From: Chloroherpetonaceae bacterium
GTDB lineage: Bacteria; Bacteroidota; Chlorobiia; Chlorobiales; Thermochlorobacteraceae
Length of the DNA: 64,000 bases
Assembly: GCA_046719715.1 (NCBI GenBank)
Contig: JBDNCJ010000002.1
Coordinates: 17,646 to 81,645 of the forward strand
Direction: 5' to 3'
Shown here: positions 1 through 64,000 of the stretch, piece after piece
Layout of the letters: the number at the start of each line of letters is the position of its first letter
Position numbering within the stretch: position 1 is the first letter of the stretch
The notes under the pieces: model-generated
Databases searched by the model: none
Seen by the model: only the letters and a program-made list of their open reading frames with translations
Told to the model about the DNA's origin: nothing
Translations under genes and position numbers: made by a program

Positions 1-340
1 GCATGGCGGTGATGCATGATGGAAAGTTAGGTTCAGGATTGGGCGCGTGGGCAATTGCCGCTCGAGTGTCGCACTCACTTGGCGCACGGAATTTTCACTT
101 ACTTGCGCAACGCTCTAATGTGGAAGCGGGCGCACAGTTCATTTCGGCTTGCTACACACAACAATAATTTTTCTACTGCCTTGATTATCTTTTTCTTTGC
201 CGTCGGTCTCGTTATGCTCTATGAGTTGATTCGAAAAATTTCAGGTAGAAAGTAACTCTCCCGGAATGATTGCGGGGAGCGATGTTGCGCTTCGCTCCTC
301 CTTCCTTTTGACTTTCAATTTCTCAATTACTTACACCAAA

Positions 341-403
341 ATCATTTGAAAAGTGTAGCGAAGTGAAGAATCCAAGTAGATTCCTCGCTCTGCTCGGAAT
401 AAC
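341..403. repeat. REP-like palindromic element, copy A of a dispersed family
   Basis: GTGAAGAATCC...GATTCCTCGCTCTGCTCGGAATAAC; the same arms recur at ~21291, ~43724 and ~63572. Confidence 0.65.
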
Positions 404-450
404 CGTGCTGTTTATTCACTTCATACTTAATATCTGTCTTGCTACTTATC

Positions 451-488
451 AACAAAAAAGCGACCCCAATCGAGTCGCTTCTTTGTTG
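451..488 (-). terminator. Rho-independent terminator after lipoprotein gene 514..1287
   Basis: AAGCGAC-loop-GTCGCTT stem flanked by A/T runs, about 25 nt past the stop codon. Confidence 0.6.
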
Positions 489-513
489 TAAATGAACTCA
501 ATCGCAAATGTGC

Positions 514-1287
514 TTATTGAATGTTGACGCTCACGCTTGAAACGGCTTCTCCAACGAGCACGGTTTCTTGATTGTTTGAAAACGTGTAGGTATAGCGCAA
601 GACAATGACAAACCCCGACCCTGCCGAAAGTCCGCTCAGTGCGCTTGACGGAAATGTCGTGCTTGACCCCGATGTGCCTTCTCTTGTAACGGTATTTCCA
701 CGCGAGTCGATGATGAAGACTTGCCAAGTTGTTCCACCAGAGCCGCCCGTCCATGAGACTTGGAAGTTGGCGTTCTTGTTCAGGTTCGCGCCCGTTGCAA
801 GATTGGAGATTGAAACTCGGCTCGGCACGCTGATGGTGTTCGTCGTTAAGTTGTAGCCTTGCACCGTAAATTGCGCGTTGCCTGTGTAGTTGATTCCGAT
901 TGAGGTTGCGCCCGGCGTGATGTTGGCAGGGTTCGGCACAAAGTAAAACGTGCTGCCGTCTTTGGTGAGCGTATGAGTTGTGTTATTCGCTACAACGCTC
1001 ACGCTGGTAGGTGAACCTTGATTAAAACGAGCAACCGCTTGCCCATAATCAATCTCTACATTTGGAATGCCCGGCACACCCGAACTGACCGAATACGCAC
1101 CGCGCACCGCCACTAAAACATTTTGAGGCGTTACACCGCCGAAGCTCGTCGGCACTTGGGGCAACGATGGCGTTCCGCTTCCGCTCCCCGACGGATTGTT
1201 CTCTTCCTTACACCCCGTTACGAGCATGCTCAAAAATATCACAAGAAGCGTCAGCACGAGAGATGTTTCTCTGAAATTTTTGTTCAT
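514..1287 (-). CDS. Hypothetical lipoprotein, beta-rich (Ig/FN3-like)
   Basis: 257-aa ORF; hydrophobic signal ending LVTG-C, followed by KEEN and a Gly/Ser/Pro linker. Confidence 0.75.
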   Translation of the reverse strand: MNKNFRETSLVLTLLVIFLSMLVTGCKEENNPSGSGSGTPSLPQVPTSFGGVTPQNVLVAVRGAYSVSSGVPGIPNVEIDYGQAVARFNQGSPTSVSVVANNTTHTLTKDGSTFYFVPNPANITPGATSIGINYTGNAQFTVQGYNLTTNTISVPSRVSISNLATGANLNKNANFQVSWTGGSGGTTWQVFIIDSRGNTVTREGTSGSSTTFPSSALSGLSAGSGFVIVLRYTYTFSNNQETVLVGEAVSSVSVNIQ

Positions 1288-1407
1288 TGTTGGAAAAAGT
1301 TTTAGTTGAAAAAGTTAATTGAATTGTTTGACGACTATCAGCAGTTGAGAGCCTCAAAAATCGAAAACTGTGCCAGTGCGATTTTCGCCGATTTACCGCA
1401 CTTTCAA

Positions 1408-1437
1408 ACAAAAAAGCGTCTCAATTGTGAGACGCTC
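1408..1437 (-). terminator. Rho-independent terminator after M1 peptidase gene
   Basis: Perfect stem AGCGTCTCA-ATTG-TGAGACGCT with a U-run on the minus strand. Confidence 0.75.
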
Positions 1438-1512
1438 TACTTAGGCTCTTGTCGCACCGTAGCGACAGGCTTATTGAACTGAATTCTTTGGTCGTCGAGG
1501 ATTACGGAACGC

Positions 1513-3621
1513 TTACGGGTTTTTGCCGTCCGCGCTCGATTCGGTTTTATCGGGCTGTTTGTATTTGGGGTCAAAGAGCTTGTTGTTCGCTAAATTCACA
1601 TCGGGCAGTTTTTTATCGGGATCTAATTCCACGCCGACAATTTTCTTTTCTGACCACACGGGCGCAATAAACTCATTACCTCGAAGCCAGATTTCAACGG
1701 GCAGTTTGCGTCGTTCCGTAGAGCCGTCTTCGTAGGTGATTTCCATTTCAACGGGCATGACCATCTCTTTGCGATTGACGAGGAAAATGCGGTTGTAGTA
1801 TTGGTCAAGCGAATCGAGCGTGTGGACGGAATCGACGGATTGGTCAAGTTGCGACGTCGTGTAGAACCAGCCGCGCCAAAACCACGCCAAGTCTTCGCCC
1901 GCTGCGTCGTCCATCGTTCTGAAAAAATCTTCCGGCGAAGGGTGTTTGTATTTCCAACGCCGAATGTATTCTTTGAACGCCGCATCGAAACGCTCTTCAC
2001 CCAAGACGACTTCGCGCAAGGCAACGAGTGCCGCCGCCGTTTTCGCATAAGCATTTTGACCGAGATTGCGAATCGCGTGTGGGTGCGTCATCAACGGTTG
2101 ATGCTCTTCGGAGCGCATATACGGCACAATGTCGCGCGCTTCGCCGCGTCGCGCCTTGCGTTCAGGATACTTTTCTTTTTCGCCGTAGTAGCAGATAAAC
2201 GAGTTCAACCCTTCATCGAGCCACGCATATCGTCGCTCATTATTCTGCACAATCATCGGAAACCACGTGTGCCCGACTTCGTGAAGCGTAACGGCAAAGA
2301 GCCGAAAATCGTTATACCGCTCCCGACAAAAAATCATCATCGGATATTCCATTCCGCCCGGCACCGAGCCATTGACGTTAATCATCGTGTTGTAGGGATA
2401 GGGAAACCATTTCTCGGAAAACTCTTTGAGCGAGAATCGAACATATTGCGTGGATTCTTTCCACATTTGTTGCCCTTCGACGGGGTAGAGCGATTGTGCC
2501 AAAATGCCGTTCCACTGCGCGGCGTCCCAAATGAAGGCGGCTGATGAGGCAAAGGCAAAATCGCGCACGTTGTCGGCTTTGTAGTGCCAGACAAGTTCGC
2601 CCGTTTGTTTCGGGCGTGTCCACGACGCGCCAACTTCATCGCGTCCGATAATCATGACTGTTTCATCGCTTTTAGCGGCTTTGGCTAATCGCTCGCGAAG
2701 CGTTGATGTTAAAACTTCATTCGGATTTTGAAGCGTGCCCGTCGCCAAACAAATGTGATTGGCTGGAACCGTGAGTTTCACATCAAACGAACCGTATTCG
2801 GTGTAGAACTCGCCTGCACCAAGATATTGGTCGGTGTTCCACCCCGAAAGGTCGTCATAAACGCACATTCTTGGATACCATTGCGCAATTTGATATACCC
2901 AGCCTTGCTTGCACTCTTCGCGTCCCATGCGACCTGTAAAGGGAATCGCAAACGACCACTCCATCTCGAGTTGCACCACGCCCCCATTTGGCACAAGTGG
3001 TTCGGGCAAGTCAATGCGCATCATCGTATCGTTGATTTTGAACTTGGCTTTCGATTTTGTCTTCTTTTGTGGCGCGCGTTTTCCTTTTTTGACGGGTTGC
3101 GTTTGCATTGTTATGACTTCGACATCAGTGATGTCCATTCCGCCATCAAATTCAGAAGAGCGGAAGAGCGACGGCTCGGTTGGGTCGTCGGCTTCTTTGA
3201 TAAGACGCGCACGCATTTTCGGATTGGACAGATTTTGGTCGAGCTGAACCCACACATAGTAAAGCGTATCGGGCGAGTTGTTGGTGTAGGTGATCGTTTC
3301 CATTCCAGACAGCACATGTTCAAGGGTGTCAATTTTTGCCGAAATGACATAGTCGGCGCGATTTTGCCAATACTGATGCGACGGCGCGCCCGACCCCGTT
3401 CGATACGGCGAAAGCACCCAATCGAATCGGCGAAACGTGGATTGATTTTCAAATGGCACACGTCTCCCCACAATTTGGATTGGCTCTATGACCGTGTCGG
3501 CAGAAAGTTCAAGGTTCATTTTATCCTCGTCCGTTGCCGTGTTGGACGACGCACATGCGGAAATAACTAAAAAGAAAAGAGCCATGCAGGCTTTTACAAG
3601 CCATTGAGATGTGATTTTCAT
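1513..3621 (-). CDS. M1 family zinc aminopeptidase, lipoprotein
   Basis: GGMEY exopeptidase motif, HEVGH...E (LDEG) zinc motif, lipobox ISA-C. Confidence 0.9.
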   Translation of the reverse strand: MKITSQWLVKACMALFFLVISACASSNTATDEDKMNLELSADTVIEPIQIVGRRVPFENQSTFRRFDWVLSPYRTGSGAPSHQYWQNRADYVISAKIDTLEHVLSGMETITYTNNSPDTLYYVWVQLDQNLSNPKMRARLIKEADDPTEPSLFRSSEFDGGMDITDVEVITMQTQPVKKGKRAPQKKTKSKAKFKINDTMMRIDLPEPLVPNGGVVQLEMEWSFAIPFTGRMGREECKQGWVYQIAQWYPRMCVYDDLSGWNTDQYLGAGEFYTEYGSFDVKLTVPANHICLATGTLQNPNEVLTSTLRERLAKAAKSDETVMIIGRDEVGASWTRPKQTGELVWHYKADNVRDFAFASSAAFIWDAAQWNGILAQSLYPVEGQQMWKESTQYVRFSLKEFSEKWFPYPYNTMINVNGSVPGGMEYPMMIFCRERYNDFRLFAVTLHEVGHTWFPMIVQNNERRYAWLDEGLNSFICYYGEKEKYPERKARRGEARDIVPYMRSEEHQPLMTHPHAIRNLGQNAYAKTAAALVALREVVLGEERFDAAFKEYIRRWKYKHPSPEDFFRTMDDAAGEDLAWFWRGWFYTTSQLDQSVDSVHTLDSLDQYYNRIFLVNRKEMVMPVEMEITYEDGSTERRKLPVEIWLRGNEFIAPVWSEKKIVGVELDPDKKLPDVNLANNKLFDPKYKQPDKTESSADGKNP

Positions 3622-3719
3622 GTAAGTGAATTTTGGAACACAAGAGATTGTTTTAATGAAACCAAAGTTATTGAAATTCGTGTGCTTTTTGTTAAGTTCG
3701 CTTCATCAAAATTGATGTT

Positions 3720-4094
3720 ATGCAAACACGCTTGCTCCATATTTTTCCGATTCTTTTTGCATTCGTGCTTTACACGATTCCGCTTTGCCAATGCGCGGAA
3801 ATGATAAAGGCAAAAGCGGCACCTTCGTGCTGTTCGGCATCAAGCCTAACGGAGTCAGGTGCGCATAAGGCTTGCACCGATGCCACAGAATGCTGCGCTG
3901 ACGGCATCAACGCGGAAAAAATGAAAACTGAAAAATCGTTTGAATCCGCACAAGTTTCGCTTTCTTCTCCTGCGCTGGTTTCAGTTATTGAGTTTCCTTC
4001 GCTTTTTGCTTCTACCCAATCGATTTCCTTTAACAACGCTTTCTCGGTACACTCTCCACCGACACAGGCTTTCTTGCAAGTGTTTTTGATTTAG
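3720..4094 (+). CDS. Cys-rich exported/leader protein with C-terminal SPP motif (DUF2946/HYC_CC_PP-like)
   Basis: 124 aa; N-terminal hydrophobic segment, CQC, CC and CC motifs, ends HSPPTQAFLQVFLI; first gene of a metal-related cluster. Confidence 0.65.
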   Translation: MQTRLLHIFPILFAFVLYTIPLCQCAEMIKAKAAPSCCSASSLTESGAHKACTDATECCADGINAEKMKTEKSFESAQVSLSSPALVSVIEFPSLFASTQSISFNNAFSVHSPPTQAFLQVFLI

Positions 4095-4162
4095 GATTTA
4101 CGGTGTTCTTTCGCTTGTCTGCGCATTGATTTTGAACATCGTAATTCTAAACTCAAACACTT
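4078..4162 (+). promoter_or_regulatory. Long mRNA hairpin linking the end of the leader ORF to the initiation region of the next gene
   Basis: AAGTGTTTTTGATTTAGGATTTACGGTGTTC (4078-4108) pairs, with bulges and wobbles, with GAACATCGTAATTCTAAACTCAAACACTT (4134-4162); the next ATG is at 4170. Confidence 0.6.
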
Positions 4163-4169
4163 TTTCATC

Positions 4170-4343
4170 ATGAAATCCATCATTCTTTTTTCGGCGATTT
4201 TATTCACGTTCAGTTTTGCACCGCAAAAGTCGGAAGTTTCCGAAGCCAAATCGTGCTGTGTGAATGCGTGTTGCACCACCTGCACATGCGGCGAGTGCAC
4301 CTCTTGTGCTACTTGCGCCGAGTGCACTTCGTGCTGTGAATAA
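4170..4343 (+). CDS. Small signal-peptide-bearing Cys-rich (metallothionein-like) peptide, absent from the ORF track
   Basis: Manual translation: MKSIILFSAILFTFSFAPQKSEVSEAKSCCVNACCTTCTCGECTSCATCAECTSCCE*; 57 aa, 12 Cys in residues 29-56. Confidence 0.8.
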   Translation: MKSIILFSAILFTFSFAPQKSEVSEAKSCCVNACCTTCTCGECTSCATCAECTSCCE

Positions 4344-4380
4344 TTCATTTTGAATTTTTCGCGCTGAACTTTATTTCTGC

Positions 4381-4412
4381 GAAAGCCTGTTTCCGAAGCG
4401 AAGCAGGCTTTC
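4381..4412 (+). terminator. Intergenic stem-loop (terminator or mRNA-stabilising hairpin)
   Basis: GAAAGCCTGTTTC-CGAAGC-GAAGCAGGCTTTC between the Cys peptide and YHS genes. Confidence 0.55.
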
Positions 4413-4431
4413 ACTTTAACTCAATCCAAAT

Positions 4432-4716
4432 ATGAAAACGCTTTCCATTTTATCATTGATGATTATCGTTTCACTTTCGGCTTGCCAGAAGAGCGAGCCA
4501 AAGCAAGAAGTTGCAAAACCCATGTTTAACGAAGTGTGTCCGATTTCAGGCGAACCCGTAAGCGCGAAGTCAAAAACGGTTGAACACGAGGGTAAAGTGT
4601 ATGGCTTTTGTTGCAACAGTTGCGAGCCGAAGTTCAAAGCCGACCCCGCCAAGTATTCTGCGAAGGTTAGTGCCGACGGCAAAGCCTTTCTCGGCGAAAA
4701 AGAACCTATGCACTAA
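4432..4716 (+). CDS. YHS-domain lipoprotein (metal-binding)
   Basis: Lipobox LSA-C; CPISG...YGFCCNSC...F..DP.KY YHS/TRASH pattern. Confidence 0.85.
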   Translation: MKTLSILSLMIIVSLSACQKSEPKQEVAKPMFNEVCPISGEPVSAKSKTVEHEGKVYGFCCNSCEPKFKADPAKYSAKVSADGKAFLGEKEPMH

Positions 4717-4730
4717 GTTTCCAAAAATAA

Positions 4731-5507
4731 ATGCTGATGATGACTGAACCCTTATCTCAAACGATTACAGAGTTTGCAGTCAGCGGCATGCACTGTCAAG
4801 GGTGTGTTCAATCGGTTGAATCGGCTCTTTCATCAGTGGAAGGGGTTGAATCGGTAAAGGTTTCACTGTTTCCAGCGAAAGCGGTGCTGGTGCTTAAAGG
4901 TGATGTGCCGCTCTCGACACTCAATCGTGCGTTGAAATCCGTCGGCGATTACACGCTTTCGGAGTGGAAAGGCGATGCCGATTCTGCTTTGCCTTTTTCG
5001 CTTCCTGTTGTCAGTGCGCCGATGACTTCATCGGTTGCGCCAACTTCAAACGCCCCCCGTTCAAAAGCGTTTTGGCTTGATGCGCCGAAGTGGAAACGCG
5101 CCTCGTTTAACACGCTCAACTGCTTGATTGGCTGCTCGATTGGCGATTTTGGATTTATCATTTATGCGCAAAGTGTCGGCTTGGCGTGGTCAATGTGGGC
5201 GATTATGGGCGTCGCGATTCTGTGCGGACTGACGACTTCCGTCATGCTTGAAACCGTGATTCTCAAAGTGCGAGAAGGTTTTTCTTGGTCGCTTGCCTTG
5301 CAGACGGCTTTCTCAATGAGTTTCCTCTCGATGCTTGCGATGGAAATTTCCGAAAATGCAACAGATTACTTGCTCACGGGCGGAACCGTCATGCCGCACG
5401 AGCCTTTCTATTGGATTGCATTGGGAATCGCCCTCATCGCAGGATTCCTTGTGCCGCTTCCCTACAATTATTGGAAACTCAAAAAATTCAACAAGTCTTG
5501 CCACTGA
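4731..5507 (+). CDS. HMA (CopZ-like) domain fused to DUF4396-like membrane domain
   Basis: GMHCQGC heavy-metal-binding motif; TLNCLIGCSIGD and Met-rich TM helices (MSFLSMLAMEI). Confidence 0.85.
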   Translation: MLMMTEPLSQTITEFAVSGMHCQGCVQSVESALSSVEGVESVKVSLFPAKAVLVLKGDVPLSTLNRALKSVGDYTLSEWKGDADSALPFSLPVVSAPMTSSVAPTSNAPRSKAFWLDAPKWKRASFNTLNCLIGCSIGDFGFIIYAQSVGLAWSMWAIMGVAILCGLTTSVMLETVILKVREGFSWSLALQTAFSMSFLSMLAMEISENATDYLLTGGTVMPHEPFYWIALGIALIAGFLVPLPYNYWKLKKFNKSCH

Positions 5508-5733
5508 TGTTCCAGCCATACTTCCGACCGCGCCATTCAGAATGTGAACAGTTATTCTTTTGAATACAGCAAAGCGCATTGATTACTGAAGCCCGATAAT
5601 ACCTTCGCAAAATTTGCGACGCCAAAAGCCGAAACAGCCGATTTCCCCTGTAACGCCTTATTTCATCAGCACTTAAAATTAACGAAAAAAAAATCGAGCG
5701 TCGATTTTCCTTGCATCGCCTAAACGCCCGCCG

Positions 5734-5741
5734 TAACTTTG
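5734..5741 (+). promoter_or_regulatory. Putative -7 promoter element (TAnnTTTG)
   Basis: TAACTTTG with TTG 20 nt upstream, ahead of the 5827 gene. Confidence 0.4.
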
Positions 5742-5826
5742 TTGCGAACTTTGTTCCTTACCAATTTTCAAAAACAAAAGACCCGTTTTCCCACAACGAG
5801 AAAACGCGCCCGAAACAAAATGAAGT

Positions 5827-7245
5827 ATGAAGTATTCTTTTTCCATCACGCGCTTACCTTTCGCACTCTTGCTCCTGCTCACTCTCCACAGTTGCAAAGA
5901 GAACCCGATGAGGTCTATAGAACCTTCGTCTTCAGTTTCCCTCTCTGTTATCTCTGTGTTATCCAACGAGGTATGGCTGAAACTCTCATTCGCGGATAGT
6001 TTAGAGCAACCGCGCGATTTTAGGATTTTGAGAAACGACTCGATTCTCATTCGTGGGTCGCTCTTTAGCAAAGACACGTTGATTGCCGACCGTGCGTTTT
6101 CATCGCCGATATTTCAAGATGGAACGTCGATTCGCCCCAACCGCGACTATACTTTTTCAGCGGTGCGCCTCAATGAACAAACCGGCGTGATTCTCGATAG
6201 CAGCAAAACGCTCCGCACCCGAACCTTGGACACCACCAGCCATGATTATACATGGACAACCACCGCGCTCGGTGAAGGGTCAAGCATCTTGAGAGACGTG
6301 GCGATTGTTAGTGATACATGTGCATACGTTGTTGGACAAATGTTTTTTCGGGATTCCACAGGACAGATAAATCGGGATAAACCCTTTTGTTTCGCAACGT
6401 GGGATGGGCGCCAATGGAGAACATCTCAACTCAGAATATCTGATGGAACTAACACATCAATCGTTCCAGAGTTCAGAGGAATTTTTGCTTTTAGCCCTAC
6501 TGATGTTTGGGTTGCGGCTGTTGGCGTGTGGCGGGTTAATCCGACTACAGGACAAACGCAATCATTTAATGAACTATTGCGATTTAATCCTGCGTTTATC
6601 CTATCTCCTGAACAAAGCATTGAAAAACTTTGGGGAACGGCTCCAAATAATATCTATGGTGTAGGGTTAAAAGGGGCAATCGTTCATTACAACGGTCAGC
6701 GTTGGCAACGCATGGAAAGCGGGACGACGATTGACTTGCGAGATATTTACGGTACACCAGACGGGAAAGAAGTTTGGGCGGTCGGGCATGAAGGCGCGTT
6801 ACCTTTTGGTGTTGTTCTTCGTCTGGAAAATGGACGGTGGGTCAAGAAATTTGATACGTCTTTTCCCAACTATCCCGACGCCGAATTTGCTCAAGCGATT
6901 TGGATGGATAACCATCGCGCCATCTTTTCTAACAGCCGTGCAGTTTGGCAATCACTCGTTTACCCTATCAACAAATTCCCCGGCGCCTATCTCGACGATA
7001 ATAATTTTATAAACAACATCCGCTCGTTGCGCGGCTCTGCGCATAATGATATCACAGCCGTTGGCGACTTTAGTTCGATATGGCATTGGAACGGTTACAA
7101 CTGGCGTTTTTATTCCCAACTTCAACGCGAAAACGATCTTTACCTAGACGTGGCAGTAACCAGCCGTGTTATCGTATCTGTTGGAATACGAAGACTTCCT
7201 TCTTTTAGAAGCGAGGGCTTGATAACCATCGGGCGAAAACCCTAA
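5827..7245 (+). CDS. Hypothetical lipoprotein with beta-propeller-like repeats
   Basis: Lipobox LHS-C-KEN; repeats of the type LWGT..NNIY.VG..G.I.HYNG..W. Confidence 0.75.
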   Translation: MKYSFSITRLPFALLLLLTLHSCKENPMRSIEPSSSVSLSVISVLSNEVWLKLSFADSLEQPRDFRILRNDSILIRGSLFSKDTLIADRAFSSPIFQDGTSIRPNRDYTFSAVRLNEQTGVILDSSKTLRTRTLDTTSHDYTWTTTALGEGSSILRDVAIVSDTCAYVVGQMFFRDSTGQINRDKPFCFATWDGRQWRTSQLRISDGTNTSIVPEFRGIFAFSPTDVWVAAVGVWRVNPTTGQTQSFNELLRFNPAFILSPEQSIEKLWGTAPNNIYGVGLKGAIVHYNGQRWQRMESGTTIDLRDIYGTPDGKEVWAVGHEGALPFGVVLRLENGRWVKKFDTSFPNYPDAEFAQAIWMDNHRAIFSNSRAVWQSLVYPINKFPGAYLDDNNFINNIRSLRGSAHNDITAVGDFSSIWHWNGYNWRFYSQLQRENDLYLDVAVTSRVIVSVGIRRLPSFRSEGLITIGRKP

Positions 7246-7430
7246 CTCAAAAGGAAGTGTGTTTATGACATGAGTAAGAATAAAGAAGCAAGGATTTGGT
7301 TGCCGCCAAACCCTTGCCAAAACACAAACGAAAGCCGTGTGTTTACACAGTCGCATAGTGATGCGAGACGTCATGCTTTTTGTTTGCCGAAAAAGATACC
7401 ATGATTTCTAACAACAAAATGTCTACTCCA

Positions 7431-17051: not shown

Positions 17052-19793
17052 ATGAGGAGGTTCTCTATGAATTCACTGCTTAAGCCCGCCATTCGGCTCG
17101 CAATCGGACTTCTCGTCCTTTTGCTTTTCTCTTCACTTTCGGCGTCGGCGCAAGCCACTGCGGATAGGCAACTTAAAGTTGTGTTCGGCGACGCGGTTGA
17201 GGGCAAGCCGTTGGAAATTCGGATCTCTTCGCCGGTCGGGGCGCAAGTCGACCGAGCGGTTGTTCGTTACAAAAATTTCGGCATTTCCGAGTATCGGTTT
17301 ATTGAAGCACAGCCGCAAGGCAACGATTTTGTCGGCACGATTCCCGCCAATTACGTCATTGCGCCCTCGATTGATTTTTATGTCGTCGCAGTCTTGCGCG
17401 ATAACACACAAGTAACTTTTCCATTTTTAACACCGATTCAAACGCCGGCAAATATCACCGTTCGCCCACTTCCTGAAGACCCGAACCTTGTGGTGATTTC
17501 GCCTTCAAAAGACGAAACCGTGCGTCCCGAAGACGCAGTGATTTCGTTTTCGTATTACACGATTAGCGAAAAAGTCAGCAAAGAAAAATCACAGTTGTTT
17601 GTCGATGGAAAAGACGTGACGAAGAAAGCCATTTTCAGCGAAAATCTTGTAACCTACATTCCCGATGAGCCGCCGAAGCCGGGACCGCTTCGCGCCGAAT
17701 TTATCGCTCGCGACGCACGCGGCGTTGAACTCGGTAGGACCAGCACGTTTTTCAGAGTGAGTGCCGCTCCGAAAAGCACGCTCGATGAAGCCAAGCGCGA
17801 GTCGCAACTCACCTACAACACGCAAAGCTGGGTGGAAACGCGCCAAGAAAATGTCGGCGATACGAGCATTTTCTACGCACGCGGAAATCTCAATGCGGAA
17901 ATGGTTTATAACGACTGGCTCCGCGTCGGAACGAACATTTATGTAACCAACGAAGAAGATAAACTTCGCCAGCCCGCCAATCGATTCCTCTTCAAAGTCA
18001 ATACCGACTACTTCGACGTTCAAGTCGGCGATATTTTTCCCGATTACAACTTTTATCTTTCAAACGGTGTGCGCGTGCGCGGCTATGAACTGAGTGCGAA
18101 ACTTGCCGGCATGCGCTTTGCCACTACGCAAGGCGACGCCGCTCGCGAGATTCAACCGCAGTTCGGTGCAACGCGCGTTATATCCATCACTCAACCCGAT
18201 TCCATTGTCCAAGCCGAACTTGAGGGCTTCATTTTGGTTGATTCAACCAATACAACAAAAACCTACAAGCAACTTTTAGCCCCGGGCGCATTCCGACGTA
18301 ATTACTTCACCGCTGTTGGCGGATTTTTCAGCAAGGTTTTTCGCTTGGAACTGCAATACCTCAAAGTCAAAGACCAAATTAATGAAACCCGCCTCGATGC
18401 GCGCGGCGTGCGTCCCGAAGAAAGTGTTGGCTTCGGTAGCAGTTTGAGAATTACGCCCGTTCCAAATGTGTTTGACCTTTATGGCGATATTGCCGTCGGC
18501 GGATTCAATTCGGATATCACGGGCGGCTCACTCAGTGCAGGACAAGTGGCACAACTTTTAGGAAAGAAGGGACAAGACAGCGTTAATTTCGTGAATGATT
18601 TAGAGCGTTTTCCCGGCGGCTATGAGCGGCTACGCAATTTCATCACGGTCAATCCCAACCTCGCCTTCCCGACACCACTTGGAAGTGCAACCGCTTGGCG
18701 TACGGGCACAACGCTCAACAACAACTTCGGCTCTTGGGGCAATTTTTTCAAAGTGGAGTATGTGCGTCAAGGGGCGAACTTTCGCTCGCTCGGACTCGCG
18801 TTTTATCAGCCCGACATCGCCGGCATTCGCATCAACGACCGCCTTCGCCTGCTCAACAGCCGATTGCTTCTCTCTTTTGGGTATGAAAGCTTGACTGACA
18901 ACCTCAACGAGCAACGAAACATTGAAACGCAATTAGGTCAAACGATTGACGGAACGACCACGCGCAACTTGCTTTCGCTCGGCGCTTCCGTTTTTCCGGG
19001 CATCAATTTGCCCTCCGTTCGATTGGAGTATCGTCGCCAAAGCAACGTCAATGAAATTCCGGCTTCCTACCGCGACTCCATTCGCATCGATAATGTTACG
19101 CCCGCCTTCGTCGGTTCTCGAAGCGCGCTCGGCACGCAGATTGATAACGTAACAAACACGTTCAACTTCGACGTGCAACAAACCTTTAATCTCAAAAACT
19201 CCAAAACGCTTCAACTCGGCTTCAACACCGTGTTCTCGAATCGGGACGAGAACCGCGATTTGAGTGCGTTAAACACCACCTTCGACACCACCCGAAACAC
19301 GGCGATTTTACTGGGTAACATCTACTTTTCGCCGTCGGAACTGCTCTCCGTTACGTCTCAAAAGTTTTCAAGCCGCACGATTTCGCTCAACGGCACGCTG
19401 ACTTTTGCCAATTCGCTCCGCATCAACGGCGGAATTTCCAATCAAAGTAGTGAATTCGTAACCGGTGTATTTCTCGACACCAACGCCGCGCTCGGCAAGG
19501 TTACGCGCCGCGAGTCCTTAGTTGCGCAAACCTTTAACTCGCTCGATGCCGGCGTCGGCTACGGCTTTCTGAACAACACGCTTCGTCCGACGGTTCGCAC
19601 TTCAATCACCTTCGGCGATTTCAGCCGAACGCTCGTCGGTGTCAGCACGATTTACGACATCACGCCGACGCAAAACTTGACCGCCGACCTGAACTTTTTT
19701 ATCGTTGGCGAAAAAGAAGCCAACGGCGTGAAGGTGGCGAGTTCAACTGACATTATCGCCTCCGTGCGATACCAAATTCTTCTCGGAAACTAA
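17052..19793 (+). CDS. Large exported protein, probable outer-membrane beta-barrel with N-terminal Ig-like domains
   Basis: Signal peptide; alternating amphipathic beta-strands in the C-terminal two thirds. Confidence 0.65.
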   Translation: MRRFSMNSLLKPAIRLAIGLLVLLLFSSLSASAQATADRQLKVVFGDAVEGKPLEIRISSPVGAQVDRAVVRYKNFGISEYRFIEAQPQGNDFVGTIPANYVIAPSIDFYVVAVLRDNTQVTFPFLTPIQTPANITVRPLPEDPNLVVISPSKDETVRPEDAVISFSYYTISEKVSKEKSQLFVDGKDVTKKAIFSENLVTYIPDEPPKPGPLRAEFIARDARGVELGRTSTFFRVSAAPKSTLDEAKRESQLTYNTQSWVETRQENVGDTSIFYARGNLNAEMVYNDWLRVGTNIYVTNEEDKLRQPANRFLFKVNTDYFDVQVGDIFPDYNFYLSNGVRVRGYELSAKLAGMRFATTQGDAAREIQPQFGATRVISITQPDSIVQAELEGFILVDSTNTTKTYKQLLAPGAFRRNYFTAVGGFFSKVFRLELQYLKVKDQINETRLDARGVRPEESVGFGSSLRITPVPNVFDLYGDIAVGGFNSDITGGSLSAGQVAQLLGKKGQDSVNFVNDLERFPGGYERLRNFITVNPNLAFPTPLGSATAWRTGTTLNNNFGSWGNFFKVEYVRQGANFRSLGLAFYQPDIAGIRINDRLRLLNSRLLLSFGYESLTDNLNEQRNIETQLGQTIDGTTTRNLLSLGASVFPGINLPSVRLEYRRQSNVNEIPASYRDSIRIDNVTPAFVGSRSALGTQIDNVTNTFNFDVQQTFNLKNSKTLQLGFNTVFSNRDENRDLSALNTTFDTTRNTAILLGNIYFSPSELLSVTSQKFSSRTISLNGTLTFANSLRINGGISNQSSEFVTGVFLDTNAALGKVTRRESLVAQTFNSLDAGVGYGFLNNTLRPTVRTSITFGDFSRTLVGVSTIYDITPTQNLTADLNFFIVGEKEANGVKVASSTDIIASVRYQILLGN

Positions 19794-19905
19794 CTTGACC
19801 AACAAGTCCGTTTATCATTTGCTCATTCGTCCCCTTCAAGCAAGATGGTTCAAGCCGATGAAGCGAGACGCACGAGCAGTTGATTATCTTTGAAAGGAGA
19901 TTTCA

Positions 19906-21231
19906 ATGAACTTTAATCCGAATAAATTCACACTTCGCGCACAGGAAGCCGTGCAAACAGCTGCAGAAAAAGCGGCAGGACTTCAACATCAGCAAATCGA
20001 ACCAGAACATTTACTTCTGGCGATGCTCTCCGATAAGAATAATATCGCTTATCAACTTTCAGAAAAGTTAGGGCTTCAAACCGAACAAGTGGTCGCTGTT
20101 TTGGAGCGTCAGCTTGACCGCTTTCCCAAAGTTTCCGGCGCGTCCGTTTCGGGACAATACATGTCGCAAAATCTCGCTAAGGTCTTTGACCTTGCCGCCG
20201 CACAAGCCGAGAAGTTGAAGGACGATTACATCAGTTCGGAACATTTATTGATTGCGATGCTGGAATCGGGACAAACTGTTTCCAAAATTTTGAAAGATGC
20301 CGGCGCAACAACCGACGGCGTGCTCAAAGCCCTCGCCACGATTCGCGGCTCGCAACGAATCACCGATCCTAACGCCGAAGACCGATACAACGCGCTCAAA
20401 AAATACGCCCGCGATTTAAACGACCTCGCCCGCAAAGGCAAGCTCGACCCCGTCATCGGGCGCGACGAAGAAATCCGTCGCGTGCTCCAAATTCTTTCGC
20501 GTCGCACGAAAAATAATCCCGTCTTGATTGGCGAGCCGGGCGTGGGTAAAACCGCCATCGCCGAAGGCATTGCCCAGCGCATCATTGGCGGCGATGTGCC
20601 CGAAAATTTGAAGTCGAAGCAAATTCACGCGCTCGATATCGCCCAACTCGTTGCAGGCACAAAGTTCAGAGGCGAGTTCGAAGAACGCTTAAAAGCCGTT
20701 GTGCGCGAGGTTCAAGATTCCAATGGCGACGTCGTGCTGTTTATCGATGAAATCCATCTGCTCGTCGGCGCAGGCGGCGCGGAAGGTGCGGTCGATGCCG
20801 CCAACATCTTGAAGCCGGCTCTGGCGCGCGGCGAACTCCGCTGTATCGGCGCAACAACCCTCGACGAGTATAGAAAATACATTGAAAAGGACGCCGCGTT
20901 GGAACGCCGATTTCAAACCGTTTTCGTCGCCGAACCCAGCGTTGAAGACACCGTTTCCATTTTGCGCGGCTTGAAAGAGAAATACGAAATTCATCACGGC
21001 GTTAGAATTACCGACGGTGCGATTGTCGCCGCAGCAGAACTTTCCAACCGCTATATCTCCGACCGCTTTTTGCCCGATAAAGCCATTGATTTAATTGATG
21101 AAGCCTCTGCAAAACTGCGTTTGGAAATTGACAGCGTTCCCGAAGCATTGGATAAAATCAATCGTGAAATCCGCCGCCTTGAAATTGAGCGCGAAGCGTT
21201 GAAGCGAGAGTTAGAAGCCGAAAAAGCTTAA
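19906..21231 (+). CDS. clpB: ClpB-like AAA+ protein, N-domain plus first AAA module only (441 aa)
   Basis: Clp N-domain, [13 protein letters not shown], Walker A GEPGVGKT, Walker [22 protein letters not shown]; stops at the start of the middle coiled coil. Confidence 0.85.
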
Positions 21232-21290
21232 ACACCCTGCCTGACACTTTTATCAAAATTGATTAAAGATGATAGGGTTTTTCAAAAACA

Positions 21291-21364
21291 GTCATTCCGA
21301 GCGAAGCGAGGAATCCACTTGACGAACTCGGCGAGGCTCGCTTATGGATTCTTCCCCTTCACTC
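21291..21364. repeat. REP-like palindromic element, copy B (opposite orientation)
   Basis: GTCATTCCGAGCGAAGCGAGGAATCC...GGATTCTTCCCCTTCACT. Confidence 0.75.
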
Positions 21365-21381
21365 TATCTTTATGATGCTCA

Positions 21382-23241
21382 ATGTTTTTTCGCCTTGCCT
21401 TTTTCGCGCTTTTCCTGCCTGCTCTTTGCAAAGCACAAACGCTTTCTAACACCTCGTTTGAACGCTTTCTAAACACTTATTTTTGGAAGGGTAATTATTT
21501 TTCCTCTCATCAACTCGGCGTTTGGACGCTTACGGCGAATAACAATTTTCAATCCACCCTTATCAATCTCAGCGAGCGAGCCTTGCGCGATGAAAACGAG
21601 TTTAGTTTTATTCTCTCCCGACCCTTCTATGCACGGTCTCAACTTCATTTAGAAGGCTCAAATTATTTTCTTTCCGATAATCGCAGTTTATTTCGTAACA
21701 GTGCGGTTTCTAATCGCGTCGCACTCGGCGTTTCTTCACGTCCTTCCGATTGGTCTGTTCTCGAAGCCAACGGCGGATTTAAAGCCGAGCGACAGGTCAA
21801 TCAGTTCAACTCAGGATTCATTTACGCACTTCGGGGAGAGTTACTCGGCTATCAATTTTCTAATTTTGAACTCTCCTCACGCGTGAATCTTTCACAAGAG
21901 TTTTTAGAGCCGCGCAGAAATAAAGATAAAGGCATTATTCTCTCTCTCAATCAAAAATATAATCGTGCGGAACTGCTCCTTTCAGGCGGCATGAGCGAGG
22001 AGCGGCGGGATTATTTTTCAAATGTTCTGGCTTCACAAGAGCCGACGACCGTCGTAGAACGGCGAATAGAGCAAAATTTTTATACGATTGACAGCCTTTC
22101 GTATCGAACTTTTTCCAACCTGACCACGCGGGCAAAAGTAGAACTTCGCAGGCGAGTGATTATTCGCGAAAATAGTCAACAGTTTTCCGACCTAACCAAT
22201 GCCGTTTATGACAATGAAATCGAGCAACTTCGCCTCTTTACCGACGCGGGCGTTATGTTTGAATCCTCATCGTTTCAAACGTTTGCAGGCGTTTTATTTC
22301 AGCAACAATCTGAAAGTTATCGTCCGATAAATGCGTTCTCTGGAAATCCAATCGCGATTACTAGGGAGCAGTTTCGCAATAATTCTTTTCAAGTCGCGAC
22401 GCTTTATTTGTCGTCAATTTGGAGGCACTTCAATGCTGTTGGAGATACCGTGCATTATTTTTTTGTTTCCGCACAGATGCGCGGATTTCGCTACGATACG
22501 CCCGACACCACGAACACCGACGACCGCGACGAAGTCAGTTACGCGCTTACGATTTCCGATAGCCTTCGCCTCAATCGTTATTTTGGATTGCGTCTTGTTG
22601 GTTCGTTTGCAACAACGAACAATGTTTTTATTTCCCGCGAGCGGAGCGCAAATAACACCAAGAACTATATTTTGAGATTTTCGCCGACGACGGTCTGGCG
22701 CGTCCCGAAAAAAATTGAGAGCGTCAATGAATTCGGCGTGCTGGCGAACTATACGGTTTATGATTTTGAAATCGGCTCGCAAACTCGAAGTTTTTCATTC
22801 CGACAATTTTCGTTTTTAGATTCTACGCAATTCTTTTTGAATGAAACCATTACTCTGAAATTTCTCTACGAACAGCGTCTTTACGAGCGCGGCGAGCTTT
22901 TTTGGAACAACTTTGCCGAGCGCCCACTCAGCCGATTCAACGACCGCTCTCTATCGTTTGAAATAGAGGCTCGATATGCGTCGCTTGTGAGTTCTTTTGG
23001 AATTAGAATTTTCGCGCGCAGTCAATCAAATTTTCAAACCCGTCCCAAAACTGATGAGGTTGAAATCATTGAATTACCGCTACCGAACTTGCTTTATATT
23101 GGTCCGACGGCGCGACTTTCATACCGCCCGTCGCAATCCGTTGAATTTGAAACAAGCGGCTGGTATCAGGTTGAACGATTGGGAAGCCAAACCGTTCAAA
23201 TTTTTCCGAACTTTCACCTTTCAGTCAAAGCCCTTTTTTGA
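21382..23241 (+). CDS. Hypothetical outer-membrane beta-barrel protein
   Basis: Signal peptide, aromatic-rich beta-strands, C-terminal Phe. Confidence 0.65.
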   Translation: MFFRLAFFALFLPALCKAQTLSNTSFERFLNTYFWKGNYFSSHQLGVWTLTANNNFQSTLINLSERALRDENEFSFILSRPFYARSQLHLEGSNYFLSDNRSLFRNSAVSNRVALGVSSRPSDWSVLEANGGFKAERQVNQFNSGFIYALRGELLGYQFSNFELSSRVNLSQEFLEPRRNKDKGIILSLNQKYNRAELLLSGGMSEERRDYFSNVLASQEPTTVVERRIEQNFYTIDSLSYRTFSNLTTRAKVELRRRVIIRENSQQFSDLTNAVYDNEIEQLRLFTDAGVMFESSSFQTFAGVLFQQQSESYRPINAFSGNPIAITREQFRNNSFQVATLYLSSIWRHFNAVGDTVHYFFVSAQMRGFRYDTPDTTNTDDRDEVSYALTISDSLRLNRYFGLRLVGSFATTNNVFISRERSANNTKNYILRFSPTTVWRVPKKIESVNEFGVLANYTVYDFEIGSQTRSFSFRQFSFLDSTQFFLNETITLKFLYEQRLYERGELFWNNFAERPLSRFNDRSLSFEIEARYASLVSSFGIRIFARSQSNFQTRPKTDEVEIIELPLPNLLYIGPTARLSYRPSQSVEFETSGWYQVERLGSQTVQIFPNFHLSVKALF

Positions 23242-24131
23242 TGAAAACTGACAAACTTATTTACAGCATTTTTCAGGAGTCGCCAGAAACGGCATTAGCA
23301 TTACTTGGCTACGACGAGGCACTTTCATCGCATTATACCTTCCAATCGATTGAGGTCAAAGAAAAGTCTTATCGAATTGATGGCGTACTTTTGCCTGATT
23401 CGCCCGACCTGCCGGTCATTATTTTGGAAGTTCAATTTCAGGCAGACGACTTTATTTACGAGCGCATTCTTTCGGAGACTCTGATTTTCAGAGCACAGAA
23501 TCGGCAGCTGCCGCAAACGCAAATGGTCGTGATGTTTGCTTCGCGCAGTCTGGATAAAGGTGCAGGCATGTTTGAGCCGCTCGTTTCATCGGGCGCAATT
23601 CGTCCGATTTACCTCAATGAAGTCCTGAACGACGAAATGCGCAATCTTGGACAGATGTTGCTTCAACTGACGGTAAAAAGGTCCAGTCTTTCTGCCGACC
23701 TTGAAATCGCAAAAGCATTCAAACAGCTTTTGGATAAGCCTGAAATGACTCAAACCCGCAGACGCTTTTTCTTGAACCTATTAATTAACTTATTTTTGGA
23801 AAAGCACGAACCTTTAACCTATCAGGAGCTGGAAACGATGATTGAAATGGAAGAAATTTTTGACTTCTCGAACAACCGTCTCGTGCACGACATTGCACGC
23901 CACACGATTGCGCCTGAAATTGCCAAAGAGATGGCAAAGGATATCGCAAGGGATATGGCAAAGGATATCGCAAGGGATATGGCAAAGGATATCGCAAAGG
24001 ATATGGCAATTGCGATTGCACTTGAAAGCAAGTTGGCAGAAATTCCAGCCCTCCGCCGATTTGGTTTAACGAATGAGCAGATTGCAGAGGCTTTGAAACT
24101 TCCTCTCGAAGACGTTCAGCGCGTTCAATGA
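23238..24131 (+). CDS. Rpn family (DUF2887, PD-(D/E)XK) nuclease
   Basis: MKTDKLIY...F.SIEVKE..YRIDG...LEVQFQ.D..IY.R motif; 4-aa repeat tract and HTH-like tail. Confidence 0.85.
   Translation: MMKTDKLIYSIFQESPETALALLGYDEALSSHYTFQSIEVKEKSYRIDGVLLPDSPDLPVIILEVQFQADDFIYERILSETLIFRAQNRQLPQTQMVVMFASRSLDKGAGMFEPLVSSGAIRPIYLNEVLNDEMRNLGQMLLQLTVKRSSLSADLEIAKAFKQLLDKPEMTQTRRRFFLNLLINLFLEKHEPLTYQELETMIEMEEIFDFSNNRLVHDIARHTIAPEIAKEMAKDIARDMAKDIARDMAKDIAKDMAIAIALESKLAEIPALRRFGLTNEQIAEALKLPLEDVQRVQ
23916..24011 (+). repeat. In-frame 12-nt tandem repeat (GATAT(C/G)GCAA(A/G)G), about 8 units
   Basis: Encodes EIAK/EMAK/DIAR/DMAK units in the Rpn C-terminal region. Confidence 0.9.
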
Positions 24132-24667
24132 CATTTCAAAAGTTGCGCGGCGAAGAGATGAATCGCCTTTCGCCTGAAGCCTTCCGTTCCGCTGAAAAAT
24201 TTCCGATTTATGTTTTGCTCCAAAACATTCGCTCGATGTGGAACGTCGGTGCGATTTTTCGCTCATGCGATGCGGCGCGAATTGAAAAGGTCATTATCAC
24301 AGGATACACTGCCACACCACCACGCAAAGAAATTGATAAAACCGCACTTGGCGCCACAGAGTGGGTCGCATGGGAATACATTCAAAATCCGATTGAAGCA
24401 ATTTCCCAACTTAAATCTAACGGCGTAACCATCGCCGCGCTTGAACTCACCACACATTCAACGCCTTACGATTCGCTTTCACAAACGCACTTCCCGCTTT
24501 GCTTGATTGTTGGAAACGAAGTTTCAGGCATTGACGACGACGTTTTGGCGCAGTGCGACCTCTCGCTCGAAATTCCTCAATATGGCGTCAAACACTCGCT
24601 CAATGCCGCCGTCTCCGTCGGAATCGCGCTCTACGAACTCATCAAAGCTTCACAAAGAATTGTTTGA
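24128..24667 (+). CDS. TrmH/SpoU family RNA methyltransferase
   Basis: NIRSMWNVGAIFRS, VGNEVSG and IPQYGVKHSLNAAVS SPOUT motifs. Confidence 0.92.
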   Translation: MTFQKLRGEEMNRLSPEAFRSAEKFPIYVLLQNIRSMWNVGAIFRSCDAARIEKVIITGYTATPPRKEIDKTALGATEWVAWEYIQNPIEAISQLKSNGVTIAALELTTHSTPYDSLSQTHFPLCLIVGNEVSGIDDDVLAQCDLSLEIPQYGVKHSLNAAVSVGIALYELIKASQRIV

Positions 24668-25754
24668 TGTTGCAAGATTGATTACGTTTGAAAAACGTTC
24701 TTCACCATCAATGCCCATACTTTGCAACTACTACCTAACCTACCGATGCAACGCTGAATGTGGCTTTTGCGACATTTGGCAGAAACCAAGCCCATTTGTC
24801 AAACTAAGCGATGTTGAAACCAACCTTCGCGACCTCAAGCGGCTTGGCGTGAAGTTCATTGACTTCACCGGCGGAGAACCGCTCCTGCATCGCGACCTTC
24901 CCGACATTCTCGCCCTTGCCAAACGCATGGGGTTCGTTACAAGCATTACAACCAATACACTTCTCTATCCGAAATACGCCAAAGTCCTCGCCGGCAAAAT
25001 TGACTTGTTACACTTCTCGTTGGACTCCGCCTACCAAGAAAAGCACGACCAATCGCGCGGCGTCAAATGCTTCGATAAAATTTTGGAAAGCATTGATGTT
25101 GCACAATCGCTTGGTGAACACCCCGATGTCATCTTCACCGTTCAAGCAGGCAACTATGAAGAACTCCCTGTTGTGTATGAAACGCTCTCGCGCCCGAACC
25201 GCTTGATGCTCATTCTCAATCCGATTTTTCAATACGGCACATTTTTCACCGCCGAACAAACGGAAGCGATGTTTGAGTATGTGCTGGATTTTTCAAAAAA
25301 GCCGTTGGTGTATATGAACGCGGCATTTATCGCGCTTCGTCGTGATGGTGGAAATCGCACAAGCAAACCCGTCTGTAAAGCCGTCTCCGAAGTCGTCGTT
25401 ATTTCGCCGTCAAACGAAATGATTCTGCCGTGCTATCACGCCGGATATAAAAAACAGTCGATTGAAAATCGTTTGTATGATTTGCGGCAATCGCCGCTGC
25501 TTCAAGAGGAGATGAAGATGGAAGGTCGGCACGAGTTCTGCGAAGGCTGCACGGTCAATTGCTACTTTGAGCCGAGTTTTGCAACCCATTTTTCCAAATA
25601 CTTTTGGATTGCGCTTCCTTCAAAAACGCGATACATTTACCACAAACTTTTTGCGCAACGCCTTTTGTGGCGATACATCAAAGGTCGCTTGAAATACTTC
25701 CTTGAATCATTGCTGTTGAAACGCAACCTTCATTCCGCTTCTGCGCCGATTTGA
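24660..25754 (+). CDS. Radical SAM protein with SPASM/twitch-like C-terminus
   Basis: CNAECGFC, FTGGEPLL, C-terminal C...PC...CEGC...C; start uncertain (TTG 24660 or ATG 24711). Confidence 0.85.
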   Translation: MFDVARLITFEKRSSPSMPILCNYYLTYRCNAECGFCDIWQKPSPFVKLSDVETNLRDLKRLGVKFIDFTGGEPLLHRDLPDILALAKRMGFVTSITTNTLLYPKYAKVLAGKIDLLHFSLDSAYQEKHDQSRGVKCFDKILESIDVAQSLGEHPDVIFTVQAGNYEELPVVYETLSRPNRLMLILNPIFQYGTFFTAEQTEAMFEYVLDFSKKPLVYMNAAFIALRRDGGNRTSKPVCKAVSEVVVISPSNEMILPCYHAGYKKQSIENRLYDLRQSPLLQEEMKMEGRHEFCEGCTVNCYFEPSFATHFSKYFWIALPSKTRYIYHKLFAQRLLWRYIKGRLKYFLESLLLKRNLHSASAPI

Positions 25755-26110
25755 ACAGGTTCAAGTTGCGCCAGTTCTTCATCGCTGAACAGCCGCGATT
25801 TCGTCAGGAATCGCACGCCGAGCGGAATTTCAAGCGAAAAACTCGCCCCCCTTCCTTTGACGACATCAATAATGAGTTGCGTATGCTTCCAGTATTCAAA
25901 TTGTTCGTGCGACATGTAAAACGCACACCCGACAATCTCGCCGAGCTTCACGTCGTTTGAGCCGACGCGATAATCGTTGACAGAAAAACACATCGGCGCA
26001 GAGCCGTCGCAACAGCCTCCGCTTTGGTGAAAGAGCAATTCGCCATGCTCGGCTTTTAATTGCTGAACAACGGCTTCCGCTTCGGGCGTAATGAGCACGC
26101 GTTTGACCAT
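25730..26110 (-). CDS. DUF779 family protein
   Basis: FHQSGGCCDGSAPMC and GRGASFSLE motifs; typical neighbour of aldehyde dehydrogenase genes. Confidence 0.9.
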   Translation of the reverse strand: MVKRVLITPEAEAVVQQLKAEHGELLFHQSGGCCDGSAPMCFSVNDYRVGSNDVKLGEIVGCAFYMSHEQFEYWKHTQLIIDVVKGRGASFSLEIPLGVRFLTKSRLFSDEELAQLEPVQIGAEAE

Positions 26111-26143
26111 ACGCTATAAGGCAATTTGAGTTTGAATGTATCT

Positions 26144-26187
26144 AAAAAACGTCAATGCTGACAGGCATACTCACTGCCAGCATTGAC
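26144..26187 (-). terminator. Stem-loop with U-run after adh
   Basis: GTCAATGCTG.CAG...CTG.CAGCATTGAC preceded by AAAAAA on the plus strand. Confidence 0.65.
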
Positions 26188-26201
26188 TCATTTAGCAATG
26201 C

Positions 26202-27392
26202 TTATGCGGTTGCCACAACGGGCTGTTGTGCATAGGCTTGCTCGAAAATTTCCACGACTTCATGCAGAGTAGGTTGAACGGGATTAGTGAATCCACAAGC
26301 ATCTTTCATTGCGTTCTTCGCCATAATCTCAAAATCCTTCGGTTCTGCCCCAAGCACTTTGAGGTTCAGCGGAATTTCCACCCGTTGTTTGAGTTCGGAA
26401 ATTTCATAGATTAAGCGCATTGCTCTTTCCAATGGCGAGAGCGAACTGTTACCATTCAAGTGATGCAGTTCGTTGTAAATTTCTGCCATTCGCACTGCCG
26501 CGCCGCGCACATTGAAGGTTTCTACCACAGGCAGCAAAATCGCATTACAGACACCGTGCGGATAATCGTAGAATCCACCGAGTTGATGCGCCATCGCATG
26601 CACATATCCCAATCCTGCATTGTTAAACGCAACCCCCGCCATGTATTGCGCATATGCCATCTTCGTTCGGGCTTCAATGTTCTTGCCGTCGTCGTAGGCT
26701 TGGGGCAAATACTTGAAGATGAGCTTGATAGCGGCTAAGGCGTTTGCATCGGTCAGTTGGGTTGCACCGGTCGAGACATATGCTTCAACAGCATGGGTGA
26801 GTGCATCTAAGCCTGTGGCGGCAGTCAGAGACTTGGGCATGCCGACCATTGTTTCGGGGTCATCAATGGCTAACAGCGGCGTAACTTGCCAGTCAATAAT
26901 CGCCATTTTGACTTTTCGACTGGTGTCGGTAATGATTGAAAAACGCGTCATTTCTGCCGCAGTTCCAGCCGTTGTATTGATGCTGAATAACGGTGCCGGA
27001 CGATTGACCACTTTGTTGACCCCTTCATAGTCGTGAATGCGACCTTTGTTCGTTGCCGTTACTGCGACGGCTTTGGCGCAATCGTGCGAACTACCACCGC
27101 CTAATGAAATAATGAGGTCGCACTTGTTGTCTTTATAGACTTGCAGTGCCTCTTCGACGTTCGTATCGGTTGGGTTTGGATGAACGCCACCCCAAAGCGT
27201 TGATGATGCACCCGCTTGTTCAATCAATGACTGCACTTTTTTGGCTAAGTCCGTCTTGGCTAAAAAGCCGTCCGTAATTATCAAGACCGAGCGTGCTTTT
27301 GCGCTTCTGACCTCTTCTGTAAGCGCATTCAGGCTGCCTGCGCCGAACACATACTTATTCGGTGAAAAATGATACACAGCTTGCTGATTCAT
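26202..27392 (-). CDS. Iron-containing (group III) alcohol dehydrogenase, YiaY/Mdh-like
   Basis: GGGSSHDCAK, NTTAGT, DALTHAVE, HAMAHQLGG, HG; AGGAGAG SD precedes ATG 27392. Confidence 0.92.
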   Translation of the reverse strand: MNQQAVYHFSPNKYVFGAGSLNALTEEVRSAKARSVLIITDGFLAKTDLAKKVQSLIEQAGASSTLWGGVHPNPTDTNVEEALQVYKDNKCDLIISLGGGSSHDCAKAVAVTATNKGRIHDYEGVNKVVNRPAPLFSINTTAGTAAEMTRFSIITDTSRKVKMAIIDWQVTPLLAIDDPETMVGMPKSLTAATGLDALTHAVEAYVSTGATQLTDANALAAIKLIFKYLPQAYDDGKNIEARTKMAYAQYMAGVAFNNAGLGYVHAMAHQLGGFYDYPHGVCNAILLPVVETFNVRGAAVRMAEIYNELHHLNGNSSLSPLERAMRLIYEISELKQRVEIPLNLKVLGAEPKDFEIMAKNAMKDACGFTNPVQPTLHEVVEIFEQAYAQQPVVATA

Positions 27393-27423
27393 TGTTACTC
27401 TCCTTTCCTTTTTGTTCATGAGT

Positions 27424-27455
27424 AAAAAAGTGGTAGCCTTTTTTGAGGCTACCAC
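27424..27455 (-). terminator. Stem-loop between aldehyde dehydrogenase and adh
   Basis: GTGGTAGCCT-loop-AGGCTACCAC with a U-run on the minus strand. Confidence 0.7.
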
Positions 27456-27468
27456 CGATTTTGACTTC

Positions 27469-29004
27469 TTAAAAGAAGCCCAACTTATTTTTGCTGTAAG
27501 AAATCAGAATGTTCTTGTTTTGACGATAGTGATTGAGCATCATCAGGTGCGTTTCGCGACCGAAGCCCGACTTCTTGTAACCGCCAAACGGCGCATGTGC
27601 AGGATAAGCGTGATAGCAATTGACCCACACTCTTCCGGCTTGAATCGCACGTGGAACGCGGTAGGCTTCGTGCATGTCGCGCGTCCAAACGCCAGCGCCG
27701 AGACCGTAGAGTGTGTCGTTGGCAATCGCAATGGCTTCGGCTTCGTCTTTGAATGTCGTCAGTGCGGTTACAGGTCCGAAGATTTCTTCTTGGAAAACGC
27801 GCATTTTGTTGTTGCCTTTGAGAATCGTCGGTTCAATGTAGAAGCCTTTCTCCAAGCCACTGTTGATTGTTGCACGCTTGCCACCCAGCAGCACTTCTGC
27901 GCCTTCTTTTTTGGCAATGTCGAAGTAAGAGAGAATTTTCTCGAGCTGGTCGTTAGAGGCTTGTGCGCCAATCATGGTGTGCTCATCGAGCGGATTGCCT
28001 TGCTTGATGGCTTTCGTGCGCGCGACAAAACGCTCAATGAACTTATCGGCGATGCTTTCTTGAACGAGCACACGTGACGGGCAGGTGCACACTTCGCCTT
28101 GATTGAGTGCGAAAAGCACAGCACCTTCCAAGCACTTGTCGAAGAATTCATCGTCGCTGTCCATTACGCTCTTGAAGTAGATGTTGGGCGATTTACCGCC
28201 GAGTTCCATTGTGGCAGGAATAAGATTTTCGGCAGTGTATTGCAGAATTAGGCGTCCTGTTGTGGTTTCGCCCGTGAAGGCAACTTTGCTCACGCGCGGC
28301 GACGAAGCCAGCGGCTTGCCCGCCTCAATGCCGAATCCATTGACCACATTGAGCACCCCTTCGGGCAGAATGTCTTGGATAAGTTCCAACCAGACCATAA
28401 TGCTTGTGGGGGTTTGTTCAGCAGGCTTGACAACTGTGCAGCAACCAGCCGCCAAAGCCGGTGCGATTTTCCATGCCGCCATCAAAAGCGGGAAATTCCA
28501 AGGAATGATTTGCCCGATGACACCAATTGGCTCTTTGATGTTGAGCGAAAGCGTGTTGTCGTCTAACTCCGATGCCGTGCCTTCTTCGGCGCGAATCACG
28601 CCTGCAAAGTAGCGATAATGGTCGACGACGAGCGGCAAATCTGCATTGAGCGTTTCGCGAATCGGCTTACCATTATCCATCGTCTCAACTTCGGCAAGAT
28701 AGACAAGGTTTTTCTCGGTGATGTCCGCAATTTTCAAAAGCAGGTTGCTTCGCTCGGTTGCTGATGTGCGCGACCACTTCGGAAAGGCTTTGTGCGCCGC
28801 ATCGAGCGCAAGGTCGATGTCTTCTTTGGTTGAGCGCGCCACTTCCGAGATGAGCGAGCCGTCAACGGGCGAAAAGTTTTCAAAGTATTGCCCTTTGACT
28901 GGCGGCGTCCACTTACCGCCAATGAAATTTTCATAGCGCGATTTGAACTTCGGACGTGCGTGAAGTGTGGCGGAATTCACGGCTTCTTCGACGAGCATTG
29001 TCAT
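27469..29004 (-). CDS. aldB: NAD-dependent aldehyde dehydrogenase (AldB/AcoD-like)
   Basis: [47 protein letters not shown]. Confidence 0.92.
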
Positions 29005-29099
29005 ACAAGTTCTCCTTACAGATTTGGTTAATTGGAATTCTAGAATTGGAACTGCCGATTGGCATTGAGGCGAAGTTCAACAATAGTTTTCAAACCCGA

Positions 29100-29133
29100 T
29101 TGCACAATCGTCCCATCTTCTTGCACGATTGTC
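29100..29133. promoter_or_regulatory. Putative AraC-family operator (direct repeat, 21-bp period)
   Basis: TTGCACAATCGTC (29100) and TTGCACGATTGTC (29121) in the divergent aldB/araC intergenic region. Confidence 0.55.
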
Positions 29134-29238
29134 TCTTTTTTTTGACCGCATTTTGGCGTAAGTTCTTTTCTCAATATTCCAATTAACGAACGATGTCGAC
29201 CTTCTACGGCTATCGTTAAATCAAGAAAGGAGTACCCA

Positions 29239-30168
29239 ATGTTTTCCACGCAACACCGCCGCAACCTTGAAAAACGCTTGCAAACGCTCATTGAGAATCG
29301 AAGCGTCTATACCCTTGAAAATTCTGAACTCAATCTCTTTGAAACCTACCAGCGATGCTTTTCCGTTGAACTCCAATTCCGCGAGCCGATTGCCGTTACG
29401 ATGATTCAAGGCAAAAAAGTCATGCATCTTTCAGAACAACATCATTTTGATTTTTTTCCGAATCAATCGCTCATCTTGCCTGCCAATGAACCGATGAAGA
29501 TTGATTTTCCCGAAGCCTCGATGGAAAATCCCACTCGTTGTCTTGCATTGGCAATCTCCCCTGAATTGATTCGCGCCGTCGCCGCCGACCTCAACGAGCA
29601 ATTTCCAAAACTTGACTCCCAACCATGGAATTTAGACGAGACCCAATTTTACTTGGGAGACGACCGACGCATCGTCCAAACCATTCATCAACTCGTTCAA
29701 ATTTTCGTCGATGATGAACCCGCCAAAGACATCCTTGCTTCGCTCAAATTGCGCGAACTCTTGGTGCGCGCCATGCAAACCCAAGCCAAACTGCTTCTCT
29801 TGAAAGAGTGTAATCAACGGGCTCAACATCATCGCCTTGCCGCCGCGATTGATTACATCAAAGCGCATTTGCACGAGCGTATCTGCATCGAAGACCTTTG
29901 TAAAAAAAGTTGTATGAGTCGGCAACACTTCTTCCGAAGTTTCAAACAAGAATTAGGAATTACGCCGATTGAGTTCATCAATCAAGAGCGGATTAAACTT
30001 GCTAAGCAATACCTTGCCTACTCGCATTTGTCAGTTTCAGAGGTCTGTTATCAGGTTGGTTTTAGCAGCGTCGCCTATTTTGACCGCGTCTTCAAACACT
30101 ACGTCGGAAAATCGCCTCGCACGTTCCAACAAGAGCTTTTACAAACTTCACTATCAAACGGAAAATGA
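29239..30168 (+). CDS. AraC family transcriptional regulator
   Basis: C-terminal double HTH (MSRQHFFRSFKQELGITP...VGFSSVAYFDRVFK); divergent from aldB. Confidence 0.92.
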   Translation: MFSTQHRRNLEKRLQTLIENRSVYTLENSELNLFETYQRCFSVELQFREPIAVTMIQGKKVMHLSEQHHFDFFPNQSLILPANEPMKIDFPEASMENPTRCLALAISPELIRAVAADLNEQFPKLDSQPWNLDETQFYLGDDRRIVQTIHQLVQIFVDDEPAKDILASLKLRELLVRAMQTQAKLLLLKECNQRAQHHRLAAAIDYIKAHLHERICIEDLCKKSCMSRQHFFRSFKQELGITPIEFINQERIKLAKQYLAYSHLSVSEVCYQVGFSSVAYFDRVFKHYVGKSPRTFQQELLQTSLSNGK

Positions 30169-31280
30169 CGACGCTCCTTGCTGCAATCGCCGTTTGGTTT
30201 CAAGCCGTTGCGACGGACTTTTCGCGAACGCGCGCCGTTGTTGAATCGTCAATCACCCAACATGCCTTTCCATCTGCGACGCTTCTGATTTGGAAGGACG
30301 GTAACATCGTTTTTCACGACAGTTTCGGGCGATTGACCTACGAGCGCAACGCGCGCAAAACCGACACCTTGACACTCTACGACCTTGCTTCGCTCACCAA
30401 GCCCCTCGCTGTTACGCTTTCGCTGATGAAGTTTCACAGCGAGGGTAAAATTCGACTCAATGATTCACTCAAAACCTTTCTTCCGCAAACCGCTAACGGC
30501 GGCAAAGAACATCTCACGCTCAAAGATTTGCTTTTGCATCAATCAGGCTTGATTGCGTTCAGGCGATATTATGATTGCTGTTCAACCGAAGCCCAAGTCC
30601 TATCAAGGATTTACAGCGACACGCTGATACGGCGCATCGGCGACACGACGATTTACAGCGATTTAAATTTCGTTTTGCTCGGCAAAGTGGTTGAAGCGAT
30701 TTCAGGCAAAAGATTAGATGAACATTTTGCAGAAACCTTTGCTCGTCCGCTGGGCTTGAAGCATCTGATGTTTTCTCCTCCCGATTCGCTCTCATACCGC
30801 ATTGCGCCGACCGAAGCCGATACACATTGGAAGTTTTCGTTGCCTCGTCCCAAAGTCCACGACCCAACGGCGGCGATGCTTCGGGGCGTTTCAGGCAACG
30901 CAGGTTTGTTCGGGAATGCAAGCGGCATTTTGCACCTCGTGCTTCCACTTCTCAACGGCGGCAAAGTAGATTCCCTTCACTTCTTCACGCCTGAAACGAT
31001 TGAGATTTTCACTACGCGCGACCCCAAACACAAACTCCGCGCACTCGGCTGGGATATGCGCACCAACAACGAAAAAACTTCAACCGGAAAATACTTTTCA
31101 ATGAACACCTTCGGACACACCGGCTTCACCGGCACCAGCCTCTGGATTGACCCCTCGCGAAACCTTTGCGTGATTTTCCTCACCAATCGCGTGTATCCGA
31201 CCGCCTCTAATCGCCAAATCCTTTCGGTCCGACGCGCTCTGCACGACGCAATTATTGAAGATTTAGAACGGCGTAAATAA
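30165..31280 (+). CDS. Serine hydrolase, beta-lactamase class C-like family
   Basis: ASLTK (SxxK), YSD, GHTGFTGT, LTNR motifs. Confidence 0.9.
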   Translation: MTTLLAAIAVWFQAVATDFSRTRAVVESSITQHAFPSATLLIWKDGNIVFHDSFGRLTYERNARKTDTLTLYDLASLTKPLAVTLSLMKFHSEGKIRLNDSLKTFLPQTANGGKEHLTLKDLLLHQSGLIAFRRYYDCCSTEAQVLSRIYSDTLIRRIGDTTIYSDLNFVLLGKVVEAISGKRLDEHFAETFARPLGLKHLMFSPPDSLSYRIAPTEADTHWKFSLPRPKVHDPTAAMLRGVSGNAGLFGNASGILHLVLPLLNGGKVDSLHFFTPETIEIFTTRDPKHKLRALGWDMRTNNEKTSTGKYFSMNTFGHTGFTGTSLWIDPSRNLCVIFLTNRVYPTASNRQILSVRRALHDAIIEDLERRK

Positions 31281-31282
31281 CC

Positions 31283-31290
31283 TATCTTTG
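31283..31290 (+). promoter_or_regulatory. Putative -7 promoter element
   Basis: TATCTTTG 20 nt upstream of ATG 31311. Confidence 0.45.
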
Positions 31291-31310
31291 CGCGACCTAA
31301 CCTATTGGCA

Positions 31311-33311
31311 ATGACCACGACAACCGACTTTGCACTCCGCTACGACCGTCGGAATTTTTCCGATGACGCCTTGCTCGATTTGTATCGCGCGATTCTTCTT
31401 CCACGCTTGATTGAAGAAAAGAGTTTGCGGCTCTTGCGTCAGAACAAACTCTCAAAATGGTTTTCAGGCATTGGACAAGAAGCCATTGCCGTTGGCGCAA
31501 CAAAAGCCCTGCGCGAGAGTGATTACATTTTTCCACTGCACCGCAATCTCGGTGTTTTTACCACGCGCAATCTTCCGCTTCAAAAACTTTTCTCGCAGTG
31601 GGAAGGCGGGAAAACAGGCTACACCAAAGGACGCGACCGCTCGTTTCACTTCGGTGCGCCTGAACATCGCATCATCGGCATGATTTCTCACTTGGGCGCG
31701 ATGCTCGGCGTTGCCGACGGCGTCGCACTCGCTCATCAACTCGATGGCGAACCCGTCATTGCGCTTGCGTTTTCAGGCGAAGGCGCTACTTCCGAAGGCG
31801 ACTTTCATGAAGCCCTCAACCTCGCCGCCGTTTGGGATTTGCCCGTGATTTTTCTCGTGGAAAATAACGGCTACGGACTCTCTACGCCCACACATGAACA
31901 ATTCCGCTGCAACGCCATCGCCGATAAAGCCGTCGGCTACGGCATAGACGGCGTGCAAATTGACGGCAATAATATCTTGGAAGTCTATCAAACCATCTCG
32001 CAACTTGCATGCGAGATGCGTCGCAATCCAAAGCCCGTTCTCGTTGAAGCCCTCACCTTCCGAATGCGCGGACACGAAGAAGCCAGCGGCACGAAATACG
32101 TCCCGCAACATCTCTTTGACGAGTGGGCAAAGAAAGACCCCGTTCACAACTTTGAACAGTTCTTGCTCGACATCGGCTTGCTCACTCCCTCAATGATTGA
32201 GACAATCAAAGACGATTTCAAACACAAAATTGACGACGCTTGGGACGCCGTTTTCAAAGAGCACCCTCTCACAGCAAATGCCAACGAAGAACTTGCCGAC
32301 GTTTATGCGCCACAACGCTATACACTCACGCCGCCAAGTTCCAACAACAAGTCTAAAAAGCGCATGGTCAATGCCATCTCTGACGGCTTGCGCGAAGCGA
32401 TGCGGCGCGATTCATCTATCGTGATGATGGGACAAGATATTGCCGAATATGGTGGGGTATTCAAAGTTACGGAAGGATTTGTTGAGGAATTCGGCAAAGC
32501 GCGGATTCGCAATACGCCGATATTGGAATCGGGCGCAATCGCATGCGGACTTGGACTTTCAATCGCGGGCAAACGTGCGATTGTTGAAATGCAATTTGCC
32601 GATTTCGTCTCGTGCGCGTTCAGTCAAATCATTAACAACCTTGCGAAAACGCACTATCGCTGGGGGCACGGCGTTAAAGTTCTTGTTCGACTTCCAACGG
32701 GTGCAGGCGTCGGCGCAGGACCGTTTCACTCGCAAAGTTTAGAGGCAGTTTTCGCCCATGTTCCGGGATTGAAAATCGTTTATCCTTCCTCGCCGTTTGA
32801 TGCAAAAGGACTTTTAACGACTTCCCTGCTTGAAGAAAATCCCGTTCTGTTTTTTGAACATAAAGCGTTGTATCGCAGCATTGAGGGCGACGTTCCCGAC
32901 GGCTACTACAACGTGCCACTCGGCGTTGCAAACGCCGTCTCAAGCGGCGAGCGTGCAACGGTCGTTACTTACGGCGCAGGCGTTCATTGGGCAATGGAAC
33001 TTGCGCGCGACTTTTCAAATCAACTTGACATTGTTGACTTGCGCACACTCTTGCCATTTGATAAAGAGACGATTTTTAATTCTGTTCGGAAAACCAGCAA
33101 ATGCCTTGTCTTGCATGAAGATACGCTTACAATGGGCATCGGCGCAGAGATTGCCGCATGGATTGGCGAGCATTGTTTTCGCTATCTTGACGCGCCCGTC
33201 ATGCGTTTAGGCTCGCTCGATACGCCCGTTCCATTTTCGACTGTGCTTGAAACAGAGTTTCTGGCAAAACGAAGATTGAAAACAAAACTCACTGAACTTC
33301 TTAACTTTTGA
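31311..33311 (+). CDS. 2-oxoacid (probably branched-chain) dehydrogenase E1, fused alpha/beta subunit
   Basis: GEGATSEG...NN TPP motif, RMRGHEE, beta part with YGGVFK, EMQFADF and GPFHSQ. Confidence 0.9.
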   Translation: MTTTTDFALRYDRRNFSDDALLDLYRAILLPRLIEEKSLRLLRQNKLSKWFSGIGQEAIAVGATKALRESDYIFPLHRNLGVFTTRNLPLQKLFSQWEGGKTGYTKGRDRSFHFGAPEHRIIGMISHLGAMLGVADGVALAHQLDGEPVIALAFSGEGATSEGDFHEALNLAAVWDLPVIFLVENNGYGLSTPTHEQFRCNAIADKAVGYGIDGVQIDGNNILEVYQTISQLACEMRRNPKPVLVEALTFRMRGHEEASGTKYVPQHLFDEWAKKDPVHNFEQFLLDIGLLTPSMIETIKDDFKHKIDDAWDAVFKEHPLTANANEELADVYAPQRYTLTPPSSNNKSKKRMVNAISDGLREAMRRDSSIVMMGQDIAEYGGVFKVTEGFVEEFGKARIRNTPILESGAIACGLGLSIAGKRAIVEMQFADFVSCAFSQIINNLAKTHYRWGHGVKVLVRLPTGAGVGAGPFHSQSLEAVFAHVPGLKIVYPSSPFDAKGLLTTSLLEENPVLFFEHKALYRSIEGDVPDGYYNVPLGVANAVSSGERATVVTYGAGVHWAMELARDFSNQLDIVDLRTLLPFDKETIFNSVRKTSKCLVLHEDTLTMGIGAEIAAWIGEHCFRYLDAPVMRLGSLDTPVPFSTVLETEFLAKRRLKTKLTELLNF

Positions 33312-33314
33312 ATT

Positions 33315-34025
33315 ATGTCCAAACTTCGCATTGGCATTGTGGTTTTTCCCGGCTCAAATTGCGACCACGACGCACAAGTCGTCGTCAATTCGCTTCCCAA
33401 CACCGAAGCCGTGATGCTCTGGCACAAAGAGCATACACTCAAAAACGTTGATGCTGTGATTTTGCCTGGCGGCTTTTCCTTCGGCGACTACTTGCGCACC
33501 GGCGCAATCGCCAAGTTCTCTCCTGTTATGACGGAAGTGATAGATTTTGCCATGCGCGGCAATCCTGTTCTTGGCATTTGCAACGGCTTTCAAATCCTGA
33601 CGGAGTGCGGGTTGTTAGAGGGCGCACTGCTTCGCAACATCAATCGCCGATTTATTTCAAAGCATGTGTTCATTCGCGTTGAAAACAACCAAACCATTTT
33701 TACAAGCCAATACCGACAGGGCGACGTGCTCCACATTCCCATCGCACACGGCGAAGGCAACTACTACGCCGACGATGAAACACTCAAAAAACTTCAAGCC
33801 AATCGTCAAATCATCTTTACCTACTGCGACAAAGACGGCAATCTGACGCCCGAAGCCAATCCAAACGGCTCTCTTCTCAACATCGCTGGCATTTGCAATG
33901 AAAAGAAAAATGTGCTCGGCTTAATGCCTCACCCTGAACGCGCCAGCGAAGCCTTGCTTGGTTCAACCGACGGACGAAAACTTTTTGAATCGCTTGTGAC
34001 CAGTTTCCTCGTTCAAACGGTTTAG
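33315..34025 (+). CDS. purQ: Phosphoribosylformylglycinamidine synthase subunit PurQ
   Basis: [31 protein letters not shown]. Confidence 0.97.
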
Positions 34026-34052
34026 CGTTTTTTCAATTTGAATGCTCTCGCT

Positions 34053-34928
34053 ATGCGTGTCTTGCTTCTTTTGATTTTTCTCTCACTCTCAACCATGCTT
34101 TCCGGACAACCATTGAGCCACACTAACGATGCGCATACTCCCAAATTTTACCCCGCGCAAATCACCTACGACTCGACGTCGTTTCAATCCTTCTATGCGT
34201 CTTATCAAGCCTTCAAGCAAAAGTATCAATTCATTTATCTGAGAGAAATTTTGGATTCTGTCGGTTGCACGATTGGACAACTTGCCTACGCCGCCAAGCC
34301 AATTATGCTCAACTACAAGCCATATTTGAAAAATCGCGATACCACTTCAGCCATGCTGATGGCAGTTCGAAGATTCATTGACGAAAACGCATTTCTCTTC
34401 CATACCGAATCCAATCAAATTGTTCTGAACTCGATTGTTGAGGAAAACGGTTACAAGAGCATCTTGTTTGAGTGTTCAGACTATCGCAACGGCTATCGTG
34501 CCGGCGGCAAGACGAAAGGTATGATTGAATTTGTGCTCGGAAAAAACGGTGAACTCGCTGTTCTGGCGTCGACTTCAATTCGTAAGAAACCGGTGCCCGT
34601 TGAGAAGCCGTCTATTTCGCCTGACCAACTGACCAAATCACTTCTCTATCGCCGATTCACGGTGGATTTAGGCGAGCAATCTTTTTCATATTTAGTCGAT
34701 AGAATTGATGTCATCAAGGTTAAACGTATGTGTGTTTATGAAGTGCGCGATTACGACGAGATTGAAAACGAACAGGGCGAACTCATAGAGCGACGCTTGC
34801 GCAAGTCGAGTGTGCATTTAGCGTTCGAAGTTGAAATTGAAATCGGCTACAAAAAGCCTATTGTGCGGCTTTATATTGACGCCTTCACAGGCAAGGAACT
34901 GGCTATCGAGTATCCTTTTTTAGAATGA
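34053..34928 (+). CDS. Hypothetical exported protein with PepSY-like C-terminus
   Basis: Signal peptide; ends LAFEVEI...LYIDAFTGKEL. Confidence 0.6.
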   Translation: MRVLLLLIFLSLSTMLSGQPLSHTNDAHTPKFYPAQITYDSTSFQSFYASYQAFKQKYQFIYLREILDSVGCTIGQLAYAAKPIMLNYKPYLKNRDTTSAMLMAVRRFIDENAFLFHTESNQIVLNSIVEENGYKSILFECSDYRNGYRAGGKTKGMIEFVLGKNGELAVLASTSIRKKPVPVEKPSISPDQLTKSLLYRRFTVDLGEQSFSYLVDRIDVIKVKRMCVYEVRDYDEIENEQGELIERRLRKSSVHLAFEVEIEIGYKKPIVRLYIDAFTGKELAIEYPFLE

Positions 34929-34958
34929 TTTTTTGAAACCTTCCAACAACTACTGCTG

Positions 34959-36110
34959 ATGAATCAAACTCTGCCTAAAAAATGCGATGTGGTGATTGTC
35001 GGAGGCGGCATCATTGGACTTTCAATCGGTTGGCAACTTTTGCGTCGGGGCATTGAAGTTACGCTGATTGAAAAAGGTGAAGCGGGCAAAGCGGCAAGTT
35101 GGCTCGCGGCAGGTATGCTCGCGCCCAACGCCGAAGTCGGCTTCGAAGAAATCAACTTCTTGAAGTTCGGCGAAAAAAGCCTCTCGCTTTATCCAATGTT
35201 CCTTGATGAACTTAGAGAAGATTCAGGTATCGCCGTTCCGCTTGATGAATGCGGCACGCTGATGATTGCATTGGATAGAGACGACCGCGAATATCTCAAA
35301 CGCCTTTATGACTTTCGCAAATCGCTCAAACTGCCTGCCGAGTGGCTTAGCGGCATAGAAGCCCGTAATCTTGAACCCATGCTTTCACCGAAAGTTGTCT
35401 CGGGTTTATGGCTTACGAACGATGCCCAAATCGATAATCGCCTGCTTGTTTCGGCGTTGAAGCAAGCCTTTTTGAACAAAGGCGGAACGCTCATTGAGCA
35501 GTGCCCTGTGCATTCGGTTGATGTTTCAGCGAACACCTTGCAAACCGAAATCGGCGCGATTCAATTCTCGCGATTGGTTTTAGCGATAGGCTGTTGGTCG
35601 CGACACATTGACGGCATTCCTGATGAGCATCTTCCGCCGGTGCGTCCTGTCAAAGGTCAAATTCTGACGCTTCAAATGAGCCAAGACCTTACGCTCTCGA
35701 AAGTAATCCGCTCGCCGCGTGTCTATCTTGCGCCGAAGCATGATGGGCGATTGGTCGTCGGTGCAACAAGCGAAGAGCGCGGATTTGACGAAAGCATCAC
35801 GGCGGGCGGCGTGCTCGATTTGTTGCAAGAAGGCTACGAAGCTGTGCCCGCGATTTACGAAATGACGCTTCAAGAAGTGCGTGTCGGTTTGCGCCCCGCC
35901 TCACGCGATAACGAACCCATTTTAGGCGAATCGCCTTATCCGAACATCTTTTACGCTACAGGGCATTATCGACACGGCATTTTGCTTGCACCTATTACTG
36001 CACTCGAGATGAGCAATTATCTTTTGAACGGTGTTTTTTCTGACGAAGCAAAACCTTTTCTTGCCTCTCGCTTCTTTCATCACGAGCATTTGATAAGACA
36101 TGAACCATGA
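34959..36110 (+). CDS. thiO: Glycine oxidase ThiO
   Basis: GGGIIG FAD motif, ASWLAAGMLAP, PVKGQ, GHYRHGILLAP; adjacent to thiS. Confidence 0.93.
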   Translation: MNQTLPKKCDVVIVGGGIIGLSIGWQLLRRGIEVTLIEKGEAGKAASWLAAGMLAPNAEVGFEEINFLKFGEKSLSLYPMFLDELREDSGIAVPLDECGTLMIALDRDDREYLKRLYDFRKSLKLPAEWLSGIEARNLEPMLSPKVVSGLWLTNDAQIDNRLLVSALKQAFLNKGGTLIEQCPVHSVDVSANTLQTEIGAIQFSRLVLAIGCWSRHIDGIPDEHLPPVRPVKGQILTLQMSQDLTLSKVIRSPRVYLAPKHDGRLVVGATSEERGFDESITAGGVLDLLQEGYEAVPAIYEMTLQEVRVGLRPASRDNEPILGESPYPNIFYATGHYRHGILLAPITALEMSNYLLNGVFSDEAKPFLASRFFHHEHLIRHEP

Positions 36111-36313
36111 CGATCATCATTAACGGCAAACCAACGGAACTTCCTTATGCGCTCACGCTGTCTGAAATCCTGATTCAGAACGGCGTTACATCGGAGCAAA
36201 AAGGCATCGCTGTCGCCTACAACGACGAAGTTGTCATGAAATCGCAATGGAATAAACTCAAAGTGCAAGAGGGCGACCGACTTGAAATCGTCCGCGCAAC
36301 ACAAGGCGGATAA
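36107..36313 (+). CDS. thiS: Sulfur carrier protein ThiS
   Basis: 68 aa, ING...AVAYN...GDRLEIV..TQGG, C-terminal GG. Confidence 0.95.
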   Translation: MTIIINGKPTELPYALTLSEILIQNGVTSEQKGIAVAYNDEVVMKSQWNKLKVQEGDRLEIVRATQGG

Positions 36314-36330
36314 CTTACCATCACTTAATT

Positions 36331-37485
36331 ATGCAACGGCTTAAAATCGGAATTACGTGTTACCCCACTTATGGCGGAAGCGGCGTTGTCGCAACTGAAC
36401 TTGGCAAAGCCCTCTCGGAAAAAGGGCATATTATTCACTTCATCAGTTACGGCTTGCCGTTTCGACTTCGCACATTTTCCGAAAACATCTTCTATCACGA
36501 GGTCGATATTAACACTTATCCGCTCTTTGAGTATCCGCCGTATTCGATTTCGCTGGCTTCCAAAATGGCAGAAGTGATGTGTTATGAAGAGTTGGATTTA
36601 TTGCATGTGCATTATGCGATTCCGCACGCGATTAGTGCATTTTTAGCCCGAGAAATCCAGCGCGATAGAGCAAGCCTTATGAAACAATGCAAAGAAGCCA
36701 AAATTATTACGACGCTTCACGGCACTGATATTACGCTGGTCGGAAGCGACCCGAGTTTGAGCGGCGCGGTGCGTCTGGGCGTCAATCAATCCGATATGGT
36801 AACAACGGTGTCGGATTATTTGAGAAGAAAGACGATTGAAGATTTCGCTCCGACGCGCCCGATTCATGTCGTTAAAAATTTCGTTGATACCAATGAGTTT
36901 TCACGCAAGGCAGATTCAGAGCGATTCCGTGCGGCGTTTGCCACGAAAGACGAGCGGATTCTGATTCATCTTTCCAACTTTCGTCCGCTCAAGCGTGTCA
37001 AAGATGTGATTCGCATTTTTGAAAAAGTGCATCGCCAAATGCCTTCACGACTGCTTCTGATTGGCGACGGCGTCGAGCGCGCCGAAGCCGAGCATCTTGC
37101 ACGTGACCTTAAAATTTCCGATTGCGTGCGCTTTCTCGGCAAACAAGAAGCCGTTGTTGAATTGCTTTCCATCGCCGACGTGATGCTCATGCCAAGCGAA
37201 TCGGAGTCGTTTGGATTGGCGGCGTTAGAGGCAATGGCGTGCGGCGTGCCAGTGGTCTCTTCAAACATTGGCGGATTGCCAGAACTGGTTACGCACGGAT
37301 TCAACGGCTTCCTTTCCGACGTCGGCGCGATTGAGGACATGGCTTCACACGTACTCCATATTCTCGAGTCGCGGGCGCGTTGGGAAACTTTTTCCCGTCA
37401 TGCTCGCGAAACCGCACTCCGATTTGATACGGAGCAAATAGTACCTATCTACGAGCGTCTTTATGAGGACGTCCTCGCTTCTTAA
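36331..37485 (+). CDS. bshA: N-acetyl-alpha-D-glucosaminyl L-malate synthase BshA
   Basis: KIGITCYPTYGGSGVVATELG, HVHYAIPHA, TTLHGTDITLVG, ESFGLAALEAM. Confidence 0.95.
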   Translation: MQRLKIGITCYPTYGGSGVVATELGKALSEKGHIIHFISYGLPFRLRTFSENIFYHEVDINTYPLFEYPPYSISLASKMAEVMCYEELDLLHVHYAIPHAISAFLAREIQRDRASLMKQCKEAKIITTLHGTDITLVGSDPSLSGAVRLGVNQSDMVTTVSDYLRRKTIEDFAPTRPIHVVKNFVDTNEFSRKADSERFRAAFATKDERILIHLSNFRPLKRVKDVIRIFEKVHRQMPSRLLLIGDGVERAEAEHLARDLKISDCVRFLGKQEAVVELLSIADVMLMPSESESFGLAALEAMACGVPVVSSNIGGLPELVTHGFNGFLSDVGAIEDMASHVLHILESRARWETFSRHARETALRFDTEQIVPIYERLYEDVLAS

Positions 37486-37565
37486 CATTGGTTTGAATTG
37501 GCTATCTTCAAAAGTCATGCATTATCGTTATCCGCGTTATCGTTATCAATTAGGTTGAACGCTTT

Positions 37566-38540
37566 ATGGACGCCAATCAACGCATTTCCGACCTTGAAGC
37601 GATTTTAAGCGAGTACATCGCGCAAAACACGCTCGCTCAACGTCGTTTTGAAGCTGAATCCAAGCAATTCAGAGAGGAAATGCTTGCTTTCAAAGAAGAG
37701 TTACGACGCGATACCCAAGCCTTCAAAGAAGAAGTGCGACGCGATACCCAAGCCTTCAAAGAAGAAGTGCGACGCGATACCCAAGCTCTCAAAGAGGAAA
37801 TGCTTGCTTTCAAAGAAGAGTTACAGCGCGATACCCAAGCCTTCAAAGAAGAGGTGCGGCGCGATACCCAAGCCCTCAAAGAAGAAATGCGAGCGTTCAA
37901 AGAAGAGTTACGGCGCGATACCCAAGCCTTCAAAGAAGAGGTGCGGCGCGATACCCAAGCCCTCAAAGAAGAAATGCGAGCGTTCAAAGAGGATATGCAG
38001 GTGTTCAAAGAGGAAATGCGAGCGTTCAAAGAGGATATGCGAGCGTTCAAAGAGGATATGCGAAGTTTCAAAGTCTATGTTGAAAACAGCATCAAAGAGA
38101 ACAATAAACAATGGGGCGGACTTGCAAATAAGCTTGGAACGATTGTTGAAGACCTTATTTTTCCTGCTTCCCGTCCTGTGGTTGAGTCTGTCTTCGGCGT
38201 TACGATTCAACAACTGAGCATGCGCGTCATTCGCCGCAACAATGAGTTGAAAGAAGAATTCGATGTCATTGCACTTTCTGAGAAGCAGCTCTTTTTGATT
38301 GAAGTGAAATCCACACCCCGCTTTGACTATTTGACCGATTTTGTTGAAAGAAAAATCGGCGTTTTCCGTCAACTTTTTCCCGAATATGCGTCAATGAGCA
38401 TCGTGCCGATTTTCGCCTCTATTTCTATTCCCGACGATTTCATTCGCACGGCTACAAACCGCAAAGTTTTCGTGATGGCTTATCGGGCGTGGGAGTATAT
38501 GGACATTCTCAACGCCAAAGAACTTCTGTCGCAATCGTAA
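37566..38540 (+). CDS. Repeat-expanded coiled-coil protein with C-terminal PD-(D/E)XK-like domain (DUF3782-like)
   Basis: WGGLANKLGTIVEDL, EEFDVIA...LIEVKS motifs after a long coiled coil. Confidence 0.75.
   Translation: MDANQRISDLEAILSEYIAQNTLAQRRFEAESKQFREEMLAFKEELRRDTQAFKEEVRRDTQAFKEEVRRDTQALKEEMLAFKEELQRDTQAFKEEVRRDTQALKEEMRAFKEELRRDTQAFKEEVRRDTQALKEEMRAFKEDMQVFKEEMRAFKEDMRAFKEDMRSFKVYVENSIKENNKQWGGLANKLGTIVEDLIFPASRPVVESVFGVTIQQLSMRVIRRNNELKEEFDVIALSEKQLFLIEVKSTPRFDYLTDFVERKIGVFRQLFPEYASMSIVPIFASISIPDDFIRTATNRKVFVMAYRAWEYMDILNAKELLSQS
37672..38070 (+). repeat. In-frame mixed 33-nt and 21-nt tandem repeats
   Basis: Units encode AFKEEVRRDTQ (11 aa) and AFKE(E/D)MR (7 aa). Confidence 0.9.
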
Positions 38541-38561
38541 CTTTTTTAGAAAAAGTGGCTT

Positions 38562-39062
38562 ATGGATAAGATGTTTTCACCCTGGCGGTCAAAATACATT
38601 GCCTCGTTCAAAGAGCCTGCACCGAAAAACGACAAAGGCTCCATCTTCGCCGACCTTCCACCCGAAGAAGACGAAGAGCGTCTCGTCGTGTATCGCGGCA
38701 AAAAATGCTTCGTCATCATGAATCTTTACCCTTACAATGCTGGACACTTGATGGTAATTCCGTATCAAGTTACGCCGAATCTTTCCGACCTTGACGACGA
38801 AGCCAAGCTCGAAGCCATGAACTTGATTGACCTTTCCATGCGCGCATTGAAAATCGTTTGCAATCCGCACGGGTTCAACATTGGGGCGAACATCGGGGCG
38901 GCGGCGGGCGGAAGCGTCGACTCGCATTTGCATTTCCACATCGTTCCACGCTGGAACGGTGATACGAACTTCATGCCGCTCATCGCTGAAACGAAAGTCA
39001 TCAGCAACGATATGCAGGAACTCTATCACAGTCTCAAACGCGCCTTCGCGGAACTCACTTAA
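38562..39062 (+). CDS. HIT-family protein (Ap4A phosphorylase/Fhit-like)
   Basis: SPWR, NLYPYNAGHLMV, HLHFHIVPRWNGDTNFMP. Confidence 0.9.
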   Translation: MDKMFSPWRSKYIASFKEPAPKNDKGSIFADLPPEEDEERLVVYRGKKCFVIMNLYPYNAGHLMVIPYQVTPNLSDLDDEAKLEAMNLIDLSMRALKIVCNPHGFNIGANIGAAAGGSVDSHLHFHIVPRWNGDTNFMPLIAETKVISNDMQELYHSLKRAFAELT

Positions 39063-39076
39063 CGCTCGATTCAACG

Positions 39077-39523
39077 ATGGAAACACCGCTTTTAAGTTTC
39101 GCTCAAAAAGCCGCCCTACTTACAGAAACAACCTCGCCGCAGTGGGGCACAATGACGGCGCACGCCATGCTCGAGCATCTTACCAACGCTTTAAGGCTCT
39201 CACAAGGGAAGTTTGAAGTTGAAATGAAAGTCGGCGAGCGCGAAGCCGCCATCCTCAAACGGCGCACGATTGGCTCTGAAACGCCGCTTCCCAAAAACAT
39301 TGAGAGTCCGATTGCCCCGAAAAACACATCGCTTCAATACGCCACACTTGCTGAAGCACAAGCGGCGTTCAATTCCGAGCTTGCTTCTTACTACGACTTT
39401 TTTTCTCGCAACCCCGACCGCGCAACGCTTCATCCGCTTTTTGGCAACGTCAATTTTTCCGAGTGGGAAAAGTTTCACTCCAAACACTTCACACACCACT
39501 TCACGCAATTTGGCTTGCTATGA
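39077..39523 (+). CDS. DinB-superfamily protein (DUF1569-like)
   Basis: PQWGTM.A..MLEHL, HPLFG, HFTHHFTQFG. Confidence 0.8.
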   Translation: METPLLSFAQKAALLTETTSPQWGTMTAHAMLEHLTNALRLSQGKFEVEMKVGEREAAILKRRTIGSETPLPKNIESPIAPKNTSLQYATLAEAQAAFNSELASYYDFFSRNPDRATLHPLFGNVNFSEWEKFHSKHFTHHFTQFGLL

Positions 39524-40788
39524 CCGAACAGCCTGAACAATTTAAGTTTTCGGAATTTCTTAAAGGGCTGTTCCAACGAAGTTTTGAATTAGAGATGCTC
39601 GTTTCCGGAATTGCGATTTTGCTATTGCTTCGCGCACCGGAAAGTTTAGATGCGTTGGGCGACCTTGCGATTCAAAACTCAGTCGGTCGCGACTTTTTCG
39701 CCATTGCAGGCGTCGCGCTTCATCGTCTCATCAAAGGGATTGTCTACATCGTCATTCTGAATTTGGTTTTTCATTTGATTTTACGATGCTTTTGGGTAAG
39801 CCTTGTCGGTCTCAAATCGGTTTATCCAAGCGAGATTGCGATTGAAAAAATCTCTCCCCGCCCGATGCTTCAAACTTTTATGAGGCGGCATCTTTTGAGC
39901 GTTGAATCGCTTGCAGAGCGCGTCGATAAAACCTGTCGCGTGCTTTTCGCATTTACGTTTGTCGTTGCGTTCTGTTTTCTTTCTATCACGGTTTCCGTGA
40001 TGCTCGGCGTTTATGTGCTCCTTCAACTGGGTTACGTCAGCATCGGCGATAATTCTCTTGTGATTTTTCTCCTGTTTTTCTTCGCGCCTCTTCTCTTCGT
40101 CATGCTCCTCGACTTCGCCTCGCTTAAACTTTCCGCGCTCTCCACACTTAAAGACGCGGCTTTTGTAACGCGAATTGCCATGTTTGTTTATTGGATTTAT
40201 GGCTTGCCGACGCTGAGCTTTCTGTATCGCTCGGTCTATTACTCTTTCCTGACGAATATTCGCAAAGTCGTTTTCTTTCCGCTTCTCTTTCTCTACGTCT
40301 TTGTTTGGATTGTGCTCACTTCCGATAGCAATAAAGACAACTTTGATTTCTTTCCCGATTGGCGCGGCGATTATTCCGTATCGTATTTCTGCTACGAGAG
40401 TTTGCGCCCGACGGGAAAACTTTTTCGCTCGCCGTTTATTCAATCAGAAATTATTTCAGAGCCTTACGTCAAATTGGTTCTCTCTTATTTCCCCGCCGAC
40501 AACGACAGCATCTTGTCGCGCGCTCCGTCGCTTTCAACTATGAACCGCTACAATCCCTCGCTTGAAGAAGTCAAACTTGCCGTCAGTGCGATTCAAAGCG
40601 TCTACAAAATTTCGTTAAACGACAGCCTGCTCACCGACCTCTCTTTTTCGCTTTACATGAATCCTAAAACCGACCATCCTTCCATCGTGAGTTTCATTCC
40701 CGTCGCGCATTTACCGAAAGGAAAACAGGTTCTCGTCGTCGAGCGCACCACCGCGAAGATGACGTGGTTCATTCCTTTTTATCTCTGA
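39520..40788 (+). CDS. Hypothetical multi-pass membrane protein
   Basis: ATGA overlap with the upstream gene; several TM segments; SFELEMLVSG motif. Confidence 0.7.
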   Translation: MTEQPEQFKFSEFLKGLFQRSFELEMLVSGIAILLLLRAPESLDALGDLAIQNSVGRDFFAIAGVALHRLIKGIVYIVILNLVFHLILRCFWVSLVGLKSVYPSEIAIEKISPRPMLQTFMRRHLLSVESLAERVDKTCRVLFAFTFVVAFCFLSITVSVMLGVYVLLQLGYVSIGDNSLVIFLLFFFAPLLFVMLLDFASLKLSALSTLKDAAFVTRIAMFVYWIYGLPTLSFLYRSVYYSFLTNIRKVVFFPLLFLYVFVWIVLTSDSNKDNFDFFPDWRGDYSVSYFCYESLRPTGKLFRSPFIQSEIISEPYVKLVLSYFPADNDSILSRAPSLSTMNRYNPSLEEVKLAVSAIQSVYKISLNDSLLTDLSFSLYMNPKTDHPSIVSFIPVAHLPKGKQVLVVERTTAKMTWFIPFYL

Positions 40789-40865
40789 TTTTTGTTCAGG
40801 CGTTTCAACTTAACCGTTTAAACCGATTTCAAGGTCAAGACGGTGGGTTTACAGACGTCGGTTCG

Positions 40866-40873
40866 TAACTTTG
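40866..40873 (+). promoter_or_regulatory. Putative -7 promoter element
   Basis: TAACTTTG 35 nt upstream of ATG 40909. Confidence 0.45.
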
Positions 40874-40908
40874 CACGATTCTTTTCAAGTTTAATTCCGA
40901 AGTTATCT

Positions 40909-43632
40909 ATGCGCGCTCTTCAAAAAACACTGCTCTGCTCGCTCTTCATTTTCTCTGCTGCTCCGCTCTTTGCCCAAGTTGATTTTCGTGAAGAAACCAT
41001 CTATTTCCTTTTGACCGCTCGATTCAACGACGGTGACTCGACGAATAATCGTCCGACCGAGTGGTGCTCATACCCTCGTCCGCAAATTACCGACCCACGC
41101 GACGTCACTTGGCGCGGCGACTTCAAAGGCTTGGTTCAGAAGTTGGACTACATCAAAGATTTAGGCTTCACGGCTATTTGGATTACGCCGATTGTTCAGA
41201 ACCGAAGTCCGCTCGATTATCACGGCTATCACGCTTGGGATTTCAATGTCGTCGACCCGCGTTTGGAATCACCGGGCTACACCTTTCAAACCCTCATTGA
41301 CTCCGCTCACGCCAAAGGCATTAAAGTGATTTTAGACGTGGTGCTTAATCACGCGGGACGCTTTGGAATTAAACATCGTGCGGAAATCAAATACAACACC
41401 GACCCGACCAAGCCTTGGGGACAAGACCGCTTCGGCAACCCGCTTCAACCGAATCCGAATTGGCAATACGACGGCATGACGCCGAATCCCGACGACGATA
41501 AAATTTGGTCGCGCGCCAATCTTGCGCCGATGCCGCCGCCCTACAATCAAAACCTTGCCGCATTTAACTTTCCAAGCAAAGAAAATTACGTCGATACCAG
41601 CGACCCGAATTGGTATCATCATTCAGGCAACGGCTTTGCACAAGGCTACGACGATACCGTCAATCTCTACTACCGCGCCCTTGCAGGCGACACACCCGAC
41701 CTCAACACCGAGAGCGATACGGTTCGACAATATCTCGTTAATGCTTACAATCGCTTCATCGATATGGGAATCGATGGCATGCGCCTCGACGCCGTCAAGC
41801 ACATCAGCAAGGGAAGTTTGATTTACTTCATTGACCAATTCAAAGCCCGCAATCCGAACTTGTTCATTTTCGGCGAAGTGGCGCAAAAGCGGCATGAGTT
41901 GCATCAAGTTCAAGAAATCAATCCGCACTGGTATACTTGGCGCGGAGCCGTTGGCGCATCGCCGTCGTCGCGCATGTCCGTTTTGGATTTTTATGCGATG
42001 GCAACCTTTCATCTTTTCGAGCGCGGCGAATCCATTTCAGGCGTAACGGCGGCGGCGCGCTACGACCACCTTTACTCGAACCCCTCCGAACTCGTTACCT
42101 TCTTGGATAATCACGACTTCGGACCGAATAATGATTGGAATCGTCGATTCGGAAACACGCCGCAAAATCTCGCCGCGTGCATGAATTTCATGTTCACTTG
42201 GCGCGGTATTCCGTGCGTGTATTACGGAACGGAAATGCAGTTCAAACGTGGGGCTTTCGCCGATATTCAAAGCGCAAGCGACATTGAACGCTCGATTGAT
42301 AACACCGGACGCGCTTACTATGGCGACGTGATGCATCAAGCCCCGTCGCACCCTGTTTATCAGCACCTTAAAAAACTCAACGCGATTCGTCGCGCTGTGC
42401 CCGCGTTGCAAAAAGGCTCGTGGCAATGGGGCGGGAATCCTGGTCCGAACGGTGTCGGCTACATTCGACGCTTCGGCACAAGCGAAGTCGTTGTTGGCTT
42501 GGCGAAAGATGGAAACGCAACATTCAATTTCACTGGCGTAACCAATGGCGTTTATCGCGACGCGGTAACGGGCGCGGAAGTTACCGTAACCAACGGCACG
42601 CTTTCGTTTACAGTCGCACCCAGTTCGGCAGGCATTTATGTCTTGAATGGACCGGGACTCATCGGCGCGTTGGGTGCGGGATACTTTCAGACTTCCGCGA
42701 ATCCCGGAAGTGGTGGCGGCGGCAGTGGTGCAAGCATTGTTACTTTCAATCCGAACCCCGCACAAGCCGGCGCCCCACTCATGATTACTTATCAAGGCTT
42801 TTTGAGTTCGCAATCACAAGTCAATCTCTATTGGGGCATTGATAATTGGCAGAACATTACCACAACGCCAATGACACGGCTCAACGATTCGACTTGGCGC
42901 GTTACCGTAACCGTGCCTTCAACGGCACAACAACGCTTCGTTTGTGTCTTCAATAACGGTCAGGGACTTTGGGATAACAACAACAGCGCAGATTATCAAG
43001 TCAGCGTAACGGGCGGCTCGTCAGGAGGTAATGGCATCACCGTTTATTTCAAACCGCCAAACACTTGGAGTGGCACACCGCGCCTTTACTTTTATGAAAC
43101 TTCTCCAAGCGTGCCCGAGCCCACTTGGGATACATCACCAACTATGACCGCTCACGGCAATGGATGGTTCAGACACACGATTGCTAGCGTCAATAGCGTG
43201 CGCGTCATTTTCCGCGACAATGGCTCAAATCAAATTCCTGCCTCGATGCAACCCGGCTTTTTGAGAACGCGCGACGGCTGGTTCGACGGCACAACGCAAA
43301 TCTGGTCGGATAATCCGCCGCTCTCTTTCCAAGAGCCTTCAAAGCCACAAGACTTTTCGCTTTTGCAGAACTATCCAAATCCATTTAATCCAACAACAGT
43401 TATCACTTACACCTTGCCAACACCCAGCGCCGTTACGCTGACACTCTTTGATGTGCTTGGCAGAACCGTCGCCACGCTTGTTGACGTCAAACAATACGCA
43501 GGCATACACCATTACAACTTGAATACCTCTCTCTACAACCTATCAAGCGGCGTTTATTTCTACCGTTTGCAGGCAAGCGGCGCGAATGGACAATCGTTTG
43601 TTGAAACCAAGAAGATGTTGCTGACAAAGTAG
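40909..43632 (+). CDS. Secreted GH13 alpha-amylase with starch-binding modules and T9SS-type C-terminal domain
   Basis: DVVLNH, GMRLDAVKH, GEV, FLDNHD catalytic regions; WDNN and YFKPP..W CBM-like modules; QNYPNPFNP...GVYFYRL...KKMLL tail. Confidence 0.9.
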   Translation: MRALQKTLLCSLFIFSAAPLFAQVDFREETIYFLLTARFNDGDSTNNRPTEWCSYPRPQITDPRDVTWRGDFKGLVQKLDYIKDLGFTAIWITPIVQNRSPLDYHGYHAWDFNVVDPRLESPGYTFQTLIDSAHAKGIKVILDVVLNHAGRFGIKHRAEIKYNTDPTKPWGQDRFGNPLQPNPNWQYDGMTPNPDDDKIWSRANLAPMPPPYNQNLAAFNFPSKENYVDTSDPNWYHHSGNGFAQGYDDTVNLYYRALAGDTPDLNTESDTVRQYLVNAYNRFIDMGIDGMRLDAVKHISKGSLIYFIDQFKARNPNLFIFGEVAQKRHELHQVQEINPHWYTWRGAVGASPSSRMSVLDFYAMATFHLFERGESISGVTAAARYDHLYSNPSELVTFLDNHDFGPNNDWNRRFGNTPQNLAACMNFMFTWRGIPCVYYGTEMQFKRGAFADIQSASDIERSIDNTGRAYYGDVMHQAPSHPVYQHLKKLNAIRRAVPALQKGSWQWGGNPGPNGVGYIRRFGTSEVVVGLAKDGNATFNFTGVTNGVYRDAVTGAEVTVTNGTLSFTVAPSSAGIYVLNGPGLIGALGAGYFQTSANPGSGGGGSGASIVTFNPNPAQAGAPLMITYQGFLSSQSQVNLYWGIDNWQNITTTPMTRLNDSTWRVTVTVPSTAQQRFVCVFNNGQGLWDNNNSADYQVSVTGGSSGGNGITVYFKPPNTWSGTPRLYFYETSPSVPEPTWDTSPTMTAHGNGWFRHTIASVNSVRVIFRDNGSNQIPASMQPGFLRTRDGWFDGTTQIWSDNPPLSFQEPSKPQDFSLLQNYPNPFNPTTVITYTLPTPSAVTLTLFDVLGRTVATLVDVKQYAGIHHYNLNTSLYNLSSGVYFYRLQASGANGQSFVETKKMLLTK

Positions 43633-43653
43633 TCCTTGTTAATCATCATAACT

Positions 43654-43684
43654 TGGGGCGGAGCAATCCGCCCCTTTGTTTTTT
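43654..43684 (+). terminator. Rho-independent terminator after amylase
   Basis: GGGGCGGA-GCAA-TCCGCCCC followed by TTTGTTTTTT. Confidence 0.85.
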
Positions 43685-43723
43685 ATCAGCCGAAAACAGT
43701 GGTCATGTAACTTTTTTGTATTT

Positions 43724-43845
43724 GTCATTCTAACCCTGAACGAAGTGAAGGGGAAGAATCCACTGGATTCCTCGCTTCGCTCGGAATGGCGTCGGTGCTC
43801 AACGGTCATCTTTTCACTTTTAACTCTCAACTCGTTTGGAATGAC
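43724..43845. repeat. REP-like palindromic element, copy C (most complete)
   Basis: GTCATTCTAACCCTGAACGAAGTGAAGGGGAAGAATCC-ACT-GGATTCCTCGCTTCGCTCGGAATGGC, then TTTTAACTCTCAACT and GGAATGAC. Confidence 0.75.
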
Positions 43846-43869
43846 GAACACATTTTTATAGCACTACCT

Positions 43870-45201
43870 TTAAGTGTCGAAGAAACGCTTTATTTTTTCA
43901 AACGAGGGCTGTTTTCTGATGAGCGATTGAATTAAATCGAGCATCACGTTTGCGCCTTGTGCAAAGTAAATCGGACGCGACGAAATGATGTTGGTGTAAT
44001 AGACGGCGGGAATGCCGAGTTCTTTGACGTAACTATCCAGCGAAGTTGTGCCGACGACCAAGTTGGGTTTGTATTTCAGGACGGCGCGGCGGTCTTCTTC
44101 GAGATATTTGCGATAGCGCAGTTCTGTGCCGAGCATCGTGAGCAGGTTGTGGTCGTCGTCGCCCAGTTGGGTATGTGCAATTGACGTTGAGGCATATGGC
44201 ACATTAAGCCCTGCCTCTAAAAGCAATCGAACGAGCGGAAACTCGTTGCCTTCGTAGCCCGCCACAATCACCGTTCCCTTCATTTTCTTAGCATCGATGA
44301 CGGCTTTAATTTTTGTTTTCTCTTCTTGGGCAACTTGCTCGACCGTTTTTTCATCAAGCCCTAAGGCGTCGCCAATTTGTTTAATCCATCTGTAAGTAGA
44401 ATTCACGCCGACCGGATTTCCCGCCACGACTTTCACGCCGCGCTCGCGATAAAAATGCTCGACGCGCTCATAAAACGGATGAAGCACCACCGCGACGCCC
44501 ACATTTCCGGCTTCTTTGTAATCGTCTAACTCTTGCGAGGGCAAGGTCAAGACGGATTCGACGCCGATTCGCTCTAAGACTTGTCCAATCATCATGGCGT
44601 CAAGCGGAAAAATTTCGCCGATAATCGCGACGGATTTTTTGCGCGTTTCGCTTGGGATTTGAGCGAAGCGTTTAAGCAAGGCTTCAACGGCGATGTCTTT
44701 GGCTTCGGGGTGCGATTTGATGAGATAAGCCGGAATGCGCACCAGCACGACTTCGGCGTTTCCGACTTTCTTGGGCAAAAGTTCTTCAGCAATTCCAGCA
44801 GTCTCGGCAACGCACAGACTCACAACGGGAATCAGTCGAATGGCTTTATCTTTGGCAATTTCTTCGAGCGTGTGGCGAATGTCGTGAATCATGGTGCCGC
44901 TTGAAAGTTGTTGCGACATCAGTTCAGGAGAGACGATAGATTTTTTTGCGGCGTAAAAATGCGTTACGAAGGTTAAGCCATACATACAGCCTTTGTCGGT
45001 TGCCATGCAGACTTGTGCGCCGTCAATGCGCGTAATGACCCGCAATCCACCGAAGGCAGGGCACATGGTTTGTGGGTGCAGATTCAGCTCTTCTTCCTTT
45101 TCGCCTTTATGTTGCTCGTGAAGGATGTTGAAGAGGTGATTAAAATCGTTGCTCCCGTCACTTTGAGGCACAGTCGGATTCGGTGTTGATGTGGTGTTCA
45201 T
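43870..45201 (-). CDS. bchY: Chlorophyllide a reductase subunit Y
   Basis: HPQTMCPAFGGLRV, GCMYGLTFVTHFYAAKKS, LCVAETAG, GYEGNE, YYTNIISSRP. Confidence 0.9.
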   Translation of the reverse strand: MNTTSTPNPTVPQSDGSNDFNHLFNILHEQHKGEKEEELNLHPQTMCPAFGGLRVITRIDGAQVCMATDKGCMYGLTFVTHFYAAKKSIVSPELMSQQLSSGTMIHDIRHTLEEIAKDKAIRLIPVVSLCVAETAGIAEELLPKKVGNAEVVLVRIPAYLIKSHPEAKDIAVEALLKRFAQIPSETRKKSVAIIGEIFPLDAMMIGQVLERIGVESVLTLPSQELDDYKEAGNVGVAVVLHPFYERVEHFYRERGVKVVAGNPVGVNSTYRWIKQIGDALGLDEKTVEQVAQEEKTKIKAVIDAKKMKGTVIVAGYEGNEFPLVRLLLEAGLNVPYASTSIAHTQLGDDDHNLLTMLGTELRYRKYLEEDRRAVLKYKPNLVVGTTSLDSYVKELGIPAVYYTNIISSRPIYFAQGANVMLDLIQSLIRKQPSFEKIKRFFDT

Positions 45202-45266
45202 TTTTCACTCCGTTTAGGTTCTGCTTGCATGATGCAAAAAGTTTATCGGAGCGGCAAATCATATCG

Positions 45267-45605
45267 TCAGTAGAGCAGATGTTTTTTTGATGCCTCTCGC
45301 CAGCGTGCTTGGCTTTCGTATTTGACGAAATGAATTTTCAAATCGGCTTGGCTCGGATAGTCCACAAAGAAAATTTTCACCTGCGCTTGACTTTCATACT
45401 TGGTGAAAAACCATAGCCCCTCGTTGCCTCTCGCTTGACTTTCATATTTGACTTTGAAGACGAGGAGGTCGGCTTGACTGGGGTAGTCGACCACGAAGAC
45501 TTTGACGTCGGCTTGGCTGGGATAGTTGCACGAGAAAACTTTTTGTGCCGACACGCTTTGCGTAAGTAGTAGCAAGCCAATCAAGATGAGGAAAGTTTTT
45601 ATCAT
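45267..45605 (-). CDS. Small exported repeat protein (DUF6150-like)
   Basis: Signal peptide; repeated (V)DY(P/E)SQAD(V/L)K(V/I)F units. Confidence 0.7.
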   Translation of the reverse strand: MIKTFLILIGLLLLTQSVSAQKVFSCNYPSQADVKVFVVDYPSQADLLVFKVKYESQARGNEGLWFFTKYESQAQVKIFFVDYPSQADLKIHFVKYESQARWREASKKHLLY

Positions 45606-45626
45606 CGTCGTTTTTGTTCAACACGG

Positions 45627-46421
45627 TTATGTTCTTGACACGCTTTGCACATTCGCCAGTGGGAGTTGAAGTTTCTCGGCGATTTGCTCATCGCTTAACC
45701 CCAACTCTCTCAAAATCGGCACTGCTGCAAGTTTGCCTTTTTGCTCACCCTTTTGCTCGCCTTCCAGCCTGCCTTTTTGCTCGCCTTCCAGCCTACCTTC
45801 TGCTTTGCCTTTGGCAAAGACTTCCTTGTAAAACGGCGTGTCCTTCAATAACGCTTCCTCTATTTCCAACATCGCTTTCACCTCCGCTTCGGTTAGGTTC
45901 TTGTAGGCTAAAATGTTCAAGAGTAATTCCATCTGAACCTTGTCGGCTCTCGCCGCAATCTTCCGCGCCAATGCTCCTAGCTCTTTCTTCGGCACAATCA
46001 ACATCTCTAACAAACTCACCGCAACTGACTCCATCGGCGGCAACTCGTCCAAATATATCCGTTTGACTTGCTTCAATGCAAGCAAGTCTCGGTATCCCTC
46101 AAGGTCTTTTTGTTCCGCACTCCGCGAAGAATAAATCACGACAGCGTTCCACTGACGCGTCGGATATTGTTTGAGATAAAGAAAAATTTCAGCGAAGAAT
46201 CGCGCGTAGAATTGTTCGTCGCGTTGAAATTGCGCTTCCACAAAGTATGTCGTGTCGTCGCTGTCAGGAATGAAAAGTCCATCAATGCGAAACGCAACTT
46301 CTTTGAGCTCAACCGATTTGAATGTGTAGTGCAACGCGTCGTCGGGAGTCCTGCCAATGAGCGCGAAAAAACCTTGCGGAAAATGCTGCAAAATCAGGTA
46401 TATCAACTTGTCAGTGTGCAT
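45627..46421 (-). CDS. Rpn family (DUF2887) nuclease, tandem copy C
   Basis: MHTDKLIY, FKSVELKE..FRIDG, FVEAQFQRD..FY.RFFAE, EGEQKG repeats, HTH-like tail. Confidence 0.88.
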   Translation of the reverse strand: MHTDKLIYLILQHFPQGFFALIGRTPDDALHYTFKSVELKEVAFRIDGLFIPDSDDTTYFVEAQFQRDEQFYARFFAEIFLYLKQYPTRQWNAVVIYSSRSAEQKDLEGYRDLLALKQVKRIYLDELPPMESVAVSLLEMLIVPKKELGALARKIAARADKVQMELLLNILAYKNLTEAEVKAMLEIEEALLKDTPFYKEVFAKGKAEGRLEGEQKGRLEGEQKGEQKGKLAAVPILRELGLSDEQIAEKLQLPLANVQSVSRT

Positions 46422-46436
46422 ATCTGCTCGGCAGGC

Positions 46437-47243
46437 TTACCCCTTCGGCACGCTTTGCACATTCGCCAGTGGGAGTTGAAGTTTCTCGGCGATTTGCTCA
46501 TCGCTTAACCCCAACTCTCTCAAAATCGGCACTGCTGCAAGTTTGCCTTTTTGCTCGCCTTCTTGTCTGCCTTTTTGCTCACCTTCTTGTCTGCCTTTTT
46601 GCTCGCCTTCTTGCTTACCTTCTGCTTTGCCTTTGGCAAAGACTTCCTTGTAAAACGGCGTGTCCTTCAATAACGCTTCCTCTATTTCCAACATCGCTTT
46701 CACCTCCGCTTCGGTTAGGTTCTTGTAGGCTAAAATGTTCAAGAGTAATTCCATCTGAACCTTGTCGGCTCTCGCCGCAATCTTCCGCGCCAATGCTCCT
46801 AGCTCTTTCTTCGGCACAATCAACATCTCTAACAAACTCACCGCAACTGACTCCATCGGCGGCAACTCGTCCAAATATATCCGTTTGACTTGCTTCAATG
46901 CAAGCAAGTCTCGGTATCCCTCAAGGTCTTTTTGTTCCGCACTCCGCGAAGAATAAATCACGACAGCGTTCCACTGACGCGTCGGATATTGTTTGAGATA
47001 AAGAAAAATTTCAGCGAAGAATCGCGCGTAGAATTGTTCGTCGCGTTGAAATTGCGCTTCCACAAAGTATGTCGTGTCGTCGCTGTCAGGAATGAAAAGT
47101 CCATCAATGCGAAACGCAACTTCTTTGAGCTCAACCGATTTGAATGTGTAGTGCAACGCGTCGTCGGGAGTCCTGCCAATGAGCGCGAAAAAACCTTGCG
47201 GAAAATGCTGCAAAATCAGGTATATCAACTTGTCAGTGTGCAT
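46437..47243 (-). CDS. Rpn family (DUF2887) nuclease, tandem copy B
   Basis: Body identical in protein sequence to copy C, tail identical to copy A. Confidence 0.88.
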   Translation of the reverse strand: MHTDKLIYLILQHFPQGFFALIGRTPDDALHYTFKSVELKEVAFRIDGLFIPDSDDTTYFVEAQFQRDEQFYARFFAEIFLYLKQYPTRQWNAVVIYSSRSAEQKDLEGYRDLLALKQVKRIYLDELPPMESVAVSLLEMLIVPKKELGALARKIAARADKVQMELLLNILAYKNLTEAEVKAMLEIEEALLKDTPFYKEVFAKGKAEGKQEGEQKGRQEGEQKGRQEGEQKGKLAAVPILRELGLSDEQIAEKLQLPLANVQSVPKG

Positions 47244-47258
47244 ATCTGCTCGGCAGGC

Positions 47259-48053
47259 TTACCCCTTCGGCACGCTTTGCACATTCGCCAGTGGGAGTTG
47301 AAGTTTCTCGGCGATTTGCTCATCGCTTAACCCCAACTCTCTCAAAATCGGCACTGCTGCAAGTTTGCCTTTTTGCTCGCCTTCTTGTCTGCCTTTTTGC
47401 TCACCTTCTTGTCTGCCTTTTTGCTCGCCTTTCTGCTCGCCTTTGGCAAAGACTTCCTTGTAGAACGGCGTATCCTTCAACAGTTCTTCTTCAATCCCTA
47501 ACATCGCTTTTACCTCCGCTTCGGTTATGTTCTTGTAGGCTAAAATGTTCAAGAGTAATTCCATCTGAACCTTGTCGGCTCTCGCCGCAATCTTCCGCGC
47601 CAATGCGCCTACCTCTTCCTTCGGCACAATCAAGATCTGAAACAACGCCACCGCAACGGAATCCGTCGGCGGCAACTCGTCCAAATATATCCGTTTCACT
47701 TGCTCCAATGCAAGAAATTCCCGATAGGCTTCAATATCCCGTTGCTCCACACTTCGCGAGGGATATATCACCACCGCTTTCCATTTGCGCGTCGGATACT
47801 GTTTGAGATAAAGAAAAATTTCAGCAAAAAATCGCGCGTAAAATTGCTCATCGCGTTGAAACTGAACTTCCACGAAGTAAGTGACGTCGTCGGTGTCGGG
47901 AATGAAAAGCCCGTCAATGCGGAAAGAGACATCTTTGAGTTCAACCGATTTGAATTGGTAGCGCACGGCATCGTTGGGATTTCTGCCAATCAGCAAAAAG
48001 AACGCCTGCGGCAAGAGTTGCAGGAGCAGATAAATGAGTTTATCGGTGTGCAT
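47259..48053 (-). CDS. Rpn family (DUF2887) nuclease, tandem copy A
   Basis: Same motifs with a diverged nuclease body. Confidence 0.88.
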   Translation of the reverse strand: MHTDKLIYLLLQLLPQAFFLLIGRNPNDAVRYQFKSVELKDVSFRIDGLFIPDTDDVTYFVEVQFQRDEQFYARFFAEIFLYLKQYPTRKWKAVVIYPSRSVEQRDIEAYREFLALEQVKRIYLDELPPTDSVAVALFQILIVPKEEVGALARKIAARADKVQMELLLNILAYKNITEAEVKAMLGIEEELLKDTPFYKEVFAKGEQKGEQKGRQEGEQKGRQEGEQKGKLAAVPILRELGLSDEQIAEKLQLPLANVQSVPKG

Positions 48054-48077
48054 TGCATTGCCGGACTTAGCGATTTG

Positions 48078-48833
48078 TTACAACCTTACTTCGATTCCGT
48101 GATGTTCAAGATAGCGTTTGGCTTCGATAATGCTGTATTGGCGATAGTGAAAGATGGACGCGGCAAGTGCGGCATCGGCGGCGCCTTCGGTGAAGGCGTC
48201 TTTGAGATGCGTTAAATTTCCCGCGCCGCCAGAGGCGATGACGGGAACGGAAACCGACGTAGAAATCAGTCGGAGGCTTTCCAAGTCGTAGCCGGATTGT
48301 GTGCCGTCTTTATCCATGCTGGTGAGCAGAATTTCGCCTGCGCCGAGCTCGACGACTTTTTGTGCCCATTCAAGCGCGTCCAATTCTGTTGGCATTTTGC
48401 CGGAATGCGTAAAGACTTTGTAGCGATTGCCCACGCGCTTGATGTCAATGGCGACGACGATGGCTTGCACGCCGAAGCGTTCAGCGAGTTGAGTAATGAG
48501 GGTTGGCGTTTGGACGGCAGCCGTGTTGAGCGAGACTTTGTCGGCGCCATGCAGAAACGCTTGTCGTGCATCGTCCAACGTGCGGATTCCGCCTCCGACC
48601 GTGAGCGGAATGAAGACTTCTTCGGAGACTTTTTGGACTTCTTCGAGCGTGGTTCGGCGCGATTCAATTGAAGCGGAGATGTCGAGAAAGACGAGTTCGT
48701 CGGCGAGTTCGGCGTTGTAGAATCGGGCTTGTTCCAAAATAGAGCCTGCATCTTTAAGGGATTCAAAATTGACGCCTTTCACGACGCGCCCGTCTTTGAC
48801 GTCGAGGCAAGGAATAATGCGTTTGGCGAGCAT
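48078..48833 (-). CDS. hisF: Imidazole glycerol phosphate synthase cyclase subunit
   Basis: [42 protein letters not shown]. Confidence 0.97.
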
Positions 48834-48836
48834 GGA

Positions 48837-51428
48837 TTAGTAGAACTTAATCATCATATCGCCTTTTTTGGCAGCGAGCGGTTCGCGTTGTTTATCGCTT
48901 TGTTCTTCTTCGTCGGAGTATGGCGGAGCGGCGTCGGTCGGCTCTAATCCGCGATAACGGCGTTCTGCTTCTTCGGACGCGATGGGATCGAGGGCGTGGT
49001 CGATAAGGTCGTCCATTTCGCTAAAATAGTTGAACGTCATTCCTTCTAAGGCGTCTTTGTTGGTTTCAAGGATGTCCAAAACATCGTTGCGATTTTTTTC
49101 AGGCAGTAAAATTTCAACAATCCCTGCGCGTTTTGCGGCAAGCACTTTTTCTTTGATACCGCCGACGGGAAGCACATGCCCGCGCAACGTGATTTCGCCC
49201 GTCATGGCGATTTTGCCTTTCACGTTGCGCTGAGTGAATATCGAGGCGAGCGACGTTAAAATCGTAACGCCCGCTGATGGTCCATCTTTTGGAATCGCGC
49301 CTTGTGGAATGTGCAAATGCACGTCCCAGAATCGAAACGCTTCATCGGGAATGCGGAAGTAATCCGCACACGATTTCAAATACGACAATGCGGCTTGCGC
49401 CGATTCTTTCATCACTTCTCCGAGTTGCCCTGTGAGAATCAAGCGTCCGCTTCCTTTGGTTACGGTGGATTCGATGAAGAGAATATCTCCGCCGGAAGGC
49501 GTCCAAGCTAATCCGACCGCGACGCCCGGAATGAGTACAGGCTCGTCGACTTCGGGGAAGAATTTTTCCAATCCCAAGTATTTTTTGAGGGCATCGACGT
49601 TTACTTGAATCGTCTCTATTGGCTTGGTTTCGTCTTCGTCGAGGCGAAGGGCGATATCCATCGCGATGCTTCGACAGATGCTGGCGAGTTCTCTATCCAG
49701 ATTTCTCACGCCGGCTTCTCGCGTGTAGGCGTTGATGACTTTGGAGACGGTTTCGTCAGTGATTTCAACTTGACCTTTGAGAATCCCGTGCTCTTCCATT
49801 TGTCTTGGAATCAGGTATTCTTTTGCGATGTGCATTTTCTCGAACTCGGTGTAGCCGTTAATCGTGATGACTTCCATTCGGTCGCGAAGGGCGTGCGGAA
49901 TGGTGTCGAGCGTGTTTGCGGTTGCGATAAACATCACGCGCGAGAGGTCGTAAGGAATCTCGAGATAGTGGTCGCTGAACGTGTGATTTTGAGACGGGTC
50001 TAAGACTTCCAGCAAGGCGGAACTTGGGTCGCCGCGGTGGTCGTTGCCGAGTTTATCGATTTCATCGAGCATGAACACGGGGTCGCTGGTTCCGGCTTTT
50101 TTCAAACCTTGAATAATGCGACCGGGCATGGCGCCGATGTAAGTTTTGCGGTGTCCGCGAATTTCCGCCTCATCTCTGACGCCGCCGAGTGAAATTCTGA
50201 CGAAACTTCTACCTAAGGCTTTTGCAATTGATTTTCCAAGCGATGTTTTGCCAACACCGGGCGGACCGACGAAGCACAAAATTGGGGCTTTCATGTTCGC
50301 CTTCAATTTCAAGACGGCAAGGTATTCTAAAATTCGTTTCTTGACTTTTTCAAGTCCGTAGTGGTCGGCGTTCAAAATGCGCTCGGCTTCGCGCAGGTTG
50401 ATTTTGGCGTTGGTGTAATTGCCCCAAGGAAGCGCAAGCACGGTATCGAGGTAATTGCGCGTTACGCCGTAGTCGGGCGAGACTTGCGGAATGCGCGAGA
50501 GTTTATCGATTTCTTTGTCGATATGAGCGCGAAGGTCGTCGGGCAGTTGTTTTTTGGCAAGCAAGTCACGGAGTTTCATTATGTCTTGCATTTGCCCGTC
50601 GTATTCGCCGAGTTCGGATTGAATGGTTTTGAGTTGTTGGCGCAGGAAAAATTCGCGCTGGGCTTTATCCATATCCATCTTCACTTTGGTTTGAATTTGA
50701 TTGGAAAGCTCCAGCACTTGAATTTCTTTCGTCAGAAGGTCGATGAGTTTTTCGGCGCGCACGTCAATGGAATCGAGTGAGAGCAGTTCTTGCTTTTCGC
50801 TCGGCGTTACATTGAGATTTGAGGAAATGAAGTGAATTAAAAACGTCGGATTGTCGATGTTTTGAATCGCGTAACTGGCTTCATTCGGGATATTTTGTGA
50901 GAGCTCGACGACTTTTGACGCCAGTTGTTTGATGCTTCGCGAGTAGGCGTCAAGTTGGGAAGCGGCTTTGAGTTCATCGGCGATAATGGACGTTTCCGCG
51001 ACGAAGAACGGCTCGGTTTGTATGAATTTTTCCAAACGTACACGCTTAACGCCTTGCACAATCAGGTTTGCGCTTCCATCGGGAATGCGCAGAATTTTAA
51101 GCACGCGCCCGACCGTCCCCAGTCGGAACAAGTCGTCTTCGGAAGGCTCATCAATGTTGGAGTCGGCTTGCGTTACAAAGGCGATGAATTTTTTGTCGCC
51201 CAGCGCGTCAAGAAGCGCGATGGATTTTTTTCGCCCGATGCTGACGGGCATCACGATATCCGGAAAAAGAACGGTGTTTCTCAACGGCAACACGGGCAAC
51301 TGCGAATCCATCGGCAGGTCAAACTGCACCCCTGCGCCCGACGCGGCTTGCGGCAACGTCTTTGCAAGCTCATCGAGCAAGCCCGATTGAGTGGTTTCAA
51401 AAAATACGTCTCTAAAATCGTCTCTCAT
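48837..51428 (-). CDS. lon: ATP-dependent Lon protease
   Basis: LPLRN N-domain, GPPGVGKTS, PKDGPSAG catalytic Ser, GGIKEK. Confidence 0.97.
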   Translation of the reverse strand: MRDDFRDVFFETTQSGLLDELAKTLPQAASGAGVQFDLPMDSQLPVLPLRNTVLFPDIVMPVSIGRKKSIALLDALGDKKFIAFVTQADSNIDEPSEDDLFRLGTVGRVLKILRIPDGSANLIVQGVKRVRLEKFIQTEPFFVAETSIIADELKAASQLDAYSRSIKQLASKVVELSQNIPNEASYAIQNIDNPTFLIHFISSNLNVTPSEKQELLSLDSIDVRAEKLIDLLTKEIQVLELSNQIQTKVKMDMDKAQREFFLRQQLKTIQSELGEYDGQMQDIMKLRDLLAKKQLPDDLRAHIDKEIDKLSRIPQVSPDYGVTRNYLDTVLALPWGNYTNAKINLREAERILNADHYGLEKVKKRILEYLAVLKLKANMKAPILCFVGPPGVGKTSLGKSIAKALGRSFVRISLGGVRDEAEIRGHRKTYIGAMPGRIIQGLKKAGTSDPVFMLDEIDKLGNDHRGDPSSALLEVLDPSQNHTFSDHYLEIPYDLSRVMFIATANTLDTIPHALRDRMEVITINGYTEFEKMHIAKEYLIPRQMEEHGILKGQVEITDETVSKVINAYTREAGVRNLDRELASICRSIAMDIALRLDEDETKPIETIQVNVDALKKYLGLEKFFPEVDEPVLIPGVAVGLAWTPSGGDILFIESTVTKGSGRLILTGQLGEVMKESAQAALSYLKSCADYFRIPDEAFRFWDVHLHIPQGAIPKDGPSAGVTILTSLASIFTQRNVKGKIAMTGEITLRGHVLPVGGIKEKVLAAKRAGIVEILLPEKNRNDVLDILETNKDALEGMTFNYFSEMDDLIDHALDPIASEEAERRYRGLEPTDAAPPYSDEEEQSDKQREPLAAKKGDMMIKFY

Positions 51429-51793
51429 TTTGAGTGTTAATTCTATCCGATACTTCTATCCGATAATTTGCCCTAAACCCGACTCGGAAGCGCGTCCTGA
51501 GCCTCCGCTTGAACGGTTGTGTTGAACGTCGTGCCTTCTGTTGCAAGCGCGTTCTAACAAAGCGAACTGAACGCGTCAAGTTTTGAGCGCGTTAATTCGT
51601 TTCGGCGAAAGCATACTTCTTGAACTTCACATCTAACTGCGATACAACCTACTGCTGAACTTAATTCAAACTGCTTGAACTACGGGAAAAAGAAATGTTG
51701 AAAACCAAAGCGGAAACAAAGTCTACTCTTGGCGGCGTTTCCTGAATATGAAGGCGGGAACTACAACGCACACCAAATCTTTCTTCAGACATA

Positions 51794-51801
51794 CAAAGAT
51801 A
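51794..51801 (-). promoter_or_regulatory. Putative -7 promoter element upstream of lon
   Basis: TATCTTTG on the minus strand about 365 nt upstream of lon. Confidence 0.35.
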
Positions 51802-51914
51802 TACTACGAATTACACATTCTCCGCTCAAAAACCTAACGGAATACGCGATATATTTTGTAGGTTTTGTAGTTGAATACAACACGAAATAGCAACATTAGA
51901 TTACTTCATAAAGT

Positions 51915-52526
51915 TTGACCGCCTTGAAAATTCTTTTGAGCAGAACGCTTCTTCCGCTCCTCATTTGGCTTGTGTATTTGACGCTTCGCAAGCGCGTTCA
52001 AGGAAAGATTCCTGAGCGGAAGAACGCGATTGTCGCATTTTGGCATGGCAAGATGCTCGTCGGGTGGCTTTTGGCAAAGTCGCTGGTTCGCCCCAAGCGT
52101 TGCCATGCGGTTGTAAGCCTTTCAAAAGATGGAACCATGCTTGCCAATGCGCTTGAAGTGCTGAACTTCGGCTTGATTCGGGGTTCGAGTTCGCGCGGGA
52201 AAGCAGTCGTTACATCGGAAATGACGGCTTGCTTGCGAGCGGGAAACGCCATTGCCATTACGCCCGACGGACCGCGCGGCGCGCGCCATGTCTTCAAATA
52301 CGGCTCGGTGCGCATTGCCTCTGAAACGCAAACACCGATTCTTTTCATTGACGTGGCGTTTGAAAATGCTTGGCGTTTAGAGAAAAGTTGGGATAAGTTT
52401 GAAATTCCGAAACCGTTTTCAGAAGTGCATATTCATCTCACTTGTATTGATGTGCCGAAGTTTGAAACGGAAAACGCTCTAAAAGCCTTCACAGATTCGC
52501 TCACTGCAACCTTTCAACGCACTTGA
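51915..52526 (+). CDS. DUF374 lysophospholipid acyltransferase-family protein
   Basis: FWHG, S.SKDG, IRGSSSRG, ITPDGPRG, SWDKFEIPKPF. Confidence 0.85.
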   Translation: MTALKILLSRTLLPLLIWLVYLTLRKRVQGKIPERKNAIVAFWHGKMLVGWLLAKSLVRPKRCHAVVSLSKDGTMLANALEVLNFGLIRGSSSRGKAVVTSEMTACLRAGNAIAITPDGPRGARHVFKYGSVRIASETQTPILFIDVAFENAWRLEKSWDKFEIPKPFSEVHIHLTCIDVPKFETENALKAFTDSLTATFQRT

Positions 52527-53596
52527 AACCACATCGCTCTCTTGCCTCGCTTCTCTACGGCGCAATCGTCATGCTTCGCAATCGGCTTTTTGATAAAGGC
52601 GTTTTGAAATCGTTTCAATCGCCGATTCCCGTCGTCTCTGTCGGGAATTTGACGGTAGGGGGTGCGGGCAAAACGCCGTTTGTGGATTGGATTGTCAAAC
52701 ATTATCACCGTGAAGGCAAGCGCGTGGCAATTATTTCACGCGGATACGGACGCAAGTCCAAAGGCGTCATTCTCGTCTGCGATGGTGCGCTGGTGCGCGT
52801 CAGCGCCGAAGAATCAGGCGATGAGCCGCTGATGCTTGCACGCCGAAATCCGACCGCTATTGTCATTGTCGCTGAAAAACGCGCCGACGGCGTGAAGTTC
52901 CTCTTGGAAAAATTTGCTACTCACCTGCCCGACGTCGTTCTGCTTGACGACGGATTTCAACATCGTGCGCTTGCACGCGACCTAAATTTGCTCGTCGTTC
53001 ATGCCGAACAAAATCCCGCACTCGATTCGCTCTTGCCGCTTGGACGCTTGCGCGAACCGATAGACACCGTTCATCGTGCTGATATGATTCTGCTTTCAAA
53101 AGTTACGCGCTACACCGACCTCCCCTCGCTTGAACGCACACTCTCGCCGTTCGGAAAACCCGTCATCAAATCGCGCATTCAGATTGTCGGCTTGCGCAGT
53201 TTCTTTTCAGGCGAACTCATTCCGCTCGGAACGCAAGCCTTTCTTTGGACTTGGGCATTTGCGTTTTCAGGCATCGGCGATAGTCATAACTTTATGGAAA
53301 CGCTTCAATATGCAGGGCTTATCGTTGAGCATCAAAGACATTTCCCCGATCATCACACTTACACCGAATCCGACATCGAGTTCATTCTTTCCGAAGTGGT
53401 GAGGCACGGCATCAACATTGTGGTTACAACCGAAAAAGATTACTTCCGCTTAAAAGCCAATGAAGCCCTTTTCAATCGTTTGAAAAATACGGCATGCTTT
53501 TATTTGGAAATTGCGTTTGAAGTCTTTGAAGGCGAGGCAGAATTGAAATCGGCACTGAACACCGTTGTTGAAACGCATCGACGCATGGTTCATTAG
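52523..53596 (+). CDS. lpxK: Tetraacyldisaccharide 4'-kinase
   Basis: VGNLTVGGAGKTP, SRGYGR, GDEP, LDDGFQH, GRLRE, TTEKD. Confidence 0.95.
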   Translation: MKPHRSLASLLYGAIVMLRNRLFDKGVLKSFQSPIPVVSVGNLTVGGAGKTPFVDWIVKHYHREGKRVAIISRGYGRKSKGVILVCDGALVRVSAEESGDEPLMLARRNPTAIVIVAEKRADGVKFLLEKFATHLPDVVLLDDGFQHRALARDLNLLVVHAEQNPALDSLLPLGRLREPIDTVHRADMILLSKVTRYTDLPSLERTLSPFGKPVIKSRIQIVGLRSFFSGELIPLGTQAFLWTWAFAFSGIGDSHNFMETLQYAGLIVEHQRHFPDHHTYTESDIEFILSEVVRHGINIVVTTEKDYFRLKANEALFNRLKNTACFYLEIAFEVFEGEAELKSALNTVVETHRRMVH

Positions 53597-53934
53597 TGCG
53601 CGTGCCGTTGAAGTATGTCTATGAATTTTTCGATGGACATGCCTTCGAGCGCAATGACTTTATGGCGCGAGGTTTTGCCTGAATGTAGTCGGACGTTGCT
53701 TTTTGGCAGATGAAAGGTTTTGGCGAAGAACTCAAGGCAGGCTTCGTTGGCAGCGTTTTCCACTGCTGGGGCGGCGACGCGCACTTTGAGCGCATCGCCG
53801 TGTCGTCCTGCAAATTCCGTCTTGGACGCTTTCGGTTGAAGATGAACGGAAACGAAAAGCATACCATGCCTTTCGTTAAGCGCAGATTTAATTGCCGCCA
53901 CGTTTTCTATTTCGCTCGGCGATTTCGCCTGCAT
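53593..53934 (-). CDS. DUF167 (YggU-like) protein
   Basis: QPKAS, LKVRVAAP...AN, G.TSRHK; true start may be downstream of 53934. Confidence 0.85.
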   Translation of the reverse strand: MQAKSPSEIENVAAIKSALNERHGMLFVSVHLQPKASKTEFAGRHGDALKVRVAAPAVENAANEACLEFFAKTFHLPKSNVRLHSGKTSRHKVIALEGMSIEKFIDILQRHAH

Positions 53935-55231
53935 CTAAATCTTCAATTTTTCTGCCGCGTTCATCATAGACTTTGCTTTCCACCATCACGCCGGCATCGT
54001 TGTATTTGTTTTCCTCTTTGCGCTTGCCGTCTGCAAAAAAGACTTTCTCCTCGCCATACTGAAAGCCTTGACGCCATGTTTGAGCCTTTTCCAGAAAGCC
54101 GTTGTCGTAATAAGTGCGTCGCACGCCGTCCAATTTTCCGTTAGCATAATTTTCTTCCACAGCGAGCATGCCGCTTTCAAAGAAGATGCGCTTTCTGCCG
54201 ACGAGTTGCCCTTCGGTGTTCGCCGTTGATTCTTCTTTCAGCGCGCCTGACGGATAGTATGAAAAGAGTTTCATCGTTCCGACGACGACGTCGTTTTCGT
54301 AGGTCGCTTCAGATTCCACATTGCCATCTTCGTAAAAGGTCTTAAAGGATCCATTTTTCTTTCCCGCTTTGTAGGTTGCTTCGCTTCGCACTTTGCCGCT
54401 TGGGAAAAATTCTTTTGAAATGCCTTCGCGGAGATTGTTTTTGTAAAATTCTTCAATCGCCAATTTTCCGTCTTCGGTGTAGAACTTGGAAACGCCTTCA
54501 AGTTTATCGAGCAAGTACGTGCGCTCGGATTGAATGACGCCGTTGGCGTAGAATGTTTTCTTGACTTCAGGACCGAGCACGGGCTTCGTTTGAGCGAGGG
54601 TTTTAACAGGCGATTTTAATTTTTTGAGTTTTCGCGTTTGGGCTTTGACGTTGGCGATAGGGGTTGCGCCGCCGAGTTTGGTGCTAATCATACCAGCGAG
54701 TTTGCCTTGTGCGTTGAGCAGTGCGCCGCCGTTCTGATTGAACGTCCATTTGAACGACGCCGTCAAAACGCGCACCTTGCCGACCTTTTCAGGCTTCCCT
54801 GCTTCGCCTTCGGAGTAACTGATTTCCTTGCCCGCGTTGGTGAGTTCATACACGGCTTTGCCCTTAATAGCGGCACCGACTTTGTTCAAATTCACCGGCG
54901 TTAAGCCACTTGCATTGATGCGAATGAGCGCGACGTCGCTGGCTTCATCGACGACGGCGACATCGGTGGCGAAGTACTCTTTGCCGTCAATCGTTACGCC
55001 AATCCAAGTCGCTTTTTCAATTGCGCTTGCGCTGGTTGCAATCACGCCATCTTTGGTGAGCACGAGTCCCGTCATGGACGTGAACGGCTTGTTGTCGCCG
55101 TTGTAAATGGCAAGTTGCACGACGCCGTCCGCCATATCGGAAATAGCTTTTTCAACAGCTTTGCTTTGCGCCAATAGGCTTGACGAGGCAATGAGCAAGA
55201 GGAAAGCGATAAGTTTTGACAAACGGTTCAT
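53888..55231 (-). CDS. Exported protein: degenerate trypsin-like domain plus MORN-variant (YwqK-like) repeats
   Basis: Signal peptide; TG.V...DG.IAT..., D.ALI, GG.LLN..G fold pattern; repeated FY.NG...E..Y.NG..EG units. Confidence 0.75.
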   Translation of the reverse strand: MNRLSKLIAFLLLIASSSLLAQSKAVEKAISDMADGVVQLAIYNGDNKPFTSMTGLVLTKDGVIATSASAIEKATWIGVTIDGKEYFATDVAVVDEASDVALIRINASGLTPVNLNKVGAAIKGKAVYELTNAGKEISYSEGEAGKPEKVGKVRVLTASFKWTFNQNGGALLNAQGKLAGMISTKLGGATPIANVKAQTRKLKKLKSPVKTLAQTKPVLGPEVKKTFYANGVIQSERTYLLDKLEGVSKFYTEDGKLAIEEFYKNNLREGISKEFFPSGKVRSEATYKAGKKNGSFKTFYEDGNVESEATYENDVVVGTMKLFSYYPSGALKEESTANTEGQLVGRKRIFFESGMLAVEENYANGKLDGVRRTYYDNGFLEKAQTWRQGFQYGEEKVFFADGKRKEENKYNDAGVMVESKVYDERGRKIEDLDAGEIAERNRKRGGN

Positions 55232-55265
55232 AGCACGGATTGCGAGTTAGTTTTTGTAAGAAAAA

Positions 55266-55553
55266 TTAGCCAATCACTTTTGGCACTTTGAAAAATCGGT
55301 CTTGGAAATCGGGCGCGTTTTTGAGCGCGTCTTGATTTGAAATTGATGATTTCGGCGCGTCTTCGCGCAGCACGTTGGTTCTATCGCCCATGTTGGAAAG
55401 CGGCTCAACGTGTTCGGTGTTGAGTTCATTGAGTTTTTCAACATAGGCTAATATCTCGTTCAGGTCGTGCGTCATGGCTTCTTTTTCGCTCTCGCTGAAC
55501 GAAAGGCGCGCCAGCGTTGCAATGTATTCGACATCTGATTTTGAAACCGCCAT
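55266..55553 (-). CDS. gatC: Asp/Glu-tRNA amidotransferase subunit C
   Basis: VEYIATLARL, LRED, NAP...FFKVPKVI. Confidence 0.95.
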   Translation of the reverse strand: MAVSKSDVEYIATLARLSFSESEKEAMTHDLNEILAYVEKLNELNTEHVEPLSNMGDRTNVLREDAPKSSISNQDALKNAPDFQDRFFKVPKVIG

Positions 55554-55624
55554 TGATTATGGATAATGTTTTAAGTGAAAGGTGCTGATGAAGTTATTGG
55601 AATTTAGTGCAAATCTCATCGAGA

Positions 55625-56392
55625 TTAAAGCCGTTTGAGAATTTTCTCGGCAACGTGTTTGATGAAATCCCTGTCGGATTTTTCGTCACAAGTTTTACAG
55701 ACGAGCTTTTCGGTTTCGCATTTGCACATTTCTTTTTCTTGGAAATCGGCAAAGACGCCGCGCCGTTCAAATTCTTTGTGCGTTTCATAGAGATAATCCA
55801 CTTCTTGCTTTGTGAGCGGTACGATGCCGCCGAGCGTTTCGGCATAGATGAGCGTTTTTGCTGCATGCTCCAACTTTTCGGTTCGATACAAGGCTTCGTA
55901 AATCTCGTTTCCTAAAACCACGACGCCGTGATTGGCAAGCAAGATGGCATTTGCCCAACTGACAAACGGCGACAGTGAGCGAGGCACTTCATCGGTGCTG
56001 GGCGTAGCGTATTCGGCAAGCGGCACAGGTCCAATATCTAAAATCACTTCGGGAAAAACCGCAAGGTCAAGGGCTTTGCGAGCGACGGCAAAGGCGGTGG
56101 TCGCTGTTGGGTGCGTATGCACAATGCCTTGCACGTCGGGTCGCGATTGATAAATGTAAAGATGCATCAGGCTTTCCGTTGAGGGAGGACGCTTGCCTTC
56201 GAGGAGTTTGCCTTCAAGGTTTATGAGGCACACGTCGTCGGGCGTTGCGTCAGCTTTGAGCGTGCGCGTCGCCGTGATGTAAATGCCTTCTTCGGTGCGC
56301 ATGCTGACGTTGCCGTCGTAACTTGCAACGAAGCCAAACTTCGCGCACAGGCGTGCCACTTCGGCAACGGTTTCTTGATGCTTATGATTCAT
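55625..56392 (-). CDS. Class II aldolase/adducin family protein
   Basis: DGNVS, PSTE..MH, VHTHP, LLANHG zinc ligands. Confidence 0.9.
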   Translation of the reverse strand: MNHKHQETVAEVARLCAKFGFVASYDGNVSMRTEEGIYITATRTLKADATPDDVCLINLEGKLLEGKRPPSTESLMHLYIYQSRPDVQGIVHTHPTATTAFAVARKALDLAVFPEVILDIGPVPLAEYATPSTDEVPRSLSPFVSWANAILLANHGVVVLGNEIYEALYRTEKLEHAAKTLIYAETLGGIVPLTKQEVDYLYETHKEFERRGVFADFQEKEMCKCETEKLVCKTCDEKSDRDFIKHVAEKILKRL

Positions 56393-56397
56393 TGCGT

Positions 56398-57496
56398 TTA
56401 ATCCCCGAACTCCATCAGGTAGCGTTCGATGAAATCGTCGATGTCGCCGTCCAGTACGGCTTCTACATCAAAGCGTTCATAATTCGTGCGATGGTCTTTG
56501 ACGCGACGGTCATCGAGGACATAACTACGAATTTGCGAGCCCCATTCGATTTTTCGTTTTTTGCCTTCGATTTCACGTTTTTTGGTTTCTTCTTCTTCGC
56601 GTCGTCTTTGGTAGAGTTGAGAGCGTAGCATTTTAAGCGCGCGCTCTTTGTTTTGGAATTGAGAGCGTTCTTGCTGACAGGCAACGACAATTCCGGTGGG
56701 AATATGCGTAATGCGAACAGCTGTTTCGACTTTATTGACATTCTGCCCGCCTTTGCCGCCGCTTCGGAAGGTGTCGACTTGGAGGTCGTCTTTACGGATT
56801 TCAATATCTACATCGGGCGGGGCTTCAGGGTACGCAAAGACACTGGCAAAAGACGTGTGCCGACGTGCATTGGCATCGAAAGGCGAAACGCGCACCAATC
56901 GGTGGACGCCGTTTTCGGCTTTCAAGTAGCCATAAGCATAGTCGCCTTGAATTTCGAGCGTGGCGGTTTTAATGCCTGCGCCTTCGCCCTCTTGGTAATC
57001 GTCGGTATAGACCTTGAAGCCTTTGCGTTCTGCCCAGCGCATATACATTCGGTAAAGCATTTCTGCCCAGTCTTGCGCTTCGGTGCCGCCTGCGCCCGCG
57101 TGAATGGTGATGATGGCGTTGCGCTTATCGTCTTCTCCTGAAAGCATATTTCGGAATTCGAGCGACGCGATTTCTTTTTCCAACGCGCCGAGATTTTTCT
57201 GCGCATCGCTTAAATAACTTTCTTCGCCAAGTTCTTCGGCGACGTCCATTGATTCTTTTTCGCCGTTCAATTTCGCTTCGAGCGTTTTGTAGGACTCCGT
57301 CCAAGATTTCATTTCGGCGATTTCTTTGAGGATTTTCTGGGCGGCGGTGGTGTCGCTCCAGAAATCGTCGGCGGTCGTTTTGGCTTCAAGTGCAGAAATG
57401 GTGTCGAGTTTCTTATCGATGTCAAAGAAACCTCCGCAGTTGGTTTAATCTTTCGGAGAGCGTGGTGAGTTTTTCGCGTTCAAGGTCAAATATCAT
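56398..57496 (-). CDS. prfB: Peptide chain release factor 2 with programmed +1 frameshift
   Basis: MIFDLE...LRRFL followed by GGAGG-TTT-CTT-TGA-C slippery site at 57421-57435; SPF and GGQ motifs in the +1 frame. Confidence 0.97.
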
Positions 57497-57568
57497 GGTG
57501 ATGCGATTTTGATTTAAGTTGTTTGATTGACAAAAGAGAGATGATTTTATGCGACGCGAATATACATA

Positions 57569-57596
57569 AAAAGAAAGGCGAGTCTGTCGCTCGCCC
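57569..57596 (-). terminator. Probable terminator after VWA lipoprotein gene
   Basis: GGCGAG-loop-CTCGCC with an A-rich run on the plus strand. Confidence 0.45.
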
Positions 57597-57654
57597 CTCT
57601 CTGTTACTTGCTGTTCTCCATGTGCGCGCTTGATGGAGTCGCGCAAATACGCGG

Positions 57655-58773
57655 TCAGTAGGTTACGTTTTCGTATCGCGTTTCGCCGTCCGCCGTGCTG
57701 GTTTTGACAGTAATTTTCAAGTTGTGTGCGATGTTCGGATTTGCGCTCAGGAATTCGACCAGCCAACTATTTTGCAGTGCGACGGTAACGGGCAAGTTGG
57801 TCAAATCGAGGTCTCGTGCGTCGGATCGAATCACTTTCAGCGTGCCGCCCGTTCCGAAGGAAAGCCGCCATGGTTTTTCGCGTGAAAGCGGGGTTTCGGT
57901 TCCGAAGTTCGTCGTGTCGCCGCCGCTCCAAACGGTGTGAATTGTTCCGCGTTGATTGTTCCAACTGTCCAAAAAGCCGTTGGTGGAATACCACACGCGC
58001 TGTCCGGGTTGAGTCGGCTCGTCAGTGAAATTGATATAGACGCGCTGCGCGCCTTGTCGCCAAGCATAGAGCGAATCGGCGAAGCGAATTGCGACGATGC
58101 CGTTTTCGCCAAAGACACCAGCATTTTGACCTTGCGCCGCTTGTTGAAGGGCTTGGGCATCTGCTCCGCCAAAGCCTACCGTGCGACTGGTGCCGGTGAA
58201 TCCGGGGCGGTTGAGATACGTGCGCAAACTTTCTGGGGCAGTTAAGTTCAACGCACCGGTTACGGGACCGTTGTAGCCGACGCACCCAACGCGTACATTT
58301 AACCCCGACGCTTGCAATGCATTGGCAAACGTAATGATTTTGGCGGCGATGGTATCGGCTTCCTCGAACATGCTCCCTGAATTATCGACCACAAAAACGA
58401 CGTCGGCACCGAGCGAATTGCCTGCGCTCACGCGCGTCAGTTTAACGCCTTTGAGTGTGTTGTCTTCGGTTACATAAATGTTTTGATTGCCCGAAAATTC
58501 AATCGGCTGTCCTGTAGCAGGATTGATAATGCCCAAAAGCGAGATTCGGATTCGACTTAGATTTCCAGCAGTCTTTGCAAATGTCGCCGCTGGGCGGACG
58601 TTGTTGAGTGTCGGCACAGGCGCGCTTCCTCCGGGGTCTGGGGGAATGTCGCTGTTTGTACCGCCGCCGTCGGCGGGATTCTCTTCTTTGCAGGCATAAA
58701 AGACGACGCTCGTCAGCAGCAAGAGCAGCATGAATACTCTTTTGAATACATTTCTACTTTCAACCTGTTTCAT
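57655..58773 (-). CDS. VWA-domain lipoprotein
   Basis: Lipobox FYA-C-KEEN; MIDAS DNSGSM and FTDE. Confidence 0.85.
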   Translation of the reverse strand: MKQVESRNVFKRVFMLLLLLTSVVFYACKEENPADGGGTNSDIPPDPGGSAPVPTLNNVRPAATFAKTAGNLSRIRISLLGIINPATGQPIEFSGNQNIYVTEDNTLKGVKLTRVSAGNSLGADVVFVVDNSGSMFEEADTIAAKIITFANALQASGLNVRVGCVGYNGPVTGALNLTAPESLRTYLNRPGFTGTSRTVGFGGADAQALQQAAQGQNAGVFGENGIVAIRFADSLYAWRQGAQRVYINFTDEPTQPGQRVWYSTNGFLDSWNNQRGTIHTVWSGGDTTNFGTETPLSREKPWRLSFGTGGTLKVIRSDARDLDLTNLPVTVALQNSWLVEFLSANPNIAHNLKITVKTSTADGETRYENVTY

Positions 58774-59075
58774 TTTTCATTTGTGGATAAATGTTAATGG
58801 TAAATACCGCCCACGCCATTTGTGAGCCCTCATAGATGTCGACAAACTTTATGCCAGAAAAGTGCTTGATTTTAAGCAACTGTGCGACCCACTGTTTGCT
58901 TTCAGCGACGCTGTTGAGAAAACCCCGTCGCAATTCTGCGACAGAAGGTTGTGCGGCGCATTCTTCGTTTGACGCAACATTCAACGGCGTTGCCGAAATT
59001 CTCCGTCGATTTTGATACCTTTGCAAGTTTTCCGTTGAACTTGTTTTGACGGGGAAAAGAAGTTTTTCTTTGACT

Positions 59076-61160
59076 ATGAACACATCCGACCGTTCTCGAA
59101 GGTTGCCACTTTCGCCCGAATCGCAACAAGGCGTCAAGGTGATGGTGGTCACTTCGGTGATGCTTTCCTTCATTTCGTTTTGGCGTGCCGCCGCCATTGT
59201 TTTAAGCGACCTTGCCTCGACGGCTTACTACATCGGCGGCATCACGGAGCGGGCGATTGGCGAAGCGGCGCCGTATTTCATTTTGAGCGTGATGATTTTC
59301 GCATATGCAGTTCGGCTGGTGTATATCGAGTCGTGCTCGATGTTCACGCGGGGCGGGGTGTATCGTGTGGTGCGCAGTTCGCTCGGCGAAAAATTTGCCA
59401 AAGTCGCCGTTTCCGCCCTCATGTTTGATTACATTCTGACAGGTCCGATTAGTTCGGTTTCCGCAGGTCAGTATCTCGTCGGGTTGCTCAACAGTCTTTC
59501 GGCTGAGTTCCAACTCGGCATTACACTTCCCGTCAATTTTTCCGCGCAGGTTATCGCCATTTGCATTGTGCTCTACTTTTGGCGCGTCAATACCAAAGGC
59601 ATGAGCGAATCGTCAGAAAACGCCCTACGCATTATGCAAATCACATCTGTGATGATTGTCATCATGCTGATTTGGTGCGGGATTACGCTCTACGAGCGCG
59701 GGTTTAATCTTCCCAAATTCACGATTCAATTCAATGAAGAATCGCTGGGATTTCTGACGCATTTTCACTTAGGTGAACAACTTTTGTCGGGTGAAGTTTT
59801 AGGCACGATTGGAATTTTGATTGCACTCGGACACTCGATGCTGGCGATGTCGGGCGAAGAGTCGCTGGCGCAAGTCTATCGCGAAATCGAAGCCCCCAAA
59901 CTGCGCAATCTCAAACTGGCGGGCTTCGTCATTTTTGTTGTGAGTATCACTTTTACCGGTGCGTTCTCGTTTCTTGCGGTGATGATTATTCCCGATGAAG
60001 TGCGCATCTCCCAATATGCCGATAATTTGCTTGCAGGATTGGCGATGAATGTCGTCGGTCCTGATGAAGTCAAACTCGGGTTGCAAGCCTTCGTTGTCGT
60101 CGTTGGATTTTTGATTTTGTCGGGCGCGGTGAATACGTCCTTCGTGGGAGCAAACGGCGTGCTCAATCGCGTGGCGGAAGACGGCATTTTGGCGGATTGG
60201 TTTCGCGAACCACACAAGCAGTTCGGAACAACGTATCGAGTGATTAACTTGATTACAGTGTTTCAACTCACTACGATTTTGCTTAGCGGTGGCAATGTCT
60301 ATTTGCTCGGTGAAGCCTACGCCTTTGGCGTGATTTGGAGTTTTGTATTCAACACTTTTTCTATGATGGTTCTTCGCTTCAAAGATAGGCGACCGCGACG
60401 ATTCAAAGTGCCGCTAAACTTTAAGATCAATCGCGTTGAGTTCCCTATCGGCATTTTGCTGGTGCTGATGGTTTTAGTCAGTGTTGCCGTGATTAATCTG
60501 TTTACAAAATCGGTGGCAACGGTTTCAGGGATTTTGTTCACGCTGTTTTTTCTTTTGCTCTTTAGCGTTTCAGAGCGTCTGAATCAACGCGCCAAAGAAG
60601 CCCACAAACGCGCCCGTTCCAAAGACGCACTCTCGCTCGAAGAACTTCAGAAGTTGGAAAAGTTCAATCAAGAAATCGGGCTGAAAATTACGCCCGAAGA
60701 AATCGGATCCGAAAAGCCGAAACGGGTTTTGGTGGCAGTAAAAAATCGAGCGAATCTCGAGCATCTCTTGAACTGCTTGGAAAATATCGATACCGACGAA
60801 GTCGATGTGGTTGTCATGCGCGTGCGTATCTTGAACCCGAAAAACGGGCAACTCTTTGACACCGATATGCTTCGCGATGAACGGCGGCTTTTTACCGACG
60901 TCGTCAATCTCGCCGAAGACATCGGCAAGCCCGTAATTCCATTGATTGTGCCGGGCTACAACGCGTTTTACAGCATCGTCAATACCGCCAAAGAACTCGG
61001 CGCCTCGCACGTGTATATGGGTGAATCCCAAGAGTTCAGCATGGAAACCCAGCTCGAGGAACTCGCGATGATTTGGGGTTATGAACGCAAAGACGAAAAA
61101 GAAAAAATGACTTTTCGCGTTTTCGCCGATGAAAAAAATAAAGTAGAAGTTGAGCTCTAA
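59076..61160 (+). CDS. APC-family permease with cytoplasmic USP-like C-terminal domain
   Basis: About 12 TM segments, GGVY, SGEES, LSGAVNT; soluble C-terminal alpha/beta domain. Confidence 0.85.
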   Translation: MNTSDRSRRLPLSPESQQGVKVMVVTSVMLSFISFWRAAAIVLSDLASTAYYIGGITERAIGEAAPYFILSVMIFAYAVRLVYIESCSMFTRGGVYRVVRSSLGEKFAKVAVSALMFDYILTGPISSVSAGQYLVGLLNSLSAEFQLGITLPVNFSAQVIAICIVLYFWRVNTKGMSESSENALRIMQITSVMIVIMLIWCGITLYERGFNLPKFTIQFNEESLGFLTHFHLGEQLLSGEVLGTIGILIALGHSMLAMSGEESLAQVYREIEAPKLRNLKLAGFVIFVVSITFTGAFSFLAVMIIPDEVRISQYADNLLAGLAMNVVGPDEVKLGLQAFVVVVGFLILSGAVNTSFVGANGVLNRVAEDGILADWFREPHKQFGTTYRVINLITVFQLTTILLSGGNVYLLGEAYAFGVIWSFVFNTFSMMVLRFKDRRPRRFKVPLNFKINRVEFPIGILLVLMVLVSVAVINLFTKSVATVSGILFTLFFLLLFSVSERLNQRAKEAHKRARSKDALSLEELQKLEKFNQEIGLKITPEEIGSEKPKRVLVAVKNRANLEHLLNCLENIDTDEVDVVVMRVRILNPKNGQLFDTDMLRDERRLFTDVVNLAEDIGKPVIPLIVPGYNAFYSIVNTAKELGASHVYMGESQEFSMETQLEELAMIWGYERKDEKEKMTFRVFADEKNKVEVEL

Positions 61161-61173
61161 ACCATTTGCAACG

Positions 61174-61614
61174 ATGACGAACAAATATGCCTCACTTTTG
61201 AGGCAATACGATTTCAAAGTAACGCACGCGCGCGTCAAAGTGCTTGAACAACTTGAACACGCCTCCAAACCTTTGACGGCGCAAGAACTTCACGAGGAAC
61301 TTGCCGATGCGAAAATGGATTTGGCGACGGTCTATCGCTCGCTCAACAAATTCGCTGACGCTGGTTTGATTTCTCGCGTCCAACTTGGCGATGAATTCGA
61401 CCGTTTTGAGCTTGTCAAACATCATCATCATCATATCGTTTGCAATTCGTGTGGCAAAGTTCAAGAAATTGCACTCTGCAACTTGGACATGCTCTCACAA
61501 GCGATTGCCCAAAAGACAGGCTTTCGCAACATCGCTCATCAGGTTGTCTTTCGCGGCGACTGCCAAGAGTGCGCCGCCGACCCAAAATCGTCAAAGTCTG
61601 AATCGAGGTCATGA
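61174..61614 (+). CDS. Fur-family transcriptional regulator
   Basis: [26 protein letters not shown]. Confidence 0.92.
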
Positions 61615-62558
61615 AGAAAACCCTCGTCGTTATCGGCACGCGCAAAAGCCCGCTCGCGCTCTGGCAGGCGGAATTCGTCAAAGCCGAACTTCAACGACAT
61701 TTCCCCACCCTTGACTTTTCGCTTCACCACATTCAAACCACAGGCGATAAAATTTTAGATTCCCCTCTTTCAAAAATCGGCGACAAAGGACTCTTCACGC
61801 GCGAAATCGAACACGCCTTGCTTCGCGGCGACATCGACCTTGCCGTTCATAGCCTCAAAGACCTTCCAACACAAACGCCCGACGGACTTGCCATTTCTGC
61901 CATTACCAAACGCGAAGACACGCGCGACGTGCTCATCGCCAAACGTCCAACAACTTTACTCACGCTTCCGAAAGGCGCGAAAATTGCAACGGGCAGTTTG
62001 CGTCGGCGCTCACAAGTGCTTGCACTTCGTCCCGACCTTCAAATCCACGACATTCGCGGCAACCTCAACACGCGCTTCAAGAAATTTTTTGACAGCGATT
62101 TTGACGCCATGCTACTTGCCTACGCTGGCGTTCACCGATTAGGCATGGACGCTCATATCTCCGAACTGCTTTCGCATGAACTTGTTCTGCCCGCTGTTGG
62201 ACAAGGCGCACTCGCCATTGAAACCCGCAACAACGACCCCGACATCATCAGCATGGTCGAGCGGCTCAACGACCATGAAACGGAACTTGCCACCAAAGCC
62301 GAGCGCAGTTTGCTTCGCACGCTCGAAGGCGGTTGTCAAATTCCCATCGGCGCATTTGGAGCATTTGAAACCGGTCAATTCACGCTTTCCGCTTTCGTTG
62401 GCTCGCTCGATGGCAAAGAGACGCTTCGTCAAACTCTTGTCAAATCAAACGTTACTTGCATTTCAGATGCCGAAACCGCAGGCATTGAACTGGCTGAACG
62501 TTTGCGTGAAAACGGGTGCGACAACATTTTGAACACAATTCGCAACGCCTCATCTTAG
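61611..62558 (+). CDS. hemC: Hydroxymethylbilane synthase (porphobilinogen deaminase)
   Basis: [45 protein letters not shown]. Confidence 0.97.
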
Positions 62559-62601
62559 CGCTCGATATATTCGTGTTCTAAAATTCAAAATCACTCTCAC
62601 G

Positions 62602-63555
62602 ATGACTGAACTCGAAATTCAACACCTGCTCGATTCGGCGCATGAACACATGCGTAACAACGCTCTCAAACTTTCTCAATCCTTGTTTAGCGAGGCGCTT
62701 ACAGCCATTTCCACATTGCCCGACTCCTTGACCCAAAAGAACCTTTTCATTCGTACATACTCAGGACTTTCATTCTGCCTTTCGCGCGCTTCTGAATTTG
62801 TGGAAGCCGAAGAAACCGCCGCCCGCGCCGTCGCCCTCTTAGGCGACACAACCCCTTACGACCTTCAATGCAACGCTTATTACTTTTTTGCACTCGCCAA
62901 GTATTACCTCTCTCAATTTTCCGACGCGCTCCCGCTTCTTCAAAAAAGCTACGCACTCGCCGAAGCCAATGGCGACGACAAACTGCTTGGACGCGCCGCA
63001 AACACCATCGCCAACATCTTTTTCAACTTGGGCGACTACCACAAAGCGACGGAGTTTTATCAAATCAGTCTATCACACATGCGCCGCATCGACAATCAAT
63101 CGGGAATTGCGATGGCACTCAACAACATTGGCGTCGTTTTTCGCACCACTCACGACCTCAAAGCCGCGCTTGAAGTGCAAATGGAAAGCTTAAACATTCG
63201 CCGCCACATCAACGAGACGAGCGGCATCGCCATGTCGCTCAACAACATCGCCAACATTTACTCCGATATGTCCGACCATGAAACCGCATTAGCATTCGCC
63301 AAAGAAAGCCTTTCCATTCATGAACACTTGAACGACGACTATGGCACCGCTCTTTCCCTGAACATCGTTGCGCGATGCCTCAAACATTTAGGCGACACTC
63401 ACATCGCGTTCAACTATCATTGGCAAAGTTTGCTCCTTCGTTTGAAAATCAAAGACCGCTTCGGAGAAATTCTCTCATATTTGGATTTGGGAGAACTGTA
63501 TGCGAAAAATCCCTCGCTCCCGTGCCGCTTTCCGCCTGAGCCTTCCGCCGATTAA
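62602..63555 (+). CDS. TPR-repeat protein (MalT-like TPR)
   Basis: Repeated A..LNNIG/A..Y...D...AL.....SL.I units. Confidence 0.8.
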   Translation: MTELEIQHLLDSAHEHMRNNALKLSQSLFSEALTAISTLPDSLTQKNLFIRTYSGLSFCLSRASEFVEAEETAARAVALLGDTTPYDLQCNAYYFFALAKYYLSQFSDALPLLQKSYALAEANGDDKLLGRAANTIANIFFNLGDYHKATEFYQISLSHMRRIDNQSGIAMALNNIGVVFRTTHDLKAALEVQMESLNIRRHINETSGIAMSLNNIANIYSDMSDHETALAFAKESLSIHEHLNDDYGTALSLNIVARCLKHLGDTHIAFNYHWQSLLLRLKIKDRFGEILSYLDLGELYAKNPSLPCRFPPEPSAD

Positions 63556-63571
63556 CACACATGATTCGGTA

Positions 63572-63670
63572 GTGAAGAATCCAAAGCCGTGAATCGTGGA
63601 TAGGTGTAGATGCTCAACTTTCATCTTTTAACTCTCAACTGCTCGGATTCCTCGCGTCGCTCGGAATGAC
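63572..63670. repeat. REP-like palindromic element, copy D
   Basis: GTGAAGAATCC...CATCTTTTAACTCTCAACT...GGATTCCTCGCGTCGCTCGGAATGAC. Confidence 0.75.
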
Positions 63671-63888
63671 CACGATACAATGACGTCGCTGTTTAGCCAC
63701 TTCATACTTAATTCTGTCTCGCTGTTTATCTCTGGGATTTTGTTTGGGAAAGCGCGTATTTTTTTACGATATTCATGCATCACACTTAATTCACGACGAC
63801 TTACGTTTTTGTTGCGCAAAATAGGCTTTTTGAACGGACTTTTTGATTCGGCGGGCAAATTCAACCACATCTTATTTTCATTCCATAA

Positions 63889-64000
63889 ATGAGCATTGAA
63901 GGCGGTTACTTTGAAAACGACGGCGGAGAAAACCTCCAACCTGAAAAGTCGCGTCAGTGGCGCAAAGTGAAAAAAATCGTCGATAGCGGTGAACTTTCAT
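63889..64000 (+). CDS. 5' end of a possible gene running off the window
   Basis: ATG 63889 opens MSIEGGYFENDGGENLQPEKSRQWRKVKKIVDSGELS with no stop before the window end. Confidence 0.45.
   Translation, partial: MSIEGGYFENDGGENLQPEKSRQWRKVKKIVDSGELS

Follow-up and report, generated by a model that had tools for sequence, protein, structure and literature searches.

A small Cys-rich ORF and a conserved stop-to-start hairpin: a putative metal-sensing leader in a Chlorobiales locus

Exported leaders that control a downstream gene

To our knowledge, only two proteins, the proteobacterial DUF2946 members CutF and CruR, have been shown by experiment to sense metal through their nascent exported chain. 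The locus considered here lies in a stretch of 64,000 nucleotides from a Chloroherpetonaceae bacterium of the order Chlorobiales (the window); it comprises a small ORF (ORF1), a hairpin, and a second small ORF (ORF2). The precedent for this kind of leader control is CutF of Rhodobacter capsulatus (cutFOG), which is described in PMC9973294 and in a preprint (10.1101/2025.02.05.636593). CutF and ORF1 are alike in a length below 150 aa, an N-terminal export signal (presumed in the case of ORF1), Cys motifs in the exported part, and PP within the last 15 residues; both stand in a copper-type locus, where a short intergenic region separates them from a next gene of equal orientation, whose initiation region is shielded by a stem-loop (a predicted one in the case of ORF1). 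ORF1 passes the 'CutF-like' filters of the same paper for length, PP position (at most 15 residues from the C-terminus), strand, and intergenic length; the 'CutF-like' set is given there as 5,334 entries, 19% of them in Bacteroidota, or 40% when normalised (PMC9973294).

The two leaders differ in several respects. CutF possesses CxxxC and PPP, whereas ORF1 possesses CC and CxC motifs and an SPP followed by a 10-residue hydrophobic tail; according to PMC12992588 and the preprint 10.1101/2025.02.05.636593, SPP is not a strong arrest motif of the RAPP or PPP type. Unlike CutF, the ORF1 locus has neither a Shine-Dalgarno sequence nor anti-SD pairing, and its stem spans the leader's own stop codon, starting 22 nt after the first Pro codon. 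The target of CutF is a multicopper oxidase, that of ORF1 would be a predicted secreted Cys-rich peptide. In the CutF model (PMC9973294), arrest melts the stem, whereas arrest at the PP of ORF1 should leave it closed.

CruR of Bordetella pertussis (bp2923, DUF2946) is likewise an upstream ORF with an export signal (again presumed for ORF1), and its arrest has been demonstrated (PMC12992588). The Cys motif of CruR is 45 residues away from its C-terminal PP, as compared to 53 in ORF1, and both distances are fixed (PMC9426467). Copper is proposed to relieve the arrest of CruR, and the same sign is favoured for ORF1; CruR differs, however, in relying on Rho-dependent termination within an intergenic region that is GC-rich and 162 nt long and not on a start-masking hairpin, in its RAPP motif 3 residues from the C-terminus, and in its target, a TonB-dependent importer that is repressed. 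According to a recent survey (PMC12992588), copper-related RAPP/RGPP uORFs were not found in Bacteroidota. The pairs SecM-secA, VemP-secDF2 and MifM-yidC2, as they are described in these same sources, resemble what we propose for ORF1 in that the position of a ribosome on an exported arrest leader controls a stem-loop over the next start; but these leaders sense translocation activity, not a ligand, and their arrested ribosome itself disrupts the stem. Based on the comparisons below, we consider it fairly probable (roughly 0.6) that ORF1 is a metal-sensing leader by which a secreted Cys-rich peptide is gated at the level of translation, in a locus with YHS and HMA-DUF4396 genes.

ORF1, its motifs and its relatives

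The features of ORF1 are as follows.

3720..4094, + strand: ORF1, a 124-aa Cys-rich leader, putatively exported (ORF list, homologues, dN/dS, AlphaFold)
3741..3812, + strand: hydrophobic N-terminal segment, residues 8-31, candidate signal peptide or signal anchor (sequence, AlphaFold helix 8-31)
3786..3794, + strand: CxC motif C23/C25 at the end of the hydrophobic segment, invariant in 16/16 homologues
3828..3833, + strand: first CC pair, C37 C38, invariant in 16/16 homologues
3891..3896, + strand: second CC pair, C58 C59, start of a 53-residue ruler ending at PP, invariant in 16/16 homologues
4053..4061, + strand: S112-P113-P114, candidate arrest site, with PP in 14/16 close homologues and 7/7 distant representatives
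4062..4094, + strand: conserved C-terminal tail TQAFLQVFLI and TAG stop (peptide and nucleotide conservation)

According to the sequence and the ORF list, ORF1 starts with ATG and stops with TAG at 4092-4094. It is a real gene on which purifying selection acts: dN/dS relative to its orthologues amounts to 0.13-0.46, at a dS of about 0.6-3.7 in the 19 computable between-lineage pairs (of 21 pairs) and of 0.18 in the close pair L022/L023. The database homologues (n = 14) are 56-99% identical, and an exhaustive profile search of 1.84 billion sequences with the ORF1 alignment yielded only 9 representatives at E <= 0.001, one of which is P0020, with 1576 aa and 20 stretches.

The original prediction, made from the letters of the DNA, ascribed to this ORF an export-like N-terminus, Cys pairs, and an HSPP motif, and all three were recovered. 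The positively charged start MQTR is followed by about 20 hydrophobic residues, and it is from hydrophobicity only that we infer export. In the AlphaFold model (mean pLDDT 50), the N-terminal helix is the sole predicted element; the lack of a stable predicted fold beyond it is more in keeping with a leader than with a folded protein. The two CC pairs are invariant together with C23/C25, while C52 shows no conservation among homologues. HSPP corresponds to codons 111-114, of which the two for Pro occupy 4056-4061; the second Pro is followed by 10 further sense codons, so that the stop is the 11th codon beyond it, in agreement with the original claim. Since the Cys residues are invariant and the Pro codons vary synonymously among orthologues, the motifs are conserved at the peptide level. 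Two of the 16 close homologues (P0006 and P0008) have a single Pro in place of PP; the latter is the protein of locus L025, which retains the hairpin despite its single Pro. In each of the 21 PP-bearing rows of the clade, the last CC and PP lie 52-57 residues apart (53 in most), a distance that is fixed despite a linker (residues 78-110) that is poorly conserved in the homologue alignment. This alignment furthermore contains an EKMxTEKSFES block. Across the wider family, PP and the stop are separated by 7 to 20 residues. The tail itself is conserved as a peptide, with synonymous variation in its F and L codons; the last 5 codons of ORF1 are almost fixed at the nucleotide level, despite saturated synonymous sites.

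A simpler account of these data is plain translational coupling without sensing, in which ORF1 would be a periplasmic or membrane-anchored metal-binding protein and the hairpin would tie the translation of ORF2 to that of ORF1. For this, the geometry suffices, as the 5' arm of the hairpin lies over the stop codon; PP is dispensable in the two homologues just mentioned, and the invariant Cys motifs as well as the EKMxTEKSFES block could serve a protein function. We nevertheless regard such coupling as unlikely, in view of the constant CC-to-PP spacing across a poorly conserved linker and the lack of a predicted fold; moreover, a C-terminal PP and tail are conserved phylum-wide in front of unrelated metal genes, which would be unnecessary for a mere partner of ORF2.

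The original prediction had drawn on DUF2946-type proteins for comparison, but ORF1 is not a member of DUF2946. There is no Pfam match for ORF1 at E <= 1, nor for the 16 clade members at E <= 10; a search of the own genome with PF11162 yielded nothing, and this model exceeds its cut-off in 1 out of 151 genomes of the phylum. The conserved CXXC of CruR and CxxxC of CutF are absent from ORF1, which has C23-x-C25, C37C38, and C58C59, and its end consists of HSPP plus 10 residues, not of a RAPP or PPP near the terminus (RAPP plus 3 in CruR). A fixed Cys-to-PP spacing in the style of DUF2946 is present in the ORF1 clade, but at 52-57 residues versus 45; for DUF2946, PMC9426467 gives a CxxC-RAPP spacing of 45 residues, within one or two.

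Judged by sequence, any kinship between ORF1 and the Bacteroidota family HYC_CC_PP (NF047658) appears to be distant at best. ORF1 obtains 14.4 bits (E 0.039) with this model, below the cut-off of 28 bits; E <= 1 is attained by 4 of the 16 clade members (best 0.006), and a search of the genome at E <= 0.001 gave no match. Aligned with hhalign, the ORF1 and HYC_CC_PP alignments share 69 columns that begin at the CC motif and reach the C-terminus, with a probability of 50.5% (E 1.6e-4); at this probability of only about 50%, CC is placed on CC and PP on PP, and the HYC is replaced in the ORF1 clade by Y18-x-x-P-x-C23-x-C25. The motif order of HYC_CC_PP, which we read from the family name and the members examined and not from a curated description, resembles that of ORF1: a hydrophobic N-terminus with a Cys immediately behind it, then CC pairs, a stretch of 50-59 residues, PP, and finally a hydrophobic tail of 7-20 residues that often ends in FLI or FRI (e.g. 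QVFLI, VFRI). A literature search for the name 'HYC_CC_PP' found no paper, and the 'CutF' of a Bizionia paper is the unrelated E. coli NlpE.

The hairpin between ORF1 and ORF2

The hairpin occupies three consecutive segments.

4078..4108, + strand: 5' arm, comprising the last 14 coding nt of ORF1, the stop codon, and 14 nt beyond (RNAfold, orthologues, model-fitted alignment)
4109..4133, + strand: loop, variable in sequence and length among orthologues (orthologue comparison)
4134..4162, + strand: 3' arm, at -8 to -36 upstream of the ORF2 ATG (RNAfold, orthologues, model-fitted alignment)

The stem had been predicted at about 28 bp in exactly these arms, and RNAfold gives 27 pairs, including two G-U pairs and two small interruptions, around a 25-nt loop, with the last paired base (4162) 7 nt before the ORF2 ATG at 4170. 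The minimum free energy of 4040-4185 is -36.1 kcal/mol (z -4.68), and 0 of 200 dinucleotide shuffles are as stable; for the segment from stop to ATG, z is -6.3, and 26 pairs bridge its ends as compared to a shuffle mean of 8.2. As a control, 45 regions were sampled from the 145 intergenic regions of this genome that are 60-100 nt long and lie between co-directional genes, with approximate gene calls: their median z is -0.77, z <= -4.5 occurs in one of them, and none has at least 20 bridging pairs. At 60 C the hairpin is still predicted to be folded (-12 kcal/mol). It is a single-copy element that matches only its own locus in the genome. The remaining matches within the genome are just 14-25 nt long (E >= 0.08), and a repeat or mobile element was rejected; a search of 3500-4800 against Rfam at E <= 1 returned no family. 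Sequencing runs that contain the locus comprised four DNA runs with the label hot springs metagenome, one of them perhaps its source, and no RNA run.

Conservation of the stem across orthologous loci had been set beforehand as a test, and the outcome is positive for 6 out of 7 distinct loci, in which the stop-spanning stem recurs with z between -2.9 and -5.4. The seventh, L005, has an unrelated 11-bp stem at the corresponding place, which ends 3 nt before the ATG and is statistically unremarkable (z -1.45 in one fold, -2.1 in another). Only 3-10 nt lie between the end of the 3' arm and the ATG in each of the 7 loci, which indicates the start region as the target, and the loop consists of 25-45 variable nt. 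For the comparison of the six loci we used a covariance-model alignment, as MAFFT had misaligned the 3' arm of the intergenic region; in this model-fitted alignment, 96% of the cells pair, as compared to 26-49% in slid controls. Compensatory changes on both sides affect 4 of 22 stem pairs, a count from an alignment fitted to the structure and from loci that are close kin and non-independent; 13 of the 22 never vary and are therefore uninformative for covariation. On four of five measures, not one of 500 shuffles came up to the alignment's own value; for further pair types, 6 of 500 did. The non-coding 3' arm is almost invariant among orthologues. In the more distant homologue locus L006, the ORF stands directly before a YHS gene, and there is no significant hairpin (z -1.45, 0 bridging pairs). 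In scans of contigs, the three loci from genome contigs encode ORF1 and ORF2 proteins identical to those of L002, L003, and L004 and are apparently the same places; three of four loci from metagenome contigs share one ORF1 protein, and L026 and L027 are identical across the stretch from ORF1 to YHS.

Stop-to-start hairpins are also found after HYC_CC_PP genes in Bacteroidota, with z <= -3.5 in 8 out of 9 loci and, in a further count, z <= -2 in 13 out of 17; these family-wide folds used a segment from 15 nt before the stop, a choice that favours a 5' arm near the stop. The genes behind these hairpins encode TonB-dependent receptors, RND pumps, and secreted HMA proteins.

Attenuation by a leader peptide whose stop lies close to a hairpin is a known arrangement. 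The hairpin could accordingly act on the transcript, as an intrinsic terminator or attenuator between ORF1 and ORF2 or as an RNase-protective or processing stem, and in the window it is indeed followed by TTTTT (4161-4165), in L024 by CTTTTCT. We judge this improbable: a run of at least 4 T follows the stem in only 2 of 7 loci, i.e. there is no conserved T-tract, the stem is AU-rich with a 25-45-nt loop, a terminator scan left it uncalled, and the close approach of the 3' arm to the ATG in every locus points to initiation instead. Although a long inverted repeat in a metal locus might also suggest a DNA-level site (the operator of a metal regulator or the remnant of a mobile element) or a chance feature, we consider this very improbable, given its single copy in the genome, its 27-bp arms separated by 25-45 variable nt, a distal stem that changes by compensatory pairs (L005 and L026 keep a stem, not the sequence), the failure of all 200 shuffles to reach its stability, and a locus in which the ORF list and Pfam reveal no regulator gene.

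A candidate gated Cys-rich peptide and the proposed mode of control

The remaining features of the locus lie upstream of ORF1 and from ORF2 onwards.

3664..3698, + strand: promoter-like block, TTGAAA at 3671-3676, a 16-nt spacer, and TAAGTT at 3693-3698, shared among orthologous loci
4170..4343, + strand: ORF2, a 57-aa putative secreted Cys-rich peptide and candidate gated gene (orthologous loci)
4381..4412, + strand: GC-rich 13-bp hairpin after ORF2, possibly a terminator or stabiliser (inverted repeat, counterpart in L026)
4432..4716, + strand: gene for a YHS-domain lipoprotein (Pfam YHS, E 1.5e-7, over the cut-off)
4731..5507, + strand: membrane protein gene whose product combines an HMA (CopZ-like) domain with DUF4396 (Pfam HMA 3.9e-13, DUF4396 2.2e-40)

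The window has the block AAAGTTATTG[A/C]AA in common with L022, L023, and L024; L026 nearly matches it, and L005 and L025 differ; a promoter consensus scan left 3664..3698 uncalled, and by its sequence it may function as a promoter. Behind its predicted signal peptide, ORF2 has 14 Cys within 31 residues. It occurs in 7/7 orthologous loci, with 10 invariant Cys columns, and it is probably a metal-binding peptide. No family for it was found in Pfam or NCBIfam, a word-indexed search matched only ORF2 itself, and the best score in a search of the ESM Atlas was 0.77, under any useful level. The NCBIfam matches of the product of 4731..5507 to CopZ-type domains are all under their cut-offs. The architecture as originally proposed is real and conserved: within a locus of metal type, a small, putatively exported ORF with Cys motifs and PP precedes a hairpin that covers the initiation region of the next gene.

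In agreement with our preferred reading of ORF1 as a metal-sensing leader, the following course of events can be envisaged. ORF1 would be translated and exported co-translationally as the sensor. As long as the hairpin is closed, with its 3' arm over the region upstream of the start, initiation at ORF2 would be poor, and the downstream YHS and HMA-DUF4396 genes may be affected as well. A ribosome on the last codons and the stop of ORF1 would unwind the 5' arm and free the start region of ORF2. During a pause at PP, the fixed 53-residue spacing from the second CC pair would place the Cys motifs just outside the translocon, where metal binding or disulfide formation could set how long the ribosome is held. 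Arrest would then keep the hairpin closed and ORF2 off, and upon release the ribosome would enter the stem and turn ORF2 on.

The sign of regulation would follow from the position of the stem. The ribosome is said, after work by Takyar in 2005, to reach about 11-16 nt from the P site. The gap between the first Pro codon (4056) and the first stem pair (4078) is 22 nt; because a ribosome arrested at PP would end about 6 nt before the stem, only one that reaches the last codons of ORF1 can open it, and the assignment of arrest to a closed hairpin and of release to ORF2 expression is favoured. The analogy with CutF and CruR drawn in the original prediction stands in part: the fixed Cys-to-PP ruler has its counterpart in ORF1, whereas the logic of CutF, in which arrest opens the stem, is not directly transferable. 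What the data show is ORF1 with its selection, motifs, and ruler, the conserved hairpin, and the neighbouring genes; arrest, metal sensing, and the sign of regulation are what we infer. Initiation at ORF2 would proceed without a Shine-Dalgarno sequence: none is present upstream of ORF2 in 7/7 loci, nor between the 3' arm and the ATG, and SD-like tetramers precede 10% of the genes in this genome, as compared to a background of 4%.

This locus and the HYC_CC_PP loci suggest a counterpart of CutF/CruR in Bacteroidota, either unrelated in sequence or very distant, which differs from them in ruler length, pause motif, and hairpin geometry and lacks Shine-Dalgarno sequences; the spacing between pause site and stem makes a clear prediction on the sign of its regulation. 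Tentatively, and with more doubt than confidence, we go one step further and hypothesize that Bacteroidota, including this Chlorobiales lineage, possess an SD-independent class of metal-sensing leaders of their own that would be off when paused and on when released by metal, i.e. with the CutF logic reversed. Leaders of such a class would consist of three parts: an exported nascent chain with a PP pause site some 53 residues beyond its CC motifs, a hydrophobic tail, and a stop-to-start hairpin. In the ORF1 clade the gated product would be ORF2, a candidate new periplasmic Cys-rich metal-binding peptide that might represent a previously undescribed secreted peptide of metallothionein-like type. 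If true, this would help to explain translational switches in organisms with few SD-led genes.

On the opposite strand, an antisense ORF of 107 aa (4091-4414) lies opposite the conserved ORF2; we treated it as a by-product of a sequence rich in Cys codons.

The probable leader gene and its locus

The locus consists of four co-directional genes on the plus strand of a Chlorobiales genome (3.27 Mb, 133 contigs, 99.8% complete), and related records come from Chlorobiales, Chloroherpetonaceae and Candidatus Thermochlorobacteriaceae bacteria. No regulator gene was seen in the locus.

Genes of the locus (positions in the window)
1513-3621, minus strand: M1 peptidase gene, upstream and divergently transcribed
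3720-4094, plus strand: ORF1 (124 aa), a small Cys-rich protein, probably exported, and the proposed leader
4170-4343, plus strand: ORF2 (57 aa), with 14 Cys packed into 31 residues behind a signal peptide
4432-4716, plus strand: YHS-domain lipoprotein gene
4731-5507, plus strand: membrane protein gene with HMA and DUF4396 domains

The original prediction proposed a metal-dependent translational switch built from a ribosome-stalling leader and a hairpin, and all the elements it listed were found at their coordinates. The export-like N-terminus of ORF1 reads MQTR and continues into a hydrophobic stretch, modelled by AlphaFold as a helix at residues 8-31; past this helix the model (pLDDT 50, shallow alignment) has no fold. 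The Cys pairs C23-x-C25, C37C38 and C58C59 are present, as is the HSPP motif (H111-S-P-P114, Pro codons 4056-4061), the candidate pause site, which precedes the ten final residues TQAFLQVFLI.

A word-indexed search returned 14 homologues with 56-99% identity. Among 41 genomes, nine have matches. Five are strong (E <= 6e-24), namely the own genome and four others of the same genus; a sixth, from the same family, reaches 3e-8, and the remaining three are marginal (E about 0.005-0.01). The clade is narrow, since an exhaustive profile search found only nine representatives at E <= 0.001 among 1.84 billion. ORF1 is a real gene under selection, with dN/dS values of 0.13-0.46 across seven distinct loci with DNA (21 pairs, one of them without a computable value); for the 19 between-lineage pairs that gave a value, dS lies at about 0.6-3.7, and for the close pair L022/L023 at 0.18. 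Invariant or nearly so are Y18, P21, C23, C25, C37, C38, C58 and C59, and likewise the block AEKMxTEKSFES and the C-terminus SPPTQAFLQVFLI; in two of 16 sequences (P0006 and P0008) a single Pro stands in place of PP. In the tail, synonymous codons replace one another at the Pro, Phe and Leu positions, so it is the peptide that is under selection. The nucleotides of the last five codons (CAA GTG TTT TTG ATT) are almost fixed, which indicates an additional constraint on the RNA.

ORF2 and its counterparts in six other loci (L022-L026 and L005) encode a secreted peptide that is conserved, measures 41-71 aa and keeps 10 Cys columns invariant; no known family was found for it. In L026 an internal deletion has removed the end of the signal peptide, and L005 carries a Cys-rich insertion of 10 residues. 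Upstream of ORF1, the block AAAGTTATTG[A/C]AA (3664-3677) is common to the window, L022, L023 and L024, and L026 has a close variant of it; the TTGAAA inside the block could be a -35 element, and no conserved palindrome suited to a regulator was seen.

The hairpin between ORF1 and ORF2

RNAfold pairs 4078-4108 with 4134-4162. The stem has 27 base pairs, including two G-U pairs, is broken by two small interruptions and encloses a loop of 25 nt; its last paired base lies 7 nt upstream of the ATG at 4170, as predicted. The fold of 4040-4185 (MFE -36.1 kcal/mol, z -4.68) was equalled by none of 200 shuffles; the stop-to-ATG segment reaches z -6.3, with 26 end-bridging pairs versus 8.2 in shuffles. 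The genome control drew on 145 intergenic stretches of 60-100 nt between co-directional genes, delimited by approximate gene calls; in the 45 that were folded the median z is -0.77, one reaches z -4.5 and none has at least 20 bridging pairs. The element matches no Rfam family. The stem is predicted to be still folded at 60 C (-12 kcal/mol), a relevant temperature because the locus DNA occurs in runs labelled hot springs metagenome, possibly including the run it came from.

Conservation of the stem, one of the points on which the original prediction could be refuted, was examined in seven distinct orthologous loci (the window, L022-L026 and L005). The same stop-spanning stem is found in six of them, with z between -2.9 and -5.4. 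Two portions of it, the outer one and the one covering the stop codon, are identical in sequence and therefore uninformative. The distal stem compensates: ACGGUG/CAUCGU in the window, CGCGAG/CUCGC in L024, UAAG/CUUA in L026. The six loci were aligned with a covariance model built on four of them. Pairing holds in 96.1% of the cells of this alignment; of its 22 pairs, four are changed on both sides and 13 are invariant. Because the alignment was fitted to the structure, these counts are biased in its favour. Of 500 shuffles, none reaches the observed value on four of five measures and six do so for further pair types; a sliding partner, used as control, gives 26-49% pairing. In the seventh locus, L005, where protein identity is 51%, another stem of 11 bp stretches from 3 nt past the stop to 3 nt before the ATG and is statistically undistinctive (z -1.45 in one fold, -2.1 on the stop-to-ATG segment).

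The distance from the end of the 3' arm to the ORF2 start is 3-10 nt in every one of the seven loci, and no SD-like sequence precedes that start in any of them. SD-like tetramers at -18 to -4 accompany 186 of 1,817 crude gene calls (10%) versus 4% at a control position, a rough figure based on approximated start codons, which suggests that this genome makes little use of Shine-Dalgarno sequences.

Relation to DUF2946 and HYC_CC_PP

The proposed likeness to DUF2946-type leaders (CutF, CruR) holds for the architecture and not for the family: Pfam has no match for ORF1 or 15 relatives, and DUF2946 (PF11162) has no match in this genome and exceeds its cut-off in one of 151 genomes sampled from the phylum. 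The sole library match of ORF1 is NCBIfam HYC_CC_PP (NF047658), at 14.4 bits against a cut-off of 28, and this model reaches E <= 1 in four of 16 clade members. HYC_CC_PP occurs in 44 of the 151 genomes at E <= 0.001 (39 above cut-off), the own genome having none. A profile-profile comparison of the clade with ten HYC_CC_PP proteins gave a probability of 50% (E 1.6e-4, 69 columns), with CC aligned on CC and PP on PP. Both groups have the same succession of features: a hydrophobic N-terminus with a Cys directly behind it, then CC pairs, then a linker leading to PP, and last a hydrophobic tail that often ends in FLI or FRI. ORF1 is regarded here as divergently related, or else analogous, to HYC_CC_PP and is not counted as a member.

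The stop-to-start hairpin is characteristic of the family. Nine HYC_CC_PP loci, drawn from five genera (L010-L014, L016, L018-L020), were folded first: an outer helix runs from the stop codon or just after it to 3-10 nt before the next ATG, and the stop-to-ATG segment has z <= -3.5 in eight. Among 20 further loci (L047-L066), the 17 with an intergenic region of at most 150 nt were folded: 13 have z <= -2, 10 have z <= -3, and in 14 the spanning helix ends at most 19 nt from the ATG. Many of these genomes are kin, the background control comes from a different genome, and the folded segments included 15 nt ahead of the stop, a choice that biases the 5' arm towards it. Stem sequences differ from lineage to lineage. 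The downstream genes, typed from N-terminal sequence alone, look like genes for TonB-dependent receptors, RND pumps (CzcA/CusA type) or secreted HMA-domain proteins. For CutF-like genes, the accessible text of PMC9973294 analyses intergenic lengths and not hairpins.

A probable metal-responsive switch and its alternatives

The last CC and the C-terminal PP are separated by 52-57 residues, mostly 53, in all 21 clade rows having PP, and by 50-59 in nine HYC_CC_PP proteins; the sequence of ORF1 residues 78-110 is poorly conserved. That the linker is constant in length yet free in sequence fits a nascent chain crossing the ribosomal tunnel and the translocon while the ribosome stands at PP. Conserved spacing between Cys motif and PP is likewise reported for DUF2946 (PMC9426467).

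By geometry alone, any ribosome that translates ORF1 through its final codons and stop must unwind 4078 to about 4105, leaving 4134-4162 and hence the ORF2 start region free. In CruR, the arrested ribosome has the two Pro codons in its P and A sites (PMC12992588); if ORF1 behaved alike, its P site at arrest would be 4056-4058. Takyar reportedly described in 2005 a ribosome covering about 15-16 nt and unwinding about 11 nt, counted from the first P-site base. The front of a ribosome held at PP would thus stand at about 4071, short of the first stem pair at 4078, and arrest would therefore leave the stem closed; the gap widens further in those HYC_CC_PP loci that have 12-15 residues after PP and a stem beginning at the stop codon. 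Opening would need ribosome release and completion of ORF1. The CutF model differs: there copper prolongs the arrest, and the arrested ribosome melts the stem (PMC9973294; preprint 10.1101/2025.02.05.636593). The closer fit is CruR, whose arrest is proposed to be relieved by copper (PMC9426467). Metal binding by the exported CC motifs would then set the ribosome free, so that the hairpin opens and the Cys-rich peptide is induced; by this analogy we infer that metal turns ORF2 on, which would be a sensible response to metal excess.

Several observations speak against a leader switch: two close homologues lack PP, the tail after PP ranges in length from 7 to 20 residues across the wider family, and the distant homologue in L006 (region 1456-2235; 35% identical, C-terminal SPPRTTVLII) directly precedes the YHS gene, with neither ORF2 nor a significant hairpin in between (z -1.45, 0 bridging pairs). 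To our knowledge, SPP is no known strong arrest motif. Constitutive coupling of ORF1 and ORF2 without sensing, which the unwinding geometry would equally allow, is unlikely though worth keeping in mind; the fixed CC-to-PP spacing speaks against it. A role of the hairpin at the transcript level, as attenuator or stabiliser, is distinctly improbable; a T-run follows the stem in only two of the seven loci, which argues against a conserved intrinsic terminator. That the inverted repeat, present as a single copy in the genome, is a DNA operator, a repeat or a chance feature is scarcely credible beside its compensating distal stem.

The principle is known: at metal loci, a Cys-rich leader is exported, carries PP near its C-terminus and is followed by a stem-loop that masks the next start. 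The published list of 'CutF-like' proteins already holds many Bacteroidota entries (PMC9973294). New are the Chlorobiales clade, captured by no library model, the CC-53-PP ruler, the stop-spanning, SD-independent hairpin that HYC_CC_PP loci have as well, a pause-to-stem distance implying a logic other than that of CutF, and ORF2 as the proposed gated product.

Beyond ORF2, a GC-rich 13-bp hairpin (4381-4412; one mismatch, 6-nt loop) lies 38 nt past its stop codon. It was not called by a terminator scan and has a counterpart in L026; it may be a partial terminator or stabiliser dividing ORF1-ORF2 from the YHS and HMA-DUF4396 genes. Between the latter two, L024 has an extra 74-aa Cys-rich ORF (4020-4244; CPHC...CKQC...GDCCVFC).

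Follow-up and report, generated by a model that had tools for sequence, protein, structure and literature searches.

The window, by which we mean the whole analysed stretch of 64,000 nucleotides from a relative of the green sulfur bacteria, carries four co-oriented genes that are real and under purifying selection. We give about even weight to the view that they form one operon, whose task at the cell envelope would be the handling of a thiophilic metal, with Cu(I) as the likeliest candidate. A sequence-only reading of this DNA had proposed a metal-handling cluster of envelope proteins, and this proposal is supported by protein domains, cysteine motifs and the contexts in which the families occur. 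The cluster is a local variant of a widespread gene set of putative function. Its features are the following:

3671..3698, + strand: candidate promoter-like site, TTGAAA and TAAGTT 16 nt apart, some 22 nt ahead of the ORF1 ATG (weak, found by inspection)
3720..4094, + strand: ORF1, 124 aa, HYC_CC_PP-like (profile comparison, dN/dS)
4080..4160, + strand: hairpin 1, a long stem-loop (RNA fold, nine copies)
4170..4343, + strand: ORF2, a 57-aa orphan peptide with 12 cysteines (alignment, dN/dS)
4381..4412, + strand: hairpin 2, a 13-bp stem with a 6-nt loop (RNA fold, alignment of nine copies)
4432..4716, + strand: ORF3, a 94-aa YHS/TRASH lipoprotein (Pfam; lipobox by eye)
4731..5507, + strand: ORF4, a 258-aa membrane protein with HMA and DUF4396 domains (Pfam, AlphaFold2 model)

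Gene order, selection and RNA folds

The four ORFs at 3720-5507 on the + strand were recovered exactly where the sequence-only reading had placed them, all with metal-ligand motifs and closely spaced (75 nt between ORF1 and ORF2, 88 nt between ORF2 and ORF3, 14 nt between ORF3 and ORF4). We compared nine distinct copies of the cluster, namely the window, four other genomes of the same genus and four distinct metagenome contigs. Synteny in relatives had been suggested as a check, and the order ORF1-ORF2-ORF3-ORF4 is kept in 9/9 copies, the eight others belonging to the genus itself or to closely related metagenome sequences. Median dN/dS values, each from 36 pairs, were 0.25 for ORF1, 0.18 for ORF2 and 0.08 for ORF3. 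One copy (genome G002) has a gene for a GDCCVxC-domain protein inserted between ORF3 and ORF4 (E 5e-29); we take this family to be associated with mercury or with selenoproteins. Sister genera keep ORF4 without ORF1-3, and ORF4 is therefore independent of them. Upstream of ORF1, a TTGAAA-like hexamer, a spacer of 15-17 nt and TAnnTT were seen by eye in seven of eight aligned regions, the L005 copy being left out of this reading; a consensus scan did not pick up the site at 3671..3698. ORF1 would be the first cistron behind this promoter-like site and, by inspection, there is therefore no room for an upstream attenuator.

The hairpin that had been noticed between ORF1 and ORF2 proved real. The spacer folds with z = -4.4, and hairpin 1 is closed in 9/9 copies (z of -3.7 or lower in eight, -1.4 in L005). 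In the window the 5' arm is made of the last codons of ORF1 and the UAG stop, and the 3' arm stops 9 nt before the ORF2 AUG. Across the copies this UAG is base-paired in eight of nine, the distance from the 3' arm to the ORF2 AUG is 2-10 nt, and the stem sequences vary between lineages. Since the 5' arm is partly coding sequence, part of the conservation of hairpin 1 reflects constraint on the protein. The fold is unique in the genome and matches no Rfam family, and no consistent U-tract follows it. Coupling of ORF2 to the translation of ORF1 is plausible, because a conserved fold joins the ORF1 stop to the region before the ORF2 start, and hairpin 1 suggests such coupling rather than metal sensing. 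The post-transcriptional control that had been proposed is thus retained as a plausible link between ORF1 and ORF2, but nothing connects hairpin 1 to a metal signal. The spacer between ORF2 and ORF3 folds as well (z = -4.3). Here the same 13 pairs were predicted on the nine-copy alignment, with 1/117 cells unpaired and one compensatory pair. Hairpin 2, too, occurs only once in the genome. It lacks a clear U-tract and was not picked up by the terminator scan.

The four encoded proteins

In ORF4, residues 15-70 form an HMA domain and residues 120-255 a four-helix DUF4396 domain; a linker joins the two, and the protein ends in Cys-His. The HMA domain (PF00403) was found with E 3.9e-13 and 50 bits against a cut-off of 24.8, and both cysteines of its GMHCQGC motif are invariant. 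DUF4396 (PF14342) matched over profile positions 1-141 of 141 with E 2.2e-40 and 138.7 bits, the cut-off being 27; it is the sole DUF4396 in the genome. A protein search returned 1844 relatives of ORF4, and in 50 sequences C131, C135, D139, E174, E182, M196, M201, M204, E205, N209, D212, C257 and H258 are invariant. The AlphaFold2 model (pLDDT 85.6) has helices at residues 118-149, 155-182, 186-216 and 225-253, and its HMA part has the beta-alpha-beta-beta-alpha-beta fold, fitting solved HMA domains with Z scores of up to 11.8 and an rmsd of 1.4 over 66 residues. The DUF4396 domain has no recognisable relative among solved structures, and a transporter is therefore proposed from conserved residues and context. 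From the charge distribution and the positive-inside rule, the HMA domain and the Cys-His tail are predicted to be cytoplasmic. Of the family models, those for CopZ match the HMA domain best (E 1.3e-12), and MerP matches it less well (2.5e-5). ORF4 stays below the cut-offs of the mercuric transport models, MerTP (NF033556) with 27.2 versus 180 bits and MerP (TIGR02052) with 24.7 versus 92.55 bits, and only its HMA part matches them.

ORF3 begins with an LSAC lipobox (Cys18, read by eye), followed by CPISG and FCCNSC. It passes the Pfam YHS model (PF04945) marginally, with 31.7 bits versus a cut-off of 30.3, and reaches 28.8 bits with TRASH_HVO_1752_C (PF24273), for which the cut-off is 27. In the window its cysteine ligand set is C36, C60, C61 and C64, and the low dN/dS of the protein holds across all nine copies. 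ORF3 also matches phenol hydroxylase weakly, in the YHS region of that protein (E 0.014), and is the sole YHS match in the genome. One paper terms a YHS domain a probable copper sensor (PMC4626032).

ORF1 contains cysteines at positions 23 and 25 (CQC), 37/38 (CC), 52 and 58/59 (CC), and its N-terminus, judged by eye, is a predicted membrane anchor or signal sequence. It has no Pfam domain. Against the NCBIfam model HYC_CC_PP (NF047658) it scored 14.4 bits (E 0.039), which does not reach the curated cut-off of 28 bits, and 13.4 bits in a profile scan of the whole genome; its orthologs reached 17 bits at best and three others gave no match. In a profile-profile comparison with hhalign, nine ORF1 orthologs aligned with 14 bona fide HYC_CC_PP proteins (which score 56-79 bits) over 116/119 columns, with a probability of 93.7% and E 1.9e-7. 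By this comparison ORF1 is a divergent relative of HYC_CC_PP with end-to-end homology. Invariant in the nine copies are six cysteines, the PT dipeptide of the PP motif and a C-terminal FLQVF-x-I. When the name motifs are taken from our alignment of members and not from the family's own definition, CC is invariant in ORF1, PP is present in 8/9 copies, and P-L-C-Q-C, which has no histidine, replaces "HYC". A C-terminal Q-x-F-L-I is common to ORF1 and the HYC_CC_PP members.

ORF2 has 57 residues of which 12 are cysteines (about 21%), all within the last 29 residues, and CC, CxC and CxxC motifs fill its C-terminal half. Its N-terminus is hydrophobic and appears signal-like by eye. Start, stop and 10 cysteines are invariant across nine copies, and indels are in frame. 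Among the six frames the sense frame has the lowest dN/dS (0.18), followed by the antisense frame with common wobble positions (0.34), while the other four give 0.96-1.65. Neither Pfam nor NCBIfam contains a matching family, metallothionein and Csp families included, and a collection of 5.8 billion proteins and a library of 1.84 billion representatives each held the window's own copy only. The peptide occurs in four of five other genomes of the genus and in 0/35 genomes from other genera. ORF2 is thus an orphan, with no relatives found outside this genus, and the earlier suggestion of a real gene missed by databases is borne out. The locus had further been expected to appear as hypotheticals only; this fits ORF1 and ORF2, which have no Pfam domains, but not ORF3 and ORF4, which have them. 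In the L094 copy the stretch that would hold a signal-peptidase site is absent, and ORF2 may therefore be anchored rather than released.

Composition and motifs of ORF2 fit a small Cys-rich metallothionein-like protein with putative metal binding. To our knowledge, the known bacterial metallothioneins (SmtA/BmtA, MymT) are cytoplasmic. Csp1 is an exported copper storage protein, a four-helix bundle of about 120 residues. ORF2 resembles the metallothioneins in being small and Cys-rich with CC/CxC/CxxC spacing, and like Csp1 it would act outside the cytoplasm; unlike both, it matches none of their families.

Genomic contexts of DUF4396 and HYC_CC_PP

A tblastn search with DUF4396 returned 26 plasmid records, and nine neighbourhoods were inspected. 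Seven of them contain annotated copper or heavy-metal genes, comprising P-type ATPases, CueR- or CsoR-type regulators, CopA/CopB, copper-binding proteins and a cupredoxin. Of the other two, one has only a DUF305 and a MerR-family gene and one has no such genes at all. Moreover, DUF4396 is fused to a multicopper oxidase in five of eight proteins scanned. DUF4396 is therefore linked to copper by these plasmid contexts and fusions. Hydropathy of the fusions revealed one further membrane helix between DUF4396 and the oxidase, which would put the oxidase in the periplasm, provided that the end of DUF4396 is cytoplasmic. The fusions, from proteobacterial and Deinococcus plasmids, share with ORF4 the conserved cysteine of helix 1 and a Met/Glu-rich helix 3. 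They differ in having a C-terminal oxidase in place of the N-terminal HMA domain, three extra membrane helices and no C-terminal Cys-His. In proteobacterial and Deinococcus DUF4396 an Asp takes the place of the second cysteine, with the Met-rich third helix and His-rich tails retained.

HYC_CC_PP and DUF4396 meet again in other bacteria. We collected 38 HMA-DUF4396 loci, mostly from Bacteroidota and including three Thermochlorobacter-like ones, and found a bona fide HYC_CC_PP gene directly downstream in 14. The next gene in these 14 loci encodes an RND pump (nine) or a TonB-dependent receptor (five), and all four pumps tested scored above the CusA/CzcA cut-off. An AraC-type regulator lies upstream in 19/38 loci, one with an HMA-like N-terminus. 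ORF1 is in the same cluster as ORF4 in 9/9 copies, and the ORF1 family thus travels with the ORF4 family. What the Bacteroidota clusters have in common with ours is the HMA-DUF4396 protein (47-50% identity to ORF4) and, next to it, a small anchored protein bearing CC, PP and, C-terminally, FLI. In our cluster, by contrast, the genes have the opposite order, ORF1 standing first, neither a pump nor a receptor nor an AraC regulator adjoins, ORF1 is below the family cut-off, and the YHS lipoprotein and ORF2 are added. A full-text literature search found no experimental work on DUF4396 or HYC_CC_PP and no experimental study of the Bacteroidota HMA-DUF4396/HYC_CC_PP clusters, which are annotated by family models only.

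A genome of a sister genus (G008) contains an ORF1-like gene (profile E 1.7e-13), a YHS gene, an HMA-MauE gene and a CusA/CzcA pump gene (1111 bits), in this order. The ORF1-like and YHS genes precede an HMA-fused membrane protein, as in the window, but the membrane domain is MauE instead of DUF4396 and a pump follows. ORF2 and the long hairpin spacer are absent there, the gap after the ORF1-like gene being only 30 nt. This cluster supports a link to efflux.

In the window, Pfam scans of the neighbours and of the remaining sequence found no P-type ATPase, RND pump, multicopper oxidase or metalloregulator adjoining the cluster, in agreement with what had been read from the letters. About 87 kb from the cluster, on the same contig, is the sole heavy-metal P1B-ATPase that exceeds its curated cut-off, and the sole CusA/CzcA-type pump above cut-off is on another contig. 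The description of the module as self-contained holds insofar as no pump or regulator adjoins it in this genus; it is doubtful in view of the CusA/CzcA pumps, TonB-dependent receptors and AraC regulators beside the relatives of ORF1 and ORF4.

A proposed route for a soft metal and its alternatives

The most likely function is transfer of a soft metal, probably Cu(I), across the inner membrane together with periplasmic thiol buffering, where we infer the metal and the direction as well as topology, export, protein contacts and the roles of the hairpins. ORF4 would be an inner-membrane protein whose HMA domain and C-terminal Cys-His tail face the cytoplasm. The DUF4396 bundle, with invariant Cys, Asp, Glu and Met in the middle of the membrane, could pass metal between cytoplasm and periplasm, export being the likelier direction. 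The membrane-anchored ORF1, ORF2 and ORF3 would face the periplasm and bind or relay metal. Ribosomes that end ORF1 would probably open hairpin 1 and thereby couple ORF2 translation to that of ORF1, and hairpin 2 probably sets the ratio of ORF1-2 to ORF3-4 message, by partial termination or RNA stabilisation. A comparable arrangement is known from Escherichia coli, where CusF is a periplasmic Cu(I)/Ag(I) chaperone that acts with the CusCBA pump. Relatives of our cluster likewise place a small periplasmic soft-metal binder beside a CusA-type pump, and a similar relay role is proposed. Unlike in Cus, the ligands are Cys and not Met/His/Trp, the operon has no pump, and the comparison is one of arrangement rather than of sequence or fold. 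A bolder version is speculative and in our judgement improbable. According to it, bacteria would have in ORF2 a metallothionein-like peptide that is exported and faces the periplasm, the first of its kind to be described. DUF4396, on this view a Cu(I) translocator of a new class, would load it, the periplasmic acceptors of DUF4396 would be HYC_CC_PP-type and YHS proteins, and the hairpin would tie the synthesis of ORF2 to ORF1.

The direction could also be reversed: the Cys-rich proteins of the periplasm would trap copper, or some other metal, that is in short supply, and DUF4396 would import it to the cytoplasmic HMA domain, much as MerP and MerT deliver to NmerA. In the Mer system, mercuric reductase receives Hg(II) at its N-terminal domain from MerT, MerP and MerTP. 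ORF4 resembles the MerT design in its first-helix Cys pair, cytoplasmic Cys(-His) tail and HMA on the cytoplasmic side, which suggests thiol-to-thiol hand-over. It differs from the Mer proteins in that its membrane domain belongs to another family, its HMA domain is predicted to be cytoplasmic and no reductase adjoins. Uptake would also suit the TonB-dependent receptors, outer-membrane importers that follow 5/14 Bacteroidota HYC_CC_PP genes, and the lack of an adjoining efflux pump in this genus. However, the same families stand beside CusA/CzcA efflux pumps in 9/14 Bacteroidota clusters and in the sister genus, the plasmid neighbourhoods are resistance islands, where CopA-type ATPases and regulators responding to Cu occur, and fusion to a probably periplasmic multicopper oxidase fits Cu(I) export for oxidation. 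We consider uptake unlikely, if the strongest of the competing readings. Somewhat less probable still is a cognate metal other than copper, with the operon serving Mer-like or broad soft-metal detoxification. HMA domains, YHS domains and Cys clusters accept Hg, Cd, Zn and Ag as well, and poly-Cys peptides generally bind Hg, Cd and Zn; the HMA domain weakly matches MerP, MerTP and mercuric-reductase N-terminal models, and one operon copy includes the GDCCVxC gene. Against this, the best HMA matches are CopZ models and MerTP remains far below its cut-off, the window's own genome has no GDCCVxC match, and the nine plasmid neighbourhoods have no annotated reductase or lyase but do have copper genes.

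A thiol-redox role, in which ORF4 keeps the periplasmic Cys-rich proteins reduced or oxidised instead of translocating metal, would draw on the Cys pair in the first membrane helix of DUF4396 and on the MauE-type domain that replaces DUF4396 in the sister genus, MauE/DoxX proteins being annotated as redox-associated. We regard it as very unlikely, given that the replacement of the second Cys by Asp with retention of the Met-rich helix and His-rich tails fits metal ligands and not a redox pair, and that DUF4396 is fused to the metal-binding HMA domain or to a multicopper oxidase. The sequence-only reading itself had ORF1 as a leader that controls the module after transcription; as a model, its translation and the hairpin would together sense metal and act by attenuation on the genes that follow. 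ORF1 is indeed Cys-rich, and a conserved hairpin spans its stop and ends just before the ORF2 start. We nevertheless rejected a leader peptide or attenuator and hold this model to be highly improbable: ORF1 is 124 aa long, is under purifying selection along its length, has full-length homology to a protein family in other phyla and is the first cistron behind the promoter-like site; an ORF1-like gene also exists without ORF2 or such a spacer; and the hairpin has no consistent U-tract behind it and matches no Rfam family. Finally, ORF2 could be the precursor of a modified ribosomal peptide (lanthipeptide, ranthipeptide) or a bacteriocin and not a metal binder, as its conserved N-terminal "leader" and more variable Cys/Ser/Thr-rich core might indicate. 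This we find scarcely credible, as no gene for a modifying enzyme, protease or transporter lies within the cluster in any of the nine copies, 20 kb separate it from the closest radical SAM gene of the window, and ORF2 always lies between metal-binding genes.

If none of these readings holds, including soft-metal transfer and thiol buffering, the locus would be an ordinary accessory metal-homeostasis operon. The fold from the ORF1 stop to the ORF2 start is a compact case of possible translational coupling, and ORF2 illustrates that a conserved, selected small gene can be missing from protein databases. Should ORF2 bind metal outside the cytoplasm, it would add to the known copper buffering in bacterial envelopes. 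DUF4396 and HYC_CC_PP are widespread, and their contexts tie both families to copper and heavy-metal resistance and suggest testable roles for them.

Layout and conservation of the putative operon

Four ORFs lie in the same orientation between 3720 and 5507, separated by spacers of 75, 88 and 14 nt. The genome is a Chlorobiales bin, and its relatives in public databases bear the names Chloroherpetonaceae or Thermochlorobacter. The operon and its RNA features are as follows:

Promoter-like TTGAAA-N16-TAAGTT, directly before ORF1; recurs in the seven copies read by eye, out of 8 aligned
ORF1, 3720-4094, + strand: 124 aa; hydrophobic start ending in PLCQC, two more Cys pairs, terminus SPPTQAFLQVFLI
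Hairpin 1, 4080-4160: ORF1-ORF2 spacer; fold z = -4.4
ORF2, 4170-4343, + strand: 57 aa; short hydrophobic N-terminus, 12 Cys within the last 29 residues
Hairpin 2, 4381-4412: ORF2-ORF3 spacer; 13-bp stem in 9 of 9 copies, with one compensatory pair
ORF3, 4432-4716, + strand: 94 aa; lipobox LSAC (Cys18, read by eye), YHS/TRASH domain
ORF4, 4731-5507, + strand: 258 aa; HMA (E 3.9e-13) and DUF4396 (E 2.2e-40) domains in Pfam

The Pfam scan returned no family match for ORF1 or ORF2. ORF3 reached 31.7 bits for YHS (cut-off 30.3) and 28.8 for TRASH_HVO_1752_C (cut-off 27). According to Pfam scans, the neighbours of the operon have no link to metals. Upstream lies an M1 peptidase on the opposite strand, and downstream two secreted proteins and an IS4/Tn5-like transposase are followed by glutamate synthase. 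The sequence-only reading had stated that no metal pump or regulator is adjacent, and these adjoining genes bear this out.

The segment between the operon and glutamate synthase (5827-11260) holds the transposase and the two predicted secreted proteins, of 472 aa and 803 aa, the larger with a reprolysin-like zinc-protease motif. In one relative (L003) a partial glutamate-synthase-like ORF, read by eye, directly adjoins ORF4, so that 5827-11260 looks like an insertion. Of metal-related regulator families the window showed one alone, with a Fur-family gene at 61150-61614, some 56 kb away from the operon. DUF2887 genes stand three in tandem (about 264 aa each) at 45627-48053, and a fourth copy lies at 23238-24131. 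Between 19906 and 23241 the N-terminal half of a ClpB-like protein (Clp_N, AAA, lid; 441 aa) precedes a 619-aa ORF without Pfam match and, after it, a DUF2887 gene; clpB may be split or interrupted here.

Synteny in relatives had been proposed as a check on the operon, and the order ORF1 to ORF4 is indeed kept in nine distinct copies. They comprise the window, the genomes G001, G002, G004 and G005 of its genus and four metagenome contigs (L095, which is the same as L093, L094, L102 and L103). Wherever ORF4 is at least 74% identical to that of the window, ORF1, ORF2 and ORF3 are present in this order. Median pairwise dN/dS (36 pairs each) was 0.25 for ORF1, 0.18 for ORF2 and 0.08 for ORF3. In other genera of the family ORF4 alone is kept (L006-L010; L096-L098, L100, L101), and 10 of the family's 12 genomes, the window's own counted, have it at full length. 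No full-length ORF4 was found in 29 genomes of other families in the order, the exception being one stretch of 35% identity interrupted by four stops. The copy in G002 has an extra 74-aa gene between ORF3 and ORF4 (L004:2195-2419, - strand; the same gene as L014:6778-7002), which encodes a GDCCVxC domain (NCBIfam NF041374, E 5e-29). A search for GDCCVxC in the window's genome found none. At the same place L094 carries about 460 nt without a clear gene (L094:3043-3500).

Family relations of ORF4 and ORF1

AlphaFold2 models ORF4 (pLDDT 85.6) as an HMA domain of standard fold, a disordered linker and a set of four long helices. Across 50 sequences C131, C135 and D139 in helix 1, E174 and E182 in helix 2, M196, M201, M204, E205, N209 and D212 in helix 3 and the C-terminal C257-H258 are unchanged. 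Among solved structures, the HMA part reached Z values of up to 11.8 with copper chaperones and ATPase domains. In the search with the whole protein only this part matched convincingly, and matches to the membrane domain were few and weak (Z 6.3-6.5). The DUF4396 domain folded alone (pLDDT 84.8) gave a best VIA Z of 6.7 and a best Foldseek E of 0.39, neither above the helical-bundle background.

A total of 1844 proteins of similar length in Chlorobiales bins and Bacteroidota are related to ORF4, most of them with the HMA-DUF4396 architecture. We counted the neighbours of HMA-DUF4396 genes in 38 genome loci. An HYC_CC_PP gene lies directly downstream in 14 of them, followed by an RND pump in 9 loci and by a TonB-dependent receptor in 5; all four RND pumps tested scored above the CusA/CzcA heavy-metal efflux cut-off. 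Upstream, 19 of the 38 loci have an AraC-type regulator of about 190 aa, one with a CopZ-like N-terminus. A search of the window's genome for an ortholog of this short Bacteroidota regulator gave only generic helix-turn-helix matches (E 5e-5). Among the 80 HMA-DUF4396 genome loci, ORF3-like and GDCCVxC genes occur in same-genus loci only.

More distant DUF4396 domains are found on 26 plasmids. Seven of the nine plasmid neighbourhoods inspected contain annotated copper or heavy-metal genes, including CopA-type ATPases, CueR or CsoR-type regulators, CopA/CopB, copper-binding proteins, a cupredoxin and a four-helix copper-binding protein. One of the other two has DUF305 and a MerR-family gene alone, the other no metal gene. 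Five of eight scanned proteins carry DUF4396 as a fusion with a multicopper oxidase. These fusions (630-714 aa; L125, L126, L128, L129, L132) lie in copper-resistance islands on plasmids of Bradyrhizobium, Rhodanobacter, Variovorax and Deinococcus, and their hydropathy shows two helices, DUF4396, a His-rich linker, one extra helix and the oxidase. The charge pattern of ORF4 suggests a cytoplasmic end for DUF4396, in which case the fused oxidase would be periplasmic. The first Cys of DUF4396 helix 1 is conserved throughout and the second is Asp in the oxidase fusions, which argues for metal ligation over a redox pair.

The sequence-only reading had taken ORF1 for a regulatory leader, and this view was not upheld. 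ORF1 itself scored 14.4 bits against NCBIfam HYC_CC_PP, under the cut-off of 28, and one ortholog reached 17 bits. We therefore compared profiles, using 14 bona fide HYC_CC_PP members (56-79 bits) from loci encoding ORF4 relatives. The nine ORF1 orthologs matched this set with a probability of 93.7% (E 1.9e-7) over 116 of 119 columns. Both share the N-terminal anchor, the CC pair, the PP motif and the C-terminal Q-x-F-L-I; ORF1 lacks the His of 'HYC'. Its 17 close relatives in the protein collection bear no functional name except a spurious 'carboxypeptidase C' on two. By this comparison ORF1 is a protein distantly related to the known, unstudied HYC_CC_PP family, and no leader.

A related gene set was found in G008, a genome of another genus of the family, in which DUF4396 is absent and an ORF1-like gene is present (profile E 1.7e-13). 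There (L145:6247-11167) the ORF1-like gene is followed, after a 30-nt gap, by a YHS protein, an HMA-MauE membrane protein and a CusA/CzcA pump (1111 bits); the cluster has no ORF2. ORF1-type gene, YHS gene and HMA-fused membrane protein hence belong together beyond the window's genus, and in G008 this set accompanies an efflux pump. Judged from the sequences compared, the window's genus alone has added ORF2 and the hairpins on either side of it.

ORF2 and the flanking hairpins

ORF2 overlaps an antisense frame of 107 aa (4091-4414, - strand), which was chosen over ORF2 by a greedy gene caller and is uninterrupted in all nine copies. Any gene caller that goes by length would prefer this frame to ORF2. 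Wobble positions shared with the Cys-rich sense frame of ORF2 explain why it stays open. The six-frame analysis gave the lowest dN/dS for the ORF2 sense frame (0.18), against 0.34 for the antisense frame; the remaining four lay at about 1 or higher (0.96-1.65). In the nine aligned copies start and stop of ORF2 are fixed and indels are in frame, whereas the spacers around it, which the antisense frame must cross, vary in length by non-multiples of 3. On these grounds we rejected the antisense frame and took ORF2 as the gene.

A profile of the nine ORF2 copies matched only the window's own protein in a collection of 5.8 billion proteins. In a library of 1.84 billion representatives it matched this protein and, spuriously, one hydrophobic N-terminus, and an ESM Atlas search gave no match at or above 0.8. 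Among 40 related genomes ORF2 is limited to the genus (four of five other same-genus genomes, none of 35 elsewhere). No ORF2-like peptide was found near HMA-DUF4396 in the 80 genome loci, where Cys-rich ORFs outside same-genus loci looked like chance frames. A tblastn match without composition correction hinted that ORF2 resembles the N-terminus of ORF1, but an origin as its duplicate was not upheld by profile comparison (probability 1.7% against ORF1, 4% against HYC_CC_PP). Within these collections ORF2 is an orphan. Its N-terminal Lys and the positive-inside rule would place the Cys-rich tail outside the cytoplasm, anchored or cleaved. The L094 copy (L094:2546-2671) has an in-frame deletion of 17 residues between hydrophobic segment and Cys-rich part, which raises the possibility of an anchored, uncleaved peptide.

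In each of the nine copies the ORF1-ORF2 spacer folds into a single closed hairpin, with z of -3.7 or lower in eight and -1.4 in L005. Base pairing includes the ORF1 UAG in eight of the nine copies, and 2-10 nt separate the end of the 3' arm from the ORF2 AUG. Past the stop codon the stem sequence differs by lineage, and the interior varies in length and sequence. We found no link to metal sensing, to which this hairpin had originally been tied; the conserved stop-to-start fold would most simply couple ORF2 translation to ORF1. Hairpin 2 has no clear U-tract and was not reported by a terminator scan. An Rfam scan of 3500-5900 matched neither hairpin, and each is single in the genome, other matches having E above 0.1. 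A consensus promoter scan did not report the promoter-like element before ORF1.

A putative soft-metal module of the envelope

The operon is best explained as a soft-metal envelope module; we infer its metal, which is probably Cu(I), as well as its direction, the location of its parts and the RNA function. ORF4 would move the metal, or hand it over, across the inner membrane, and ORF1, ORF2 and ORF3 would bind or relay it outside the cytoplasm. Uptake is a possible alternative, to which the TonB-dependent receptor contexts and the MerT-like arrangement of thiols in ORF4 point. We favor export with periplasmic buffering because CusA/CzcA pumps, CopA ATPases, Cu-responsive regulators and the multicopper-oxidase fusion make up the company of these genes.

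Full-text literature searches yielded a single passing mention of DUF4396, in PMC7760498, where it is listed beside a metal-resistance cluster, and no study of HYC_CC_PP or of the HMA-DUF4396/HYC_CC_PP cluster. The same searches found nothing on GDCCVxC, on periplasmic metallothionein, on Bacteroidetes AraC with an HMA domain and copper, or on a YHS domain lipoprotein with copper.

By their domain matches, the parts of the operon are known families (HMA, YHS, DUF4396) or, for ORF1, a distant relative of one (HYC_CC_PP), and their arrangement is a lineage-specific variant of a widespread cluster. What is new in this variant are the orphan Cys-rich peptide ORF2, a YHS lipoprotein in such company and the stop-to-start hairpin.

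Follow-up and report, generated by a model that had tools for sequence, protein, structure and literature searches.

How does a nuclease gene come to join the body of one neighbour to the repeat tract of another, and what would such a gene do? This question is raised by three rpn genes found at positions 45627-48053 of the window, the 64,000-nucleotide stretch of contig JBDNCJ010000002.1 from a Chloroherpetonaceae bacterium that was analysed here. We consider it reasonably likely that these genes form an Rpn array, that the middle copy stems from a very recent 822-bp tandem duplication joined within the repeat tract, and that the genes are to be read as toxin/antitoxin systems.

The array lies on the minus strand between hisF (48078-48833, minus strand; Pfam His_biosynth, E 4.1e-82), its upstream neighbour, and a DUF6150 gene (45267-45605, minus strand), its downstream neighbour. 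The hisF stop is separated from the first rpn start by 24 nt (48054-48077), and the last rpn stop from the DUF6150 start by 21 nt (45606-45626). In G005, a genome of the same genus, about 33 nt separate hisF from DUF6150 and no rpn gene stands between them. Judged from this comparison, the array was inserted into the short spacer between hisF and DUF6150, the two gaps marking its left and right edges. Farther out are lon (48837-51428) and bchY (43870-45201; TIGR02015, E 1.6e-161). A sequence-only reading of the window had described the array as sitting inside a housekeeping run. The flanking lon, hisF, DUF6150 and bchY genes are as it stated, but the run is not a conserved one, G005 having no array. 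The comparison of the hisF-bchY interval in related genomes, which it had also proposed, was run. Since bchY adjoins hisF, DUF6150 or rpn in none of 12 related loci, there is no conserved interval to compare. A promoter and terminator scan returned no minus-strand sites, with counts no higher than in shuffled sequences; it neither supports nor excludes co-transcription with hisF.

The three open reading frames, all on the minus strand, follow one another as copy A (47259-48053, 264 aa), the first gene, copy B (46437-47243, 268 aa) and copy C (45627-46421, 264 aa), the last. The A-B spacer (47244-47258) is 15 nt long and reads ATCTGCTCGGCAGGC on the plus strand; the B-C spacer (46422-46436) is identical, and the distance from spacer to spacer is 822 nt. 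By motif and prediction, the architecture of each gene is an N-terminal PD-(D/E)XK body, a long GX3-repeat helix and a short helix-turn-helix-like tail. The tract of A spans 47370-47447 (78 nt) and its tail 47262-47369 (36 aa); in B the tract spans 46548-46637 (90 nt) and the tail 46440-46547; the tract of C, at 45738-45815, contains RLEG units. Copy B is made of a C-type body, a private KQEG unit, and an A-type tract and tail. It equals C at 100% from its upstream spacer through KEVFAKGKAEG, and A at 100% from EQKG-RQEG to the stop codon, with the ending QSVPKG; its tract and tail match those of A across 173 nt, synonymous sites included. The translation of C shows the RLEG repeats and the ending QSVSRT, of which the last three residues (SRT) are its own. 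Copy B has one repeat unit more than A and C, with eight tract glycines instead of seven. On all these points, namely the head-to-tail order, the spacers, the composite nature of B and the distinct repeats and end of C, the sequence-only reading was right. It had further supposed that the repeats reshuffle nuclease bodies against C-terminal modules, and this part is not supported: A and C already have an exact 108-nt tail in common, so that B gains only a different repeat tract and no reshuffled tail module. The bodies of A and C are 83% identical overall, including an exact 78-nt block.

Comparison of the three genes at the nucleotide level locates the event closely. Two stretches of 816 nt, 45794-46609 (C body, spacer, B tail and the A-type tract of B) and 46616-47431 (B body, spacer, A tail and A tract), are equal as strings, and this letter-for-letter identity is far beyond chance. 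They are separated solely by the six letters 46610-46615, which belong to the junction unit KQEG (46605-46616, minus strand; AAGCAAGAAGGC on the gene strand). This unit, left undescribed in the earlier account, exactly equals no unit of A or C. The letter at 46611 occurs in B alone, that at 46610 agrees with C, and those at 46612 and 46615 agree with A, so that the joint is an A/C/private/A/C patchwork across 8 nt. The joint lies inside the 12-nt tract and adjoins a unit common to A and C. The alignment thereby confirms that B is a body/tail chimera made in the repeat tract, fixes the breakpoint within 6 nt and confines the private differences of B to one unit, where differences scattered throughout would have spoken against a single event. 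The head-to-tail copies are identical over about one period, with one novel joint at a place of parental homology, and a block nearly as long as the period (816 against 822 nt, the copies being 6 nt apart) is the signature of tandem duplication or unequal exchange rather than of a conversion patch. Thus, of the unequal crossover of an A-C pair within the repeats that had been proposed, the unequal exchange is supported. A single clean crossover between the present-day A and C could not have made the joint, given the patchwork and at least one private change. The starting state would be an older A-C pair, in which an unequal exchange, by crossover or by slipped or template-switched replication, would have duplicated 822 bp with its joint inside the 12-nt tracts of C and A. 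The product B would then consist of the C body, the patchwork junction unit, and the tract and tail of A.

Other origins of the 816-nt identity may be envisaged. The array could be a long-standing three-gene one in which a gene-conversion patch, recently laid between the gene junctions, made the copies alike. Gene conversion is clearly active in the rpn family, to judge from sequence comparisons: exact runs of 302-338 nt are common to dispersed paralogues, and the exact 108-nt tail and 78-nt body block shared by A and C, despite the overall divergence of their bodies, would fit such events. We nevertheless hold a patch to be very improbable here, for a conversion tract has no reason to equal one period, and the 816-nt block fills the 822-nt period, ends at the same tract point in both copies with 6 nt between them, and leaves B without private differences outside the junction unit. 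Even harder to credit is the idea that rpn genes are mobile-element remnants, putative transposases, and that the array was built by repeated insertion at one site. It draws on the name of the NCBIfam family, still 'putative transposase', on the insertion of the array relative to G005, and on copy number, with about 18 full-length rpn genes in this genome and 8-17 matches in each same-genus genome. Yet the identical 15-nt spacers lie inside the exact duplicated block, as duplication predicts, and a direct-repeat scan of the array gave gene-copy families only. For rpn genes, Zhong et al. (PMC10400941) detected neither terminal repeats nor target duplications, and they argue against transposition.

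The explanation that deserves the most serious hearing besides duplication, although we judge it unlikely, is that the third copy is an artefact of assembly. The assembly is a de Bruijn short-read draft with a final k of 127, in which 154 of the 187 overlaps between contig ends measure exactly 127 nt and several rpn paralogues are split at contig ends (C68/C12, C107/C6, C41 and C51). Words of 127 nt cannot span an 816-nt repeat; the assembler therefore chose how often to traverse the loop, and the third copy rests on that choice. Two haplotypes of two genes each, A-C and A-B*, may have been threaded in series, B* being an allele of C with its tract converted into an A-type one. In that case the joint would be real and due to gene conversion, and each chromosome would carry two genes. 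An allele of this kind demands 127-nt words in which an A-type tract is connected to an SRT end through the 108 nt of shared tail, and the genome contains none; outside the locus, nothing in this genome other than C107 reaches 88% identity to the array. Moreover, the identity of B to A over the 173 nt of tract and tail, synonymous sites included, belongs to a block that continues through the spacer, and assemblers would normally be expected to collapse a two-haplotype bubble rather than to concatenate its arms. Among the matches listed for 25 related genomes, full-length rpn genes are nowhere else found as a tandem pair, which agrees better with the artefact.

Public sequencing runs bear on both readings; of the six listed, 0 are RNA. 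Four of them (X1-X4; the first three from one study) were compared as Logan k=31 contigs. In X1, X2 and X3, contigs bridge the junction unit with 0 differences and carry a substitution, 47270 G>A, that is absent from the window; thus, the chimeric joint is not private to the assembly. In the same three runs the KG-type gene end always continues without a break into the spacer and a C-type body, against the arrangement that B* would require. These contigs confirm the joint and the link from KG end to spacer; phase and copy number are outside their reach. On the other hand, the contigs of X1 and X3 are unbroken where C's own tract should branch, a branch break being seen only in X2. In some samples the C tract may hence be scarce or missing; this suggests that the locus differs between samples and fits two-gene haplotypes. 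Depth in X3 is 3-6 and X4 offers two short tract pieces, so that the parts they leave uncovered are uninformative. Copy number was also sought in the per-contig word depth and this approach was discarded: the ratio models (joint, body, tail and the 78-nt word shared with A) depend on their assumptions, and such depth is not copy number. A metagenome scan for the spacer-plus-start pattern gave 0 exact matches. The DUF6150 protein was found at 28 loci of metagenome contigs, only 54-76% identical; these hence come from outside the genus and cannot inform on copy number. As a side observation, the difference of X1 and X3 from X2 may hint at a flicker of array copy number in natural populations.

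Assignment of the three proteins to the Rpn family relies on profiles and on motif conservation. TIGR01784 scores are 95.5, 91.8 and 88.7 bits for A, B and C, against a curated cutoff of 52.1, with matches spanning residues 3-260/264 and model positions 2-272 of 273; Pfam DUF2887 is matched at E about 1e-55 by all three (5.2e-55 for A). All 16 aligned paralogues have D47, E62 and Q64, residues that correspond to the PD-(D/E)XK core, EXQ being the motif III described for the DUF2887 domain (PMC3045609). On these grounds, A, B and C are Rpn-family PD-(D/E)XK nucleases. In the AlphaFold2 model (mean pLDDT 81.8), the whole tract lies in one helix, residues 196-236. A Foldseek search of the PDB placed PD-(D/E)XK nucleases in the top rows, weakly (E 0.013-0.06), with no match at E of 0.001 or below. 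The C-terminal modules gave only sub-threshold Pfam matches, to Yae1_N, Sigma70_r4_2 and HTH_23, and the three modules had no match to DUF4351 (PF14261) even at E up to 10. Sequence searches of the PDB, one with full-length B and one with a profile built from 18 C-terminal modules, returned no Rpn entry. HP0242-type proteins were the best match of full-length B (E 1.2e-4) and topoisomerase V that of the profile (E 1.3e-8, the sum over five weak stretches resembling helix-hairpin-helix motifs); both were set aside as motif-level likenesses. PADLOC matched B only to a 'putative invertase' model, at E 0.0036, and A to nothing.

The repeat tract is present in 17 of 17 parsed paralogue open reading frames, with lengths of 6-46 residues; the eighteenth, C59, has a longer tract in alignments and was mis-parsed in this count. 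Seen across these paralogues, the 12-nt tract encodes a hypervariable four-residue repeat as described for Rpn systems. Ahead of it lies a candidate internal start, which in B (46692-46707, minus strand) consists of ATG at 46692-46694 (Met184) and GGAGGT at 46702-46707, with equivalents at 47502-47517 in A and 45870-45885 in C. Met184 is invariant in 16 of 16 aligned paralogues, and in 19 of the 20 paralogue sequences GGAG stands 7-9 nt ahead of this conserved, in-frame ATG. Also in favour of an internal start, glutamate in this genome is more often encoded by GAA (32617 codons) than by GAG (12008). The predicted products, similar to the small protein RpnS, would have 81, 85 and 81 aa for A, B and C, and the tract begins about 19-22 residues after Met184. 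In Rpn systems, repeats begin 8-20 residues after the internal initiating methionine (PMC10400941). The RpnS-type product of B is predicted to pair as an in-register dimer through the repeat helix: its homodimer has an ipSAE of 0.66, compared with 0.00 at best in 3 controls; among proteins of solved structure, the mark used for this score was attained by 20 of 30 pairs and 1 of 23 single chains. Runs agreed on at least 97% of contacts with partner pLDDT of at least 88, and the contacts of lowest predicted error include glycine-glycine pairs in register (22-22, 26-26, 34-34, 38-38, 42-42, 46-46 and 50-50). As the structure of an RpnA-S dimer has been solved (PMC10400941), the score could partly reflect model memory.

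From what is described for the family, it is possible to imagine what B would bring. Elsewhere, Rpn proteins act against viruses as toxins whose genes also encode the antidote: the toxic DNA endonuclease RpnL is neutralised by RpnS, which blocks it only if both have the same number of repeats (Zhong et al. 2023, PMC10400941). By analogy, each gene of the present array would specify a toxic full-length RpnL and, from the internal start, a small antitoxin RpnS, the two pairing via the repeat helix only at matching repeat numbers. Copy B, by its repeat number, would then constitute a new, self-insulated toxin/antitoxin specificity.

Whether the tract is a recombination hinge beyond this one joint was considered on the paralogues. 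A maximum chi-square breakpoint scan covered 78 pairs of 13 genes; every partial copy was excluded, as were B, C68, C41 and C59. Significance was reached by 47 pairs (0 of 200 permutations). Change-points fall in columns 250-449 for 29 pairs, 600-649 for one and 650-691 for 17, the body/tail boundary being at 636; they cluster mid-body and 20-55 nt beyond the tract, not at the tract, a pattern that may come in part from rate differences. The idea of the repeats as a hinge is thus only partly supported, by the joint of B and not by the paralogue pairs scanned. The nearest outside homologue, on contig C210 of genome G003, is 74% identical to A and is a single gene at an unrelated locus. On contig C43 of the present genome lies a downstream small copy of the rpnSs type; the full-length gene next to it has one more repeat unit.

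The Rpn family is a recently recognised and very widespread toxin-antitoxin phage defence whose specificity depends on the number of four-residue repeats, and its arrays arise via tandem direct duplication (PMC10400941). The locus is no new kind of system, and growth by duplication is already known for the family. How repeat number changes and how rpn arrays originate is left open in the account of Zhong et al. (PMC10400941). If the third copy is real, the locus would be a natural snapshot of one event that changed a repeat number and enlarged an array, so recent that all letters outside one 12-nt unit are unchanged. The data also extend the Rpn architecture, with its candidate internal start, repeat helix and downstream small copy, to a hot-spring phototroph lineage in which the family has grown to about 18 full-length copies per genome. 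It is tempting to imagine that tract misalignment between rpn paralogues is a general engine, adding a gene and a new repeat number or specificity in one step while arrays flicker between two, three or more copies. We offer this as a conjecture with a small chance of being correct. If true, it would answer how Rpn repeats expand and duplicated genes arise, the question that Zhong et al. left open. Exchange between tracts might even be stimulated by the Rpn nuclease itself.

Several known systems invite comparison. The DUF2887/YhgA-like proteins described by Laganeckas et al. (2010, PMC3045609) have the same N-terminal PD-(D/E)XK domain, EXQ motif III and long connecting helix, and their C-terminal helix-turn-helix was compared with the one in resolvase; that description covers neither a repeat tract nor internal starts or arrays. 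The rpn tract also resembles the deca-GX3 repeats of Yae1/Lto1, with sub-threshold matches to Pfam Yae1_N (E 0.0039 and 4.1e-05), and the GxxxG repeats of FliH, whose models it matches below their curated cutoffs. The glycine repeats of Yae1/Lto1 and FliH have pairing roles. The likeness is at motif level only and does not extend to homology of the surrounding domains. The predicted rpn dimer packs glycine on glycine.

The closest relatives are RpnA-E of E. coli and the plasmid-borne RpnP2 (PMC10400941), which likewise have a PD-(D/E)XK body belonging to TIGR01784 and a long helix with a hypervariable four-residue (12-nt) repeat. A little ahead of the repeats they have a conserved internal start, in frame and with its own ribosome-binding site, to which the candidate start of the present genes would correspond. 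They too are multicopy and patchy, and occur as bare genes without terminal repeats; they form arrays by tandem direct duplication, as is probable here, and have downstream small rpnSs-type copies, as on C43 here. The present genes differ in that Pfam puts their body in DUF2887, that their tail is a 36-aa helix-turn-helix/HhH-like motif with no DUF4351 match, that their repeats are strictly glycine-phased (GX3), and that their host is a bacteriochlorophyll-containing bacterium from hot-spring metagenomes. A further difference is that the probable duplication joint is here located to within 6 nt, in the repeat tract.

The repeat change between EcoR124I and EcoR124II originated by unequal crossover, a misaligned exchange within the repeat. 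In the hsdS genes of these systems, one added 12-bp TAEL repeat switches specificity (cited in PMC10400941). There, as here, a 12-nt repeat encodes four residues in the helical spacer of a DNA-acting defence protein, and a single unit alters specificity or, for rpn, would do so. In EcoR124I/II the change takes place within a single gene and alters the spacing of the DNA target. In the rpn array, the presumed effect is on protein-protein pairing and two neighbouring paralogues would have been misaligned, so that, unlike in EcoR124I/II, a whole gene would have been duplicated too.

Three Rpn-family genes lie head to tail on the minus strand: copy A (47259-48053, an ORF of 264 aa), copy B (46437-47243, 268 aa) and copy C (45627-46421, 264 aa). 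The spacers A-B (47244-47258) and B-C (46422-46436) are identical and 15 nt long. In a three-way nucleotide alignment, B equals C from the upstream spacer through ...KEVFAKGKAEG and equals A from EQKG-RQEG... through the stop codon, and nothing is private to B outside a single 12-nt unit (KQEG, 46605-46616). String comparison shows that 45794-46609 and 46616-47431 are identical over 816 nt. The sequence-only reading had described three ORFs, a shared spacer and a middle gene with the body of C and the tail of A, all of which is correct by the alignment and by the exact repeat.

The array genes are members of the Rpn family. A, B and C each hit Pfam DUF2887 at E about 1e-55 and, over the whole length, NCBIfam TIGR01784, named 'Rpn family recombination-promoting nuclease/putative transposase' (88.7-95.5 bits for a cutoff of 52.1); DUF4351 was not matched. 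None of 16 aligned paralogues departs from D47, E62 or Q64. These residues fit the EXQ form of the PD-(D/E)XK motif, which has been described in DUF2887 proteins together with a long connecting helix and a helix-turn-helix at the C-terminus (PMC3045609). In the AlphaFold2 model of B (mean pLDDT 81.8), the N-terminal domain is mixed alpha/beta, a single helix (196-236) holds the entire repeat tract and the tail forms three short helices. The best Foldseek rows for this model are the PD-(D/E)XK nucleases BstEII, EndoMS, Nt.BspD6I, MspJI and BamHI, with weak E-values (0.013-0.06), none as low as 0.001. Nuclease or toxin activity of the array genes is putative.

The identical block of 816 nt takes up almost the entire period of 822 nt, the two copies being 6 nt apart. 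A repeat pair so arranged is what a head-to-tail duplication with one new joint leaves behind. If the array were older and the identity were a gene-conversion patch, the patch would have no reason to measure exactly one period; this is not what such a patch would look like. The joint of the duplication lies inside the 12-nt tract, adjoining the unit GAGCAAAAAGGC common to A and C. Read on the plus strand, B is A-like up to 46609, C-like at 46610, private at 46611, A-like at 46612 and 46615, and C-like from 46616 on. Whatever the register in which present-day A and C are aligned, B needs at least one extra change. The proposal that B arose by unequal crossover between an ancestral A-C pair within the repeats is sustained as to the place of the joint, but the joint is not a clean one. 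Patchy mismatch repair of a heteroduplex may have produced this patchwork; alternatively, the parent tracts may have been unlike those of A and C today, or slippage may have followed the event. The KQEG codons of the junction unit also occur in another paralogue (C68/C12). One misaligned exchange in the dodecamer tract would yield an additional gene and, with it, an altered repeat number.

The source genome is a draft of 133 contigs, in which 154 of 187 contig-end overlaps with another contig measure exactly 127 nt; it is therefore a short-read de Bruijn assembly with k=127. No word of that length spans the 816-nt repeat. In the assembly graph, the path from body to joint, tract, tail and spacer leads back to the body, and using the joint takes at least one additional pass through this loop. 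The contig therefore shows that the joint is present in the reads and leaves the copies uncounted. One period (46480-47330) was compared with the Logan contigs (k=31) that four public runs provide. In the three runs of one hot-spring study (X1-X3), the joint is bridged by a contig with 0 differences, and a second contig runs unbroken through a C-type body, the spacer and a KG-type gene end; the fourth run (X4) yields two short tract pieces only. These runs are not mere copies of the assembly, since at 47270 X1-X3 carry A in place of the G of the window, which turns Pro into Ser in ...QSVPKG. This variant (equivalent position 46448) changes the A/B gene end to ...QSVSKG in all three, a strain-level polymorphism that brings it two letters nearer to the end of C. 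In X2, contigs break exactly at the branch points of the C tract (46556/46527 and 46616/46645), whereas those of X1 and X3 are unbroken there (X3 depth is only 3-6, and contigs drop variants). This hints that the C tract is rare or absent in some samples and that the locus may be polymorphic.

Considering these data, three genes in series is the reading that we consider probable. An assembler might instead have threaded in series two two-gene haplotypes, A-C and A-B*, where B* would be C with an A-type tract; we regard such an artefact as a serious rival, though rather unlikely. It has against it that no sequence of the source genome joins an A-type tract to the SRT end of C, that the KG end runs on into the spacer every time in X1-X3, and that assemblers would usually collapse allelic bubbles, not concatenate them. 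With three genes in series, a perfect direct repeat of 816 nt is expected to gain and lose copies by ordinary homologous recombination, so that two-gene and three-gene forms may coexist. The significance of the locus is limited mainly by a copy number resting on a short-read assembly. Several other rpn paralogues break this assembly (C107 end/C6 end, C68 end/C12 start, C41 and C51). A second A-like gene, A', is split between contigs C107 and C6, each with one of its ends; it has at least 127 nt in common with A on each side and a different tail. An overlap of exactly 127 nt pairs the C68 end with the C12 start.

The repeats had also been proposed to act as a recombination hinge. Three recent exact-identity blocks of the subfamily do end inside the tract: at the joint of B, at the limit (45746) of a 108-nt tail block shared by A and C, and where the 100% identity of A and A' gives way to tails that have diverged more. 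In several pairs, moreover, the body and the tail differ in their identity (83 vs 100% for A/C, 96 vs 75% for C55/C43, 95 vs 80% for C123/C75). However, when 13 genes, excluding B, C68, C41, C59 and the partial copies, were compared in 78 pairs by a maximum chi-square scan, 47 pairs were significant, with change-points in columns 250-449 (29 pairs), 600-649 (1) and 650-691 (17). Relative to the boundary at 636, these fall in mid-body and 20-55 nt into the tail, away from the tract, and part of this signal may be rate variation and not recombination. Reshuffling of bodies against C-terminal modules by the array finds no example in B, which gains no new tail because those of A and C were already identical. 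Gene conversion is active across the family. A and C, with bodies 83% identical, share exact blocks of 108 nt in the tail (45639-45746 vs 47271-47378) and 78 nt in the body (45897-45974 vs 47529-47606), and between dispersed paralogues exact identity extends over as much as 338 nt (C55/C43) and 302 nt (C123/C75).

The array does not belong to a conserved housekeeping run. The lon-hisF pair is kept in three same-genus genomes (G001, G002, G004), where unrelated genes come next. In a further one (G005), the DUF6150 gene directly follows hisF after about 33 nt free of rpn genes; here the three rpn genes fill that spacer, with residual gaps of 24 and 21 nt. In none of 12 related loci is bchY beside hisF, DUF6150 or an rpn gene. 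In the window, lon, hisF, the three rpn genes, DUF6150 and bchY are co-stranded (43870-51428, minus strand) with gaps of 3, 24, 15, 15, 21 and 65 nt, and a scan of 45200-48900 found no terminator-like site on the minus strand; full-length rpn products may thus depend on read-through from hisF. The source genome holds about 18 full-length rpn copies plus fragments, and five same-genus genomes give 8-17 matches each. Of 26 genomes searched, the source genome included, 10 have matches, among them none of the 13 that come from two more distant families (f2 and f4). No other adjacent full-length pair appears in the match list of the searched genomes. The nearest outside homologue of A (74% identity, tblastn) is a single gene at another locus (G003, C210). 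A second, divergent family member lies within the window at 23175-24128 on the plus strand (C46 40820-41773; 318 aa, phmmer E 1.3e-23 vs A), with glycine-free four-residue repeats (AKDI/ARDM units) and a tail like those of other paralogues. At 40843-43632 (plus strand), an alpha-amylase-like ORF of 929 aa has a C-terminus resembling, by eye only, a Por/T9SS secretion sorting signal.

Tandem-duplication arrays, repeat-number variation and fusions between N-terminal domains and small copies are already published. To these the locus contributes a case in which the duplication joint is placed within 6 nt, inside a dodecamer tract. Zhong et al. name the mechanisms of repeat expansion and gene duplication as open questions (PMC10400941, Discussion); our literature search found no later paper on them, and joints of this kind may already be on display in SI Fig. 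S1B of that study. When the array was scanned for direct repeats, gene-copy families alone were returned, in agreement with the general account of rpn genes in the same study.

Zhong et al. showed that rpn genes of E. coli yield two products, a toxic nuclease, RpnL, and a small antitoxin, RpnS, which is translated from an internal start and blocks its own RpnL only at equal repeat number (PMC10400941; commentary PMC10400984). The long first helix of RpnS, the dimer interface, carries the repeats, and arrays originate by tandem direct duplication. In all parsed paralogues here, glycine-phased four-residue units (EQKG, KLEG, LQQG and others) stand between body and tail, over 6-46 residues in 17 ORFs, an 18th (C59) being longer in alignments. 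In Rpn proteins this tract goes by the name of 'hypervariable four amino acid repeat'. An in-frame ATG, Met184, is invariant among aligned paralogues, and 19 of 20 paralogue sequences have GGAG 7-9 nt ahead of it; no GGAG-type site stands upstream of the main start codons, and a crude genome-wide count over long ORFs gives 32617 GAA and 12008 GAG codons for Glu. These sequence features support a candidate internal start at Met184, from which small proteins of 81 (A), 85 (B) and 81 aa (C) are predicted. The tract begins about 19-22 residues past Met184, close to the published 8-20 residues (PMC10400941).

For the predicted small protein of B, a homodimer prediction passed with a score of 0.66, the best of 3 controls reaching 0.00. 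Of proteins solved as pairs, 20 of 30 attain the mark set on this score; of those solved as single chains, 1 of 23 does. Runs agreed on at least 97% of contacts, with partner pLDDT of at least 88, and the lowest-error contacts include in-register Gly-Gly pairs (22-22, 26-26, 34-34, 38-38, 42-42, 46-46 and 50-50). This prediction supports, short of showing, self-binding; it may partly reflect model memory, an RpnS dimer being already solved. One extra unit would add one helical turn, and an in-register Gly-Gly helix pair would explain partner mismatch. The tract has eight glycines in B and seven each in A and C. On this reading, extended from E. coli, B would have a new pairing specificity, while A and C, having equal repeat numbers and tails alike except for the last three residues, may cross-protect. 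On C43 of the source genome (14865-15953, loci L010/L028), a full-length rpn gene has about 20 nt downstream a free-standing copy (70 aa) of its C-terminal module, short of one four-residue unit; G003 has a comparable pair of full gene and tail fragment (C87, 5078-5923 and 6282-6563). The C43 copy is similar to E. coli rpnSs (ypaA), the small downstream copies that can fuse with an N-terminal domain (PMC10400941; PMC10400984).

Follow-up and report, generated by a model that had tools for sequence, protein, structure and literature searches.

In the 64,000-nucleotide stretch of Chloroherpetonaceae DNA analysed here (the window), three tandem rpn genes probably each form a gene-within-gene toxin-antitoxin unit of the RpnL/RpnS type, in which the full frame would specify a nuclease, L, and an in-frame internal start a small C-terminal protein, S. 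As judged by comparison of genes and proteins, this appears to be the known RpnL/RpnS design in a new lineage, and the internal Shine-Dalgarno sequence (SD) and ATG are conserved as nucleotides throughout the DUF2887 clade. Translation of S, binding of S to L, toxicity and phage defence are predicted by homology with the gene-within-gene toxin-antitoxin systems RpnA-E of E. coli and RpnP2 of a plasmid (Zhong et al., 2023; PMC10400941). The features concerned are the following.

47259..48053, minus strand: rpn copy C, full-length L gene, first in the array (264 aa; DUF2887 E 5.2e-55, TIGR01784 95.5 bits)
47512..47517, minus strand: SD-like GGAGGT ahead of the copy C S start (6 bases complementary to the 16S tail)
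47259..47504, minus strand: nested in-frame S of copy C, from Met184 (81 aa; predicted ORF)
47367..47438, minus strand: six 12-nt repeat units of copy C, EQKG EQKG RQEG EQKG RQEG EQKG (TRF 47366-47444, translation)
46437..47243, minus strand: rpn copy B, full-length L gene (268 aa; ORF, Pfam DUF2887, TIGR01784)
46700..46707, minus strand: SD-like GGAGGTGA ahead of the copy B S start (8 bases complementary to the 16S tail)
46437..46694, minus strand: nested in-frame S of copy B (85 aa; predicted ORF)
46545..46628, minus strand: seven repeat units of copy B, KAEG KQEG EQKG RQEG EQKG RQEG EQKG (TRF 46543-46634)
45627..46421, minus strand: rpn copy A, full-length L gene, last in the array (264 aa; ORF, Pfam DUF2887, TIGR01784)
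45878..45885, minus strand: SD-like GGAGGTGA ahead of the copy A S start (8 bases complementary to the 16S tail)
45627..45872, minus strand: nested in-frame S of copy A (81 aa; predicted ORF)
45735..45806, minus strand: six repeat units of copy A, KAEG RLEG EQKG RLEG EQKG EQKG (TRF 45747-45800)
23241..24131, plus strand: divergent Rpn/DUF2887 paralogue, the fourth in the window (296 aa; DUF2887 E 2.8e-40)

The original prediction had placed nested frames of 81, 85 and 81 aa at 45627-45872, 46437-46694 and 47259-47504, exactly as the open-reading-frame calls give them, and the three frames bear out that codon 184 is ATG in A, B and C. Copy C, which begins 24 nt past hisF, is 81% identical to copy A. 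The distant fourth paralogue has four-residue repeats of its own (AKDI/ARDM) and carries CAGGAGCTGGAAACG ahead of an in-frame ATG, and the genome as a whole, 3.3 Mb in size, holds at least 16 intact rpn copies.

Membership of the Rpn family, on which the prediction was built, is upheld by TIGR01784, the NCBIfam model of that family, which scores 88.7, 91.8 and 95.5 bits in the three copies (cutoff 52.1) and aligns with them over positions 2-272 of its 273. The Pfam identity, in contrast, is not that of the E. coli proteins: at E ≤0.01 copies A, B and C match PF11103 (DUF2887) only, and not PF04754, the family of the E. coli Rpn. DUF2887 spans L residues 3-185, and all four Rpn proteins in this stretch match the family over its whole length, at E 1e-40 to 1e-55. 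Strains of Nostoc and Microcystis are among the other carriers of DUF2887 rpn genes. In the survey of Steczkiewicz et al. (2012; PMC3424549) DUF2887 is entered as a PD-(D/E)XK family, mainly cyanobacterial, for which the entry gives neither a function nor a nested gene; NCBI now names its proteins Rpn family, and two papers that contain the word DUF2887 make no mention of a conserved internal start. In homologue alignments A1 and A2, residues D4, E62, Q64 and R74 never vary, and D47 shows a conservation of at least 90%. From their order and spacing, these residues probably correspond to the catalytic D11, D63, E82, Q84 and R94 of RpnA, which are described as tested by mutation (PMC5350276). 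The top fold matches of the full-length model, all weak, are PD-(D/E)XK nucleases (best E 0.022); Foldseek returned no match at E ≤0.001 for this model or for that of S, and PADLOC none for L, S, the DUF6150 neighbour or the fourth paralogue.

The C-terminal part is where the copies differ in length, as had been predicted: it contains 6 (A), 7 (B) and 6 (C) four-residue xxxG units, and other paralogues range from none to about 13. In the model of S from copy A (pLDDT 87) the repeats sit in one helix, residues 13-49, and begin at S residue 23, as against residues 8-20 reported for RpnS (PMC10400941). The top structural match of this model is RpnA-S of E. coli (PDB 7th0, a three-helix bundle), a weak match tied with others, in which RpnA-S aligns to S residues 32-77 only. 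A sequence search of the PDB with the family profile returned no Rpn entry and missed RpnA-S, the best hit (E 8.9e-4) being a designed helical repeat. DUF4351 (PF14261), the domain named for stand-alone RpnS genes, is not matched by the three S proteins even at E ≤10; four cyanobacterial members of the family carry PF14261 after the same Met and repeats.

S is also found by itself. In L066 one L gene is followed by two S genes, duplicated units that each open with TAA/TGA CACGAGAGGAGGTCAGAGCG ATG and thus include the SD, and in the window's own genome (G000, C43:15726-15950) an S gene lies 3 nt past an L gene, its earliest possible start codon being the homologous ATG. These free-standing genes have the same ATG and the same ribosome-binding site as nested S. 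The three-copy array of the window is without one.

We may describe, as a proposal, how such a unit would work. The full frame would yield a PD-(D/E)XK nuclease L of about 30 kDa, while ribosomes would also use the conserved internal SD to initiate at the likewise conserved ATG, codon 184, and make an S of about 9 kDa, modelled as a short helix, a long repeat-bearing helix and a small helix-turn-helix-like bundle. S would use its repeat helix to attach to the C-terminal part, identical to itself, of the L from the same gene, and would thereby keep the nuclease silent. Once set free, L would damage DNA and so arrest a phage infection. It is unlikely, in our view, that S is made from the internal start and yet acts otherwise than as an antitoxin, either as a needed partner of L or as a DNA-binding regulator of the locus. 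Such a role would suit the weak helix-turn-helix matches of the S tail (Sigma70_r4_2, E 0.05; an Xre-like antitoxin HTH, E 0.1) and its structural neighbours, which include DNA-binding domains such as those of TrpR and DeoR, and it has a precedent in Cas11d, made inside cas10d and needed for the function of its complex (PMC10400941). The four E. coli RpnS for which tests are described there, however, inhibit their RpnL; moreover, hypervariable repeats common to L and S fit an inhibitor matched in specificity, and extra free-standing copies of S fit the buffering of a toxin.

The antitoxin reading, like its first rival, supposes that ribosomes do start at codon 184. In all three copies GCGGAGGT(G/A)AAAGCG stands immediately 5' of this in-frame ATG, the 15 preceding bases being GCGGAGGTGAAAGCG in A and B and GCGGAGGTAAAAGCG in C. 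Since the 16S rRNA of the same genome ends in ...GGATCACCTCCTTTCT, the GGAGGTGA of A and B is an 8-base perfect complement of it, 5 nt from the ATG, and GGAGGT in copy C is a 6-base complement, so that the near-perfect SD claimed for all copies is real. The genome-wide background was taken from 14,719 internal in-frame ATGs in 2,336 long ORFs: an 8-base match precedes 2 of the 14,719, those of copies A and B only, and a match of at least 6 bases precedes 35 (0.24%), 7 of which lie inside Rpn paralogues. Matches of this latter length are commoner at first starts (2.7% genome-wide), from which it follows that the SD is under selection in this genome. The L starts of A, B and C have a match length of 0, as had been noticed; this does not set them apart, because 91% of the first starts of long ORFs in the genome lack an SD and 8.7% have an SD-like match, and the lack is ordinary for the genome rather than a mark of rpn genes. 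Local RNA structure is not above that of shuffles (z +0.96), and a look for RNA runs over positions 45200-48300 returned none. A promoter scan of the array, limited to the sigma-70-like type, found none on the minus strand, that of the genes, and three sites, all on the plus strand, where 2.5 were expected. The mRNAs of the host class are described as mostly without SD (PMC9976891); taken together with the 8.7% of SD-like first starts, this means that a strong SD may drive initiation less than in E. coli.

It may accordingly be asked whether the GGAG and the ATG serve another purpose, with no accumulation of the small protein, the motif being a ribosome pause site at a domain boundary or an RNA or DNA recombination element of the repeat cassette. 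The motif does lie exactly at the junction between DUF2887, which ends at residue 185, and the C-terminal module, the duplication units of free-standing S open at it, and ribosomes of the host class may read SDs poorly. We nevertheless hold this to be decidedly unlikely. SD-induced pausing is disputed in the literature. The ATG stays at a fixed distance from the SD and shifts along with it where the Met column is lost: two homologues with CTG in that column have an ATG two codons upstream, with GGAGGGA before it. In the free-standing S genes, finally, the motif is intergenic and precedes the first start codon, and can there only act as a ribosome-binding site.

The depth of conservation can be gauged from 95 distinct homologous genes of Chlorobiales and cyanobacteria. 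These were selected on an ATG at the start column, which is accordingly present in 95/95; in the unselected protein alignment it is kept in at least 90%. Parsimony on the 95-gene tree assigns 0 steps to the third base of codon -5, 12 to its first base and 8 to codon -4, against 17-30 steps for each remaining codon from -10 to +9 (start codon excepted, as ATG by selection). In a set of 24 distinct genes from Chlorobiales, GAG stands at codon -4 in 23/24 and codon -5 ends in G in 24/24; outside this site 38% of the Glu codons in the same 24 genes are GAG, and two conserved Glu columns past the Met are GAA in 23/24 and 18/22. A further 61 homologues, mostly cyanobacterial, have the start ATG and the SD core in 61/61, a G-ending codon -5 in 61/61 and GAG at codon -4 in 52/61, with GAG at 22% of Glu codons elsewhere in these genes. 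The two starts are also unequal: L starts lack an SD in 69/74 homologues, and S starts have an SD match of at least 4 nt in 74/74; likewise cyanobacterial L starts are GTG or TTG in 49/60 homologues, whereas the S start is ATG with an SD in 74/74. That the motif is a by-product of shared ancestry and of selection on the protein to keep an (E/K)E(I/V)xxM helix cap, devoid of function at the RNA level, is very improbable, for although E at -4 and M at 0 are highly conserved as amino acids and the three window copies, as recent duplicates, amount to one event, the codon choice opposes genome-wide usage (GAG 27%, AAG 27%), the third base of codon -5 stays G across E, K, Q, A and R (no step, against 17-30 at neighbouring third positions), and the Glu columns past the Met use GAA.

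The toxin-antitoxin array of the original prediction has the support of the family, of nucleotide-level conservation, of the free-standing S genes and of the repeats. Two points are to be corrected: the SD-less L starts are ordinary for this genome, and the Pfam family is DUF2887.

A likeness to another start of the same genome deserves mention. The rpsU gene, which encodes bS21, has an extended SD in Bacteroidota, including all the Chlorobia surveyed by McNutt et al. (2023; PMC9976891), and in the present genome it has the longest anti-SD complement before any start (AAAGGAGGTGA). The 3'-extended GGAGGTGA part is common to rpsU and to the S starts of A and B; yet rpsU starts as ordinary genes do, and its autoregulatory rationale is known, whereas the Rpn sites are gene-internal and their SD is kept in cyanobacteria too. 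With mRNAs mostly lacking an SD, rpsU having the longest, and the S start being among the few extended anti-SD complements, one might imagine that how much S is made, and with it the S:L ratio, is governed by the supply of ribosomes whose anti-SD is free, as has been proposed for rpsU autoregulation in Bacteroidota. If infection changed the make-up of the ribosomes, S would then fall and the nuclease would be released, and the family may hard-wire a weak translation of the toxin and a strong one of the antitoxin. Many aquatic phages are described as encoding bS21 paralogues (PMC9976891). We regard this idea as a long shot.

The array itself has a readable history. In DNA alignment A equals B from 15 nt before the ATG to the repeat region, B equals C from the repeat region to 15 nt past the stop, and an identical 15-nt spacer joins the copies. 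Copy B is thus a hybrid, with a 5' part identical to A and a 3' part identical to C. The spacer and the clean A/C hybrid form the pattern of unequal crossing-over and speak against a transposon origin of the array; the exchange would have left copy B with the nuclease domain of A and one more repeat, and, if E. coli RpnC is a guide, the extra repeat would keep the L and S of A from being exchanged for those of B. A and B have about 640 identical bases in common. Contigs built from the short reads of three DNA runs, all belonging to one study, take in the flanks and parts of the array but break inside it, so that copy number rests on the assembly; at the array they report no insertions, deletions or joints, and, as none spans it, they are uninformative on variation in repeat number. 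An assembly loop as the source of copy B is countered by the KQEG unit, absent from A and C, a stretch that contigs of runs X1 and X3 cover without mismatch; these two runs may include the source sample. The surroundings are housekeeping genes (lon, hisF and a BchN-like gene), and with PADLOC finding no match the locus is no defence island. An rpn gene within 1.5 kb after hisF is present in 0/5 congeneric genomes, and in one of them (L145) hisF is directly followed by the DUF6150 gene.

How close does this come to the E. coli systems? As these are described (PMC10400941), RpnL and the Chlorobiales L both have an N-terminal PD-(D/E)XK nuclease with the D...D...ExQ...R pattern, and in both an in-frame internal SD and ATG stand ahead of a small helical C-terminal domain, whose first long helix bears four-residue repeats in variable number. 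Further points in common are additional S genes (RpnSs) that stand free behind some of the copies, tandem arrays that arose through direct duplication, numerous copies in a genome and a patchy occurrence among close relatives. The differences lie in the Pfam family of the nuclease, DUF2887 (PF11103) as against PF04754; in S, which at 81-85 aa is longer than RpnA-S, begins its repeats further in and has a tail that is not recognised as DUF4351; and in the host, of Chlorobiales type, where SDs are rarely used. The text files of the supplement to PMC10400941 contain none of the words Chloroherpeton, Chlorobi, Nostoc, PF11103 or Cyanobacteria; its datasets in other formats may list such genomes. 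Cas10d/Cas11d of the Synechocystis type I-D CRISPR system, in which a small protein likewise comes from an in-frame internal start, differs in that Cas11d is a required subunit and no inhibitor, as that paper presents it, and in that the proteins are unrelated.

The consequences reach beyond a single locus. The gene-within-gene antitoxin design, so far that of E. coli and of one C. difficile gene, would extend to the DUF2887 branch in Chlorobiales and cyanobacteria, where genome annotation misses one predicted small protein per rpn gene. In uncultured organisms, frozen synonymous sites provide comparative evidence that is independent of experiments. Copy B, with the nuclease domain of A and one repeat more, offers a natural test of the rule by which repeat number would set toxin-antitoxin specificity, and the presence of strong SDs where SDs are otherwise seldom used offers a way to study how the ratio of toxin to antitoxin may be set.

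Three rpn genes, copies A, B and C, stand head-to-tail on the minus strand at 45627-48053, separated by identical spacers of 15 nt, with hisF 24 nt upstream of the array and a DUF6150 gene 21 nt downstream, all on the same strand:

47259-48053, minus strand, rpn copy C, an ORF of 264 aa
46437-47243, minus strand, rpn copy B, an ORF of 268 aa
45627-46421, minus strand, rpn copy A, an ORF of 264 aa

In each copy residues 3-185 match the Pfam family DUF2887 (E about 1e-54), and nearly the entire 273-position NCBIfam profile TIGR01784 is matched at 88.7-95.5 bits, for a cutoff of 52.1 bits; the Pfam scan matched none of the three to PF04754, the family of the E. coli Rpn proteins. The nearest database proteins bear the name Rpn family and belong to Chloroherpetonaceae or Chlorobiales assemblies, the next being cyanobacterial. 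In two family alignments D4, E62, Q64 and R74 are invariant and D47 nearly so. Judged by order and spacing rather than by direct alignment, D4, D47, E62, Q64 and R74 would correspond to D11, D63, E82, Q84 and R94 of RpnA, whose mutation altered or abolished in vivo phenotypes (PMC5350276). PADLOC gave no match, and the rpn locus is not within a defence island. The adjoining DUF6150 gene (45267-45605, minus strand; E 2e-24) has a signal-peptide-like start and repeated YPSQAD/YESQA motifs, and contains a 39-nt tandem repeat at 45468-45542. Elsewhere in the window, an alpha-amylase-like ORF of 929 aa (40843-43632, plus strand) ends in a segment that is, by inspection, of the type IX secretion kind.

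The original prediction was that an internal Shine-Dalgarno (SD) sequence and ATG in each copy would start a small antitoxin-like protein nested in the full-length one. Codon 184 is ATG in all three copies, and the coordinates and lengths then proposed for the nested frame (S, the putative antitoxin, L being the full-length frame and putative nuclease) are exact. The 15 bases before this ATG read GCGGAGGTGAAAGCG in A and B and GCGGAGGTAAAAGCG in C; because the 16S rRNA of the assembly (G000) ends in ...GGATCACCTCCTTTCT, the stretch GGAGGTGA of A and B, set 5 nt before the ATG, pairs with its tail over 8 bases. The background was drawn from a rough, heuristic set of 2,336 long non-overlapping ORFs of G000, whose starts were taken as the first start codon of each frame and are in some cases wrong. 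An SD-type match of at least 6 bases at 3-12 nt precedes 35 of their 14,719 internal in-frame ATGs (0.24%), seven of these 35 belonging to Rpn paralogues, and a match of 8 bases is found only in copies A and B. At first starts the proportion rises to 2.7%, an eleven-fold enrichment which indicates that the SD signal is under selection for some genes of this genome. The accompanying remark that the full-length starts have no SD is true of A, B and C, but this is ordinary here, as SD-like matches precede 8.7% of first starts and 91% go without. The RNA surrounding the S start in copy A shows no more structure than its shuffles (z +0.96). A fourth, divergent DUF2887/Rpn paralogue (23241-24131, plus strand, 296 aa), the start of which overlaps the last base of an upstream 619-aa ORF, carries four-residue repeats of the AKDI/ARDM type, as well as a GGAG and an ATG of its own in the corresponding position.

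Since A, B and C are recent duplicates, a test of selection must rest on their relatives. Copy A as query finds 33 matches in G000, with at least 16 intact full-length ORFs among the loci inspected; congeneric genomes hold 9-21 matches each, 8 of the 11 genomes of the host's family hold at least one, and 25 genomes of the largest sister family gave none to the same query. Seven contigs of G000 end inside Rpn paralogues (C68, C107, C41, C6, C51, C12 and C120): the family evidently breaks short-read assembly, and the true copy number probably exceeds that counted. With codons counted from the S-start ATG (codon 0), 23 of 24 distinct full-length Chlorobiales genes have GAG at codon -4 and one has GAC, GAG supplying only 38% of the other Glu codons of these genes and 27% genome-wide in G000. 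Codon -5 is GAG, AAG or GCG, hence always G-ending, and the two conserved Glu columns right after Met are GAA in 23/24 and 18/22 genes. A wider scan, with one genome per species, gave 582 relatives from 597 candidate stretches. The best 80 of the 582 were used, and include 62 loci from outside the Chlorobiales, of which 61 were parsed (L090 was not parsable). All 61 of these loci from the best 80 have ATG in the Met column, an SD core at -16 to -7 and a codon -5 ending in G; at codon -4, 52 have GAG and nine GAA, whereas the share of GAG in the rest of these genes is 22%.

To allow for kinship, parsimony steps were counted on a maximum-likelihood tree inferred from 95 distinct full-length genes. 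At codon -5 the third position shows no step at all, against 12 at the first, and the encoded residue varies between E, K, Q, A and R; at codon -4 the third position needs 8 steps, and the remaining third positions from -10 to +9, start codon excepted, take 17-30 each. As the genes were chosen by a pattern (Met at 0 with E, D or Q at -4) that fixes the start codon as ATG, the count tests third positions and not the Met column; among 25 homologues aligned as proteins without such selection, this Met is at least 90% conserved. Two Chlorobiales loci, L068 and L069, have CTG in the Met column, and an ATG preceded by GGAGGGA two codons upstream. The same upstream pattern recurs in a broken paralogue of G000 (contig C57:64406-64945), which also has an in-frame stop. 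The residue in the Met184 column of these three copies is Leu or Ile, as if the S start had shifted two codons upstream.

The S frame is also found as a gene of its own. On contig C43 of G000 an S-sized ORF (15726-15950) starts 3 nt past the stop of a full-length copy, and the homologous ATG is its first possible start codon. The homologous locus L066 holds a full-length gene and, behind it, two S genes; because each duplicated unit opens with a stop codon and then CACGAGAGGAGGTCAGAGCG ATG, what was an internal SD now stands between genes as an ordinary ribosome-binding site. A full-length gene with a separate S gene is the arrangement named RpnSs by Zhong et al. (PMC10400941), and it would be hard to explain in these loci unless the SD and ATG act as a start. 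Other S-only matches (L137-L140, L022 and L026) turned out to be full-length genes truncated by contig ends.

A reading in terms of strong initiation at S is weakened by the SD-poor habits of the host class: most mRNAs of Chlorobia are SD-less, and the anti-SD of this class may be occluded like that of Bacteroidia (PMC9976891). The longest anti-SD complement before any start of G000 belongs to rpsU (bS21, at L147:70-100 on contig C13, outside the window; Pfam PF01165 Ribosomal_S21, E 2.9e-15), where AAAGGAGGTGA is followed by 7 nt and then TTG; this matches the pattern of McNutt et al., who report the longest SD at rpsU in all Chlorobia they surveyed (PMC9976891). One might speculate that ribosomes whose anti-SD is free are needed to make S. 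What counts against such an idea is that cyanobacterial homologues conserve the SD just as well, which makes it an ancestral feature of the family.

The S protein opens with MLEIEEALLKDTPFYKEVFAKG, continues with four-residue xxxG units and then reads KLAAVPILRELGLSDEQIAEKLQLPLANVQ. Repeat number varies within this part, as had been foreseen, with 6, 7 and 6 units in A, B and C.

Repeat units of the nested S frame in the three copies
Copy A: KAEG RLEG EQKG RLEG EQKG EQKG (n=6)
Copy B: KAEG KQEG EQKG RQEG EQKG RQEG EQKG (n=7)
Copy C: EQKG EQKG RQEG EQKG RQEG EQKG (n=6)

Other paralogues have from none to about 13 units (KLEG, LQQG, KEGI etc.). The AlphaFold model of S, built with 48 aligned S sequences (mean pLDDT 87), consists of a short helix, a long helix (13-49) containing the repeats and three short helices; Foldseek returned no match to it at E up to 0.001, E. 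coli RpnA-S (7th0) coming at rank 37. In the Pfam search the S part of A, B and C did not match DUF4351, a domain that follows the same Met and repeats in four cyanobacterial homologues. Within the family, the start and repeat module seems to be shared and to be followed by one of two tails, which suggests that the tail of S may be exchangeable. A DUF4351-type tail replacing the helix-turn-helix-like one is seen in P0095, P0097, P0100, P0103, L107 and L131, some cyanobacterial and others not.

The DNA of A and B does not differ over about 640 nt, between a point 15 nt upstream of the L start and the repeat region; B and C are identical from the repeat region on, past the stop and to the end of the 15-nt spacer. 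Such a mosaic is what a single unequal crossover between C and A, with its exchange point inside the repeats or just ahead of them, should yield. Zhong et al. describe rpn arrays as arising by tandem direct duplication (PMC10400941), which agrees with this origin. Five congeneric genomes were compared, and in none does an rpn gene lie in the 1.5 kb that follow hisF. In one of them (L145:2254-2290, against 45606-48077 in the window) the DUF6150 gene follows hisF after 33 nt with no rpn array, a junction that is an empty site for the array; the other four have other genes after hisF. Short-read contigs (three runs, one study) break off within the array, so that its copy number rests on the assembly; in two of the three runs, among which the source sample may be, the repeat unit peculiar to B is covered with no mismatch. 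A and B have the same nuclease domain and differ by one in repeat number, and in E. coli RpnC one repeat added to a single partner abolished neutralisation (PMC10400941).

The best reading of A, B and C is most likely the published RpnL/RpnS scheme (PMC10400941; commentary PMC10400984): L would be a DNA endonuclease, the internal start would yield an excess of S, S would bind the matching C-terminal part of L and keep it inactive, and release of L would abort infection. The gene-within-gene mechanism itself is already known. Among the listed papers from 2023 onward on recombination-promoting nuclease and antitoxin, judged by titles and beginnings of abstracts, the Zhong paper and its commentary are the only ones to treat it. 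DUF2887 is absent from the main text of that paper (PMC10400941), and none of the taxon names tried occurs in its text-form supplements, other supplements possibly bearing on novelty; the name itself occurs in two of the searchable papers, one of 2010 and a 2012 survey that lists the function of DUF2887 as unknown (PMC3424549). Relative to the searchable literature, what appears new is the retention of the internal start in the DUF2887 branch, seen in synonymous sites that are frozen, together with the natural repeat variant formed by A and B and the asymmetry of the L and S starts. S starts have an SD and ATG in 74/74 homologues and L starts are without SD in 69/74; outside the Chlorobiales (L075-L136, n=60) the L start codon is GTG in 39, TTG in 10 and ATG in 11, and in-frame stops lie a few codons upstream of it in most of 13 examples inspected. 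The toxin frame seems to have a weak start as a trait of the family, and this family-wide asymmetry would fit a hard-wired excess of S.
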